A DNA stretch of 64,000 bases, taken from NCBI GenBank assembly GCA_010909165.1, contig VJWM01000119.1:1-64000 (forward strand), in the 5' to 3' direction. The DNA comes from Anthoceros angustus (taxonomy: Eukaryota; Plantae; Anthocerotophyta). Under the pieces are notes generated by a model. That model saw nothing but the letters and a program-made list of their open reading frames with translations. It had not been told where the DNA came from and did not search any database. The position numbers were made by a program, and so were the translations under genes. Positions 1 to 64,000 of this stretch are shown here, in pieces. The stretch's first letter is position 1; every line of letters starts with the position of its first letter.

Positions 1-195
1 CCTGATCCAGAAACTGTCGCTGAAAGTGCGGTTTTACCTCGTGGGGCAAAACCTGCTGACGGTATCGGGTACCAAATTCATTGATCCGGAAAGTACCGAA
101 TTCGATAACCGCCTGTCGAACAATGGCGCCAACAGTGGCCGGAATTACCCACGCCTTTGTTTTATGGCTGCGGTCTCGACATCACCTTCAAATAA
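1..195 (+). CDS. SusC/RagA TonB-dependent transporter, C-terminal end only
   Basis: VRFYLVGQNLLT..KFIDPE..GRNYP..(Y)GCGLDITFK* is a typical SusC last beta-strand; immediately followed by SusD. Confidence 0.85.
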
Positions 196-205
196 CGATT
201 GCCAA

Positions 206-1798
206 ATGAAAAATATAGTCAACGGTATTGGTTCGCATTGCTTTTCGCCGGTATGCTCGCTACCGGATGCAAAAACTCGACCTGGTACCACCAACAAATT
301 CACCGACGAAACTTTCTGGACAACCCCGGAAAAAGCCTCGACGGTGCTGAGCAAAACCTACTCGCAGATGTACGACCCGGGCTGGTTTTACAACGATGGC
401 ATGAGCGACAATGTACCTATAATGGCCGCGGCGACCAGTATGGCGTCAACTCCATTGCGGCGGGTCTTGCCGATGCCTCGCTGGGCCGTTTCAAAGACGA
501 ATGGAACGCGCATTATGCCTGCATCAAAACCTGTAATATATTTCTCGAGAACATCGACCGCGTGCGGGCATGGACGAAAACCTGCGCAACCGCATGAAGG
601 GAGAAGCGAGGTTTATCCGTGCTTACCAGTTTTCCAACTCTATACCTGGTACGGTGATGTACCGCTGTTCGACCACGACCTCAGCGTGGAAGAAGCCAAA
701 TTGGTGACCCGAAGTCCCCGGCCAGTGTGGTCGATTTTGTGCTCAGCGAACTCGATGCCAGTACGGCTATCCTTCCCTGAATACGGCAATCGCCACCGCC
801 GATCGTGGTCGTGTTTCAAAGGCGCGGCGCAGGCCTGAAAGCGCGCGTGTTGCTCTACGAATCGCGCTGGCCGAAGTGGTCGCCACGCTCGAGCCCTTAA
901 TCAACGGCAACAGCGTGGGCGTATTCCTTGTTCAACAGTTACGAGGGATTATTCCTTCCGGCCAACGAATACAACAGCGAGGTGATTTTTGACCTGCAGA
1001 TGGTTCCCGAAACCCGCACGCAGAATTTTTATTTCGACATGGCCCCGGTGGTGATCGGTGCAAGATTGAACGCACTGGCACCGACGCAGGAACTGGTGAA
1101 CGATTACATCATGCTCAATGGCAAGTCGATAGGCGAACCGGGATCGGGATACAACGAAGACGATCCGTATACTGACCGGGATCCGCGTTTTACCAGACCA
1201 TCGTGTACAATGGTGGCACCTGGAAAAGCCCGATGGCAGTTTGCAGGAAATCAATACGAGTCCCGGGTCGGCACCGACGGGTATGCGCCCGAGGCACCAG
1301 TTCACCTACGGCTTATTATTTCCGCAAATATTACGACCCGGCTTCCATCAACAATTTCAACAGCGGGCTGAACCTGATCCTTATCCGCTACGCCGATGTT
1401 TTGCTGATGTACGCAGAAGCCAAAACGAACTGAACCAGCTGGACGCTACGGTGTGGGACCAGACCATTGGTGCCCTCCGCCGCCGCGCCGGATTTACCCA
1501 GGCCACTGCCGTCAATTTTGATGCCGCGCAGAACCAGGCCGGGTTACGGTCGATCGTTCGCCGTGAACGCCGCGCCGAGCTGGCCCTCGAAGGATTGCGG
1601 GTGTTTGACATCCGCCGCTGGCGCACTGCCGAGCAGGTGTTGAACGGCTGGGCACATGGGGCCCGGTTTGGCGAACCTAATTGACAACGGATACATCCAG
1701 GCCAACCAGCGCAGTTTCGATGCCGGTAAGCACTACCTGTGGCCATCCCGCGCGACGAAAGAAACCTCAATACAACTCAGCCAGAACCTGGCTGGTAA
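206..1798 (+). CDS. SusD/RagB nutrient-binding lipoprotein (frameshifted)
   Basis: Lipobox-like LATGC; YGDVPL, IRYADVLLMYAEA, RRERRAELALEGLRVFDIRRW, terminal QNLGW across frames. Confidence 0.92.
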
Positions 1799-1821
1799 CC
1801 ATTAACCTCGAAAACAAAAAC

Positions 1822-2949
1822 ATGAAAAAGTTTTTCAATACATACTGCGCAGTTTGTTGCTCGCCGCGCATTTTGCCGGTTGCACGAAGACAAAACCTCG
1901 ATCACACCAAGGTGACCGAAGTGACCAATATTTTCACGCCCGAAGACAATCTCTCGGTGAAACTGCAACCCACCACTTCGGCCAGCGTGGTGTTTGAATG
2001 GGAGCAGGCGCGGGCAGAAGACGGCGGACTGGTCATGTATGAAGTCGTTTCGCGAAATCCGACGGCGATTTCGCCACACCGGTGTACACGGTGATCTCCG
2101 ATAACGGCGGTGTGTACAACAAGGCCACCATCACCCACAAAACACTGAACAATATCGCTGCGCTGGCAGGCATCGAATCATTGTCGACCGGCCAGCTGAA
2201 ATGGACCGTGGTGTCTTCTAAAGGCATCAATGCCATCAGGTCGAGCGTGGTGCGTACCATCCAGGTGGAAAGGCCGGCCGGTTTCTCCGAAATCCCTGCT
2301 GACCTGTACATCACCGGTGATGCCACCGAAGGTGGTGCTGACCTGGTGAATGCCCAACAGCTCAAACAAACGGCCAACGGCATTTTCGAAATTTATACTT
2401 CACTGAAAGCCGGCAGCTGGCAACTGGCCAGCGGCAAAACCGGTACACCCACACTGTACGGCGTAACGGGAACCGCTATCAAGGAGGGTGAATCCGCAAC
2501 GGTTACCGGTGATACCAAAGTGTACAAACTCGTGTTCGATTTCAATAATGCGGCTTTCACACAAACAGAAGTGAAAGAAGTGGCGCTCTGGTTTGCGCTG
2601 AACAATACCACCCTGTTCACGCTGCCATGCCGGCAATGGTCAGTTCAAGGCGGAGAATGTAACGGTGGAGTTCCGGCAGGAGAGCTGGGGCCGCGACGAA
2701 AGGTATAAGTTCCGCATGCACGGTGAACGATGGTACCGAAGACAGCTATGTGTGGTTGGGCAGCAATGCCGACAATTCCCGTCCCACGGCCGATGCTGCA
2801 CCCGCCTACTGGTACCTCTTCAACATCGTGAACAACGACCAGTGGAACTACTGCTATAAATTCCAGACCGAAGCCGATAGTGTACCCATCGACGTTACCC
2901 TCCTTTTTCGACCACACAACCGTATACCCATATCATCCATATCCGGTAA
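1822..2949 (+). CDS. SusE/SusF-like outer-membrane glycan-binding lipoprotein
   Basis: Follows SusD; VVFEWEQARAEDGGLVMYEV, LKWTVVSSKG, LYITGDATEGG resemble SusE-domain proteins. Confidence 0.75.
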
Positions 2950-2961
2950 AACAGCAACCGT

Positions 2962-4102
2962 ATGAAAAACAATCCTCGCAGCAGGCCTGGTTTGCGCCAT
3001 GGCCTCCTGCGTCAAAAACTACGATGATGTGATCATCACCGAAGACACTTCGGGGCTTGATAAATACCCGGTGAGCTGGGCCGCGGCAGCCGACAGCAGC
3101 AGCCGTTCGCTCGTGGCGAATTTCTTCAATGTGCAGGCAAATATTTCCAACCGGAACAATGGCGGCGATGCCGGTTTCGGCTACTGGCCACAGGCCCATG
3201 CGCTGGATGTACTGGTCGACCAATACCGCACCAACGACGCCGATGCGCGCGCTAAAATGGATGCTTCGAAGGAGTTCGCGTGAAAAACAACAATGGCTGG
3301 CTGAATGGGTTTTACGACGATATGGACTGGAATGCCCTGGCGATGCTGCGTGCTTACCAGGCCACGAACGACAGTAAGTTCAAAGGCGCCGTTGATGAAT
3401 TGTGGGCCGACATCAAAACCGGCTGGAACGACAATATGGGTGGTGGCATCGCACGGCGCAAATCGATGCCGGCGTGCAAAAACACGCCCGCAAACGCACC
3501 GGCGGCCATCCTGGCGGCCAGGCTCTACCAGTTGTCGGGCAACGGCGATGACCTGCAATGGGCGGAAAAATTTACCAGTGGAACAAAGACAGCCTTTTGA
3601 AGCCGGAACCGGCTGGGTGATGGATGGCATCAACAACAGGGGAGACGGCCAGCGCGACCTCTGAAATTCACGTATAACCAGGGAACATTCATTGGCGCTG
3701 CACTGGAACTGTACAATGTTACTAAAAGTGCGGTTTTACTTCAACGATGCCATCAAAGCAGCGAGTTATACCTTGGGTGATGCGACCTTGTCGAATTCAA
3801 CCGACCGCCTGCTGCGTGATGAAGGCGAGGGCGATGGCGGCCTGTTCAAGGGGTTTTGTGCGGTACTTCACGCCGCTGATCCAGCACCCCGACCTGCCCG
3901 ATGCCTACCGTAAAAGGTATATTTCTTACCTGAAACACAATGCAGAATACCTTTGGTTTTCCGGTACGGCAAAACCTGCCGTATTGTATTTGGTACGTAC
4001 TGGAAGAACAAACCCGGCGCCACTACCGACCTTACCACGCAATTGAGCGGAGCGATGCTGCTGGCGGCGGCGAAACTGGAACAAAACAACCTGTTTGAAT
4101 GA
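2962..4102 (+). CDS. GH76 endo-alpha-1,6-mannanase, lipoprotein
   Basis: YWPQAHALD, catalytic FYDDMDW, KNTPANAP, FTYNQGTFIG, GDGGLFKG motifs. Confidence 0.9.
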
Positions 4103-5170
4103 AGACATTACTGGCGGCAGCTGCCCACTTTGACCACCGGCACCACACTGGCGCAGTCAACAGGAGCCTGGCTACAAGAAGCACAAGCTCTGGAAAAGTC
4201 GATTGAAAAGAATTTTTCCTGCCAGAGACTGGTTACTACCGGGAACACACCGCCGCTGCAAAAATGAAAAGCCGGTGTCTTACCTCTGGCCAATCTGCGG
4301 GCTCATCCAGGCCGATCATGAACTGGAGCGGGCCTACAGTGATACCGGTCGCCTGCAAAGGCGGTGGAATTTTGTGCAACGGTATTACGATCCGCGGCCA
4401 CCCGCTCCGGCATACGCCTTATCCGCCGGAAAAAGGTGGTGGCGACCGGTTTTACGACGACAACCAATGGATTGGTATTGCGCTGATGGATGGATACAGA
4501 CCACCGCAAAGCGGAATGGCTCGCCGGCGGCGAGCTGATCTACCGGTTCATGCGATGACGGCTTACGATACCGCCAGCGGCGGCGGACTGTATTGGCAGG
4601 AAGGCAAATGGACCAGCAAGAATACCTGTTCCAATGGTCCCGGTATCATACTCGCCCTGCAACTGCACCAGGCCACCGGCAAACAAGCCTACCTCGATAC
4701 GGCGCTGCTGCTGTACAACTGGGTGAACAAATATTTGAGAGACGAGCAGGGACTTTACCTCGATAACATCTCCATTCCCCAACGAAAGGTAGACCAGCGG
4801 CGCTACAGTTACAATACCGGCACCATGTTGCACCGAACTCTACCTGTGACCAGGCTACCAAAAGCCGGAATACCTGCAGGAAGCCAAACGCATTGCAGCA
4901 GTGGGCGCAAAGTATTTTCTGCAACAAGGAAAATTCCGCGACGGCTACTGGTTCAACGCCGTGCTGCTGCGCGGGTATGAACACCTGGCCAGCATCGACA
5001 AAAATCCCGCTTACCTGAAACAGTTTGCGGTTTGCGCCAGAACGGCCATCGCCCAACAACGCAATGCCGATGGATTGTACACCGAAAAAGACCATGCTGA
5101 CCTCACCAACCAGGCCGGAATGTTGGAAATATTGGCCCGGCTGGCTTACCTTGACAATTTCAATTCTGAT
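4099..5170 (+). CDS. GH76 glycoside hydrolase (second copy)
   Basis: SYLWP, RFYDDNQWIG, GGGLYW, SKNTCSNGPG, YSYNTGTML, WFNAVLLRG. Confidence 0.9.
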
Positions 5171-5174
5171 TCTC

Positions 5175-6450
5175 ATGCACAGAAGACATTTCCTGAAACA
5201 GACTTCTTGGCTACTGCTGGTATTGTAGCTGCATCCACCTCCTGGGCGCTGGCGCCCGGTAATGATTTTCCCGTGGTGCGGACCCGCTCGCACAACGCAA
5301 ATTCAGCAGCAAGGCAGTGGAAGCGCTGATCACCCAGGTGAAATCGGCCATCGGCAACAAGTCGCCTGGCTGTTCGAAAACTGTTCCAATACACTCGATA
5401 CCACGGTTGATTTCGAAACCATCGATGGCAAAACCCGATACCTATGTGATTACGGGCGATATCGACGCGATGTGGCTGCGCGACAGCTCCGCACAGGTGT
5501 GGCCCTATATCCCGCTCTGCCATACCGATCCCGAACTGAAACAACTGATCAAAGGTGTGATCAACCGCCGGGTGAAATGCATTCTGAAAGACCCTTATGC
5601 GAACGCATTTTACAAAGACGAATCCAAAGTGTCGGAATGGAAAGAGACCGACATCACCGATATGAAACCGGGCATTCACGAACGCAAATGGAGATCGATT
5701 CACTCTGTTATCCCATCCGACTGGCACACGGCTACTGGAAAGAAACCGGCGATACGTCGGTGTTTGATGCGCAGTGGCTCGACGCGATGAAAAGCATCGT
5801 GAAAACCTTCCGTGAACAACAAAGAATCAACGGCAAAGGACCATACAGTTTCCAGCGTAAAACTGCCTGGGCCACCGACGGTGTGCCCATGGCCGGTTAC
5901 GGTTATCCCGCGAAAGCGAACGGGCTGATCTGTTCCATGTTCCGCCCCAGCGACGATGCCACGATTTATCCTTATCTCATCCCAGCAATTTCTTCGCCGT
6001 CCGTTCGCTGCGCCAGATGGCCGAGCTGTTGAAAAGCCGCCGGCAAACCTGCAGCAGACGCACTGGCCGCCACTGCACTGGCCGATGAAGTGCAGAAAGC
6101 GCTGGCACAACACGCCATCACCACCCATCCGAAATTCGGTAAAGTATACGCGTACGAGACCAATGGTTTTCGCAGCTTCAACCTGATGGACGATGCCAAT
6201 ATTCCTTCGCTATTGTCATTGCCTGGCGGTATCACGGTGGCCGATCCGTATACCAGTCGACCAGGAAATATGTGCTGTCGACCGAGAACCCTTCTTTTCC
6301 AGGGCAAGGCGCTTGCCGGTATTGGCGGCCCGCACATCGGGCTCGATATGGTATGGCCGATGAGTATCGTGATGCGTGGCATCACCAGCAACGACGCCAC
6401 CGAAATCAAGAACTGTATTACCGCATTGCAGCATTGCCATGCAGGGAACC
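5175..6450 (+). CDS. GH125 exo-alpha-1,6-mannosidase, Tat signal, C-terminus missing
   Basis: MHRRHFLK Tat motif; TYVITGDIDAMWLRDS, DPYANAF, EIDSLCYP, SMFRPSDDA, MDDANIPSLLSLP, GIGGPH; stops resembling the family after HCHAG. Confidence 0.9.
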
Positions 6451-6498
6451 CAATTCAGTGTTATTGGCTTATCTTGCCGGTCCGAACACCGAAGACGA

Positions 6499-8765
6499 GT
6501 GAAATACCTCATGGGCATGCTGTTGCTGGCTGCCCTTCAGCCCGTTGGTGCACAAGACGTGGGTGCATTACCGATCCGGTAGAGTGGGTGAATCCTGATG
6601 GGCGCAGATTCCAAACCCTTGTTGTCTAACGGTAATACCTATCCCGCCATCGCTTTGCCCTGGGGCATGAATTTCTGGACGCCGCAGACCGGTAAAATGG
6701 GGGATGGCTGGGCCTACCAGTATGCTGCCGATAAAATCCGCGGTTTCAAACAGACGCACCAGCCTTCACCCTGGATGAACGACTATGGCCAGTTCTCCAT
6801 CATGCCCGTGGCCGGCAAGCTGGCCATTGACCAGGATGAACGCGCGAGCTGGTTTTCGCACAAAGCCGAAATCGCCGCCTTATTATTACAGTGTTTACCT
6901 GGCCGATTACAATGTGACCACCGAAATCGCCCCCACCGAAAGAGCGGCCCAGTTCCGTTTCACTTTCCCGGCGGAGATTCTTCGTTTGTGGTGATCGATG
7001 CATTCGACAAAGGCTCCTACGTAAAGATCATTCCCGGTGAACAAACCGTGATCGGTTATACCACCCGCAACAGCGGCAGCGTGCCCGCAGATTTCAAGAA
7101 TTATTTCGTCATCAAATTCGACAAACCCTTTACTTTCTCCAGTGCCTGAGGGCAATCAATTGTCGAAGGATACACTCGAACTGCAGGCAGATCATGCCGG
7201 CGCCGTGGTTGGTTTCAATATGGGCAAAGGCGAAAACTCAACGCCCGGGTAGCTTCTTCGTTCATCAGTTTCGAACAGGCTTCGCTGAACCTGGCGCGTG
7301 AACTGGCGAGTGATGATTTTGAGCAGACCAGGAAAAAGCCAAAGCGGCCTGAACAAACAATTGGGTCGACTGTCGGCCGAAGGCGGTACGATCGACCAGA
7401 TGCGCACTTTCTATTCGTGCCTGTACCGCACCATCCAGTTTCCGCAGAAACACTATGAACTGGATGCCAGCGGTAAAATCGTGCATTACAGTCCCTACAC
7501 CGGAAAAACCATGCCTGGCTATTTCTTTGCGGCACCGGTTTCTGGGATACTTTCCGCGCACTCTATCCTTTCCTGAACCTCGTCACCCCTCCATCAATAC
7601 CGAAATGCAGGAAGGCCTGGTGAACTGTTACCTCGAGGGTGGTTTCCTGCCCGAGTGGAGCAGCCCGGGTTTCCGTTCAGTGATGGTCGGTAACAACTCG
7701 GCTTCAGTGGTTGCCGATGCCTATACCAAAGGTTTGCGCGGGTACGACATCAACAAACTGTATGAAGCCTGCTGCACGGCGCCAACAACGAAGGCCCGGT
7801 GGAAGCCGTTGGCCGCAGGGCGTGGCGTTTACAACAAACTCGGCTGTCCCTATGACGTGAAGATCAACGAGAATGCCGCACGCACCCTCGAATATGCGTA
7901 CGATGATTTCACCATCTACCAGCTGGGCAAGCAACTGAACCGCCCGAAAAGGAGCTGGACCTCTACGCGAAACGCGCGATGAATTACAAGAATCTTTCGA
8001 TCCGCAATACAAACTGATGCGTGGCCGAAACAAAGACGGTAGTTTCAGTCGCCCTTCAACCCTTCAAATGGGAGATGCATTCACCGAAGGCAACAGCTGG
8101 CATTATTCCTGGAGCGTGTTTCACGACATTGCCGGTCTCGCGAAACTGATGGGGGCCGCGAAGCCTTCGCCGCTAAACTGGATTCGGTGTTCACCATGCC
8201 ACCGGTATTTGACGATTCGTATTACGGGTTCGTTATCCATGAAATCCACGAAATGCAGATCATGAATATGGGACAGTATGCGCACGGCAATCAGCCCATA
8301 CAGCACATGATCTATCTCTACAATTATGTGGGTCAGCCCTGGAAAACGCAATACTGGGTGCGCGAAGTCATGAACAAGCTGTACAAGGCTTCACCCGACG
8401 GGTACTGCGGCGATGAAGACAATGGCCAGACCTCGGCCTGGTATGTATTCAGCGCCATGGGCTTACCCGGTTTGCCCGCGACCGACCAGTATGTGCTCGG
8501 AACACCACTGTTCAAAAAACTGACCCTCAACCAGGAAAACGGCAAACAACTGGTGATCCGCGCGGCCAACAGCAATGCGGAAAACCTGTATGTACAGTCG
8601 GTGTTGCTGAACGGTAAAACCTGGAACAACAACTGGGTGTCGCATACCGGGTTACAACAGGGTGGGGTAATCGATTTCAATTTGTCGGCCGACCCGTCGC
8701 GCACCCGCGGAACCGGTGCCGATGCCGATCCGTATTCGTTTTCTGTGCACGAGAAACGCAAATAA
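6499..8765 (+). CDS. GH92 alpha-mannosidase
   Basis: NGNTYPAIALPWGMNFWTPQT, THQPSPWMNDYG, MVGNNS, RTLEYAYDD, FTEGNSWHYSW, HGNQP, GDEDNGQTSAWYVFSAMG. Confidence 0.95.
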
Positions 8766-8811
8766 TTGCCTATTTTAATCGCTGTTAAGCACCAACGCCA
8801 ACAGTGATTGC

Positions 8812-11800
8812 ATGTCTTTCTTGCGTAATATAGTTTGTTGCCTTCTGCTGGCTGCCGGTTTTACTTCGGTAGCCCAGCAGAAGGAATACAGCTTCGCCAA
8901 TATCGATATCCAGCAGGGCCTTTCCGGCAACCAGGTCAATTCCGTTTTTAAAGATTCCAAAGGTTTTATGTGGTTTGGTACCCTCTCGGGACTGAACCGC
9001 CACGATGGCTATCATTTCCGCGTATTCCGGCACGAGGACGGAGATACGGCCACCCTGCTCGACGACAATATCGTTCGCGTTTTGAAGGGCCCCACCAGAA
9101 ACTCTGGATCCAGTCGCAAAGCAATTTCAGCATCTACGACCAGCTAACGGAAAAGATCACCCGCAATGCGGCAGGCTATTTCCAGTGGGCGGGACTTCCG
9201 GCCGATGGCTTTCTCCATTCTCCGTTACAACGACGCCTGGTATTTTATTTATGCCAACGCCGGCATTTACGAATACCGCGAAGGCGGCAAAGTGCGCCAC
9301 CTGAAACAATCGGTGTTGCAGAACCATTCCACCAACCCGATCACCGGTGCCGGCCTCGATTCGAAGGGTATTGCTGGCTGGTGCGCTACAACGGCATGAT
9401 GGAAAAATTGACCTGGAGCAGGACCGCCAGCTGTTGCATACCGACCTGTTTACGCGACAGGATATTCGGCCGCAGACCGGGTTCAGTTACGCGATGGTGA
9501 TCGACAGCACGACGACATCTGGCTGTTCCAGCGTGGCACCCTGGCCGGCATTTATCGCTACCAGACAAGCCTGAACCAGATCAAACGCTACCATACCGGC
9601 AGTGTACCCGCATTGAGCAACAATTCCATCAACTGCGTCAGTGAAGACGGGCATGGACAGATCTGGATCGGTACCGATCACGGCGGACTCAATATTTTCG
9701 ATAAAAACACGGAATCGATCACCGTGTTGCTGAACACGCCCAACCAGCACAAATCGATTGCCGATGAAGCCATCAATGCGGTGTACCGCGATGACCAGGG
9801 CATCATGTGGCTGGCAACGAATAAGAAAGGCATCAACTACTTTGATGAACGCACCACGCAGTTTCCACTGTATTCGCAAACGGCAAACGGCTCGCGCAAT
9901 ATTCCCTTCAGCGATGTAAATGCATTTGTGGAAGACGACAAAGGCAATTGGTGGATCGGCACCAATGGCGGCGGCGGACTGATTTATTACGACCGCAGCC
10001 GGCAGACCTATACCACTTACCGGCACCAGCCGGGAATGCGAACAGCCTCACCAATGATGTGGTGGTATCGCTGCTGATCGACCGCAACAACAAATTATGG
10101 ATCGGTACCTATCTCGGTGGAATGGATTGTTACGACGGCAACACTTTCCGGCATTTCAAACACAACCCCGACGACCCGCAGAGCATCGCCGACGACCGGG
10201 TTTTCTCTGTATGAAGACCGTTCGGGCAACCTGTGGGTGGGCACCAATAATTACGGGCTCGACCGGTACGACCGAAAAAGAATATTTTCTATCACCACAT
10301 GCCGTCGATCCCGCAAAGCCTGCATTCGCCCAATGTGACCTCCATTACGGAAGATGCACGCGGCAATTTGTGGGTGGGCACGGCCTGGGGCATCGATGTG
10401 CTCGACAAAGGATCAGGTCGTTCATTCACTACCTGAAGGAAAATTGAAACTCAGCTACAATACCGTCAACGATATACTGGAAGACCATGCGGGCAATATC
10501 TGGGTGGCCACCAACAGCGGACTGAACGTGATGCCCAAGGGCAAGAACAGTTTTATTTCCTTTTATGTGCGCGACGGCCTGGCCAATAACACCGTGCTGG
10601 ACATGCTGGAAGACGACCAGCATTACATCTGGGTGAGTTCCAAATCGGGTGTTACGCGCATTGTGGTGGCCGACAAAGGGAAGAACTGGTCGATCCGATG
10701 CATCAACTACAATGAATTGACGGATTGCAGGGAGGGAATTCAACCGTTTCGCCGCGATGAAAACGCGCAAAGGCGAACTGGTTTTCGGTGGCGCGAATGG
10801 GTTCAATGCCTTTCACCCGGCCAGTATAAGAAACGATCACCGAGTACCACCGCTGGTGCTGACGGGTTTCAGTTTGTTCAACCAGCCACTGGTGGCGGGT
10901 GCCTGTTACAATGGTCGTGCGGTGCTGGAAGGCAGCATCGGCACGGTGAAAGGGCTGCGGCTCAAACACAACGAAAACGATTTCTCTTTTCAATTTGCCG
11001 CGCTGGAATTCATCCAGACCAACAAGATCAGGTATGCCTACCAGCTGGAAGGCTTCAATAAAGACTGGATCTTTACCGACGGGCAGCAGGCCACCTATAC
11101 CAATATTGATCCGGGAACCTACACGTTCCTCGTAAAAGCCACGAACGAAGACGGTACCTGGAACGAGGCCGGCATGATTCGGTTACCATCCACCGTATTG
11201 TCGCCCGGTGGCAAACGCCGGTGGCTTATATAGCCTATGCCTGCTGGTGGCGACGCTGTTGTACCTCGGCCGGGCGGCCATCATCAAGCGCGAAAACTCA
11301 ATTACCAGATCACCGCCGAGCGCGAACAGGCCCGGCGCCTGCACGAGCTCGACCTGATGAAGATCCGTTTCTTCACCAATGTGAGCCACGAATTCAAAAC
11401 GCCGTTGTCGCTCATACTTACCCCGATCGAAAAAATGATCGGGCAACCAAAGATGCGCTGGCGCGTGAGCAACTCCAGCTGATCCAACGCATGCCCGCCG
11501 CCTCCTGAACATGGTGAACCAACTGCTCGATTTCCGCAAGATGGAAGTGAATGAGTTGAGGCTGCACCAGCCAGTCAGACATCGTTCATTTTTAAGAGAA
11601 CTGTCTTACGCCTTTTCCGACCTGGCCGATAAAAACACATTCATTTCAGTTTCCGGTCGGCGGTGGATGAGCTGACCATGGCCTTCGACCACGACAAGAT
11701 GGAGCGCATTCTCTTCAACCTGTTGTCGAACGCCTTCAAGTTTACGCCCGAAAGCGGCACGGTGGAAGTGAAACTGGCGGCTATACCCAAGACGATACCG

Positions 11801-12863
11801 CCTGGTTTGAACTGCTGGTCAAAGACAGCGGCATTGATGCCGAAAAACAGGGCAGGATTTTCGACCGTTTTTCCAGGCCAGTTTGCCGGGAACGTCCTCA
11901 ACCAGGGTTCGGGCATCGGGCTGTCGATCACCCGCGAGTTCGTGGAAATGCATGGCGGCAAGATCACCGTGCAGAGCCAGCCGGGGTTGGGCAGCAGTTT
12001 CAAAGTGTTGTTGCCTGTGGCGCAGGGACTCGCACCGGAACAAGTGGTTATTGAACAGCCTGCGGTTAAGCTTCCCGCAAGCAACCCGTAATATTGCTGG
12101 TAGAAGACAACGACGATTTCCGGTTTTACCTGAAAGAAAACCTGCGCGGCTATTTCACCCTGCTCGAAGCGGTGAACGGAAAGGAGGGCTGGAAAAAGCG
12201 CTGGCCGAGCATCCCGACCTGGTGGTGAGCGACATCAGCATGCCGGTCATGGACGGACTGGAATTGTGCCGGAAAATCAAGACCGACGACCGTACGCGGC
12301 ACCTGCCGGTAATACTACTCACCGCCCTGGCCGACGAACAGCAACAACTGCAGGCCCTGGAGACCGGCCCCAACGACTACCTCACCAAGCCCTTCAACTT
12401 CGAAATATTGTTGTCCAAGATCAAGAACCTGATCCGTTACCAGGAGCAGGTGAAGCGAACCTACCAGAAACAGGTGAGCGGCGCCATCAGAGATCGAGGA
12501 AGACATGCCCGAAAGCGATTTTATACGGAAAGTACTTGCTGTGATCGAAGCCAATATGGCCAATGCCGATTTTCGGTCGACCACCTGCGCCAGGAGCTGC
12601 TGCTGAGCCGCACCAGCATGTACAAAAACTGCTGCACATTACGGGAAAACGCCCATTGAGTTCATCCGCAGCATCCGTTTGCAACGCGCGGCACAGTTGT
12701 TGGAGAAAAGTTCGCACAATGTGACCGAAGTGGCATATATGGTGGGATTTAATAATCCGAAATATTTTGCGCGCTATTTCCGCGACGAATACGGCGTTCT
12801 GCCGAGTTTGTACCTGTTGAACCGGCGGAAAAACCCGGTACCGGTGGACAAGGTGGGGAATGA
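8812..12863 (+). CDS. Hybrid two-component system sensor kinase/response regulator (Reg_prop, YYY, HisKA, HATPase, REC, AraC)
   Basis: DSKGFMWFGT propeller repeats; H-box FFTNVSHEFKTPLSLI; N-box NLLSNAFKFTP; GSGIGLSIT; DISMPVMDG; AraC VTEVAYMVGFNNPKYFARYF. Confidence 0.95.
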
Positions 12864-12916
12864 TTTGATACCCTCAAAAACGTTTTTATACCCCTGCTGC
12901 AACATTCTATCCCGTC
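12859..12916 (+). promoter_or_regulatory. Candidate HTCS operator: three imperfect direct repeats at 20-21 bp period
   Basis: AATGATTTGATACCC (12859), AACGTTTTTATACCC (12879), AACATTCTATCCC (12901) upstream of susC. Confidence 0.55.
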
Positions 12917-12987
12917 AAAGAACAGAACAGGTATCCTGTTTTTTGGGTTGGCATTAATTTAGGCCAGTATTCACTAATTGCTTGTGT

Positions 12988-15900
12988 ATGAAAAAACAGA
13001 ACAGCCTTGCTGTTTCGTCTGTTTGCCTTTTCAGTTGCCTGGTCGTATCCGGACTACTGAATGCCCAGGTGACGCAGCGGACCATCAACGGAAAATCACG
13101 TCTCAGACAGCCGGCCCGTGTCGGGCGCTACCATCTCCATCAAAGGCACCAACCGTGCCTACACTTCCGGCAATGGCAACTTTACCTTATCGGCCCAGGC
13201 CGGTGACGTGTTGGTCGTTTCTTATGTCGGTACCAACCCCGCGAAGTGGCCATCACTGCTGCCAGCCAATACGACATCCGCATCACCCCGGTGATGCCAA
13301 GATGAACGAAGTTGTCGTGATTGGGTATGGTTCGTCGAAGCGGGCCAACCTTACCGGTGCACAGACCTCCATTTCGTCGAAAGAACTGGACCGCACCATC
13401 AACACTACCATCGAACAGGCCATACAGGGCCGTTCGGCCGGCGATGTGACCCAGAACAGCGGCCAGCCCGGTGGCGGTATTTCCGTGAACATCCGCGGCA
13501 TCAGTACCATCAATGGTACCACCGAACCACTCTACGTAATAGATGGTATCCAGATTCAGCCAGCCGTGGTCAACTACGGCGCGCAAAGTTCGGCCAACCC
13601 GTTATCGGGCCTCAACCCTCAGACATCGACAACGTACAAATGTTACAAGGCCCGTCGGCCACCGCCATTTACGGATCACGCGCCACCAACGGGGTGGTGC
13701 TGATCACCACCAAACGGGGCAAGAGCGGTGACTCGCGTTTCAACTTCGGCTTCCAGTATTCGCCCAGGCACCACCGAAAAACTGAAGGTCATGAACCTGC
13801 AGCAGTACGCGCAAATGGTCAACGAATACCACGACATCGCCGGCGGAGAAACACCGCTCGAGTTCCTGGATCCTTCGTTGCTGGGTGCGGGTACCGACTG
13901 GCAGGATGCGCTGTTCGATTATGCGCCCATGCAGAAACACCAGATCAGCATGAGCGGCGGCAACGAAAAACAACCTATTATTTATCGGGGATTACCTCAA
14001 GCAGGATGGGTAGCCATCGGGTCCGGTTTCGACCGCTATTCGGTACGCCTGAACCTCGACAATAAAGCCAAAGACTGGCTCACCGTCGGTGCCAACCTCA
14101 GTTTCAACCAGACCAATGAGAAGCTGACCACCAGCCAGGAAAATACCATCTCCAATGCGTTGCAGCTGACGCCGCAAATCCCGTCAAAAACCTCGATGGT
14201 TCAGGGTGGTGGTGATGAAACCAATGGCGCCAACCTGTTTGCACTGGTAAACCCGGTGGCCATCGCCAACCTCACCACCAATAAATACGTGCGCCGCCAG
14301 ATTCTCGGCGGGTTGAACCTAACGGCCAAGATCACCCGCGACCTGAATTTCCGCACCTCGTTCAACGCGAACGTCAACTATTCCAACGGCACCTATTATC
14401 GTCCGGCTTACAAAATTGGCTGGCGGTGAACGACCGCGCCGCGCTCGACGAGTACACCAACAACAGCCTCTATTGGAACTGGAACCAGATGCTCGAATAC
14501 AACAAGCACCGGCAACCACCAACTCAGCGTGATGGCGAGCCACGAATCGCAGGAATCGACCTGGAAAACGTCAACGCCGGCAGAACGGGTTTTCACCAAT
14601 GACATCCTCGACCTGAACGCCGGTGATGCCCTGACTTCCACCAGTGGCGGCGGTTCAGGCCCTGGTCGATGGAATCCTATCTCGGTCGCGTCAATTAATT
14701 ACGACAACCGCTACATCGTGGTAGGTACTTTGCGCCGCGACGGATCGCGTAACTTTGGTGCGAACAACCGCTGGGTACTTTCCCGCGATATCCGCCGCCT
14801 GGCGCATTTCGCAGGAGAAGTTTTTGAAGTGCCTTTATCAGCGAACTCAAACTGCGCCTCGAAACCGGTAAGACCGGTAACCAGGGCAGCAGTGCCGGTA
14901 TCTACGCGCCGCTGGTGGCCGCACCCACACCCGGTGGCACGGGCTTCCTGACCGGCAGCTTCGCGAACGACCAGTTGAAATGGAAGAAACCAGAACCGAC
15001 AATATCGGCCTGAACATCGGCTTGTTGAAAGACCGCATACAGGTGGAAGTCGACTATTTCATCAAGAATACCGACAACCTGCTGATGACCGCACCATTGT
15101 TCTGGTACATGGGCACCAATGGTACCGGGGCCGTCGGTGCACCCATGGTAAATATCGGTGCCATGCAAAACAAGGGTTGGGCTTTTTACGATCAATACCA
15201 CCAATATTTCCAATGGCAAATTCAAGTGGAGACCAGTTTCAACCTGTCGAGCTTCCGTGCCAAAATCAAACGTTTCTACCAGGAGTCGGCGCAGGTGAGC
15301 CGTACATCCTGGTGGCTCGACAACTGGACACAGCGTTCTACCGTGGGTGATGCACCGTGGATGTTCTATGGGTACATTGAAGAAGGCCTGTTCCAGTCGA
15401 TCGAAGACATCCAGAACAGTCCCGTGCCCGTCGACAACAACGGCAACCGCCTGCCGATCGACGCCAGGCCTTTGGGTGGGTGATGTGAAGTTCAAGGATG
15501 TGAACGGTGACGGCATCATCAACGACCTCGACCTCACGTATATCGGTAATCCCTCGGCCGAAGTTGTTCGGCGGACTCACCAACAATTTCTCGTACAAGG
15601 GTTTCGATCTCAGCATACTGGTGACCGGTGCTTACGGAAACGATATCTACAATTACATGGCAAAGGTGAATTCCAACCCGAACAACATCAACCTGAGCCG
15701 CAACCTGCTGGTGGAAGCGATGGATTATGCCAAACCGATCGACGACAATGGCAAGGTGTCGCTTGCCAATCCCGGTACCAATGTGGCACGTATATCACTG
15801 GGGCCCAACGGCAACTACAACCGGCCGACCAGCCGCTGGGTGGAAGACGGCCTTACCTGCGCCTCAAGAACGTTACCCTCGGCTACAACCTGCCGAACAG

Positions 15901-16109
15901 CCTCATCTCCAAACAAAAATTGTTCGCAACCTGCGCGTTTCGCTCACGGCGCAGAACCTGCTGACTGGACGAAGTACAGCGGTATGGATCCTGAAGTAGG
16001 TGCCTATATCGGTCGCGATGCCGGTGCCGACAACCAGGCCATCGGACTGGATTTTGGCCGCTATCCGCTCACCCGTGTATATGCCGTCAGCATCGGCATT
16101 GACTTTTAA
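12988..16109 (+). CDS. SusC/RagA TonB-dependent transporter
   Basis: EVVVIGYG, QNSGQPGG, IRGISTING, EPLYVIDG, ATAIYGSRATNGVVLITTKRG, GDVKFKDVNGDGII, C-terminal aromatic IGIDF*. Confidence 0.95.
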
Positions 16110-16119
16110 AACGACTGCC

Positions 16120-17737
16120 ATGAAAAATCAACCATTTTCGGATTGCTGTGCTGTTTGCCGCCAGCGGCTGCAAAAGGACTTTCTCGAACGACCGCCCACC
16201 GATACCATCGTTGACGCAAGTTTCTATAAAACCAATGAACAGGTTGGCACTTCGCCGCTGCACAGCAAAGTGTGGTTCGACTACAACGACAAAGCTTCGT
16301 TCAACCTCGGTGACTTCCGCGCGGTACCGTGGTGAGTGCCTGGAACCACCAGGACAATGTGCGCTTTACCAACGGCAATACCGTTGACAACGGCGCAGCC
16401 TGGCGTTCGTTTTCATTGTGGTGGCGCAGAGCAATATGGCCATCCGCAACATCAATACCTATGCCGGTGCCGAAGTGTCGGAGTCGGTGAAAAACAGGCC
16501 ATTGCAGAAGCACGATTCATGCGCGACGGCTTATCGTTTCTGGTGATGAACTGGGGAGCAGTGCCCATCATCGAAGACAACCAGACCCTGTTGAACGATA
16601 CCCGTATCGCGCAATACGGTGCCCAGCGTGTGGCGTTTCATCACGCGCGAATACATCGCGGCGGCACAGGATCTGCCCGAAGCACCCACCGCGCCGGGAA
16701 GGCTCACGCGCTGGTCGGCCGAAGGCATGCTGGCCCTACCACTCCTCACGCGCTCGGGGGTGGAGTCGTCGCCATCGGGTCGCAAACAGGAGTTCCTCGA
16801 CAGTGCGAAATACTATGCCGACCGCGTGATCACACAAAGCGGAGCAAGGTTGCTCGACAACTACGCCAACCTGTTTTTGTTTCCGTACGACAACAATGCC
16901 GAGTCGCTGTTTTCGCTGCAATGGGTGTATGCGCCGGGACAATGGGGTGCGCAAAAATTCATCACCGCTTATTTCGCGTACAGTTCCGACATCGCGAACG
17001 GCGATGGCTGGGTGGCGATATTTCGGCCACCTGGTGGATATTGAGCCAGTACGACGGCATCACGGCGCGCGGCACCGATAGCTGCGCGGACGGACGGTTG
17101 ACCAGCGATTGAAAGCCACCTTCATGCCGGGTTTTATTACCCGGAAATCACGCAGAGCATCGCGGGTGGCGAACAGAAACTGGTTTACCCTTTCAACAAT
17201 GCCGATTACAATTTCGTGGCCGTGAAAATACATCACGGGCAAAGCGAAAGACGTAGGCGGGCAAGCCGCGCAACAGAATTACGGGCACGATACCTATATG
17301 CTGCGCCTGGCGGAGATGTACCCTCATTTATGCGAGGCATCGCTGGGTAATGCGGCGGAGACCTATGATGGAAAGGCAGTGGATTATTTCAATGCGGTGC
17401 ACATGCGTGGGGCTTCCACACAGCGGTGATTCGCTCACGGCAGATATGATCCAGCGCGAAAGGTTTATCGAATTCGCGATGGAAGGGCAGGCCTGGTACG
17501 ACCTGGTGAGCATGCATTATTACAATCCCGAGCGGGCGTACAGCATTGAATGCGCAGGACCGCGGACTGTTCGCCGCCATTCCCGACCAGTTCCCGAACC
17601 CGACCAACTGGACCTTCGTGAAGACATCGTGGTCGACCAACCGCACGATTGTGGCGAACAGCGGCAATTTTGCTGCCCATTCTACACCTGAACTGGCGCA
17701 GGCGCCCAACCTCAATAAACCACCCGTTGACTATTAA
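16120..17737 (+). CDS. SusD/RagB lipoprotein
   Basis: ASGC lipobox, AEARFMR, WGAVPII, YMLRLAEMY, ERFIEFAMEGQAWYDL. Confidence 0.9.
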
Positions 17738-17754
17738 AACGATTGTAAAGGAAA

Positions 17755-18888
17755 ATGATCAAATTACTCACGGTGCTGTTGTGCTGGCCATTGGTGGCAT
17801 CGCCCTGCTGAGTGCCTGTAAAAGACGACCTGCCCAACAACGGGCAGCCCGCATACGATATGTACGCATCACCGATCCGGCGGTGGCCGATTCTTTGCTG
17901 ATTGGTGCGGGTCAGGGCAACCTGATCGCCATCATCGGTGAGAACCTGCAGGATACGCGCGAGATCTGGTTCAACGACCAGAAAGCCGTTCTAACACCGG
18001 CCTATATTACAGCGAAGTCGATATTGGTGAGCGTGCCGAGCCAAATTCCGCTCGACATCACCAATAAGGTAAGACTGGTTTTTGCAAATGGTTCCATCCT
18101 CGAACACGATTTCGAAGTGCAGATCAGTGAACCGACGGTCACCAGCATGAATTGTGAATTCGTACCGGAAGGCGGAACGGCGGTGATCAGGGGCGACTAT
18201 TTCTACGAGCCGCTCACCGTCACTTTTGCCGGTGGTGTTGCGGGAGAAGTATTGTCGGTCGATGATCAGCTGATTGAAGTGAAAGTGCCTGCCGGCGCAG
18301 TACCTGGACAGGTAACGGTAAGTACCAATTTCGGTACGACGAAATCCGATTTCTGGTTCCGCGACAACCGAAACATCGTGGTGAGCAGTGATCCCTTCAC
18401 CGGCTGGTGGAACAGCAATTTCGTGGTAACGGCACTGGTGCCGGCGATCCGCCGCTGATCAATGGCAACTATATCCGCGTGCGCACGGTGGTGGCCGGCT
18501 GGCAATGGATGGAAGTGGTGGGCGGCCCGGCTACGGCGATGGGCGACATCAGCAAGAATATCCCCGACGAAGCCATCCTGAAACCTGAACTGTACAACCT
18601 AAAGTTTGAGGTGAACACGGTAAAGCCTTACAACAATAACCTCATCAAGTTCAATTTCGGGCTTACGGCCGAGAGCAACAATGGCTATGCCTGGGCGCCG
18701 CCATTCGATACACAAGGTGCAAAACCGTGACCATCTCGTTCGACGAACTGACGAAGAGTTACGGAACAACATTGTCTGTTAGTCCCGATGGGTATTGGTG
18801 TAGGGTGCTCTTCCACGGCCCCGGCGAACTGGATGCCGACATCAGTTTCGACAATTTCCGCATCGTTCCGAAAATCATTGAAGATTAA
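17755..18888 (+). CDS. Surface glycan-binding lipoprotein (IPT/TIG + glycan-binding domain)
   Basis: LSACK lipobox; IAIIGENLQDTREIWFND, VSVPSQIP, GQVTVSTNFG, FWFRDNRN, LKFEVNT, FDNFRIVPK. Confidence 0.75.
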
Positions 18889-18904
18889 TCTAACTGCTAT
18901 CCAT

Positions 18905-20163
18905 ATGCGAAAAATAATTTTCGGCGCTTCGGTGTGTTGCTCGTAGCTGCCGGCTGCACCAAAAGAGAGCGTCTCCACCGCTACGGAACTCCTGAGTTTT
19001 GGCCCGTCGGGCGTAAAACACGGCGACGAGATCCGGTTCATCGGCAACAACCTCCAACGCGTTACAGCCATCCGCTTGCCGGCATTACGGTAGAAGCATC
19101 GGCCTTCACCCAGCACAGCAATGAAACCATCACCCTGCTGGTGCCTGATGCCGCTACTTCCGGTAAAGTTTTCCTTGTTACAGCCGAGGGCGAAATCGAG
19201 TCGAAGGGCACTATCAATTTTGAAGTGCCCGTGGTGATCACGGCCATCCCGGCGTCGGCGAGACCCGGTGAAGAAATCACCATCACCGGTGAATTCCTCA
19301 ACTGGGTGGAGTCGGTCACCTTTGCTGACGGTGTGGTACAAACGCAGTTTGTGCAGCAGACGCTCAACGAGTTGAAACTGGTGGTGCCCATGATGGCACA
19401 AACAGGTACACTGGTATTTTATTCCGGTGGCTCCGAGCCGCTGACCATTGAAACCGAATCGGTGTTACAGATAGCCGTTCCGCTGGTTACCGGTATAGCG
19501 CCCAACCCCGCCGATCGCGGGCAGGAAATCACCCTCACCGGAACAGATCTGGACCTCACCTATGGCATCCTGTTCAAAGGCGTGACCGATACCATCAAGA
19601 CCTTCACCAGCAAAACCGCTACCGAAATCAAACTGGTTTTGCCCGACCGCGCCAACAAAGGTCCCATCGGCGTAGTGGCGCCTTCTGCTCGTGAATGAAT
19701 CGAAGCTGCCCTGCAAATCAATGGCGACCTGCCACCACTGGAACCATTGGCCTTTACCATCTATGGCGATGCGTTGCAGAACGGCTGGCAGAAATGGGCG
19801 GATGGGGCGGCGGTTCCAGCGACCTCAACAGCAACGAGAATGTGCGCGACGGCGAGCGTTCGGTGAAGGCCATTTTCCAGAACGACTGGGGTGCATCATT
19901 GCAAATGGGTGGCGGCAACACGGCTTTGTCGGGGTACACGCAACTCGTGTTCGCCCTCTATGGCGAACCCGGTGGCCGGCCGGGAAGTGGAAGTGTTGTT
20001 CAACAGCACATTGAATCATTCCGTGCCCGTAACCGAAGGCGAGTGGACCGAAATCACCATTCCGCTCAGTGCCTTTGGCAGCCCGCAAGCTTGAACGAAC
20101 TGTCGTTCCGCGCCAAGGGATGGGGCGGGAACCGTGTTTATTGATCACATAGGCCTGCGTTGA
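18905..20163 (+). CDS. IPT/TIG repeat cell-surface lipoprotein
   Basis: AAGCTK lipobox; repeated [24 protein letters not shown] units; C-terminal CBM-like region. Confidence 0.75.
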
Positions 20164-20164
20164 T

Positions 20165-21886
20165 ATGGTCTGTAAAATTTTCTCCAGCAGGTTTATGTAT
20201 ACACTTTTACCTGCTGCTGGCTTGTGCCAGTAGCAGATCAACCGACGCGCTGAGCCAACGCCGCCGGTAACGCCACCTGAAGATCAAACCGTGGTGCCCG
20301 TAGCCGATCCGGCTACCGCAACTACGGTAGGGTTTTTGAAGAACGCTGGTCGCCCCGCAGCTTCACCGCCCGCCTATGAAGACGTGGCACCCATCACGTC
20401 GTTCACCGCCACCGTTACCATCGATGCGTCGACGGTGATCGGGCACCCGCCAACGATTTTTGGTCACAATGCCGTGGCCTGGATGGGGCCTTCGATCAGC
20501 CAGCCAGAAGTGGTGGCGCCCGTCACCAACCTGAACCCGCAGGTGCTGCGTTTTCCTGCAGGTAGTGCAGCGATGCGTATTTCTTCAACTGAACAGAAGG
20601 CGACCGACCTGCGGATGTGCCGGAATTGCTGGTGAATGCCGCCGGGGTAAAACCGCGCCAGGCTATTGGTATGGCAGAACGCATGTCAACTGGCAGGCGA
20701 GCCTCGACCAATATTACAGCCTGCTGCAACAAAGCAACAGCATCGGTATGATCACCGTCAACTACGGCTATGCGCGGTATGGCACCAGCGCCGATCCGGT
20801 GGCAGCGGCGGCACATCTGGCGGCCGACAACGGTACGACAACGGCCGCACGCTGTATTGGGAAATCGGCAACGAGAACTATGGCGACTGGGAGTGGTTAC
20901 CGCATTGACCAAAGCCAGAACAAAGATGGCCAACCTGAATACTTAACCGGTGCATTGTATGCGCAGCATTTTGGTGTGTTTGTCGATTCCATGCGCAAGG
21001 CGGCAGAGGAGACCGGAAAACCATTTCATCGGCGCCACTTTGTACGAACAGGAAATTCAAAACTGGCAAAACCAATACGGTGAAGACCTGGAACCAGGGC
21101 GTGATCGGCGGCCTCCGCAATAAACACGATTTCCATGTGGTGCACAGTTATTTTACGCCCTACAACGAAAACACGGGCAAGGATCCGATACTGGCAGCGG
21201 CGGCGAATGTGCCCGGACAGATCATGACTTATATCAACCAGCAATTGCAGCAATATGGCGGCACACCCAAACCCATCGCCCTTACCGAATGGAATATGTT
21301 TGCGCGGGGATCGCGGCAACAGGTCAGCCATGTCAGTGGACTCTTCGGCATCATCGTGCAGGCAGAAAGCATGCGCCGGCAATTCGGTATGGCTGCGAGG
21401 TGGGACCTGGTGAATGGCTGGGAAGATGGCAACGACCATGGTCTCTTCAGCGCAGGTGATGAACCCGGTGTAGCCAAGTGGGCACCACGACCTTCGTTTT
21501 ATCATCTCTACTACCACCGGTTGCTGATGGGCGACCGCATGGTACCGGCAACAGTGGCGGGTTCTTCTGCGGTGAAAGCATACGCGAGCACGTACACTAC
21601 AGGCCAGGCCAATCTTACGCTGGTGAATACCGCTGCAACCGAGGTGATTGTTGAAGTGAAAGCTACCAATTTCAAACCGGGCAACCGCTTCTATTATTAC
21701 AGCCTGCAGGGTGGAGATGACAACGGCGATTTTCGCGGAAAGTGCTCGTGAACGGCTAGGGGCCCGCAGGTGTAGCCGGCGGACCTGCAGCATATACCGG
21801 CATAAAAGCCAATCTTCCAACACCCTCAACGGCATCAAAGTGAAAGTGCGCTGCTCGCAGTGGTGATGGCCATAGATAAAAAATAA
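20165..21886 (+). CDS. Clan GH-A-like glycoside hydrolase (GH44/GH51/GH79-related, family uncertain)
   Basis: VLRFPAGS, ITVNYG, YWEIGNENYGDWE (acid/base), FHVVHSY, IALTEWN (nucleophile). Confidence 0.75.
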
Positions 21887-21898
21887 ATACATTTAAGG

Positions 21899-23220
21899 AT
21901 GAAACGATCGCGCCGCAATTTCATCCGCCAAACGGCATTGACAGCATCTGGTCTGTACCAAAAACAGTTTATCTGCCGCCAGCTATCGCCGCATATTGGG
22001 GGCGAACGACAAGGTAAGGGTGGGCGTGGTTGGTTTCTCCGATCGTCACCGGCAATCGCACCTGCCTTGTTTCCTGAACCATTACAAAGAACTGAATTTC
22101 GACATCGTAGCCGTTTCCGATATCTGGAAACTGCGGCGCGAAGAAGGCGCAGCGGCCTGGAAAAAGAAATGGGGCACGTCGTCATCCCAATAACGAAGCT
22201 TTGTACAGTTCCAAAACGGTGGACGCCGTTTTCATCAGCACCGCCGATTTCCAGCACGCGCTGCACACCATCGAAGCGGTGCAGGCGGGTTGTGACGCGT
22301 ACGTGGAAAACCATTTGCCGAATCGATGGAAGACAACCGCGCCGCGCTGAAAGCCGTGAAAGCTGCCGGCAAAATCGTACAGATCGGTTCGCAGCGGCGT
22401 AAATTATATGGCCGCGAAAGATTTTATCGCTTCGGGCAAGTTTGGTAATGTGAATATGGTGGAACTGACCTGGAACGTAAACCAACCCGGCCGTTGGCGC
22501 CGCCCCAAAGAAGTGGCGATGCTGAAAGAAGCGGATACCGACTGGAAACGCTTTCTGATGAATCGCCCAACGGAAGCATTCGATCCCCGCAAATACCTGG
22601 AGTACCGGCTGTTCTGGCCTTATTCGTCGGGCCTGCCCGGCCAGTGGATGAGCCACCAGATCGATACCGTGCACTGGTTCACCGGCTTTACCCACCCGCG
22701 TTCAGTGGTGGCCAATGGTGGCATCTATACCTGGAAAGACGGTCGCCGCAACTGGGATACCATTACAGCTGCATTTGATTATGGCCCGGCCGATGACCCC
22801 GCCAACGGTTTCCAGGTGGTGTTTCTTCGCGTATGGGTAACGGTGACGAACACCCGCTGGAGATGTATTATTCCAACGGCGGACAAATCAACCTGAATAC
22901 CAATACGATTTCACCGGTCGGCGGGCTCACCAAAAATTTCGCCGCGGCTATGAATATGCAGCCCAACCTGTTGCCCGAAATGAAATTGCCTGAAACCGTG
23001 AAAGTGATCACGCCAATACCGGCGGCGACGCACCTAACGTCGGCGCATATCCGCAACTGATGGAATGCGTGCGCAGCCGCAAAACACCCCATGCACTGCG
23101 GGCGTGCACAATCCACCCATCGCCAACATCATGACCACGGCCGCTGCCATACCGGCATGCGCGCCACTTTCGATGAGGCGACACAGGAAGTGATGACCAA
23201 TGGCAAAATTTTCACGCTGA
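21899..23220 (+). CDS. Gfo/Idh/MocA NAD-dependent oxidoreductase, Tat signal
   Basis: SRRNFIRQT Tat motif; GANDKVRVGVVG, IVAVSDIW, AYVEK(P), VQIGSQRR, WMSHQID. Confidence 0.9.
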
Positions 23221-24140
23221 GAAAGGTTGTCCTGGTCGCGTTGACCTTGGGCATAACCCACCTGCCGAGGCCCAGCTGCCCATCAAACTGGTGAAGCAGG
23301 TCAACCGCGTGGATGTACTGGTGGGAAACAAACCCTTCACCAGCCTCTTGTACCCCGACAGCCTGCCGAAACCCGTGCTATTCCCGGTCATCGCACCCGA
23401 CGGGCAAACGGTAACCTGCGGTTTTCCGCTGGCACCCCGCGCCGACGATACCACCGATCACCCGCACCACATCGGCATCTGGCTCAACTTCGAGAACCTG
23501 AACGGGCTCGATTTCTGGAACAATTCCCATACCGGCCGAGAACAAACACCGCTACGGGTCCATCCGCGATACCAAAGTGACTGAAACCCGCGACGGTAAA
23601 AGCTGTCATCGGCTACACGGCCAACTGACGCAGCCCGATAAAGCCATCATCGTTACCGAAAAACCAGCCTGCAATTTGAGGCGAACGACCGCTACCGGCG
23701 CATCGACCGCATCACCACGCTGACGGCGGTTAAAGACGCGTTGTTCAAAGATGCGAAAGACGGCTGATGGGTTTCGCGTGGCGCGGTCATTACACTGCCC
23801 AGGGCCGATTACCCCTCAACAGCGAGGGACAGAAAGGGGATAGTGTTTGGTCGAAGCGTGCCCGCTGGGTAAGGTTGTCGGTAAAATGGGCGATGATGTG
23901 GTGTCGATCGTGATCATCGATCATCCCAAAACCCGGGTTATCCCACTTATTGGCACGCCAGAGGCTACGGACTCTTCGCCGTGAATCCATTGGGGCAGCC
24001 GTGTTCAGCCATGGTGCCGACAAACGCGACCTGCATTTAACACCGGGACAGTCGGTGCAATTCCATTATGTTATCCTGGTAGCGTCGGGTAAAGAAGACT
24101 CGACGAAGCAACGATCAACAAGATCGCTGCGGGCCTTTAG
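23218..24140 (+). CDS. PmoA/DUF6807-family hypothetical protein
   Basis: KPVLFPV, DHPHHIGIW, NGLDFWNNS, IIDHPKNPGYPTYWHARGYGLFAVNP; start codon not clearly recoverable. Confidence 0.8.
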
Positions 24141-24143
24141 TCA

Positions 24144-24759
24144 TCAATCGAACATGGTACCGAAAACGCGGTCCCACAGGGTGGTGACTTACGCCATATC
24201 CCTTGCCCTCATCTTTATAATGGTGCAGGTGGTGGTTGCGCCACAGTGGTTTCATCCACTGGAAAGGTGGTTTCAGGCATGGATGGCATAATGCATCGTA
24301 CCATAAAAGGTAACCGATCGCGAAGCCGGCGAAAAGGGAAATGCCATATAGCTCGCGTTCAGTACCCAGCCAATGGCATACATGATGCCGAGGATGGTCG
24401 ACGAAATGATCAGGCTGGGCACGGGGGCATGAACAGCCTTCGCGGTCGCGCGGTGGTATTCATGGTGGTTACCATGCAGCACGTAGATGAAACGGCGAAC
24501 GCCCGTTTGTTCCGACTCAAAGTGAAACGCAAAGCGGTGCATCAGGTTCGAAGAACGTCCAGAAGGCAAGACCGCTGAAGAAGATGATCGCCGCTTTCCA
24601 GCCCGCCAGCCTGAGGTCGACAACGGCATGGTAAATCAAAAACTGAGTAGGGGAATATACATGCCCCAGATAACCAGTGGATGTGATTTGGTGAAAACTC
24701 CAACACGGGTTCTTGAACAACCTGGCCTGTCCCTTATTGTTTATTTTTTCAAACTTCAT
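24144..24759 (-). CDS. Fatty acid hydroxylase / sterol desaturase family
   Basis: His boxes HRFAFH, HGNHH, HYAIH, NHHLHH. Confidence 0.88.
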
Positions 24760-24899
24760 TGCGCTCGCTGGTTGGGTATGTCAAAATTAACTCAAAAATG
24801 CCTGCAAAAGCACGCTAACTGATTGATTCTTGTCAGTTTCTCGCTACTCCACCAATTACAAGAAAAGATGGTATTTGTTTATTGACCGAACAGGTTATC

Positions 24900-25782
24900 G
24901 GCAAGAATTTCTGTGATGCCGGTCAAACCCTTGTATTGAGCGACTCGGACATGTTTTCCACCGCCGCCCACAGGGCTGTTTTCCGCTCACTGAAGCTGCT
25001 GACCGGGTAGAAAAAGGTCCGTATCGTAAACAGGAAAGCATCACCGCCGGAAGCCCACCAGGTTTTGTTTCTCGGTGCGGATGAACAGCGGCATGCCGCG
25101 TTCCATTTTGCGGCCATACCAGAAGTCGGCGCGCACGCCTTCGGGCGGTTCGGGATGATGGTTGAGTCGTGAATCGGTCGATATACCCCAGGCAAAACGC
25201 GTAAACGGTCCTTTGGTGAGTACGCTGTCGAGCATCTTGCGGTAATGGCATCGTTTTCCATACCGGGAACCGGCTGGTGTACCTGGTCGAAAGGCCGGCT
25301 GATTTTATCGCCAGGCGCCCAGTGGTTGGGGGCGCAGAGGTGGATGGCCGACACCCAGTCGCGGTCGTCCGTGAGCTGGCACACCGCCACGTCTTCCTGC
25401 ACCTGGCTGCACAGCGCGTCAAACACCGTTTCGTATTGGTGGCTGACCATTTCCATGCTGGTGGTGCGCCAGATGATGATCTCGGCCGTGGAGATTCTGC
25501 AACACCGTCCGGTCGCCCGAGGTCGTTAAGGTGAACCGTTCCGGGTAGTCGTCGAGCAATTGTTGGAGGATGAATTCGTTGACGGTTTCGCATGTATTCG
25601 CCTCAAAATCAGCTTTGTGCAGTATTTATGCAGGTTTTCCGGCGGCAGGCCAGTTTATTCGATAGGTAGGTATCGTTGGTCGATTTGAAAAGCAACCGGT
25701 CATCGGCATTTTCCTGGCGCGCAATCGGTATAAGTCCGGGCGCCACTGAGTAAGGGCCCTGTAGAAATGGCAGGTACTTCAT
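24900..25782 (-). CDS. DUF3445 / heme-dependent oxidative N-demethylase alpha-subunit-like protein
   Basis: QVQEDVAV, AIHLCAPNHWAPGDKI, VHQPVPG, RFAWG, LFIRTEKQ, LFTIRT. Confidence 0.75.
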
Positions 25783-25950
25783 TTTCCAATTATCGAAATA
25801 AATCTACCAAAATAGCGCCAGAAACGCCCGTTTATCGGGGTTTTTACGCTGGCACTTTCGTAGATACACAATATTTTGCCGGTATGGCAGTTTTGATAGG
25901 CGTGAAATCTTCATCGATTTATGGCGATGGGTTTCCAAGACGCTAAACCG

Positions 25951-28900
25951 ATGAGAAATCTGATCTGCCGGAGTGCCGTGGCGCTCATGATGATGTTGTG
26001 GATGGTTAGTCCATTCCTGGCTGCTGCACAAACCTTACAACTGAACTATGGAGCACCATCGCTCCCTCGTTTTCCGTTTGTAACGACAATGCCGTTTTCA
26101 AAGTGAAGATAATCGGCAGCAGTGCCTGTGCATCGGCTACGCTCGATATTCAATTGCCGGCAGGTACCGTTACATCAGCAACAGCGCATCTGTTACCGCG
26201 GGCAGCGGCACACTCAGCCAGGTATCCGTTAGCGGAAACGTGGCCCGACTAACGGTCAACAATATCCCCGCATCGCCCGATTCCACCGTCATCAGTTATA
26301 CGGCCAATGCCGATTGCAGTACGATCGGTACGGCAACGGCTTCCAACAGCAGTGCAAGATATACCTGGCATCTCCTGCCTGGGTTCTTACGTGGTTACCA
26401 GCAACACGTTCAATACGCAGAGTGCGGCGCTGAGCTTTACCAATATCAGCAATGCCAACTATGCGGGTGTTATCGGCGACAGTTATGCGCGCGCGATCAC
26501 CATCACCAACAACGGATTGGGAACGGTGTCGTCGATCACCCTGCGCGATACCAGCGGCAATGGTTTGTATATTTCTTCTTTGCCGCCAATAACGGCTGGA
26601 CCGTTACGGGTACCAAAACGGTAGCCGGCACCGACACCATTCATGTATATGAGCTGCAGGGACCATCGCTGCAGCAGGGCAGCAGATCCGGTGGTGAATG
26701 CCTTGCAATCGCGAGCAAATGGCGCGCGCGTGGTGACAGTGCCGGCGCCACGCCACTGGCGCCAAACCTGCGTTCTTGCGCCGCTGCGGCAGCAGCAAAT
26801 CGCTTTGTATCGGTACAGCAGCATAACCTGCGCATCAACCTGTTCTCCAGCACGGAGCGCGGTGGCAGCCACGCAATATTTCAACCCTGCACGCAATGCC
26901 AATTCGGTGGACAAAGCGGCTATTCGAATATCGAATACCGCATTGGCACTACGGGCGCCGGCGCCGCGCCAACATCGACCGCTTCGTTCACGACACCGGG
27001 CGCCGCGATCGCGGATTGCCCAGCAGTTTCGTATACACCATTCCCGTCATCAACAACGGTGAAACTTTTACCTGCGCTACAACGAAAGGAACAGTCCCCT
27101 GACCGCAGTGAACGCCGGCAATACCATGGAAGTGAGCGGGGAGAACTGCGTTACCAGTACAGCAACGGTTGCGGTGGAAACACTACGGAAGTGGCGCAGT
27201 TTGTGCGCAGCTACCAGCAGTTGCGCATCAATACGCAAACCGACCTGCCGGGCAATATGGAAACCGGCAACTCTACGATTTTTCTTACGTTTACCGAATC
27301 GAATACGGGTATCTATACCTATACCGGGCAACGGGCCCTGTATATCCGCTATAGCCTGGCGCGCCGCCCGCATCGTGTTTACGGGTGCGCTGGCCGACAT
27401 CAGCATGACCAAGAATGGTGCGAACTACGGAACGCCTACCAACTATTCTTACAATACCACCACCAATACCATCTCGGTAACCTATCCCGTTACCAGCAGT
27501 TTCAACGTGAACGGGCAACAGGGAGCGACGCTGACATTCGGCAAGATGTCGCTCAACTGTGCGGCAGCCAGTACCGCCAATACCGTGGCGCTGTCTACTT
27601 ACCTGAAAGCACAATCGGGTTGTTCGAACGAAGAGCTGTTCTCCGTAACCAATACCAGCGTCGGCCTCGTTTGCCCGGTGGATTGTGGTACTACGGTGGG
27701 GTGAGCTTTAACGGTTACCGCCTGCAGCGCACCAATTATGGCCAGCCCGACAACGACAACAACGGTGCAGCCGATGCAACGGGTTCGCTGAACATGGGCC
27801 TGGTGAACGGGAACTATGCGATGGTGGGCGATACGATTGAAAACCTTTACCAGGGCAGGATTGCCACCGGTTCCGGAACGCCGGCCGCTGGTTTCCGCTT
27901 TGGGTATATCGAAAATACTTTCTCCGGGATACACCGCCAACATCAGCAACCTGTTTGCGCGCATTACCGTGTACAATGCAGCGGGTGATTCCATTTATGG
28001 TTGCAATAACCCGCCGATCACGACTACGGGATCGATCCGCAAAGTGGATTTCAGCATCGCGACGCTGAACGCAACCACGGGTTGTGCGCCATTCCCCAAA
28101 CCCAGTTCAACAATGGCGATTCGGTGGTGGTGCGGATGTATACCGCATCGGTACCAACCCGGTGGAGTACTGGCGCCGGTGACCATTACCAATGCCTTTA
28201 CGTGAGTGCGGTACAACCCGGCTGCTGCCCGTTACAGTTGCGGTGGCCGCTATACCGGCAACCTCGTGCTGGTGGGCTGGGGGCTGGCAGCGGAACCGGT
28301 AACCTGACCTATTCGATCACCACGCGCGATTCGGCACGCACACAGGCATCGAACGTTTCGTACCTGGGACCCTGCTGCGTAACCGCAGGTGCGAAACCTT
28401 TGGTTATGAGTACCGCTCGGTGACCATTTACGATTCCATGAGCTATGACCGCCGGACGGGTACGATTTTTCGTCGGCGACCATCAGCTACAGTTATACTA
28501 CGGGACCCAGCCGTTCGGCGAGCCAGACGGTAAACATTTACCCGACGGGTCAAACAGGCAATACCTTTTCAATATCCGCCAGTTGTTCGAGAGTGGTGCG
28601 CTGCGCTATAGCGACCAGGGCAGCAGCATGACGGCGACGGTCAACATCAAACTGAACTGTGCGGCGCCGGCAAAATCGGTGGCGCGTTTCTTCATCCGCC
28701 AGGTGGCCCGGCCCGGTTCCACTTTCGGTAACCTCACCTACAACACGACACTTTTCGATACCATCTACCTGACGGCACCTTGTTGTCGGCATCGGGCCAA
28801 CAACACAGCATTGCCAACAGCAATACCGCCAGTTGGGAAGTACAGGTAAGGCAATGCCAGCACCACCACCGCCACCAGCGTGTGGATGGGAAAGATACCG

Positions 28901-31900
28901 GCACCACCGGCATGACCATCACGGGTGTGCAACGATTGAGTGGTCCCGGTGGCACCGTGGTAGGCACCATCAATCCTTCGGGTTGGGCATTTACCAGCTG
29001 GGTGATTTCGCGCAGACCAGCCAGTATTATCGCGTAACGGCATCGTTCACCAGCTGCGTAACAAAGACAGCATGAAACTGGCCTATTGGTACGACTGTAA
29101 CCGCAGCGGTTATCCATCAACGGTAGCCGCACAACCTTACCGTAAAACATTACCCTGCAGGTGACGCCGCAACAGGCCGCGCTGCAGCTCGATATCGTGC
29201 AGCAACCCGATCCCGGTACACCGCCCAATCTCTGTGATACCCTGTGGTACACGCTGGAAGTGCTCAATGCCGGCCCCGGGAAGCATCCGGCCTCCGCGTA
29301 AACGCCTACCTGCCCGCAGGTGGCGGCATGAACTATGTGCCCGGCACCCACACCTGCGTTATCCCACCGGAGGCAGCGCCATTACCCTCGCCGACGGACA
29401 GGTAAGCAGCATCATCACTTTACCATTCCGGCTGCACAGGTGAGCCGCCTGCGGCGAACGACCGCTTGGTAATCCGTTTCGGATTACAGACCAGTTGTGG
29501 TTTCAGCAGCGGACAAACCCTGCGCTTTGCACCGATGGGCCAATCGCTGCGGCGCCATCAGCACGGGCATCATCCAGCAGACCGAAAACTCAATATGGCC
29601 GGTGTGCCAGCCACGCTCAACGTGTATGCGCTGTATTCACAGGCGGCACCGGCGGCACAGGCCTGCGATACCAGCAACGGCATCGAATCGTTGTACCGTT
29701 TCAAGATCATCAACCAGGGACCGCTGCCAACCTCCACCGCCGATGTGTACAATGTGGAACTGCCCGCACCCTGACCTCGATACCAGTACCGTGGCTTTCC
29801 TGCACAACCCGTCGGGTGCGCGCTTTGACCGCTTCAGCAACGGTGGCTGGTATTTCCGTACCGGTGCCGGTCTCGCCGTAGGTGACTCGGTGGTGATGAC
29901 CGCCGTGCGCGTGCAGCTGCGCCTGCTTCGGCAGCCATCCCCGCCGGACCGACCGACCTGATTACCGAACATGCCCTGGTGGAATACAACGGTTTCTGCT
30001 CTACCACCGGAACTTATTGCCCACCAGCCGCGTGATCGTGGCCACCAACGAAACCACCGCGATCGATGTGGAGCCTGTCCAGTACAGCATCACCGGCATG
30101 AGCCTGCAGGCATATACCTCGAAAGACACCAGCATCAGCGGTTCCATCACCCTGACGCGCAACAATAATTTGTATACGCCGCACCACGTGAACATCCACC
30201 TGTACAAAGACCTCAACAACGATGGTGTTGTCGACGGCGGTGACCTGCACTCGGTGTGCAGAACATGCCGGTGGCCGACAGCACGGTACAGACCCTGTAT
30301 TTCAACCTCAACTCGCCCTATGATGGTGCGTTGTGCCCGCAGGTGATTGCCCGCGCCGAGATCGCGTGCACCAACCTCGACTATGTATTCAATTGCAGCA
30401 GTGCAGCCGTATACCATTCGGTGATGAGTACCCGCAGCGCATCAGCCATTGCGAAGACGTGTACTTTAAAGTGATCGGTGTGGAAGACTTCGGCAAGTGG
30501 GTGGTAGACAGCGGTCATGCGACCATTACTACGCCCAATATTCACCGTACTTCAGTTATTGTGCAGCAGGGCCTGCGCCCGCCTGATCTGGATTGCACAG
30601 GCACCGGCGGCGAACGGTTCCACCTCATCATTGCCGATACCGTAAGGCTGTTCAATGATGCGAAACCCTATTTCGATACGCCGCTCGAAGACCTGACGGT
30701 TTGCGTGGTTCTCCGGCGACTTTCATCCGGATGTGCACTCGACTATGCCGTACCGACCTTCCAGTGGTACAAAGACGGCGTGTTGCCGCCCGGCGTGACC
30801 GACCAGAACTATACCATCAGCAATGCCGCACAGCTGAGCGACGCGGATTGTACACGCTGAAAATATTTGGTAACCGCGGTTGTGACAGCACCGGTGATGT
30901 TCGCCTCACGGTGATCCTGATGCCGACCGCCACCATCAACTACGAAGAAACCTATTGCAGAACCGGAACCGCCACGCCGCAACGCACGGGCCAGACCGGC
31001 GGTGTGTTCAGTGCGACCGGCGGATTGGTCATCAATGCCAGCACCGGGGTGATTGATCTTGCGGCATCTGCGACCGGCGGCGGCGTATATACCATCAAGT
31101 ACGCATTCAGCAATGGCCAGTGTGTGGATTCGGTGAAGGATGAGATACAGATTTTCGGTATTCCGCAACTGGTGACGCATGCACCGGCACGCGTCTGCGC
31201 CGGCATCACCATCGACCTCACTAACCTGCGGTGACCAGCGGCAGCGATGCCAACCTCGTGTTCAGTTATTATACCGACGCGGCAGGCACACAGCCTGTGT
31301 CTAACCCCGCGGCGGTAGCTACCGGCGGCACGTATTATATCCGCGGCACCTTGCCCATCACCGGTTGCCAAACGCCTTTGCTGCCGGTACAGGTAACGAT
31401 CACGCCGTTTGAAGTACAACTGCAGGCCGATAAAATCCTGTGCTCGCCGGTACACCGGTGAACCTCAGCACCAGCGCCAATTTCGATTACCAGGTGTTGA
31501 GTGGAGCCCGGCTTCAGACTTCGCTGACCAAACCGCCACCACGCAGCACGTAACCCTCGCGGGCGATGACCGGTTGATCAAAGTGATTGCCCAATCGACC
31601 CAGGGTTGTATCGACAGCGTAACGCTCGATCTGCAACTGGATCCGAATACACAGGATTTCTTCATCCCGAACGTATTCACGCCGAACAGCGATGGCAAGA
31701 ACGACATCTTCCGCGTATACGGTTCGTCGATCAAAACCATGGAACTGCGCGTGTACAACCAGTGGGGCAACCTGATGTGGAAACGCGGATTATATGAAAG
31801 GGTGGGATGGACGCTTCCATGGACAGGACCAGCCTGCCGGCGCCTATGTGTACACCGTCAAAGCCGTACTGTACAGTGGCCAGGAAATTGTTCGCGGTAC

Positions 31901-31919
31901 CATCACCCTGATCCGTTAA
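25951..31919 (+). CDS. Large Cys/Thr-rich T9SS cargo with type B (gliding motility-associated) C-terminal domain
   Basis: Signal peptide; Ig-like FQWYKDG; terminal FFIPNVFTPNSDGKNDIF..VYNQWG..GWDG..GTITLIR*. Confidence 0.88.
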
Positions 31920-31928
31920 ACCAAGCTC

Positions 31929-32925
31929 ATGAAAATCATTCCTATAGGTTAGTGATGCTGATGCTGGTGATGACCGGTATTGGCCAGGCCGTGAACGCAC
32001 AAACGGATCCGCATTTTCGCAAACCTTTATCCAGCTGATGACGCTGAACCCGGCACTGACCGGTGCGATCGACGGCGATTACCGCGTGTCGGCCATCTGG
32101 CGTTCGCAGTACAACAACCTGCGTTGCAGACGAAAGGCGTGTCGGGCGAGATGACGACCAATAAAACGTGAACCTCGGGGTCAATATGCTGAACCAGACC
32201 ACCGACGACAAAGCCTATAGTTTTACCAATGCATATGTCACCATGGCTTATACCGGTGTGCGATTGGGGAAGGATGCGATGCATTACGTGACCATGGCCA
32301 TCCAGGGTGGGTTGCTGAACCGCCGGTTCGACATCAGCCGCATGCAGTTCGGCGACCAGTGGAAATCGGGCATCGGGTACGACCCCGGCACGGCGACCAA
32401 CGAAAGCTGGCGCACGCAGAATGCGACGGCGCTGGATATGGGAGCGGGATACTCTACTATGATGCTTCGCCCGGCAAGCGGGTGAATGTATATAGGTGGA
32501 TTTTCTGCCTTCCACATCAACAAACCCAAGAGCCCGTACATCACGTCTGACAACGGTGAAGTGGTGCCGGTGCGGTATAATATTCACGGCGGTGCGCATC
32601 GTGGTGAACGACCAGATCCAGGTTGTGCCCAACTTTTTCACCAGCGGCAGCAAATGCCCGGGAGACCCTGGGTATGTATGGACAGTTGAATGCCGGCGAG
32701 AAAACCGACCTGGTGCTGGGTGCCAACTGGCGGCTGGATGAAGCCATCATTCCATTTGCCGGTGTGTACTACAATGGTTTCACGTTTGGCTTTAGTTATG
32801 ATGTGCCGTTTACGCCTAAGTCATTGATGATGAGTCGTGGCAACAGCATAGAGCTGAGCCTGTCGATGGTGTTGCAGCGCAAGGGCAATGCCGATACCAA
32901 AGCCTTTTATTGTCCGCGTTTTTAA
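31929..32925 (+). CDS. PorP/SprF family T9SS outer-membrane protein
   Basis: QTDPHF, LNPALTG, WRSQY, FGFSYDV, SIELSL, terminal CPRF*. Confidence 0.9.
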
Positions 32926-32934
32926 TTGCCGAAC

Positions 32935-34984
32935 ATGAACTTTTTCCGCTATAAAATCTCTTGGTGTGTTGCTGCTGGTTCTTAGCCTCGCAGCAAGTGT
33001 ACAAGCACAAAGCAGTACGGCTTATTTCAACCAGGCCACGCGCCTGTACGAAAGCAAGAAGTATTACGAAGCGGCGCAGCTGTACGAGAAATACCTGGCG
33101 TTCGGGAATACGGTGGTTCGTCCGCATGCCCAGCCTTTTCGGTGCAGAAAGCCAAACCCGTGAAATTGGATCCCGCCAGGAAGCGACCTATCGCCTGGCC
33201 GAGTGTTACCGCTTCACGAATGATTTTGTGCAGGCGGAAAATGGGCCAGCGGCGATGCAGTTGACGGGTAATCCTTACCCGGTGTCGCCTTTTATTATGC
33301 CATTGCATTGCGCGCGAATGAAAAATACGATACGGCGATTACGGTGCTGAACGATTTCCAGATGAACTATGGCAAGCTCGACAACTACACTTATATCGCG
33401 ACCCATGAGCTCGATAACCTGCGTTTCATCCAGGACCAGCTGACGCCCGGCCGTAAGCAGCCTTTTTGTGTAAGCAGCAGGCCAACGACAGCATTTCCGG
33501 CTACGCGTTGCGGCATATCGGTGGCGACAGCTTGATCTATACCGGCACGCAGCCTGAAACGGTGATGACCGGCAAGAGAAAAAGACCTCCGCGGCATTTT
33601 ACAGCAGCCAGCTGTTTTTGTCGACCGGTTCAGATACCGCCCTCGCCAATATTTCCCGTTACCGTTTTCCTGAGACGGCTGCGCTGACCAGCCAGGGGCA
33701 GATTTGTTTCAGTGCCGACAAGCGCCGCGCGTATTTCACGCGGTGGACGGCCGATCCATTGTCGCCACAGGCGATGATCTACAGTACGACCCTGGCCGAT
33801 ACGGGCTGGACCGCCCCGTGGCGCTGGCCAATACCGTGAACCAGCCCGGCAGCAACAACAAGCAGCCTTTTGACCGAAGACGGTCGCTTTTTGGTGTTTG
33901 CTTCTGACCGCCCCGGCGGATCGGGAGGGTATGACCTGTGGGTTTCGACCTTCGACAGCAGCGGAGCTGCATCGGTGGCGCGCAACCTGGGTGGTGATCA
34001 ATTCGGTGGGCGATGAGGCTGCGCCGTATTACCATTCGGTGACGGGCACCTGGTGTTCGCCAGCAATGGCTGGGTGGGCATGGGTGGATACGATATTTAC
34101 GGCGCCAAGGGCAGCCTGTTGCTGAACGACTGGAGCCGGCCGGTGAACCCCGGTATCGCGCTCAATTCGAGCAAAGACGATTTGTATTATACGAGTACCG
34201 ATAGCGAAAACGTGTGGAATACGGGCTGGATGAGTTCCGACCGCAGTTCGGAATGCTGTCTCGCTTTGTACAATACGCGGCAGAACAACCGCCAGTACAT
34301 CACTGGTCTCGTGGTGGACTGCGGCGACCAGCACCCGCTGCCGAATACGTCGGTAACGGTGATGGACAAGCGCCATCCGAGCAACAACAAGACCGTTTTC
34401 ACCGACGACAAGGGCCGTTATCATTTCGAGGCGAGCAACCTGTCGTATTACGAATTACTGACCGTTAAAGACAAATACGAACCCAAGACCGGGGCATACC
34501 AGGTGGTGAGGCAAACCGGTGACGACAGCATCGAGAACAAGGTCATCTGCCTGATCATGAAACGCGACAGCGTGACTTCGCTCGACGACCTGCACGAGGA
34601 GTTGCGCCGCCTGAGCGGATCCAATGAGCTGAGCCGTTTCGCCTTTGGCAAGGCCGACCTGAAGCGCGGTGCTTATGGCAATTTCGATTCCCTCATCCAC
34701 ATCATGAACAAGTACCCCACGGCACGCATCCAGGTGCTGGGCTTTACCGATGGCAAGGGCACGGAGGAGTTCAACCTGAAGCTGGCCCAGAGCCGGGTAG
34801 ATGTGCATCGCCTACCTGGTGAAGCAGGGCATTGGCGCCGACCGGCTGGTGGGCAAGGCGATGGGCGAGTGCTGCCCGATTGCGCCTGAATTCATCAACG
34901 GCAGGATAACCCGCCGGCCGCGCCCGAAACAGGAGGGTGGAGTACAAGCTGATTGAGCAGGATGATCTGTTTGAGCAGCGGTAA
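32935..34984 (+). CDS. PorE-like TPR/PD40/OmpA-family protein
   Basis: YRLAECYR TPR; SDRPGGSGGYDLW and FASNGWVGMGGYDIY PD40 repeats; FTDGKGTEEFNLKLAQSR..NRRVE OmpA domain. Confidence 0.88.
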
Positions 34985-35018
34985 TAGGGCCGCGCCCGCC
35001 GCATACGCCGATTGTTCG

Positions 35019-35026
35019 TAAATTTG
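35019..35026 (+). promoter_or_regulatory. Bacteroidota -7 promoter element TAAATTTG for hscB
   Basis: Exact TAnnTTTG match 5 nt before ATG 35032. Confidence 0.6.
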
Positions 35027-35031
35027 CTCTT

Positions 35032-35560
35032 ATGAGCTATTTCGATCTTTTGGCATTCCCAGCCAGTTCAAGGTGGAACCCAACCTGCTCAAAAAGCGGT
35101 TTTACGAGCTGAGCCGGGAGTACCATCCGATTTTTACACCCAGGCCGATGCCGATGCCCAGGCTGCTGCGCTCGAAAAAGCAGTACCCTGAACAAGGCTT
35201 TCAAGGCATTCCAGACTGAAGACGGTACCATCCAGTACCTGCTGACCGAAAAGGGCCTGTTGGAAGCCGAGGAAAAGTATGCCTCGACCCGCTGTTCCTG
35301 GGCGAGGTGATGGACATCAACGAGGCCCTGATGGACCTGGAAATGGACCCCGACGCCGCTGGCTTGGCCAAAGTGGAGAACGACACCCAAACCCTCTTAC
35401 AATCTATACGTCATGACGTGGAAAACATTCTGGACGGCTATCAGGAAGGTATTACTACCGAAGAAGAGCTGCAGGTAAAGGAGTACTACTACCGGAAAAA
35501 TACCTCGACCGAATTTTGGACAAAATCGACAGCCTGCGTAATATTGCAGCCCGCCAGTGA
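35032..35560 (+). CDS. hscB: Fe-S cluster co-chaperone HscB
   Basis: MSYFDLFG, FYELSREYHPDF J-domain HPD, LNKAF, FLGEVMDINE. Confidence 0.88.
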
Positions 35561-35573
35561 AGGCGGGTTTGAG

Positions 35574-35654
35574 GCCAGATGGCGGAATTGGTAGACGCGC
35601 TAGACTCAAAATCTTGTTCTCGCAAGGAGTGCAGGTTCGATTCCTGTTCTGGCA
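35574..35654 (+). tRNA. tRNA-Leu (CAA)
   Basis: GCCAGA..TCTGGC acceptor, D-loop GGAATTGGTAGAC, anticodon loop CT-CAA-AA, long variable arm, T-loop GGTTCGATTCC. Confidence 0.95.
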
Positions 35655-35662
35655 CTAAAGTT

Positions 35663-35688
35663 ATAGGTCTTCCAATTGGAAGACCTAT
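35663..35688 (+). terminator. Perfect 26-bp palindrome after tRNA-Leu
   Basis: ATAGGTCTTCCAATTGGAAGACCTAT followed by TT. Confidence 0.75.
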
Positions 35689-35744
35689 TTGCTAATCCAT
35701 GACAAATATGTAAACAATTTCCTGGCGGTTCTGAAATACCTAAA

Positions 35745-35788
35745 GACTGAAAATCCTTGTGTCGGCGGTTCGATCCGCCCCACACCAC
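35745..35788 (+). pseudogene. 3' half of tRNA-Phe(GAA), att-like site
   Basis: GACTGAAAATCCTTGTGTCGGCGGTTCGATCCGCCCCACACCAC: anticodon loop, T-arm and acceptor 3' strand with no D-arm or 5' strand. Confidence 0.85.
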
Positions 35789-35789
35789 G

Positions 35790-35833
35790 AAGAAAATGAA
35801 GCGGTTATAACAAAAGTTATAATCGCTTTTTCT
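35790..35833 (+). terminator. Hairpin after tRNA-Phe fragment
   Basis: AAGCGGTTATAAC-AAAA-GTTATAATCGCTT then T-tract. Confidence 0.65.
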
Positions 35834-35859
35834 TGTGGGTACAACATAGGTACAACATT

Positions 35860-36317
35860 CTTTACGACGAACTCTACGTGCTTATTTATGTAGTCGGTAA
35901 TCAGGAAAGTACTTTCATGTCCCTCAACGTTTTCAAAAACCTGCTTGAAAATTTCCAATCTGAAATCAGGATCAAATGTTGTGTTATCACGTTCAGTACC
36001 GTGGATATACATCTCCCAATCTTCAACGGAAACTTTATCCTGATTGTCAAATAGTAACTTTGCAAGTTCTTGTTCAGCATCGGACGCCTTCAACAAATCT
36101 GTCCATTTCGAAAGCCAACCAATATCGCAATGTAATGTTGCGCTTTCATTAGGCTAAATCGTCCTCGTTAATATCGTAGTCCAATATGAGACTTTCGATA
36201 TCGAAGTATTTTGGATCATACTTGTAATCACCAATAGTTGCTTCCGGAGATTTCTTTTCGTTTGGTAATCCTTGAAAAGATTCTTTGCTTGAGTTTGAAA
36301 AATTCAATTTGGGTCAT
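35860..36317 (-). CDS. Hypothetical ~150 aa protein with KLQAKNLFKD..AQHYIAILVGFRKW-type helical motif
   Basis: Stitched: MTQIEFFKLQAKNLFKDYQTK..YDPKYFDIESLILDYDI..LMKAQHYIAILVGFRKWTDLLKASDAEQELAKLLFDNQ; stop uncertain. Confidence 0.75.
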
Positions 36318-36465
36318 AATATAATCTTTATGTTACCCAGACTTGTTATCTAAAACATTTTGCGTTCGTAATCTTTTGTTAGATAAAAGCCTGGAAAAAG
36401 GTTATATTATCTATTGGCTGATGAAATCTTTGCACGAACGAGCAGGCTTGCCAATAAGCCGTTGA
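36310..36465 (-). ncRNA. Candidate structured cis-regulatory RNA (multi-pseudoknot 5' leader)
   Basis: Four perfect 7-8 bp complementary pairs in interleaved order plus a hairpin over the ATG; promoter-like TACCTTTA at 36475-36468. Confidence 0.6.
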
Positions 36466-36741
36466 CATAAAGGTAACAGATACTTGGAATAGTTGAGCCG
36501 GAGATTTGGCGTGATCGATTAGCTTAGGCCTAGATTTTCACCCAACTTCTTCATGTGCACACGCACAGTATAACATACAGATAATCAGGATAATATGTAA
36601 CTTAACTTATTGCGCGTTTTTGTTTTCAGTTTATATTTACCCAAAGCCTAAAAGTTATTCTTGACACCTTTTCAATTCAGCGTTTCATTGGTAAGAAACG
36701 CAGTATTTTGAATGTTTAATAGTAGGCTAATTAGCAACTAA

Positions 36742-39559
36742 ATGAATTTTACACCTTATCACGCCAAGTACATTGCCAGTGAATTAACCAAGAAGCGCGT
36801 CTGATAGTATTCAGAAGTTAGCCCGCCTTGGTTGACGCTCAAGTTGACCTTAATCCACATCAGGTTGAGGCCGCGCTATTCGCTTTTCAATCTCCTTTGT
36901 CAAAGGGAGCTATTTTGGCCGACGAGGTGGGGCTAGGAAAGACAATTGAAGCCGGATTAGTAATCTCAAAAATGGGCTGAAAGAAAACGGAAAATTTTGA
37001 TTATTACCCAGCTAATTTAAGAAAGCAATGGAGCCAGGAACTGCTGGACAAATTTTTCTTCCCTCTTTCATTTTAGAAGCGAAGCCATTTAACGAGTTGA
37101 TCAAAAGGCCGATTTAATCCTTTTGAACGCAATGACATTGTGATTTGCTCTATCAATTTGCAAGATCAAAGAATCTTACCTGAAGATGATTAATTGGGAT
37201 TTGTTATTGATGAAGCCCACCGTTTAAGAAATGTCTACAAACAATCCAATAAAATCGCAAAAGTCGATAAAAATTCAGTAGAAGAAGCACCTAAGATTCT
37301 TCTTACTGCAACTCCACTTCAAAAATAATCTGTTAGAACTATACGGGCTTGTGAGCATCATCGATGAATACACCTTTGGCGATTTGAAGCTTTAAATCTC
37401 AATATAGCAAGGTGAACGGCACCGCTGACGAAAGCACTTTTGAAGAATTGAAGGAACGACTGAAGCCGATTTGTAAAAGAACGCTTCGCCGTCAGGTTTT
37501 AGAATATATACGTTATACGAATAGGATTGCTTTAGTAGAAGAGTTTTATCCCACTGATGAAGAGCAAAACTTTATGATTTGGTAACAGAATATTTGCAAA
37601 GAGAAACTCTTTCGCTTTACCGGCCAGTCAAAGAAAATTGATGACCTTGATCCTAAGAAGGCTTTTGGCATCATCAACCTATGCAATTTCTGCAACGCTC
37701 GAATCTCTTGCCAATAAACTTGAGTCACTCATTAAGAACCAAGAAGCGAATGAAGCTGATAATGAGATTGCAGAAAATTTCTGAAACATTTGATGAATTG
37801 AAAGACGAATGGTCAGAAGAAGACGATGATGAAATAGCGCCTGTTTTCAGCGAACAAGATATTGCCAATATAAAAGAGGAAATGGCCTCACTCAAGGAGT
37901 TTGAAGCTTTGGCAAAATCCATTCAAGTTAACTCAAAGGGCAGAAATTATTTACCGCATTAGAAAAGGGTTTACTGAACTCGAACGATTGGGAGCACCTC
38001 GCAAGTCAATTATCTTTACGGAGAGCACTCGGACACAAGAGTATTTAAGGGCTTGCTTGAAGAGAACATATATACAGGAAAGGTTGCTTTTCAACGGAGT
38101 AAACAACGATAAAAATCCAAAGAGATTTACAAAGCCTGGGTTGAAAATATAAAGGGACGGACAGAGTAACAGGATCGAGAACTGCCGATATGCGGGCGGC
38201 ATTGGTGGATTATTTCAGAGACGAAGCAACTATTATGATTGTTACCGAAGCTGCTGCCGAAGGCATCAATCTTCAATTCTGTTCTTTGGTTATCAACTAC
38301 GATCTTCCATGGAATCCGCAAACGAATAGAACAACGAATAGGAAGGTCGCATCGTTACGGTCAAAAATTCGATGTTGTCGTAGTAAACTTTTTGAATAAG
38401 GCAAATGCCGCAGATGTAAGAGTTTATCAATTACTTGAACAAAAGTTCAATTTGTTTAACGGCGTTTTCGGAGCCAGTGACGAAGTGTTAGGAAGTATCG
38501 AAAGCGGATGGATTTTGAGAAAAGAATCGCTGCCATTTATCAGAATTGCCGCACACCTGATCAGATTGCCGATGCATTTAATAAACTGCAATCGGAACTC
38601 GAAGTAAGTATTTGATAACCTTAATAAAACACGTCAAAATCTATTGGAAAATTTGACGAGGAGGTACGAGAAGCTCCGTATCAACCTACAAGAAAGTAAA
38701 GAATACTTATCTAAGTATGAAGCTTGGTTGTGGGGTATTACGAAATATTACTTGGGAGAGGTGCTGAGTATGCTGCCGATGAGCATTTTCATTAAAAGAA
38801 ACCCTTTTGAGGGTGAAGTGATTCACCTGGCCCCTATCGGATAGGCAAGAACGTCGATGAATCTAATATATATAGAATAAACCATCCGCTTGCTCAGAAG
38901 ATCATTGAAAATGCAAAGGATTGTCGCTGCCTTCAAGAGAGTTGTCGTTTAACCTTTCCACGTCTCCTATAAAATATCAATCCTGAATTCATTGACAGGG
39001 AAATCAGGGTGGCTCTTAAAAAACTTTCCGTTACCACCTTTGATACGGAAGATCATGTAATACTTTCGGCACTTGTTGACGATGGTACTGAACTTGATAG
39101 CGAACAATGTGTGAGATTGTTTTCGGTAGAGGCAGATGAAGCGGATGTATCTGAGGTGTTTGATACCGCTGATGATAGCCTTGCTCCTATTTATGAGAGG
39201 AGAAAAGCCCAAATAGTTGACGGAATTAATGTGAAGAATGCGGCATACTTTGACGTGGAGATTGAGAAGCTAGATAAATGGGGCGAGGATCGAAGAAGCT
39301 CGCTGAAAATAACGCTGAAAGAATTGGATGAAGAAATTCGGAACCTAAAAAACAGGCCCGGCTTGCTAATCTCCCGAAAATTAAAACTTGAAAAGAACGG
39401 AAAAGTCTCGAAACCAAAAGGGATGAAGCTTGGAAAGAATATGACGGCGCTGCAAAGAAATAGATCAAACGAAGGATAAACTTCTGGATCAGATCGAGGA
39501 AAAGCTTGAACAAAAGATAAGAAGACTCCTTATTTCTTATTCGTTGGAATATAAAGTGA
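36742..39559 (+). CDS. SNF2-family SF2 helicase/translocase
   Basis: VDLNPHQVEAALFAF, ILADEVGLGKTIEAG, VIDEAHRLRN, LLTATPLQ, IIFTESTRTQ, TEAAAEGINLQ, NYDLPWNP, EQRIGRSHRYGQ. Confidence 0.93.
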
Positions 39560-39564
39560 CACTT

Positions 39565-39764
39565 ATGAGCGAAAAAATCCTAATGATGTTCTTGCGATGA
39601 GATTGCCAAGAAGCTAATTGAAGAAGGTTTGATTGACAAATCTTCGGAGAAATCATTCATCAAAGGGCTTAGCGAAGGAAACTACAAAGAGGCTGATTGG
39701 AAGACCCTTTTTGGAAGAAGTTATCAATAAACCAAAACCTGACTCCGATGAAACTAAAAACTAA
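39565..39764 (+). CDS. Small hypothetical protein (~65 aa), missed by ORF track
   Basis: MSEKNPNDVLA-EIAKKLIEEGLIDKSSEKSFIKGLAEGTTKEADWKTLLEEVINKPKPDSDETKN*; starts 5 nt after SNF2 stop and overlaps next ATG. Confidence 0.7.
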
Positions 39765-42048
39765 ACATTGATTCATTCAGAGGGGCAAGCTGCTCATTCT
39801 TGAATTTGACGGTGAAAAACGTCACAATGGTCTTTGGTGAAAAACGGGAACGGGAAATCAACCATTACCGATTCGCTAATTTGCCTTTGTACCGCTAATG
39901 ATCACGGTTCCTTGGATGACAAATCCTCGATAGATAAGTCGTTCTATACGTCAATATCGAGTAAGCCTGCGGATTTGAAGATCGAATTAAAAACGGATGT
40001 GGGGACTTTAAAACTTCCTTATCAGGAAAAGTTTTGCGAAAACCCTGCCGTCGGTCATCCGATTGTAAGGCATTTAAGACGTAGCCAAATCACACAGTTT
40101 ATCGAAGAACAGCCTCATAAGCGTTATGAGCAATTGCAATCCTTTATTAACGTAGGAAACATTGCAAAGAGTGAAGACTCTTTAAGGAAGTTGAATAAAG
40201 AAACAGAGGATGCACAAAAGATAGCGATTAGTACATTAAATAATGCGTCCACAACGCTAGAGCAGACTTGGGCGAATGAAGGAAAGCCGGAAAAGAATTG
40301 GGAAAGTTGGGCAAAAAGAATCTGCAAAAAGATGTTGCAGAAGAAACCAGGCTTAAACATTTAGAGGCGCTATTGCCAAATGGAGTTCTATCAAGGAGAC
40401 GGAGGCGAAACATAAGTCCGATGTTGACGAATTTGAAAAAGCTGCAAAAAGACACGCAGAAGAAAAGATGAAGAAAGCGCAGGAAGGAAATGAAAACGCT
40501 AATGCGGATCTTCTTTCCTTGTTGCAATCTGCACAGAAGTTCATATCGGGAAAGGAAGATGTTAAAAGTTGCCCTGTTTGCGAGAATACGGTCGAAAAAG
40601 GCCAACTTTTAAAGTCGCTTGATTCAAAAATTGGATCAATGAATTCATTTAAGGAAATTGTTCAAGCTTGTAAAACAGCACGAAAAGCTGCCGAGGAAAA
40701 ACAGAAAATTCAGGAATCAACTATTACAACATTTGTTCAGAAAATAACCGTGTTTGAACAGGGCATCACATCAATCACAGATAAACCATTCCCGGACATT
40801 ACAAAAGGTTGGCTTTCATAAAGTCTGGCGATACACCTGAACAAAAATTGGCGCTTTTATTAAGGCCTTTGATGAAATAGATAAGGAAATCGACACTGAA
40901 AGACAGACGGCGGAAAGATAAAAAGGCAATCGGTCAACACAACCTTATCAAAGACCAATACAAGTCCATATTGTCGTCCCGTGAAAATCAGCGGGCACAC
41001 AAACGTTACTGGTTGCCATTGGCAATACATTGAAGATTGTCGAAAAGCACGGAAAGATTTTGTTCAAAGCGAACTTGTTTCTATTTCATCTGATGTAGAT
41101 GCCTTGTATCAAAAGCTTCACCCAAACGAAAGTTTAGGCGGGATTTCTCTCACATTAAAACAAACAACAAAAATTCACTTGAACTCAGCGCTGATTTTAT
41201 ACTAAGTCCGGCATTACCCTCAATCGGTTTACAGTGAATCCCACTTAGATACATTAGGTATATGCGTGTTCATCGCCCTGGCAAAAAATACGGCGCAGCT
41301 AATTCGATACTGATTTTGGATGATGTCGTAATGTCGGTTGATGAAAACCACTTGGACAGATTTATAGGCCTTTTGCATGACGAAGCCGATAACTTCGCTC
41401 ACATTATCATCACCACCCATTACCGCCCTTGGAAAGACCGCTACAGATATAACAGAGCACCGAGTCAGAAGGTCCATTTCGTTGAATTAAGGCCATGGTC
41501 TTTGGGGAATGGTATCAGGGTTCAAAATGGAAAGCTTGCCATCGATGAATTGCGGCAGGCTCTTGCTGACCAAAGCCATTTCGACCGCCAAGCGATAACT
41601 AGTAAATCAGGAATAATACTGGAAAATATTCTGGACTATCTATCGGTATTATTTCAGTGCAGGGTACCTAGAAAAGCCTAAGAATGATTATCAGCTAAGA
41701 GAGCTTTTGGACTGCATATCAAGTAAGCTAATGAACCTATTGAAAGTTGAACATTTGGGCAAAAATGCATTAGGAAATACGACGGGACCGTAATCACAAA
41801 AACAACGGACTTGAAAACATTATTGAATAACATAAAGCAGTTAGCTATAGTCCGAAATTGGGTTGCACACTTCAACTATGACGGTTCGACGGTTAGTGAT
41901 GCCGATGTAGAAAAATTCAATATGACTTTAGAACTATCTGAGCTGATAACATGCCCTGACTCCGGCAATTTTCCTGATAGGAACAAGTCTGGTTCATATT
42001 GGGAGACGAAGAACGGATCGATCAGACTATACCTTACAAGAACCCTGA
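39748..42048 (+). CDS. Rad50/SbcC/RloC-like ABC ATPase with zinc hook and C-terminal HEPN-like domain
   Basis: IDSFRG, Walker A GENGNGKST, coiled coil with CPVC (40570), signature YSESHLD (41230), Walker B ILILDDVVMSVD, H-loop IITTH, RNWVAH (41853). Confidence 0.85.
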
Positions 42049-43966
42049 TGACAAATCAAAACATAAAGATGTCACAGATAGAAAAGCTACCATTGACTTC
42101 AATGGATATCAAAGATTCACAAGTTGAAAAACTGAAAGAACTGTTTCCTGAAGTTTTACGGAAGGAAACAAAATCGACTGGGAGAAATTAAAGCTCACGT
42201 TGGGTGAGAATATTGATCCGGGAAAGAACGTTTCGGCATGAATTGGCCGGGTAAGGCGGATTGTTTTAAAACTATTCATTCAACCAAGTGCCGCAACCCT
42301 GGTTCCTGATAGGGAAGAAAGTGTTGATTTCGATAACACCCAAAATCTTTTTTATTGAAGGCGATAACCTTGAAGTACTAAAGCTTTTGCAGAAAAGCTA
42401 TTTAGGCAAAATCAAGATGATTTATATCGATCCACCATATAACACCGGTAACGATTTTATTTATCCTGATAATTACGCAGAAAGCCTTAGTGCTTATTTA
42501 GAATACACAGGCCAGGTGGATACTGAAGGAAAGAAATTCTCAACGAACACAGAAACAGATGGTCGCTTCCATAGCAAGTGGATGAATATGATGTACCCTG
42601 AGACTGTTTCTTGCTAAAACTTGTTGACTGACGACGGTTGATTTTATTTCTATCGATGATGCTGAAGTTGATAATCTTAAAAATCTGCAATGAAATATTT
42701 GGAGAAGAAAATTTTATTGATCCTATAATCTGGAAGAAACGTTACGGCGGAGGGCAAAGAGAAATTTCTTGTGGCTCTACACGAATATATTCTTGTGTAT
42801 GCAAAGGATAAAATTAAGTTAGATAATTTCTTTATACCTCTCGATGAGGAATCGATCGATTAAGATATTATACTAACAAGGATGATAAATTTGCAAAACG
42901 GGAGGCTATAGAACGCATCCGCTAGAAGGGATGAAAAGCTTTGATGCTCGAGAAAATCTTGTATTTCCAATCAAGGCCCTGATGGAACAGAAGTATGGCC
43001 AAAGCGACAGTGGAGATGGGGCCGTGAAAGGGTTGAAGAGGCTTTAAACGATAACGAGATTGAGTTTACGAAGACAAAAATGGAGAATGGGTTTTATCTT
43101 CTAAACAATATTTGTATGATGAAACAGGTGAGATAAGAGATACAAAGCCTTTTCAATTATAGATGACATTTTCACCCAACATGGCACGAATGAAATTGTT
43201 GACATTTTTGGAAACGCTAAAATTTTCGATTACCCTAAGCCGTCAGAATTGATATTAAAACTTTTACAAATTGGTTTTGGATCAAGTGAGAATGGGATAC
43301 TCTTAGATTTCTTTTCAGGGTCATCAGCATCTGCCCATGTTGATACAGCTGAATACTCTTAAAAAGGAGATAGGAAATTTATTTGTGTCCAAATACCCGA
43401 ACCGGTTGGCGAAGCGATGCTCATAAAGCTGGCTTTAACAATATAGCAGATATAGGAAAAGAAAGGATAAGGAGGATCATCTCACGCTTTAAAGCAAACA
43501 AGTAAAGACAATGGGGCAAGTTCATTATTTCCCGAACATAAAGCTGTAGCCCAAGATTTGGGCTTTAGAGTATTGAAACTTCAAAAGTCTAATTTCAGAA
43601 GTTGGGACGCAGGTGTTTTAAAGGAGGCCACTGCAATTCAAACCGAATTAGACTTACATGCTCATCATGTATCAAGCCAAGCAAAAAATGAAGCCATTTT
43701 ATTTGAAATCTTGATCAAAGCAGGTTTGAGCCTTCTATTCCAATTAAGAGATTTGAAATCGCAGGCAAGGAACTTTTACCGTTGCTGAGGAGAGCTTATA
43801 ATATGCTTGGAAAAGAATCTGACCTATGATTTGATAAAATCTATTGCAGAAATTCAACCTACTCGAGTTATCTGCCTTGACGAAGGTTTCCAAAATAATG
43901 ATCAGCTAAAACAAATGCGGTTCAGATTATGAAGAGTAAAAGATCTTGAGCTTTAGAACCATATAA
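42048..43966 (+). CDS. mod: Type III restriction-modification methyltransferase Mod (N6-adenine, beta class)
   Basis: LKELFPEVF, IEGDNLEVLKLL, IYIDPPYNTG, HSKWMNMMYP, FDYPKP, LDFFSGSSASAH, IGKERIRR, DLGFRVLKL. Confidence 0.93.
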
Positions 43967-43968
43967 CG

Positions 43969-46871
43969 ATGAAGATTAAATTTGATAGTGAACAGTCATT
44001 CCAGAAAGAGGCCGTAGCTTCTATTGTTAATTTGTTTGATGGGCAACCACTAAGCAAAGAAGATTTTAGCAGAGATAAATACTGCTGCCGTAACTGGACA
44101 AACGAGTCTTTTCAATCTGAATTAGGCATAGGAAACAATATCGTCATTAATTCCGATGCTATCCACAACAGCCTGAATGAGGTCCTGAGTGAGAATGATC
44201 TTGACGCAATAGATAAAATTCTTTTCAAGGAAACGGAATGAACTTTTCCGTTGAAATGGAAACAGGAACAGGCAAGACCTATGTTTATCTACGAACTATC
44301 TTTGAGTTGCATGAGAAGTATGGGTTCAAAAATTTATTGTTGTCGTTCCGAGCGTTGCAATCCGCGAAGGAGCTTTAAAAATTTAGATATTACTAGGAAC
44401 ATTTTCGAGCCTTATACAACAATGTTGAGTTTGAGCACTTTGTTTACGACAGCAAAAGGCGAACAGACTAAGACAATTTGCCACTAGTAACCAGTTGCAA
44501 ATAATGGTGATCAACATTGATGCCTTTCGAAAAGACTTTTCAGAAAGCGAAGAGGAAAAGAAAAGTAATGTAATCTTCAAAGAGAGCGATAAATTATCCG
44601 GAAGAAAGCCTATCAATTTGTGCAGGCAACAAATCCTTTGTTATTATCGACGAGCCTCAAAGTGTTGATACAACGCCTCAGGCACAGGAAGCCATCAAAT
44701 CACTTAATCCTGCCTGCATTTTCCGTTTTCTGCAACACATAAAATCTCTATAACCTAGTTTATAAACTTGATCCTGTTAAAGCGTACAAGCTTGGATTGG
44801 TTAAGCAGATCGTTGTTGCTTCCGTTACAGGAGCAAATGCGCAAAATGACGCTTACGTTAAACTACTTGAAGTGGATAATAAGAAAGGAATCCGTGCAAG
44901 GGTACGGATTCAGGTGCAGGGAAATCAAAAATTGCCGAGAAGGACTTTTGGGTCACTCAGAACAGTGACTTATTCGCAATATCGAACGAACGGGAGGCTT
45001 ATAGAAATGGATTTGAAGTATTGGATATTAATGCCGAACCTGGAAACGAGTTTATAGATTTTACGGTCGGTAGATTATATAAAGGTCAAGAGCGAGGCGG
45101 CATCAAGGAAGATTTGAGCAAGGTTCAAATCCGAAACACAATCAAAAGCATTTCGATAAAGAGCTTCAAGTGAAGGATAAGGGTATAAAGGTCCTAAGCC
45201 TTTTCTTTATCGATAGAGTTGCAAATTATCGGACTTATTCGGAAGATGGAAAAGCCTTACACGGTAAGTTTGCTCAGATTTTGAAGAATGCTATGCGGAA
45301 CTAATAAAACTGCCGCAATACCAATCCTTAAATCAATACCTCTGGATAAAGTGCATGACGGGTATTTTTCCCAAGATAAAAGGGATTTTGAAAGATACGT
45401 CCGGCGCTACCCAGGCTGATGATGACACCTATGCTAAGATCATGCGGAATAAAGAACAGTTGCTATCAATAGATGAACCGCTCAAATTTATATTTTCTCA
45501 CTCCGCCTTGAGGGAAGGGTGGGATAATCCCAATGTCTTTCAAATCTGTACTCTTAACGAAACCCGATCTACAACAAAGAAACGACAGGAAATAGGAAGA
45601 GGTTTACGATTACCAGTTAATCAGAATGGTGAACGGGTATTTGATGATAACATCAATAAACTTACAATCATTGCAAACGAAAGTTATGATGAATTTGCCT
45701 CAAATTACAGACCGAGTACGAAGAAGATTGCGGCGTCACATTTGGAAAAGTACCAAAGGTTGCTTTCAAGGAATAAGTCTATGGTCGGAAGACAAGGAAA
45801 TACCTTTTATAAAAAGAACAATCAACGGACATTTGGAACGTTTTGGCTTCAAACGGGTTTATAGATAAAAGCGGTAAAATCTTGCCGATGTTTAGGCCAT
45901 CAGAAGATGGCTTTACATTGAAACTTCCTGAACAATTCAGTTCAGTTGAATCGAGAGATCATTTCGATTTTACAAAGTTACCAGTTAGATCGCCACATTA
46001 AGAAAGATGAAGAACCCAAACGCCTGAAGATAAACAAACAAGTATTTCTTGACCCGGAATTCGAGACACTATGGAACAAGATCAAACACAGGACTACTTA
46101 CCAAGTCGAATATGACACTCCAAAACTGATTCAAAATTGTATTGCAGCAATAAGAAAGATGGAGCCGATTGACCCTGTCGTTGTTAGTTATAGAGAAGCT
46201 GAGGTAGATGTCAAGTAAAAGGGTTATTACAAAGGAAGTCAATCCAATATTCATAAGGTGTCTTTCACAGGCGGCTTACCTGACATCATTGCTTATGTTC
46301 AAAAGCAAACTGAGCTCACAAGAAAAACGATTGTAGAAATTATAAAAGGAAGCAATCGGGTTTCTGACTTTCTGGTCAATCCACAACGATTCATGGATGA
46401 AGTTTCCGCATTAATCAATCGTGAGTTGTATAGATTGATGATTGATGGAATTAAGTATGAAAACTTACCGCCGGTTTGACCGAATGGAGTATGCAGTTAT
46501 TCCGAGATGATGAATTAAAAGATTATTTTGAGGAATGTCTTGAAGTCCAAAAGTCAATCTTTGATAAAATTATTTACGACAGTGAAATAGAAAGAAAAGT
46601 TTGCAGAGGATTTAGACAAGCGAACCGACATCAAGCTCTTTCTTAAACTTCCGTCTTGGTTTAAGGTGGAAACGCCTGTAGGAGAATATAATCCTGACTG
46701 GGCTATAGTTAAGCACGAAGACGCAACAATTTACTTAGTAAGAGAAACAAAAGGGACAAAAGATTTTGAGAAACTAAGAAATTCTGAGGCCGATAAGGTT
46801 CGATGTGGTCGAAAACATTTGAAGCTCTTGACGTAAACTTTAATGTCGTCGTTAGAGCTTCAGAAATATAA
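43969..46871 (+). CDS. res: Type III restriction endonuclease Res
   Basis: [54 protein letters not shown], nuclease [14 protein letters not shown]. Confidence 0.93.
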
Positions 46872-46882
46872 ATGTTGTTACC

Positions 46883-47437
46883 ATGGAACTATCTGAACTG
46901 GTCGAACGACTGAGAACGGTATTCAGTAAATTCGTATAGCCGCGAAAAGTTATTGCGGCAGGATGCACATGAGGATGCGATCACCACGGAACTGATATTG
47001 TTTTAAGGAATACTTCTCTGATTGGCCTCATGAGATAAACCACAATTACGATAAACGAATTGTGAACAATGAACTCATGAAAAGCAAACGCGTTTCATGT
47101 TGGCAAATTTACCGGCTAGTAAGATACCTAAAATACCAACCTGCATGATGAGTACGTATTAAAAGGTTTACTGCCTGATATTATATTTCATGATTTGGAT
47201 GGACCTAACACAACTTTTTAATGTTCGAAGTCAAGAAAAGTACAAATAAGAACGGTGACGACAGGATCATGTATTCGTTTAAACTCCGCAGCCACCGCTG
47301 CCGACTTGAAATATGAATACGGCGTCTTTGTAGATTTCACCTCAGGAAATAAATTCGACATCACTGCACCAGCTTTTTCGAAGTATATCAAAACGGCGAC
47401 ATTGTGTACGAAGAAGAAATCAAGTAAACCAAAATAA
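46883..47437 (+). CDS. Hypothetical PD-(D/E)XK-fold protein
   Basis: Stitched MELSELVERL..AHEDAITTEL..HNYDKR..LLPDIIFHD..FLMFEVKKS..KYEYGVFVDF. Confidence 0.6.
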
Positions 47438-47488
47438 AGACGCCAATATAGAGAAAATAAGATTATAGTCCGATACCCTGCAAGGCCC

Positions 47489-47566
47489 TCAAAATTTACT
47501 CTGCATTATTTTCGCAGCAAGATTTACGGCATCTTCAACCGGACTTTGGGACAGTCTGGCATAGAT
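47489..47566 (-). pseudogene. C-terminal stump of a tyrosine integrase
   Basis: IYARLSQSPVEDAVNLAAKIMQSKF* begins exactly at the IS21 end; matches the T-x-IYA catalytic-Tyr tail pattern of phage integrases. Confidence 0.6.
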
Positions 47567-47720
47567 TGCGAGTGCCGATCAAATTGACCACATCAGGCCG
47601 AAGCAAATTGACCACCAGTTTTGCTGGCGAAGATTTTCAGTTTATGTATGATGGAGCGATTCAAAATTGAGTTGCTTTTTAGTTTCAACGGCCATTTTAG
47701 GCAGCTGATCCTTTACAAAT

Positions 47721-48463
47721 TTATGCGTTCGGTTCGTTTTCTCCTTTTCTTCTTTTGCGTAGCGATTCTCCTTTTAGTTCCAGGCGGTGTGCATGATGAA
47801 CGATTCTATCCAGTATCGCATCAGCGATAGTTTGCTCGCCTATAATATCATACCATTTACTTACTGGTACTTGTGAGGTAATGATCAGGGCGCTTTTTCC
47901 ATGACGATCTTCCACCAGTTCCATCAGTGCTGTGCGGCTTTGTGCGTCCAGGGGTTGCAGGCCGAAGTCATCCAATATAAGCAGGTGTTGTCTTTCAATA
48001 CGCGCTATTTCCTTAATGTAAGAGCCGTCTGCTTTACTCATTTTAAGTTTGGAGAACAGCTTAGGAACATTGTGGTAGACCACCCTGTATCCCCGGCTAG
48101 GCGTGATGTCCCAGTGCGGAGGCAATATAACTTTGCCGATACCTGTACTTCCTGTAACGAGGACACATTCAGCTTTATCAATGAAGCTACAGTCTGCCAG
48201 CCGCATGATCTGGTTACGGTCGATGTTACGATCGCTATTATAGTAAAGTCCCTCAAGGTCTGCCTTGTAGCGGAAGCGGGCATTCTTTACCTTTGATCTA
48301 CACTACGGTTTTGCCGGTCGTCCCATTCAGCATCTACCAGGTGAGCGATCAACTCATCCGGTGTATAAGTTTCCTGCTTCTCTGATTCCAGGCTGGTTTT
48401 AAATACACGGTACATGCCTTGTAGTTTCATTTTGCGCATCTTGTCTAATGTTGCTGCATTCAT
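47721..48463 (-). CDS. istB: IS21 helper ATPase IstB
   Basis: TGSTGIGK Walker A, LLILDDFGL, ELVEDRH, IITSQVP, ADAILDRIVH. Confidence 0.95.
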
Positions 48464-48500
48464 AATGTGTGATTGTTATTGTAAGTGATGAATAAAATGA

Positions 48501-50041
48501 TTATTGATAGTAGCCTTCTCCTCTGATATTGTCGTGGAATGGCATTTTCAACTGGTCAGTTTCGTCCGGCGTGAGGCCGAGATCCAGTTCTCTCCAATAT
48601 TTTCTGTATGGTTTTGTAGTTGTAAGCACCGTATCCCAAGGCCCGCTGACAGGCTTTTATCAGGCGTTCAGTTCCTACTTTCTTAGCAAACCCCAAAATA
48701 CCCATACACGATTTATAAGCCTGCTCAGGGTGTTGTTTACGATCCAGTACTTTCAGGATATAGCATTTTACATCTTCATGGATGCTCTCTGCCCAGGAAG
48801 TGAAGCGCTCAGGCGTCCATTCGCTTACAAAGCGGTGGGTAGAGGCCAGGTGTTCTTTTTCGGTGGTATATTGATAAGGGCTTTTAAGTCTACGATGAAC
48901 AGCAATGCGTTCATAGTTATAGTAAACTTCTACTGTGTGACGGGAGTAAAGCAGTTTTACCTTCTTGCCAATATAACGGTAAGGCACACTGTAATAATGC
49001 TTGTCAGCTCCCAGGCCGACATGTCCATTTTAGCTACAGTAGCAAAGCATTGTTTTTGAGCTCGTAACGCAATACGGGTAGCGGCATGAGGGCGGCCTTC
49101 TCTACTTCATCAAACTGTTGCTGACGGCTATAGTTGCGCCCTCTTAGCATGGCGAGATTATGTTCCTGTAGCGCTTGCCGGATGGCTTGGTTCAGGTCTG
49201 TAAGGTTGTGGTATGGGGTGCGCCGGACTTTTACATAGATGCGGGAGTATATAATACGAACTGCGTTTTCAACGAGCGCCTTATCGCGGGGCGATACGCC
49301 CGGGCCGGAAGAATAGCTGTACCATAATGTTCTGCAAAATCAGCAAAAGTCTCGTTCAGGGTGGGTTCAAACTTACTGCTACGAATAACCGCACTTTTAA
49401 ATTGTCGGGAACAATGGCTGCGGAACACCACCGTAGAAATGCAATGCATTCTCGCAGGCGGCTATAAAATCTTCTTTCTGCTGTGTCATTACCGCTTCCA
49501 CATAGGTAAGCTGACTGGCTCCCAGTATACAAACAAATACTTCTACAGCAGTAACTTCTCCACTCAGCGGATCAACAATACTTAATTTGTCTCCCGCAAA
49601 ATCAACGTAAAGCTTATCACCAGCCTTGTGTTCCATGCGCATCACAGGATTAACCTGGGCTTTCCACTGGGCATAGTAGTGCTTAAACTGGCTTACACCA
49701 AAACCATCAGGATGTTCGACCCTGTATTGCTCCCAAAGCAAATAACGGGTAACACCTTTTTCTTCAGCTCTTTATCAATGGAAGGAAAGCGTTCAAACAA
49801 GATTTGAAGCTTTTCATTTAAAGGTTTAGGTTCAGGCTTTACAAAAGATCTTCCAAATCCTTATCACTGAGTTCACTGATCTCTTCAAAACTCAATCCAC
49901 TGGCAGAAAATGATTTGATATACTTCTTAAGCGTATTACGGGCTACACCTGTTTGCGCTGCGATCTTCAACTTACTGTATCCTGCGTATGCATACGCAGG
50001 ATCTGTCTGATTTTAATCATCGTTATCGGGGTATTGGCCAT
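48501..50041 (-). CDS. istA: IS21 transposase IstA
   Basis: MRMEHKAGDKLYVDFAG, LGASQLTYVEA, FYGGVP, HYGTAILPARAYRP, terminal HDNIRGEGYYQ*. Confidence 0.95.
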
Positions 50042-50112
50042 CCTGACTATAAAATTTTGATGCAAAATTTATAGCCAGCGTTGCCAATACATAAACTAAA
50101 AATCAAATCCAC

Positions 50113-50209
50113 GTGGTCAATTTACGCCGGCGAAGGGTGGTCAATTTAATCCGGCATCGCATGGTCAGCTTAATCCGGCGCTAGGTGGTCAATTTAACCG
50201 GCGTTTGCA
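50113..50209. repeat. Four 24-bp-period IstA-binding subterminal repeats
   Basis: GTGGTCAATTTAnnCCGGC-like units at 50113, 50137, 50161, 50185. Confidence 0.85.
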
Positions 50210-51118
50210 CCCAAGCCTTCAAATGGGTTTTCGGAGTAGTCGCCGATCAATTCCATTACCACATAAATCCATCCTACGATTGGCAAATGGAATCATCAGC
50301 CAAACGCCAGCTTCACCAAGTTTTGCGAATTCAGCAACTATTCCAAGCGGAAGCAAGAAAATAAAATGCAATTAAATATAAAACTGAGATTGGCGTATTG
50401 ACGCGGTAGTGGAAGCGTTTGATTCGTTCCGCCCGACCTTGATGGTCATAAAAGTTGTTTAAAATCTTATGCATGTCGAGCTGTCGACGCATATGCAGAA
50501 TCCTTTTTCTTCTAAATCGGCAATGTCAAGTGATTGGAGATTAATGATTTGCGCGGCGCTATTTGCAGCTGACTTCCAGCTAGATTCAGAGGAGAAGTAG
50601 CGTTCCTTTTGTTTGTCAGTAAGGTAGTCTTGAAACAGGCCAATCCCGCCTTTTCACGTCGTCGCTTTGCCAAGGCACCATACAGCCCCTTGAGACTGAC
50701 GTGTTCCCACTGGGTGGGGACGAGCAACAGCTGTTCTCGGAGGGTGTAGAGCCAGGCGATGTGGCGGTAGATCAGGCGCTGCTTGATGTGGAGCAGCTCA
50801 TCTTCAGTGAGGTTCGTGTCGTGGTGGTTGCGGACGAAGGACATCACCATCGATCCCCAGGCACGGCTGCTGTTGACGATGGCACCCCAGATTTTGCGGG
50901 CTTCCCAGATGCGGTCGTAAGCCTGGTTGTTTTTGAAACCGATGTAGAAGGCGAGGCCGTACCGATCAAGGAGACGGGCAACCAGGGAATCGAGATCCAG
51001 TGCCAGCCGGCTTCTTTGTAGAAACACCGACACGATAAACATGTGCCCGATAAGCCACCAGAGGTGATGGCCTGAAAACCGGAATATGCCGGCCAGCGTA
51101 AGGTTTTCTGACGATCAT
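50210..51118 (-). pseudogene. Bestrophin-family (YneE-like) channel, 3'-truncated by IS21
   Basis: AFYIGFKNNQAYDRIWEARKIWGAIVNSSR; ends ELIGDYSENPFEGLG at IS boundary with no stop. Confidence 0.85.
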
Positions 51119-51149
51119 AGTGTCTGTGCTAAATGTACAGACCACCCGT

Positions 51150-52141
51150 CAAAGCCTTTTCCGTATTTCTACCAGTGCAGTTTAGCCAGCCGCCCATTTC
51201 CGCCGCCAGGTACACCGCCTTGCCGCGCCTGGCGCGCTGCACCACATGATAACCCATTTTGCTGATATTTTCCAGGTACGCCCGCCGTCGGAACTCACGT
51301 CAACGCCAGAAGTACCGCAGGCCACCCATTTCCGTTTGGTGATGGCCGTAACGCCCGAGCGATAGCCGGACGTGGGTAGGGGGCCGACCAGGTGCGGCCA
51401 TGGTCATCGCTGATCAGGATGTGTTTGTTGGTTTCGGTATCGTGCATGAAGTCGCCGCCAACGATGATCCAGCGGTTGCCGCAAACAGCCAGCGAATTGG
51501 CACCGGTACTGGTGCCGCCCTGCACCAGATCGAGCGGCAGCATTTCGGAACCATTCCAAACCCGGGCGCGACGGCCACCGGTGGCGAAGGCGAAACGGCC
51601 TTTTTCAGCATCACGATATTGGTGCCGCTGCTGGCGAAACAGGCTTCGCCACTGTCGGGGCGGCGATTTCGGTAGGGCGGATGCGCGACCACGAAATCCC
51701 GGCATTGGCCGTGGCGACCAGGTAAAACTGCCGTCGATCGGATCGCCAATGGCCACACCATTGTTTTGCGGAGCCATGGCATCGATGAAAACGCCGCTGG
51801 TATTGTCGCGGTAGCCTTCCTGCCAGGTCGCTCCGCCATCATAAGTGCGCAATATCACGCCGGGCGAATCGATCGCCATGATTACCGCTGTCACTGCATC
51901 GAATGCTTCAATGTCGCGGAAATCGCGGTTCTCGTATCCTTTACCGGTATCCATTGAATGGTTTTACCGCCGTCGGTGCTGCGGCCCACGGTACCCTTGC
52001 TGCCACTAACCCAGAACAGGCGATGGTTCACTACGCTCAATCCACGGAAACTCACGCCCGGTCGGGAGGGAATGCTGTCGAGTTGCTGGGTAAATCCAGT
52101 ATTAACCAACAGGCGTAAACGAAGAAGAGAATTTTCCGCAT
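51150..52141 (-). CDS. YCF48/BNR-repeat beta-propeller protein
   Basis: SFRGLSVV, RSTDGGKT, DFRDIEAFD, RTYDGGATW, ISDDHGRTW Asp-box repeats. Confidence 0.85.
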
Positions 52142-52218
52142 GGATGAATCAGCAGGTGGATGAATCAATTGTTGTTGAAATGGTAAGCGGTTAAATCAAT
52201 CGTGTTGGAACCACTACC

Positions 52219-53136
52219 TCAATGCCTCAAATGGGAGAGGGCCGTGGTCACCCGCGCAAACGTCTCTTCATTACTCAGCTTCTCCGGCACAAAAGCCGAC
52301 CCCGTCACCTGCTCGTACAGTTCAATATATCTTTACTGATGGTATCGATCCACTCCGGGTCATCACCGGTACTTTCTGTCCTTCCTTGCCCATAAAATCA
52401 TTCGCGATCAACCATTCGCGCACAAACTCCTTGCTCAACTGTTTTGTTTTTCACCTGCAGCCTGCCGCGCATCAAAACCATCCGCATAAAAATACCGCGA
52501 AGAATCAGGGCGTATGAATCTCATCCATCAAATAAATCGTATCCCCAATTTTGCCGAACTCGTATTTCGTATCAACAAGAATTAACCCGTGTTGGAAGCA
52601 ATCTCTCTACCCCGCGCAAATAGTTTCAAAGCATACTGTTCCAGTTGCAACCATTCTTCCGCGTACACAATCCCGCGGCGAGAATACCTTCCACCGAAAT
52701 GTCTTCATCGTGCCCCTCCGACGCCTTGGTGGTCGGCGTAATGATCGGATGGGGAAGTAGTCGTTCTCGCGCAATCCCTCGGAAGCGTTACCCGCAAAGC
52801 GTACGCAATCCGCTGCTGTAGGTTCTCCAGGCATGGCCGGTCAGGTTGCCACGTACGACCATCTCTATCTTGAACGGAATACATTTTGCCGATCGACACA
52901 TTCGGCGCGGGCACCGGCAACAACCAATTCGGACAGATATCCACCGTTTGTCCCAGCATAAACGCCGCAATCTGGTTCAATACCTGTCCTTGAACGGAAT
53001 CGGCGACGGCAAGATCACATCAAACGCAGAAATGCGGTCGGAAGCGACCATAACCAACATATCGTTTTTAATGGTATAAACATCGCGGACTTTACCCCGG
53101 TAAAAGCCGTCTGATCGGAAATTGAAAATTGGCCAT
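52219..53136 (-). CDS. purC: Phosphoribosylaminoimidazolesuccinocarboxamide synthase
   Basis: [66 protein letters not shown]. Confidence 0.93.
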
Positions 53137-53193
53137 GCGGCGAAGGTAAGCGAAAGAAATCCTTATTTTGCCCTGAAACTAAAACCCACGGGT

Positions 53194-55822
53194 ATGAAAA
53201 ACCTGCATGCCTTGCTGGTACGCTGCTGGCCTGTTTCGTTTCGATTGCTGCCTTTGCCCAAACCATTACCGTTTCCGGTAAGGTGATCAACAGCGCAACG
53301 AACGATGCAGTACCAGCTGTAAGCGTCACCATTAAAGGATCCGAATCCGGCACATTCACCGACGAAAAGGAAACTTCAAGTTAAACACCGCTTCCAAACC
53401 TCCCTTCATTCTTGTTTTTCAGTTCCATTGGCTTCGACAACCAGGAAGTCAATGTCTCGATCCTTCCGCTTCCATCAGCATCAACCTCGTACCTCCGCCG
53501 TTCTCGGTACCGAAGTAGTCGTTTCCGCCAGCCGCGTGCCGGAACGCATCCTCGAATCGCCCGTATCCATCGAACGCGTCAACGCCAATGCCATCAAAGT
53601 ATCTCCCGCCGCCACCTATTACGACATGGTCGGCTCGCTCAGGGTAGACGTCGTAACCTCCTCGCTCACCTTCAAAACGCCCACCACCGCGGGTTCGCGG
53701 GCAGCGGCAACACCGCTTCAACCAACTGGTCGACGGATGGACAACCAGGCCCCGGCCTCAACTTCTCGGTAGGTACCATCATCGGCCTCAGCGAACTCGA
53801 TGTCGACAACATGGAACTGTTGCCCGGTGCCTCCTCCGCGCTCTACGGCCCGGCGGCATGAACGGTACCCTGCTCGTCAACAGCAAGAACCCGTTCAAAT
53901 ACACCGGCCTGTCCTTCCAGCTCAAAGAAGGCATCATGAATACGGATAGCCGTTACCGTGATGTTTCCGGTTACCACAACTGGGCCGTTCGCTGGGCAGA
54001 AAACATCAACGACAAATTCGCCTACAAGATCAACGCCGAACTCGTGCGAAGCCAAAGACTGGCTCGCAGCCGACAAACAACTACGCCAACCGCCCCTCGG
54101 CCGCGCAACATCACGCCCGGCACCCGCGAACAGGATCCGAACTACGATGGCGTAAACGTATACGGTGGTGATGAGACTACGGTTAACTCACTTCGGCCGT
54201 CTTCCCTCCATCGCCGCCGCGCACCTTTCCTCGCGCCCTATATCGCCGGCTTCCGGCAACCGCCCCATCAACGTATCGCGCGCACGGGCTACGACGAAAA
54301 GACATCATCGACCCCACGCTCAACTTCAAAATCGGCGGTGCGCTCCACCCGCTTTACCGACCGCCTCGAAGCCGTACTCGCCGGCAACTGGGGCAACTCG
54401 GTATACACCGGCTCCGACCGCTACTCGCTGAAGACTTCAAAATGGGCGGTACAAGAGCTGGAACTGAACAGCAGGAACTGGTTTGTGAGGGGTATACCAC
54501 CCAGGAAAACGCAGGACAATCATTCGCCACCGTCACCACCAATACACCAACGAAGCCTGAAAGCCTCTACCGTTTGGTATCCGAATACGCACAGACCTTT
54601 CTCGGTGCCCTGCTCGCCGGTGCCGACGAAGCCACCACACGCCCAGGCCCGCGCCTTCGCCGACCGCGACCGTCCGCAGCCAATTCGCCCCGAATTCAAA
54701 GACAATTTCAACCGCGTGCTAGGCCCCATCTCGCAGGGTGGTGGTCTCTTCATCGAGAAATCGGACCCTACCAGCTCGAAGGCCAGTAACCTGAGCGATT
54801 ATGCCAGCAAATTCGCCGACATCCTCGTGGCGCCAACTACAAAACCTATGTGCTGAACTCGGAAGGAACCTGATTCGGCCGGCCGCATCAAGATCCGCCG
54901 GAAATCGGTGCAGGCCACGCGCCGCCTGTTCCGGATAAACTGAAACTGACTTTCTCCGGCCGCTAAAGAACAACAACTTTGAAGGCCGCTTCACCACGCG
55001 CTACCGCCGTGGTGACCGAACGAAAAACAACAATATCCGACTGAGCTACCAAACGGCTTACCGTTTCCCTCCACGCAGCAACAGTACATCGACCTCACCA
55101 TCGGTGGCGGCAACTGATGCAGGGGTAACAAGAGCTTCCAGCAATACTACGGGTTCGACAAAACGCGCCTACGAAGTGACCAGTCCGGCACACCCTACCA
55201 GTTCAGACTTTCAAGCCTGGTCGGTAAGCTCTTACGAACTGGGTTACAAAACCTCCTGGCCAATGGCAAACTGATGGTGGATGCCTATGGCTACTACGGC
55301 AAATACCAACTTCATTGCGCGAACCTGATCGCCCAACCGGCCGCCTCAGGTGCGCACCGTCCACGGGCGACCGCCGCCGGTTCCCATCAATATCGCCGAC
55401 GATGTGGTGACCTACGGTTTTGGCCTCGGCGACTACCGCATCTACCAGGCCCTGACCTGAGCAGCAACTTCTCCAGCGATCGCCTCGATAAAAGTACCGC
55501 CAACTACACCGCGTTTTTCAACGCCCCAAATACCGCGTGAACGTGTCGCTCACCAACTCGGGTTTCAGTAAAGAAAACGCGCGGGCTTCAAGATTATACG
55601 CTGGCGGGATGCCTTCTACTACGAAGGCGATTTCGCCAACGGCGGCGACGTGAATTCGATCAGACCCTCGACGCACAGATCAGTTATAAAGTGGGCGCCA
55701 CCCGCCGCTCGGTCATTAAACTCGGCGGAAACAACATCCTCAACCAGTACTATTTCAACGCGGTGGGGAACAGTTTTGTCGGCGGGCTCTATTATGTGTC
55801 TTTTGGTTATAACATCTTCTAA
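53194..55822 (+). CDS. TonB-dependent receptor (non-SusC type)
   Basis: TVSGKV N-terminal domain, EVVVSASRVPERILESPVSIE plug, PGASSALYG, terminal YVSFGYNIF*. Confidence 0.88.
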
Positions 55823-55832
55823 AACAGGTTGT

Positions 55833-56815
55833 ATGTACCGTCATATAACGACCATCACCAAACGCTTTGCCCTGGCAGCCCTGCTGGGCCAGCTGACCTG
55901 TAACAAGATTCCCGAAGTGGAAGAGCTCAAAAACACCGAAGGTGAATCCATTGCCGACATCATCAATGCCGACGCCAATTACTCGGTGCTAAAAGCCGGC
56001 CTCACCCGCCAGCATCATGCCTGCTCGCCAACAAAAACAGCCAGCTGACCCTGTTCGCCCACAGTACGGCTTTTGCGCTGGTGGCATCAACGAAACCGTC
56101 ATCGGTGCGCTGCCCGCGCAATTGGCGCCGCTGCAATACCATATGGTGCCCCAGGCCGTGCCAGCTCGGCCTGCCTGCCACCATGGCCAGCCCGCCCACG
56201 TTACTGCAACCCCACCAGCGGCCGCTGTTCAAGCTCAGTACATTTCCGGCCAAAACACTGGGCGCTTTCGTGAACAATATCGCTCAAAGCGGTCGATCGC
56301 GAAGCGGCTAACGGGTCATCCACACGCCGTTTGCAGTTACCCGCCATCGCAGCTGATGCGTTCGCTCATCTACTGATCGAACTCCACCCTGTTTGAGCGG
56401 CGGTAAAACGCGCTTCGAAGGCAGACCGGGCTCACCCTCGATTCCCTGCTGAACTATGCCTTCGAACCTCACCGTTTTCGCGCCGACCGACGTGGCAATG
56501 GGAGCGCGGTCTCGGCCTGCCTGCCGACCCGGCTGTTTTGCCATGCTCCCCGTGCAAACGGTACAGGGCCTGGTGGCCTACCACCATTTGGGCGCAACCC
56601 GCCCGTTCAGCGCCTGTTCACGGTCAATTTCCAATCGGCCACCTACGAAACCATGTACTGGGACCATCGCCCTTCCCGGCGTACAGATCGATATGACCAA
56701 CCTTGGCACCCACGGTAAAGGCGCGAGTCAATCCGGCCTCCAATCATGGCCAATGCCCATGCCGTCAACGGCGTGCTGCACAAGATCGACCAGGTCATGC
56801 TGCACAACCTTTTAA
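55833..56815 (+). CDS. Fasciclin (FAS1) domain lipoprotein
   Basis: LTCNK lipobox-like; LTLFAP, LQYHMVP, NLTVFAPTD, NGVLHKIDQVML. Confidence 0.8.
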
Positions 56816-56834
56816 GTCACGCTATTGTCTATTC

Positions 56835-56858
56835 AAAGCCTCCGCAAGGGGCTTTTAT
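56835..56858 (+). terminator. Rho-independent terminator
   Basis: AAAGCCTC-CGCAA-GGGGCTTTTATT. Confidence 0.7.
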
Positions 56859-56916
56859 TCCATACAGATGGTTAGCTTTGTAGACAAGTCATTTCTGTAC
56901 ACGTAATTTGCTTGGA

Positions 56917-57367
56917 ATGAAAACAGTACATGATATTCTAGCGCACAATCTTTCCAGAACAACGTGATCGATGCCGATAAAAATCATCGATGCACTTGCC
57001 CTCAAGGCCGTCAACCTCAGCTATATGGTGGTGAGGTGGAAGACAAGGGAAATCAAAGGCATATTCAGCGAGCGTGATTATGCGCGGAAAGTGGTGCTCG
57101 AAGGCCGTTCCAGCAACGATCAAAATACGCGAAGTGATGTCGGAAGACCTTCCGGTGGTTTCGCCGCGAGTTCGGTAGAACACTGCATGAACCTGCTGGC
57201 GAATGCGGGTCGCCGTTACATCATCGTCAAAGACAATGGCGTGTACAAGGCGTCATCACCATCCACGACCTGCTGCGCGAGATCCTGCTCAACCGCGGTG
57301 GTGTGTTCGACGACAGGTAACGGGCACGCTCATCGACATCAACGAGCACGCCTCGAAAGTGTATTAA
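56917..57367 (+). CDS. CBS domain-containing protein
   Basis: MKTVHDIL, GIFSERDYARKVVLEGRSS, GVITIHDLL. Confidence 0.85.
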
Positions 57368-57369
57368 GT

Positions 57370-58435
57370 TTATGCGTTGAAACGGAAGTGCATCACATCG
57401 CCATCCTTGACGATGCTTGCCTTCTATGCGCAGTTTGGCATCGCGGCAAGCCGATTCAGAACCATGTGCGCATAATCGTTGAAGGCGATCACTTCGGCCT
57501 TGATAGATCCTTTCTCAGAAATCGGTGTGGATCACGCTGGCCGCCTCGGGGCTTTCCAGCCTTCGTGGATGGTCAGGCCCGCACTTCCCGGCAGCGGTGA
57601 AATAGGTTTGCAACTGCAGCAGGGCATAAGTGGCGCGGATGAGTTTGTTCAGCGCCGGCTCTTTCATCTTGTATTCGTCCATGAACATGGCCTTGTCGTC
57701 GGCGTCTTCCAGCTCGGCGATCTGCTGTTCAATGCTGTTGTTCATCACGATCACCTGCGCGTTTCAGCAGCCACGGCGGCTTTCAGTGCTTCGGAAAATT
57801 TGTTGCCGGTATGCATGCTCGGCTCGTCGACATTCGCCACGTAGAGCATGGTTTTCGGTCAGCAAAAACAGGTCGGCAATCGCTACGCGGTCTTCCTTCG
57901 ACAGTCCCAGCTCGCGCACGTTCTTGCCGCTTTCCAGGTGCGCATTCACTTTTCAATACTTCCAGCTCCGCTTTCAGTTTAGCATCGCAGTTGGCGAGCT
58001 TCTCCAGTGCGCTGGTTTCTTCTCCACGCTGTCGAGGTCTTTCAGCTGCAGTTCGGTATCGATGATGTCTTTATCGGCGACAGGATTGATGGGCCTTCTT
58101 CACGCAGAATATTCTCGTCTTCGAAACAGCGGATCACGTGCACGATGGCATCCGCCGCGGATATTCGCCAAAACTTGTTGCCCAATCCTTCGCCCTTGCT
58201 CGCGCCCTTTACCAGTCCGCGATGTCGACAATCTCGATCTGCGTGGGCACGGTACAGTTCGGCTTCACCAGTTCGGCCAACTTGGCGATGCGCTCATCAG
58301 GTACATCCACCAGGCCCACATTGGGCTCAATGGTGCAAGCGATAATTGCTGGCCTGTGCTTTGGCGCTGATACTCACTGCATTGAAAAGGTGGATTTGCC
58401 CACATGGGAGACCCACGATGCCTGTGTAATCCCAT
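57370..58435 (-). CDS. ychF: Redox-regulated ATPase YchF
   Basis: [52 protein letters not shown]. Confidence 0.95.
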
Positions 58436-58473
58436 CAGTGAATTCGTTTACGTTCTTAAGCGGTTTCAGGCCG

Positions 58474-58481
58474 CAAAGATA
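58474..58481 (-). promoter_or_regulatory. -7 promoter element TATCTTTG for ychF
   Basis: Exact TAnnTTTG on minus strand ~38 nt before ATG. Confidence 0.6.
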
Positions 58482-58520
58482 CAACCAGTTTCACTATTTT
58501 CACCCATCTCCTTAACACAC

Positions 58521-59714
58521 ATGGCCCTCAATTTTGTCTGGATCGCCTTTTTCGTAGTAGCCTTCGTATTCGGACTCTTCAAACTGGTTGTTCTCGCGAT
58601 ATGGAAATCTTCAAAAAGCTGGTCGACGGTACCTTCGACGCTGCCAAATCGACGGTGATCGATGTGGCGCTGCCGCTGACGGGGACCATGGTTTTCCTGG
58701 GACTACTCAACATTGCGGAAGCGGGTGCCGTCGTTTCCTGGCCCGCAAGCTGAACCCGCTGATGCGCCGCATCTTCCCGGAAGTGCCCGACCAGCACCCG
58801 CAGCCATCGGGCAGATGGTGATGAATTTTCAGCCAACCTCCTGGGGCTCGACAATGCCGCCACGCCTTTAGCTGGAAAGCCTGCCAGACCTCAACGAAAA
58901 CGGCCACCAACGCGCAGATCATGTTTCTGGTGCTGCACACGTCGGCTCACCATCATTCCGCTCACCATCATCGCTCACCGCATTTCCAATAACAGCGCCG
59001 AACCGGCGTCGATATTCATTCCCTGTGCTGGGTACGATGGTCACCACCCTGGCTTCGGTGATCATCGTCAGCTTTCAAAAAAATCAAGTGGGATGGCGTG
59101 CTGTTTGCCTGGATCGGATCAGCCAGCGGCGGTTTGCCTCTTGCTTTTTCTCGTCAACGGCATGACGCCTGAAGCGAAGAAACCTTTTCAAAAAGTGGCG
59201 GGAAACATGTTGCTGTTGTGATCATCATCAGCTTCATCATCGGCGGACTCCTCAAAAAGTGAACGTGTTTGATGCATTCATCGAAGGCGCGAAGAAGGTT
59301 CCCGTGGTGATCAAGATCATTCCTACCTCGTGGGCATGCTGGTGGGCATCCGCGTTTTCGCGAAAGCGGCGCTCGATTACGTGATCAAAGGATTGGGCTG
59401 GGGCATCGCGAAGCTGGGACTGCCCACCGATTTCGTACCGGCGCTGCCCGTCCATCGCAAAACCCTTCAGCGGCAGCGGGCATGATGCTGGATGTTCGCC
59501 AACCGGCTTATGGTCCCGATTCTTTTGTGGGAAAAACAGCCTCCATTTTCCAGGGCTCTGCGGATACCATTTCTACATCATTGCGCTGTATTTTGGTAGT
59601 GTAGGCATCAAAAAGTACGTTACTCCATCTGGGCGGGCATGATGGCCGATTTCATCAGGGTCATTGCCGCCATCATCATTGCGTACAGCTTTTCCGTTGC
59701 TTCTTCGGCAGTAA
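58521..59714 (+). CDS. Nucleoside-recognition (Gate) domain / fused SpmA-SpmB membrane protein
   Basis: MALNFVWIAFF, NFSANLLGLDNAATP, NAQIMFLVLH, FDAFIEGAK, KPFSGSG, QGSADT, YFGSVGIK. Confidence 0.88.
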
Positions 59715-60830
59715 TTTCCGGCTTGCTTGTTCCGGTAAAGTACAATATCACCAGGCCCAAAACCACCGACAACAAAGCCGCCACCAGAATGGCGATCTTC
59801 GACATGTTCTGCCAGACCAGTTCATCAAATGCCAGTAGCGTGATGAAGATCGACATAAACCCGATGCCTGCCAGTGGCCATGCCGAGCAGTGACAGCCAC
59901 GATGCGCCCCTGGGTTTTGCACCCCAGCCGAGTTTCACCACCAGCCAAGAGAAAGGTTATGCCCAACGGCTTCCCGATCACCAGTCCGGGCAACGCTGAG
60001 TGTATGTGTAAACCATCTACCAATTGTCCGGAATAATGATCGCCGTATTCGCCAGCGCAAAATGGGCAGGATAATAAAATTGACGGGATATCGTGCAGTG
60101 GATCCAGTGTTCCAGTTTTCGGTCGGCACCGCCAGCCAACAGCAACACCCGCAATGGTAGCATGAATGCGAGTTCAGGATCAGCAACCACAGCAACAGCC
60201 CGAGCGGTGCGAGCGTCCAGAAAGAAAACCGCCAGCGCGACACGGTAACAGCAACCCGTAAACGCCGAGCGCCGACGGTAAAAGCCGAAATGAATATTGC
60301 CGCCGTGAAAGGCAATCACCAGAATGGCGCCCAGGTCGTCAATGATGGCGAGTGCCATCAGGAATATCTTTTAACGACACGGGAACGCGACTGCCCAGCA
60401 GCGTGACGATACCCCAGCGAAAAGGCGATATCCGTTGCCATGGGTATGCCCCAGCCATGCTGGTATTCGGTGCCTTTACAATAATGATGAAGATAAGCGC
60501 CGGCACCAGCATGCCGCCCATTGCACCGGTGGCGTCAGGCTGGCGTCTTCCACGAACTCAGCTCACCATTCAGCAACTGTTTTTGTTCCATGCCCACCAA
60601 AAGAAGAACGCCGCCATAAGACCATCGTTGATCCATTCCATCGCGTCTTTCGGCGGGTGGATGGCCGATACCTGGAGAAGGCTTTTCGAGTAACTCGTGG
60701 AACGAATGGCCCAGGCCGAATTGGCGATCAGCAGCGATACCACCGTACGGCGAGTAAAACAATGCCAACGGCCCTGCTGTCCTGGATAGATTCATTGATG
60801 GTGCTGATGATTTTTGATCGGTCGCTTCAT
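59680..60830 (-). CDS. nhaA: Na+/H+ antiporter NhaA
   Basis: WINDGLMA, GGMLVPALI, PMATDIAF, ALAIIDDLGAILVIA, GKPLGI, LAGIGFMSIFI; 3' end approximate. Confidence 0.92.
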
Positions 60831-62475
60831 TACTGGTCTGTTTCGGGGTCTTCAAAGAGCTCAAATTTACTCTTTGGACGCCGCATCTCCAACCATTTAA
60901 ATCCGCGTATCCGCATTTCCTCGTGATTGACCTGCCGGAACGGCTCATCTTGCCCTGCACCTCGCTGCGGAACACCACGCGACGCAGTCCTCGCTGTTGA
61001 AATACATATCAATATATCGGCACTGGCCCTGTTCACGCCGGTATACGCGCTGTCTTCGTCCTGCGCATAATACACGCTCTCCGACGACCCGCGGGCCCGC
61101 ATATGGTCCATGCGCCCGTCCACGAAAAAGCCATTGATGGTATTGCCCTTGATCTGGTTGAAGAAACCGTCTTCGTGCGGTTCACCACCAGCCCGTTTTC
61201 AAACACGTGGATACGCGGGGTTGTTTGTTGGCCGTGAACAAATACAGCGTATCGCCCGTGATCTGGCTGTGGTTGCCCCAGGCAATGGGATCCTTGTACA
61301 TCCGGAAAACCGAATCCACCCCGAATAAAACAAACTGTCGCATACCGCCTGCAGCGAATCATTGAAAATGCGCACATGGTGATAAGCCAAAATACCTGTT
61401 GCGGTTGGTGGTATCCGACGGATCCAGCACCACGGTTTGTAGGCGATGTCGTTGCGCAAAGGTGGTATCGCGGTTGGTAGAGTCGGCTTTGAGGAAGGTT
61501 CTTTCATAGCCGATCATGTCCGACAACCGCGCCGAATACAAGGTATCGGCCGTGATGAAGGTGGAATCCTTTTTCTGCTTGATGATCATCAGCGGCCTTT
61601 GCGTGGCCAGCATCGTGTTTTTCTTGCGGTCGGCCTGCAGGTCGTTCGCCAGGATCGACAGTCCCTGGGCGGTGTCGCGGAAAACCGCGTTGCCCCGTGC
61701 ATAACTCATGCCCGTGCTGTCGTCGAACGACACTTCATCGCCCGTAATAAAGGTGTTGCCGTCCCTGATCTGCGGGCGTTTACCGAAATTGGCCTGCTTC
61801 AGTTTCATGTCGTAGAAACCTTCGCTGGTGGTAATGGTGCGTCGCCCCGAATCGGATTTGATCAGGGTCTGTGTAATGAACGTGACTTTCTGCGTTTCCG
61901 TATTGTACAACAGCGAATCGGTATCTACATCGGTTTGCGGATCGCGCATCACCTGGTCCTTGAAATACACGTCTTTCATGTCGCCATAATGGGTGGCCTG
62001 CTTGCTGGTGAGTACGGTTTTGCCACTGACCACTTTTCCCCGTTGGTATAGATGCCGATTTTGGTATCGGTATCGTATTCGAGTTCGTTGGTGGTAAGGG
62101 TTCCTTGCCGTCAGTCAGCTTCACGTCTTTGTCAGGTAGCTTTCTTGGTATCGGAATAATAGATCAGGTACTGCGAATAGGTATGGATGCTGTCGGCATC
62201 GTTGATGTGCACATGAAACGCTTCCACCACGCCGGTTTTCTGGTTGATCACGGCGCTGTCGCATAGAATTTGGTATTGTTCTGTTGCAGGAAACATTGCC
62301 CCGCATTTCCGTTACCGAATCCTTGCGCTGGTAACGCAACCGATCAGAATGTTTGATGATGACGATATCGGTGGTATCAGCACCCGGGCGAAGGGTAACC
62401 TGCTGGGCAAACGGCTGCCGCCAGCAGCAACAGCGCCAGGATACAGCAGGAGAGCAGGCGAGATATGCAGATCAT
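60830..62475 (-). CDS. OstA-like (LptA/LptD_N) protein
   Basis: Bacteroidota OstA-like motifs VHINDADS, DTDSLLYNT, ITADTLYS, LQAVCDSLFYS, ESVYYAQDED, RGFKWL. Confidence 0.75.
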
Positions 62476-63439
62476 TTGATGTTGGTCGAATCGAGCAGGG
62501 GCGCGGCCAGTGGTTTGGTCTTGTCTTTTTGCCGAACACGGAAATGCTGATGTACCGCTTGGGATGTACCCGCAGGTCATCGAGCAGAATGTTGAGGCTG
62601 CGCGAGGTGTTTTCCAGGTTGTTGTACAGTTTTGTCGTTCAGCAGAAGACCGAGACTGCCGTCTTTGCTGTTTACGGCCACAGCGCCATTGAGGGCCACC
62701 GTTTATTGAGTTCATTGATGGTTTGCTCCAGCTTCAGGTTGTGGGTTGCCGCTCACGGTATTCAGGTTGCTCAGGGTATGGTCGATATTGTCGGTGTTCT
62801 TGGCCAGGGCGCCCGACGGTTGTCGAAATTGCTGAGGTGCGGTTCAGGGCGCTGTTCTGCTGTACGATCAGGTTATTAGCCCGGCAGAAGCGTTCGACAG
62901 GTTGGCGATGATCTTCTGGTGTGCTTGGTAGCGGGGTCGAAATAACCGCCGGCCACCTGAACCAGCGAGTCGACCGACCTGCAGGGTGCCGTCGAGCGAA
63001 CGGATGGCCGGGTCGAGCGTAGCCATGACTTTGTCGAGAAGGCCGGGTTTTGTTCAGCGTTACCAGCGTATCGCCATTCTGCATGTGTGCGGGGTCATTG
63101 CCCGGTTCAATCACGATGGCGGCTGACCCCAATAATTCTGTGCTGATATAGGCCACCGAATTTTCGGATATCGATGTCGCAGGCCAGGTTGATGGTCACC
63201 ACGATGCCGTCGTTGATGTTGCGGGGTCCTTTCCTGCATATTGTACACCATACCCACCTACCAGCCCGTTCATGGTAACGGATTGGGTTAGTGAGCCCGG
63301 TAACTTTGGGAAAAACCGCGTAAATCTTATCGTTTCTTTCGAAGAGGTTCTTGCCTTTGAGAAAATTGAAGCCAAAGATCAGCAAGGTGATAGCAACTAC
63401 TGCGAGGAGGCCGATCTTGGTTTCATTAGAAATCTTCAT
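62475..63439 (-). CDS. mlaD: MlaD/MCE family protein
   Basis: MKISNETKIGLL..FGFNFLKGKNLF, YNNLENTSRSLNILLDDLRVHPKRY. Confidence 0.85.
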
Positions 63440-63448
63440 ACGCCAAAA

Positions 63449-64000
63449 TTAGGTTTTATTTCCGGGTGTCGCTTTCTGCGTGTGCCGGCTGTTTTCCAGT
63501 TCCGTCTTGTAGCGCCGGAAAGCATTGACCACAGTAGCCACCACTTCTTCCTGGCCCTTGTCGCTGTTGAGGTATTCTTCTTCCTCTTTGTTGGTGATGA
63601 ACCCCGTTTCGACCAGGATGCTGGGCATGCCCGTAGCCTGTAACACCCAAATGCCTTTGTTGTTGCGCTGTTTCACGCCAAAACTTTTGCGGCCCTCTTT
63701 CGTGAACTCTTCTTCTACATAAGAAGCGAGCTGGGCAGAGTTGCGGAAAAGTACTTGGTGTACAGCTGCGCCGGATCTTGGCTTCGGGCGAATTCAGGTC
63801 GAGTACGTTGTTGGCATCCACCACCGTTGAATCTTCCCGGATTCCTCTTCAATGTCGATGTTCTCACTTTTGGCACCACTGCGGTCTGCCGCCCATATAT
63901 AAGTTTCCGTGCCAACCCGGGTATTCTTCACATAATAAGATTCGTAAATGGGTTGCTGGATGGTCTTTTCTTTCTTTTCTTGCCTTTGCCCACGTAAACG
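63449..64000 (-). CDS. N-acetylmuramoyl-L-alanine amidase (Amidase_3), C-terminal part
   Basis: GTETYIW, GVKQRNNKGIWVLQATGMPSILVETGFITNKEEE. Confidence 0.9.

Follow-up and report, generated by a model that had tools for sequence, protein, structure and literature searches.

The stretch between positions 36742 and 47437 of the analysed window (64,000 nt of DNA) is a horizontally and recently acquired, low-GC anti-phage defence island. Its six genes probably consist of a backbone of an SNF2-family helicase and the Mod and Res subunits of a type III restriction–modification (R-M) system, a separable cassette of a small protein and an ATPase fused to a HEPN domain that is placed between the SNF2 and Mod genes, and a sixth gene that, like a neighboring IS21 element, is a local addition. 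The layout is widespread and apparently unnamed, yet it is made of known kinds of parts. The features of the island and its surroundings are as follows:

35573 to 35655, plus strand: tRNA-Leu(CAA), found by ARAGORN (Rfam 45.7 bits), 1.1 kb before the first island gene.
36742 to 39559, plus strand: SNF2-family helicase, DrmD-like (ATG at 36742, stop at 39557-39559; profile matches, alignment to locus L001 and motifs).
39565 to 39762, plus strand: small partner gene, product about 66 aa (ATG at 39565, stop at 39760-39762; alignment to L001).
39748 to 42047, plus strand: ABC ATPase, Rad50/LmuB-like, with a zinc hook (CPVC) and a HEPN domain at the C-terminus; RloC-like architecture (alignment to L001, family alignment and structural models).
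42047 to 43966 (end approximate), plus strand: type III Mod methyltransferase (DPPY at 42429; N6_N4_Mtase).
43969 to 46871, plus strand: type III Res, helicase with a C-terminal PD-ExK endonuclease (ATG at 43969, stop at 46869-46871; RE_endonuc, PF19778).
46883 to 47437, plus strand: gene 6, small, with a PD…ExK-like motif (ATG at 46883; motif only).
47721 to about 50000 (upper limit approximate), minus strand: IS21-family element, IstB then IstA (IstB_IS21 and Mu-transposase C-terminal domain).

The sequence-only reading of this DNA had described six co-directional and tightly packed genes in an AT-rich, tRNA-linked island. The packing was confirmed at the nucleotide level: all six genes lie on the plus strand, 5 nt separate the SNF2 stop from the ATG of the small gene, the ATPase ATG at 39748 falls inside the small gene, the ATPase and Mod genes meet at a TGATG (42045-42049), and gaps of 2 nt and 11 nt precede the ATG codons of Res and gene 6, respectively. 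Judged by this spacing alone, the six genes would form a single operon. The GC content also agrees with the description (38–40% in the island vs. 52–56% in the flanks). A tRNA gene does lie upstream, but its link to the island is one of proximity only because neither an integrase nor a repeat of the tRNA 3′ end was found when the window was searched downstream and at the island boundary. Megablast searches of E. coli genomes and plasmids with the island as query returned nothing. None of the island genes has an intact open reading frame (the longest in the stretch is 182 aa), and the identities given below refer to in-frame blocks aligned with the intact proteins of the related locus L001.

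Type III R-M systems cleave unmethylated DNA in an ATP-dependent manner, hemimethylate a short asymmetric site and are regarded as two-gene systems. The island resembles the canonical form in the order of the genes (mod followed by res) and in their domains. Mod carries a DPPY motif at 42429, its window pieces match N6_N4_Mtase and its in-frame blocks are 62% identical to the L001 homologue, which scores 654 bits to PADLOC MTase_III. Res displays the motifs GTGKT (44265), DEPQ (44649) and PD…ExK (46690 and 46741), the piece of the window at 46591-46833 matches RE_endonuc (PF19778) with 103.5 bits, and its in-frame blocks are 81% identical to the L001 homologue, which scores 1002 bits to REase_III and also matches the ResIII helicase domain. 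The island differs from the canonical form in that an SNF2 gene precedes mod in seven out of seven SNF2-anchored loci and in that the gaps among SNF2, mod and res are filled by varying defence-type genes.

The SNF2 gene (GLGKT at 36930, DEAH at 37209) is 75% identical to the intact L001 protein in its in-frame blocks and belongs to a family that is 70–80% identical over more than 120 protein clusters. Its window pieces match PADLOC DrmD (PDLC02619) and NCBIfam DISARM_DrmD_b along the profile, the two models to which the island SNF2 is closest (about 700 bits). Class 1 DISARM (DrmD with DrmMI) is a restriction-like system in which, likewise, an SNF2 helicase gene immediately precedes an adenine methyltransferase gene. 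However, the L001 SNF2 stays below the cutoff of the DISARM_DrmD_b equivalog NF038318 (708 vs. 950 bits) and covers only part of the profile (positions 21-673 of 868), and the nuclease-helicase of the island is a standard type III Res. The DISARM core genes drmA, drmB (DUF1998) and drmC (PLD) are absent from the window and from L001, where only DrmD-type matches were found, and the earlier statement that the hallmark genes of DISARM, BREX and Dnd are missing holds. Hma (HmaA helicase, HmaB methylase and HmaC DUF499 ATPase) was rejected, as the L001 SNF2 scores 170 bits to HmaA vs. 699 bits to DrmD; PADLOC gave no matches to HmaB or to HmaC or another DUF499 ATPase among the L001 proteins, the methylase scoring as MTase_III instead. 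MADS (weak PADLOC matches to mad3 and mad8 only) and PARIS- and Septu-type ATPases (on PADLOC scores) were also rejected as the identity of the set. An Atlas search with the C-terminal 340 residues of the SNF2 protein returned nothing but fragments of unnamed helicases and a faint lead to RapA_C.

The linkage of the genes is conserved across many genomes. Loci anchored on the ATPase contain the small gene in 55 out of 63 cases, SNF2 upstream in 30 out of 35, Mod downstream in 19 out of 26 and Res in 16 out of 22; the linkage that the sequence-only reading had presumed stands because ATPase homologues adjoin SNF2, Mod and Res genes. Loci anchored on SNF2 contain both Mod and Res in seven out of seven cases and the cassette in three out of seven, in a sample of seven loci only, all chosen among proteins that share at least 70% identity with the SNF2 of L001. 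Closely spaced genes in the full order SNF2-small-ATPase-Mod-Res are found again in L001, L008, L096 and L098 and in a large number of metagenome loci, and L002 holds SNF2, the small gene and the ATPase together without Mod or Res. This recurrence, together with the frequent upstream SNF2 and the arrangement in L002, is what could be expected if the SNF2, small protein, ATPase-HEPN, Mod and Res genes formed one obligate five- or six-gene machine of which no part works alone, as was first proposed. Such a machine is unlikely given how freely its parts separate. SNF2-Mod-Res occurs without the cassette in four of the seven SNF2-anchored loci (L097, L099, L100 and L101), in which the same slots hold YhcG with Fic, SLFN_AlbA_2, DUF4917 or nothing, and the genes found in these slots across the loci include GmrSD, Fic, YhcG, DUF3800 and an HSP70-like protein with UvrD. 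The cassette is found inside a type I operon (HsdM-…-HsdS-HsdR, L004) and without SNF2 or type III genes in four further loci (L003, L006, L044 and L055), gene 6 is conserved nowhere, and the ATPase diverges much faster (41–47% identity) than SNF2 and Res, whose identities co-vary in the same loci (70–72% with 67–74%). The proposed six-gene unit thus gives way to a backbone of SNF2, Mod and Res that probably hosts a separable cassette.

The frame breaks that affect every gene are most likely, for the most part, indel errors in the consensus sequence. Relative to the intact homologues, at least 20 frame switches are required in SNF2, at least 4 in the ATPase, at least 9 in Mod and at least 12 in Res. 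The rest of the window is broken too: the longest open reading frame anywhere in the 64 kb is 582 aa and the flanks of 52–56% GC are affected alike. Contigs from run X1 of the same sample (depth only about 4, probably derived from the same data as the assembly) differ from the assembly by indels at 21 positions within 4 kb, several of them in A/T runs and one a GGG by which RNWVGAH is restored. Given that the entire window is broken and that the X1 contigs differ at so many places, the frameshifts are read as consensus errors and the genes are therefore probably intact in the organism. Some genuine decay may be present since the application of 12 of the 21 indels lengthened the open frames in part but did not restore them fully, eleven stop codons (an ambiguous count) fall inside ungapped aligned blocks, possibly at the block ends, and the X1 depth is low. 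A dead island, with real frameshifts in pseudogenes that have been decaying since a transfer, would account for the interruption of all genes, for these stops and for the incomplete restoration of the frames, but it is very improbable: a 64-kb window that is broken alike in island and flanks is incompatible with a living genome, the in-frame blocks are still 62–81% identical to L001 and include runs of identical residues, and the X1 contigs add or drop bases at the frame breaks, often in homopolymers.

The first gene of the cassette encodes a small protein that is 79% identical to its L001 counterpart in the aligned block, displays the conserved pattern P.E.LA..I…G….(E/D)W and matched no Pfam, PADLOC or NCBIfam family. 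The ATPase, a protein of about 780 aa, is 74% identical to L001 in its in-frame blocks and carries in the window the motifs NGNGKST (39843), CPVC (40570), SESHLDTLG (41233, where an LSGGQ signature is usual), Walker B (41307) and RNWVAH (41853). As window pieces of the ATPase gave only weak family matches, the family was analyzed through intact relatives, chiefly L001. A representative search identified 467 representatives below 1e-30, mostly of 770–790 aa, and the family alignment (A1) contains the invariant residues G39/K40, C283-P-x-C286, S507/H510/D512, D537, H569, E637 and R714-N-x-x-G718-x-H720; Walker A, Walker B, the H-loop and the C283-P-x-C286 hook are all invariant. A CPxC…CxC ribbon at the C-terminus is kept by most members and is lost in the clade of the window and L001. 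The full-length model (pLDDT 90.5) places the CPVC hook at the apex of an antiparallel coiled coil, and Foldseek matched it to Rad50 (5e-14), SMC and Lamassu LmuB (9hqu/9hqx). For the C-terminal domain, modelled with a pLDDT of 90, Foldseek alone gave no significant match and VIA-align gave top rows that are almost all HEPN proteins (2hsb Z 8.9, 1ylm 7.7, Csm6 7.6, HepT 7.0). On this model the domain is an all-helical HEPN fold with a catalytic-type pattern and a predicted RNase; the invariant R714-x5-H720 and N715 fit the HEPN Rx4–6H motif and E637 is invariant as well. It is barely credible that the ATPase is instead a DNA-repair or chromosome-handling relative of SMC and Rad50 that merely lies beside the R-M genes, with a C-terminal domain that binds nucleic acid and does not cut RNA. 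Rad50, SMC and RecN are indeed the best sequence and fold matches to the first 600 residues and noncatalytic HEPN domains exist (PMC3710099), but R714, N715, H720 and E637 are invariant and match the catalytic HEPN pattern, R-M operons of types III and I as well as integrase-bearing islands harbour the gene, and a Mre11/SbcD-like partner is absent.

An ABC-ATPase-HEPN guard that adjoins an R-M system is an established idea from PrrC and RloC (PMC2610378, PMC3710099). RloC is a fusion protein that joins a zinc-hook ABC ATPase with an anticodon nuclease (Davidov and Kaufmann 2008, PMC2610378); its published C-terminal ACNase triad is Arg-X3-Glu-X36–52-His, and a minority of RloC genes (8 out of 72) lie within type I or type III R-M loci (PMC2610378). 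The cassette ATPase has the same architecture and size range, with an ABC head that is interrupted by a coiled coil bearing a CX2C hook and with a HEPN-type RNase at the C-terminus, and one member of its family bears the JGI label “wobble nucleotide-excising tRNase”. Part of the family touches Pfam AAA_13 (PF13166), which we take to be the family holding RloC: L001 has no match at 1e-3, 28 out of 44 members have weak matches (E < 0.01, best 4.8e-10), and the 36-bit cutoff is passed by the far relatives L069, L086 and L073. The cassette ATPase appears to differ from RloC in conserving E…R-x5-H (E637, R714, G718 and H720) rather than R-x3-E-x36–52-H: in a comparison with the published RloC motif, the family alignment contains no conserved R-x3-E at 36–52 residues before the His. 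Further differences are the conserved small upstream gene, the C-terminal zinc ribbon of most cassette ATPases, and the linkage to R-M genes, which is the rule in the cassette family and the exception in RloC. PrrC of the EcoprrI type Ic locus is also an ABC-ATPase-HEPN gene inside an R-M operon that it is thought to guard, a position matched by the cassette in L004 between hsdM and hsdS/hsdR. However, PrrC is half as large and lacks both the coiled coil and the zinc hook, and the host system of the island is a type III system with an SNF2 helicase. PADLOC matches to PrrC were weak and confined to far relatives of the cassette ATPase.

Lamassu has been reported to respond to DNA ends, and its LmuB subunit is the closest defence match to the head and coiled coil of the cassette ATPase, both by fold and by PADLOC, where it is the best match in six further members or relatives of the family (60–105 bits over nearly all of the 611-position model) and is absent from the matches listed for L001. 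Lamassu was rejected as the identity of the set on the grounds that separate LmuA and LmuC genes are missing: the effector of the cassette is a fused HEPN domain whereas LmuA and LmuC are separate in Lamassu, the partner is a 66-aa protein without an LmuC match, and PADLOC found neither LmuA nor LmuC on any neighbor gene, the LmuB-like matches being confined to the ATPase body. Overall, no named multigene system fits the set in the Pfam, PADLOC and NCBIfam profiles, which agrees with the novelty first suggested for it, and in the open full-text literature that was searched no paper names either the combination of SNF2 with type III Mod and Res or the cassette of a small protein and an ATPase-HEPN.

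In a possible model of the island, Mod would mark host DNA and Mod-Res would cut unmarked DNA. SNF2 would act as a third, translocating component of the R-M enzyme, with DrmD beside DrmMI in class 1 DISARM as the nearest parallel. The ATPase-HEPN would be a second-line abortive module that responds either to DNA ends, like RloC and Lamassu, or to lost R-M function, like PrrC; once triggered, the HEPN domain would cleave tRNA or another RNA. The small protein, which appears to be translationally coupled to the ATPase, could be a stoichiometric partner or a brake of the ATPase-HEPN. By analogy, such a guard would fit the PrrC/RloC paradigm and call for no new mechanism, and the roles of SNF2 and the small protein are ones that we purely infer.

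A preprint by Payne et al. (10.1101/2024.01.29.577857) describes accessory defence genes that are nested and co-oriented inside Hma, BREX, DISARM and type I R-M systems, with ABC ATPases and GmrSD among the commonest embedded families; type III R-M was not among the host systems used in that study. The cassette is nested between host-system genes and co-oriented with them in the same manner, and type III systems thus also host embedded defence genes, which extends guilt-by-embedding beyond the host systems already used. The presence of SNF2 before mod and res in all seven SNF2-anchored loci prompts one to ask what the enzyme gains from a third motor, with loading, the clearing of bound proteins and control of methylation versus cleavage as possibilities. 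A bolder reading, offered tentatively and with some doubt, is that the SNF2-Mod-Res set forms a separate, as yet unnamed class of ATP-dependent restriction systems (type III with an obligatory SNF2 subunit) and a preferred host for embedded abortive-infection genes, and that the cassette is a novel two-component system, related to RloC and Lamassu, that reads DNA ends made by the host R-M system or the failure of that system. The cassette is a counterpart of Lamassu and RloC in compact, fused form and may serve as a test bed for how a Rad50-like sensor switches an RNase and for the contribution of the 66-aa partner.

The domain assignments made from the letters alone stood for SNF2, the zinc-hook ATPase-HEPN, Mod and Res, but for gene 6 the PD-(D/E)XK assignment is a motif-level guess that has PDIIFH…FEVKK as its sole basis. 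The pieces of gene 6 that were tested gave no Pfam, PADLOC or NCBIfam match and no homologue follows Res in any of the related loci that were fetched. Gene 6 is variable local cargo outside the conserved system, and the IS21 element is likewise a local addition. The element was identified by matches to IstB_IS21 (148.8 bits at 47721-48206, with a further piece at 48287-48463) and to the Mu-transposase C-terminal domain (48556-48987), and it bounds the island on the right, after gene 6.

The island in the window belongs to a type III restriction-modification (R-M) lineage in which an SNF2 partner is conserved; the finding is real and more widespread than the sequence-only reading could know. 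Here the lineage carries an RloC/Lamassu-like two-gene cassette (a small gene and a zinc-hook ATPase-HEPN gene), a stray small gene (gene 6) and an IS21 element, and it is viewed through a noisy assembly. The earlier description of six co-directional genes and of the junctions between them was borne out by the coordinates, and all diagnostic motifs were found in the window:

36742 (ATG) to 39557-39559 (stop): SNF2 helicase
39565 (start, 5 nt past the SNF2 stop) to 39760-39762 (stop): small gene
39748 (ATG), overlapping the small-gene stop at 39760-39762: ATPase-HEPN
42045-42049: TGATG, in which the ATPase ends and Mod begins
43969 (ATG, 2 nt past a Mod stop): Res
start 11 nt past the Res stop, end at 47437: gene 6
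47721-50200, - strand: IS21-family element (IstB then IstA), directly right of gene 6

The GC content of the island is 38-40% compared with 52-56% in its surroundings, and a tRNA-Leu(CAA) gene lies 1.1 kb upstream of the island genes. The AT-rich 1.1 kb between this tRNA gene and the SNF2 start (35656-36741) contained no convincing ORF, integrase, att-like repeat or Rfam family. Three repeats with 24-nt spacing (TGGTCAATTTAA…), located at 50114-50197, are candidates for the IS21 terminal repeats.

None of the island genes is intact (longest open frame 182 aa), and relative to intact homologues at least 20 frame switches are needed in SNF2, at least 4 in the ATPase, at least 9 in Mod and at least 12 in Res. 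Long ORFs are missing from the whole 64-kb window and not from the island alone (longest 582 aa, the only one above 332 aa), which points to a noisy long-read consensus. Since the whole window is equally broken, unlike any living genome, the breaks are better explained by noise than by gene decay. The protein blocks between breaks share 62-81% identity and long stretches of identical residues with an intact Puia sp. locus (L001). A public sequencing run of the same sample (X1) contained 75% of the sampled words, and its contigs (shallow, at a depth of about 4, and probably drawn from the same data as the assembly) differed from window positions 39700-43700 at 21 indel places with few substitutions. 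Several of the listed indels fall within A or T runs and at frame breaks, and one (GGG) gives back the Gly of RNWVGAH as in relatives. On the side of decay, applying the 12 listed changes to the window did not fully restore the frames and eleven stop codons lie within ungapped aligned blocks. Overall, the evidence points to the frame breaks being mostly consensus errors, and gene-level descriptions of this genome should expect frameshifts.

A genome scan with a piece of the ATPase as query returned nine Bacteroidota loci, among them the Puia locus, whose gene order follows that of the window (SNF2, small gene, ATPase, Mod, Res). A further 80 metagenome loci, 75 of them close family, were fetched by family profile, and profiles derived from the first loci served to label their neighbors. 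These neighbor counts show that the link of the ATPase to SNF2, Mod and Res, whose absence would have spoken against the sequence-only reading, is real: SNF2 lies beside the ATPase in 30 of the 35 loci with at least 3.5 kb upstream, Mod in 19 of 26 with at least 4.5 kb downstream and Res in 16 of 22 with at least 6 kb downstream. The small gene is its neighbor in 55 of the 63 loci with enough upstream sequence. The cassette also occurs elsewhere: within a type I operon (L004; HsdM, small gene, ATPase, HsdS, HsdR), behind SNF2 without Mod or Res (L002), and alone (L003, L006, L044 and L055).

In a search anchored on SNF2, Mod and Res were found downstream in all seven places looked up and the cassette in three. 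The gaps between SNF2, Mod and Res (slots) in the other four hold the following:

L097: YhcG/DUF1016 and Fic (13116-14156 and 16188-16943)
L099: SLFN_AlbA_2 (14835-16751)
L100: DUF4917 (14971-16002)
L101: slots empty

Elsewhere the slots hold GmrSD (in the Mod-Res gap), an HSP70-like gene accompanied by UvrD, or DUF3800 (L005 12732-14594; L010 5400-9668 and 14353-16230; L012 10356-11186). Gene 6 has no counterpart past Res in any related locus and is therefore regarded as local cargo. The proposal of a single six-gene machine thus did not hold, as four of seven SNF2 loci lack the cassette, the cassette is found elsewhere and gene 6 is unconserved. The best reading is a three-gene SNF2-Mod-Res core that hosts exchangeable embedded genes, the small gene and ATPase-HEPN pair being the commonest set. 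By their embedding, GmrSD, HSP70-like with UvrD, DUF3800, YhcG/DUF1016, Fic, SLFN_AlbA_2 and DUF4917 are candidates for defence genes. A RelA/SpoT gene just downstream of the system in two unrelated hosts (L002 14111-16363, L097 20033-22171) may reflect a common insertion site or chance.

The Puia SNF2 protein contains SNF2-rel_dom and Helicase_C domains and scores 699 bits against PADLOC DrmD and 708 bits (cutoff 950) against NCBIfam DISARM_DrmD_b, covering only profile positions 21-673 of 868. Mod matches MTase_III (654 bits) and Res, which carries RE_endonuc, matches REase_III (1002 bits); the window piece 46591-46833 matches RE_endonuc with 103.5 bits. SNF2, whose conservation is unusual for a defence gene, is the most conserved member; its identity moves with that of Res (70-72% with 67-74%), and the ATPase reaches 41-47% in the same loci. 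Clustered at 90% identity, the proteins at least 70% identical to SNF2 (L001 5278-8247 and relatives) form more than 120 clusters, a Deltaproteobacteria MAG being among their sources.

The ATPase family (467 representatives below 1e-30, most of them 770-790 aa long) has invariant residues in the head (Walker A G39/K40, D537, H569), the hook (C283-P-x-C286), the segment S507/H510/D512, where SESHLDTLG replaces LSGGQ, and the C-terminus (E637, R714-N-x-x-G718-x-H720). In a full-length model (pLDDT 90.5) a split ABC head bears an antiparallel coiled coil with the CPxC loop at its tip, and Foldseek matched the model to Rad50, SMC and Lamassu LmuB. PADLOC likewise ranked LmuB first for six more members and relatives, with LmuB unlisted for the Puia locus. 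For the C-terminal 197 residues (predicted fold, pLDDT 90) Foldseek gave no significant match, and the top matches of an exhaustive structural comparison were almost all HEPN proteins (2hsb, Z 8.9; YutE, Csm6, HepT toxins, the AbiA HEPN domain and sacsin HEPN). The hook in the model and these HEPN matches uphold the identification as a zinc-hook ATPase-HEPN. Public records name family members hypothetical, AAA family ATPase or Rad50/SbcC-type, and one JGI record gives "wobble nucleotide-excising tRNase". A CPxCG…CxCG zinc ribbon ends most members (last 40 columns of family alignments A1/A2); its cysteines are lost in the window (about 41950-42040), in L001 and in others (e.g., P0007, P0016 and P0063), with the surrounding residues kept. 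The small-gene product (about 66 aa, conserved P.E.LA..I…G….(E/D)W) had no family match in any library searched.

All four enzymes have conserved catalytic motifs, and the genes lie close together in one orientation. Like other type III enzymes, Mod-Res would restrict DNA that is not methylated, acting together with the SNF2 motor, which is most closely paralleled by DrmD next to DrmMI in class 1 DISARM (10.1101/2021.12.28.474362). The ATPase-HEPN may serve as a second line of defence by shutting translation down, with two candidate triggers drawn from relatives. One is DNA ends: a passage of PMC12707154 citing Klaiman 2014 states that double-strand breaks activate RloC, and the ATPase head resembles DNA-bound LmuB (Foldseek). 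The other is loss of the host R-M enzyme, to which PrrC responds within EcoprrI (PMC2610378, PMC3710099). Embedding of the cassette in type III and type I operons favors a functional tie to restriction but does not distinguish between the two triggers. The small protein would most simply be a stoichiometric partner or brake of the ATPase, to which it is translationally coupled.

Since the guard idea is already established, this mechanism is not new in kind. Profile scores ruled out DISARM, Hma, Lamassu and MADS as the identity of the whole set. Membership of the ATPase in RloC proper is doubtful: the architecture agrees, but the published R-x3-E-x36-52-H triad differs from the residues conserved in the family, and AAA_13 matches are weak or absent whereas more distant relatives of the same architecture pass the cutoff. 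No paper naming the SNF2-associated type III system or the cassette was found in the open full-text literature, and a description may exist elsewhere; type III systems were not used as hosts in the embedding study of Payne et al. (10.1101/2024.01.29.577857).

A distant ATPase clade (L064, L066, L067, L069, L071-L073 and L077; alignment A3) shares 22-25% identity, the same architecture, the hook, SExHLDTLG, RNxxGAH and a C-terminal CxxC…C ribbon. Some of its members pass Pfam AAA_13. The clade is found without the small gene and SNF2, and type I hsd genes occur close to two of its loci (L064 and L077).
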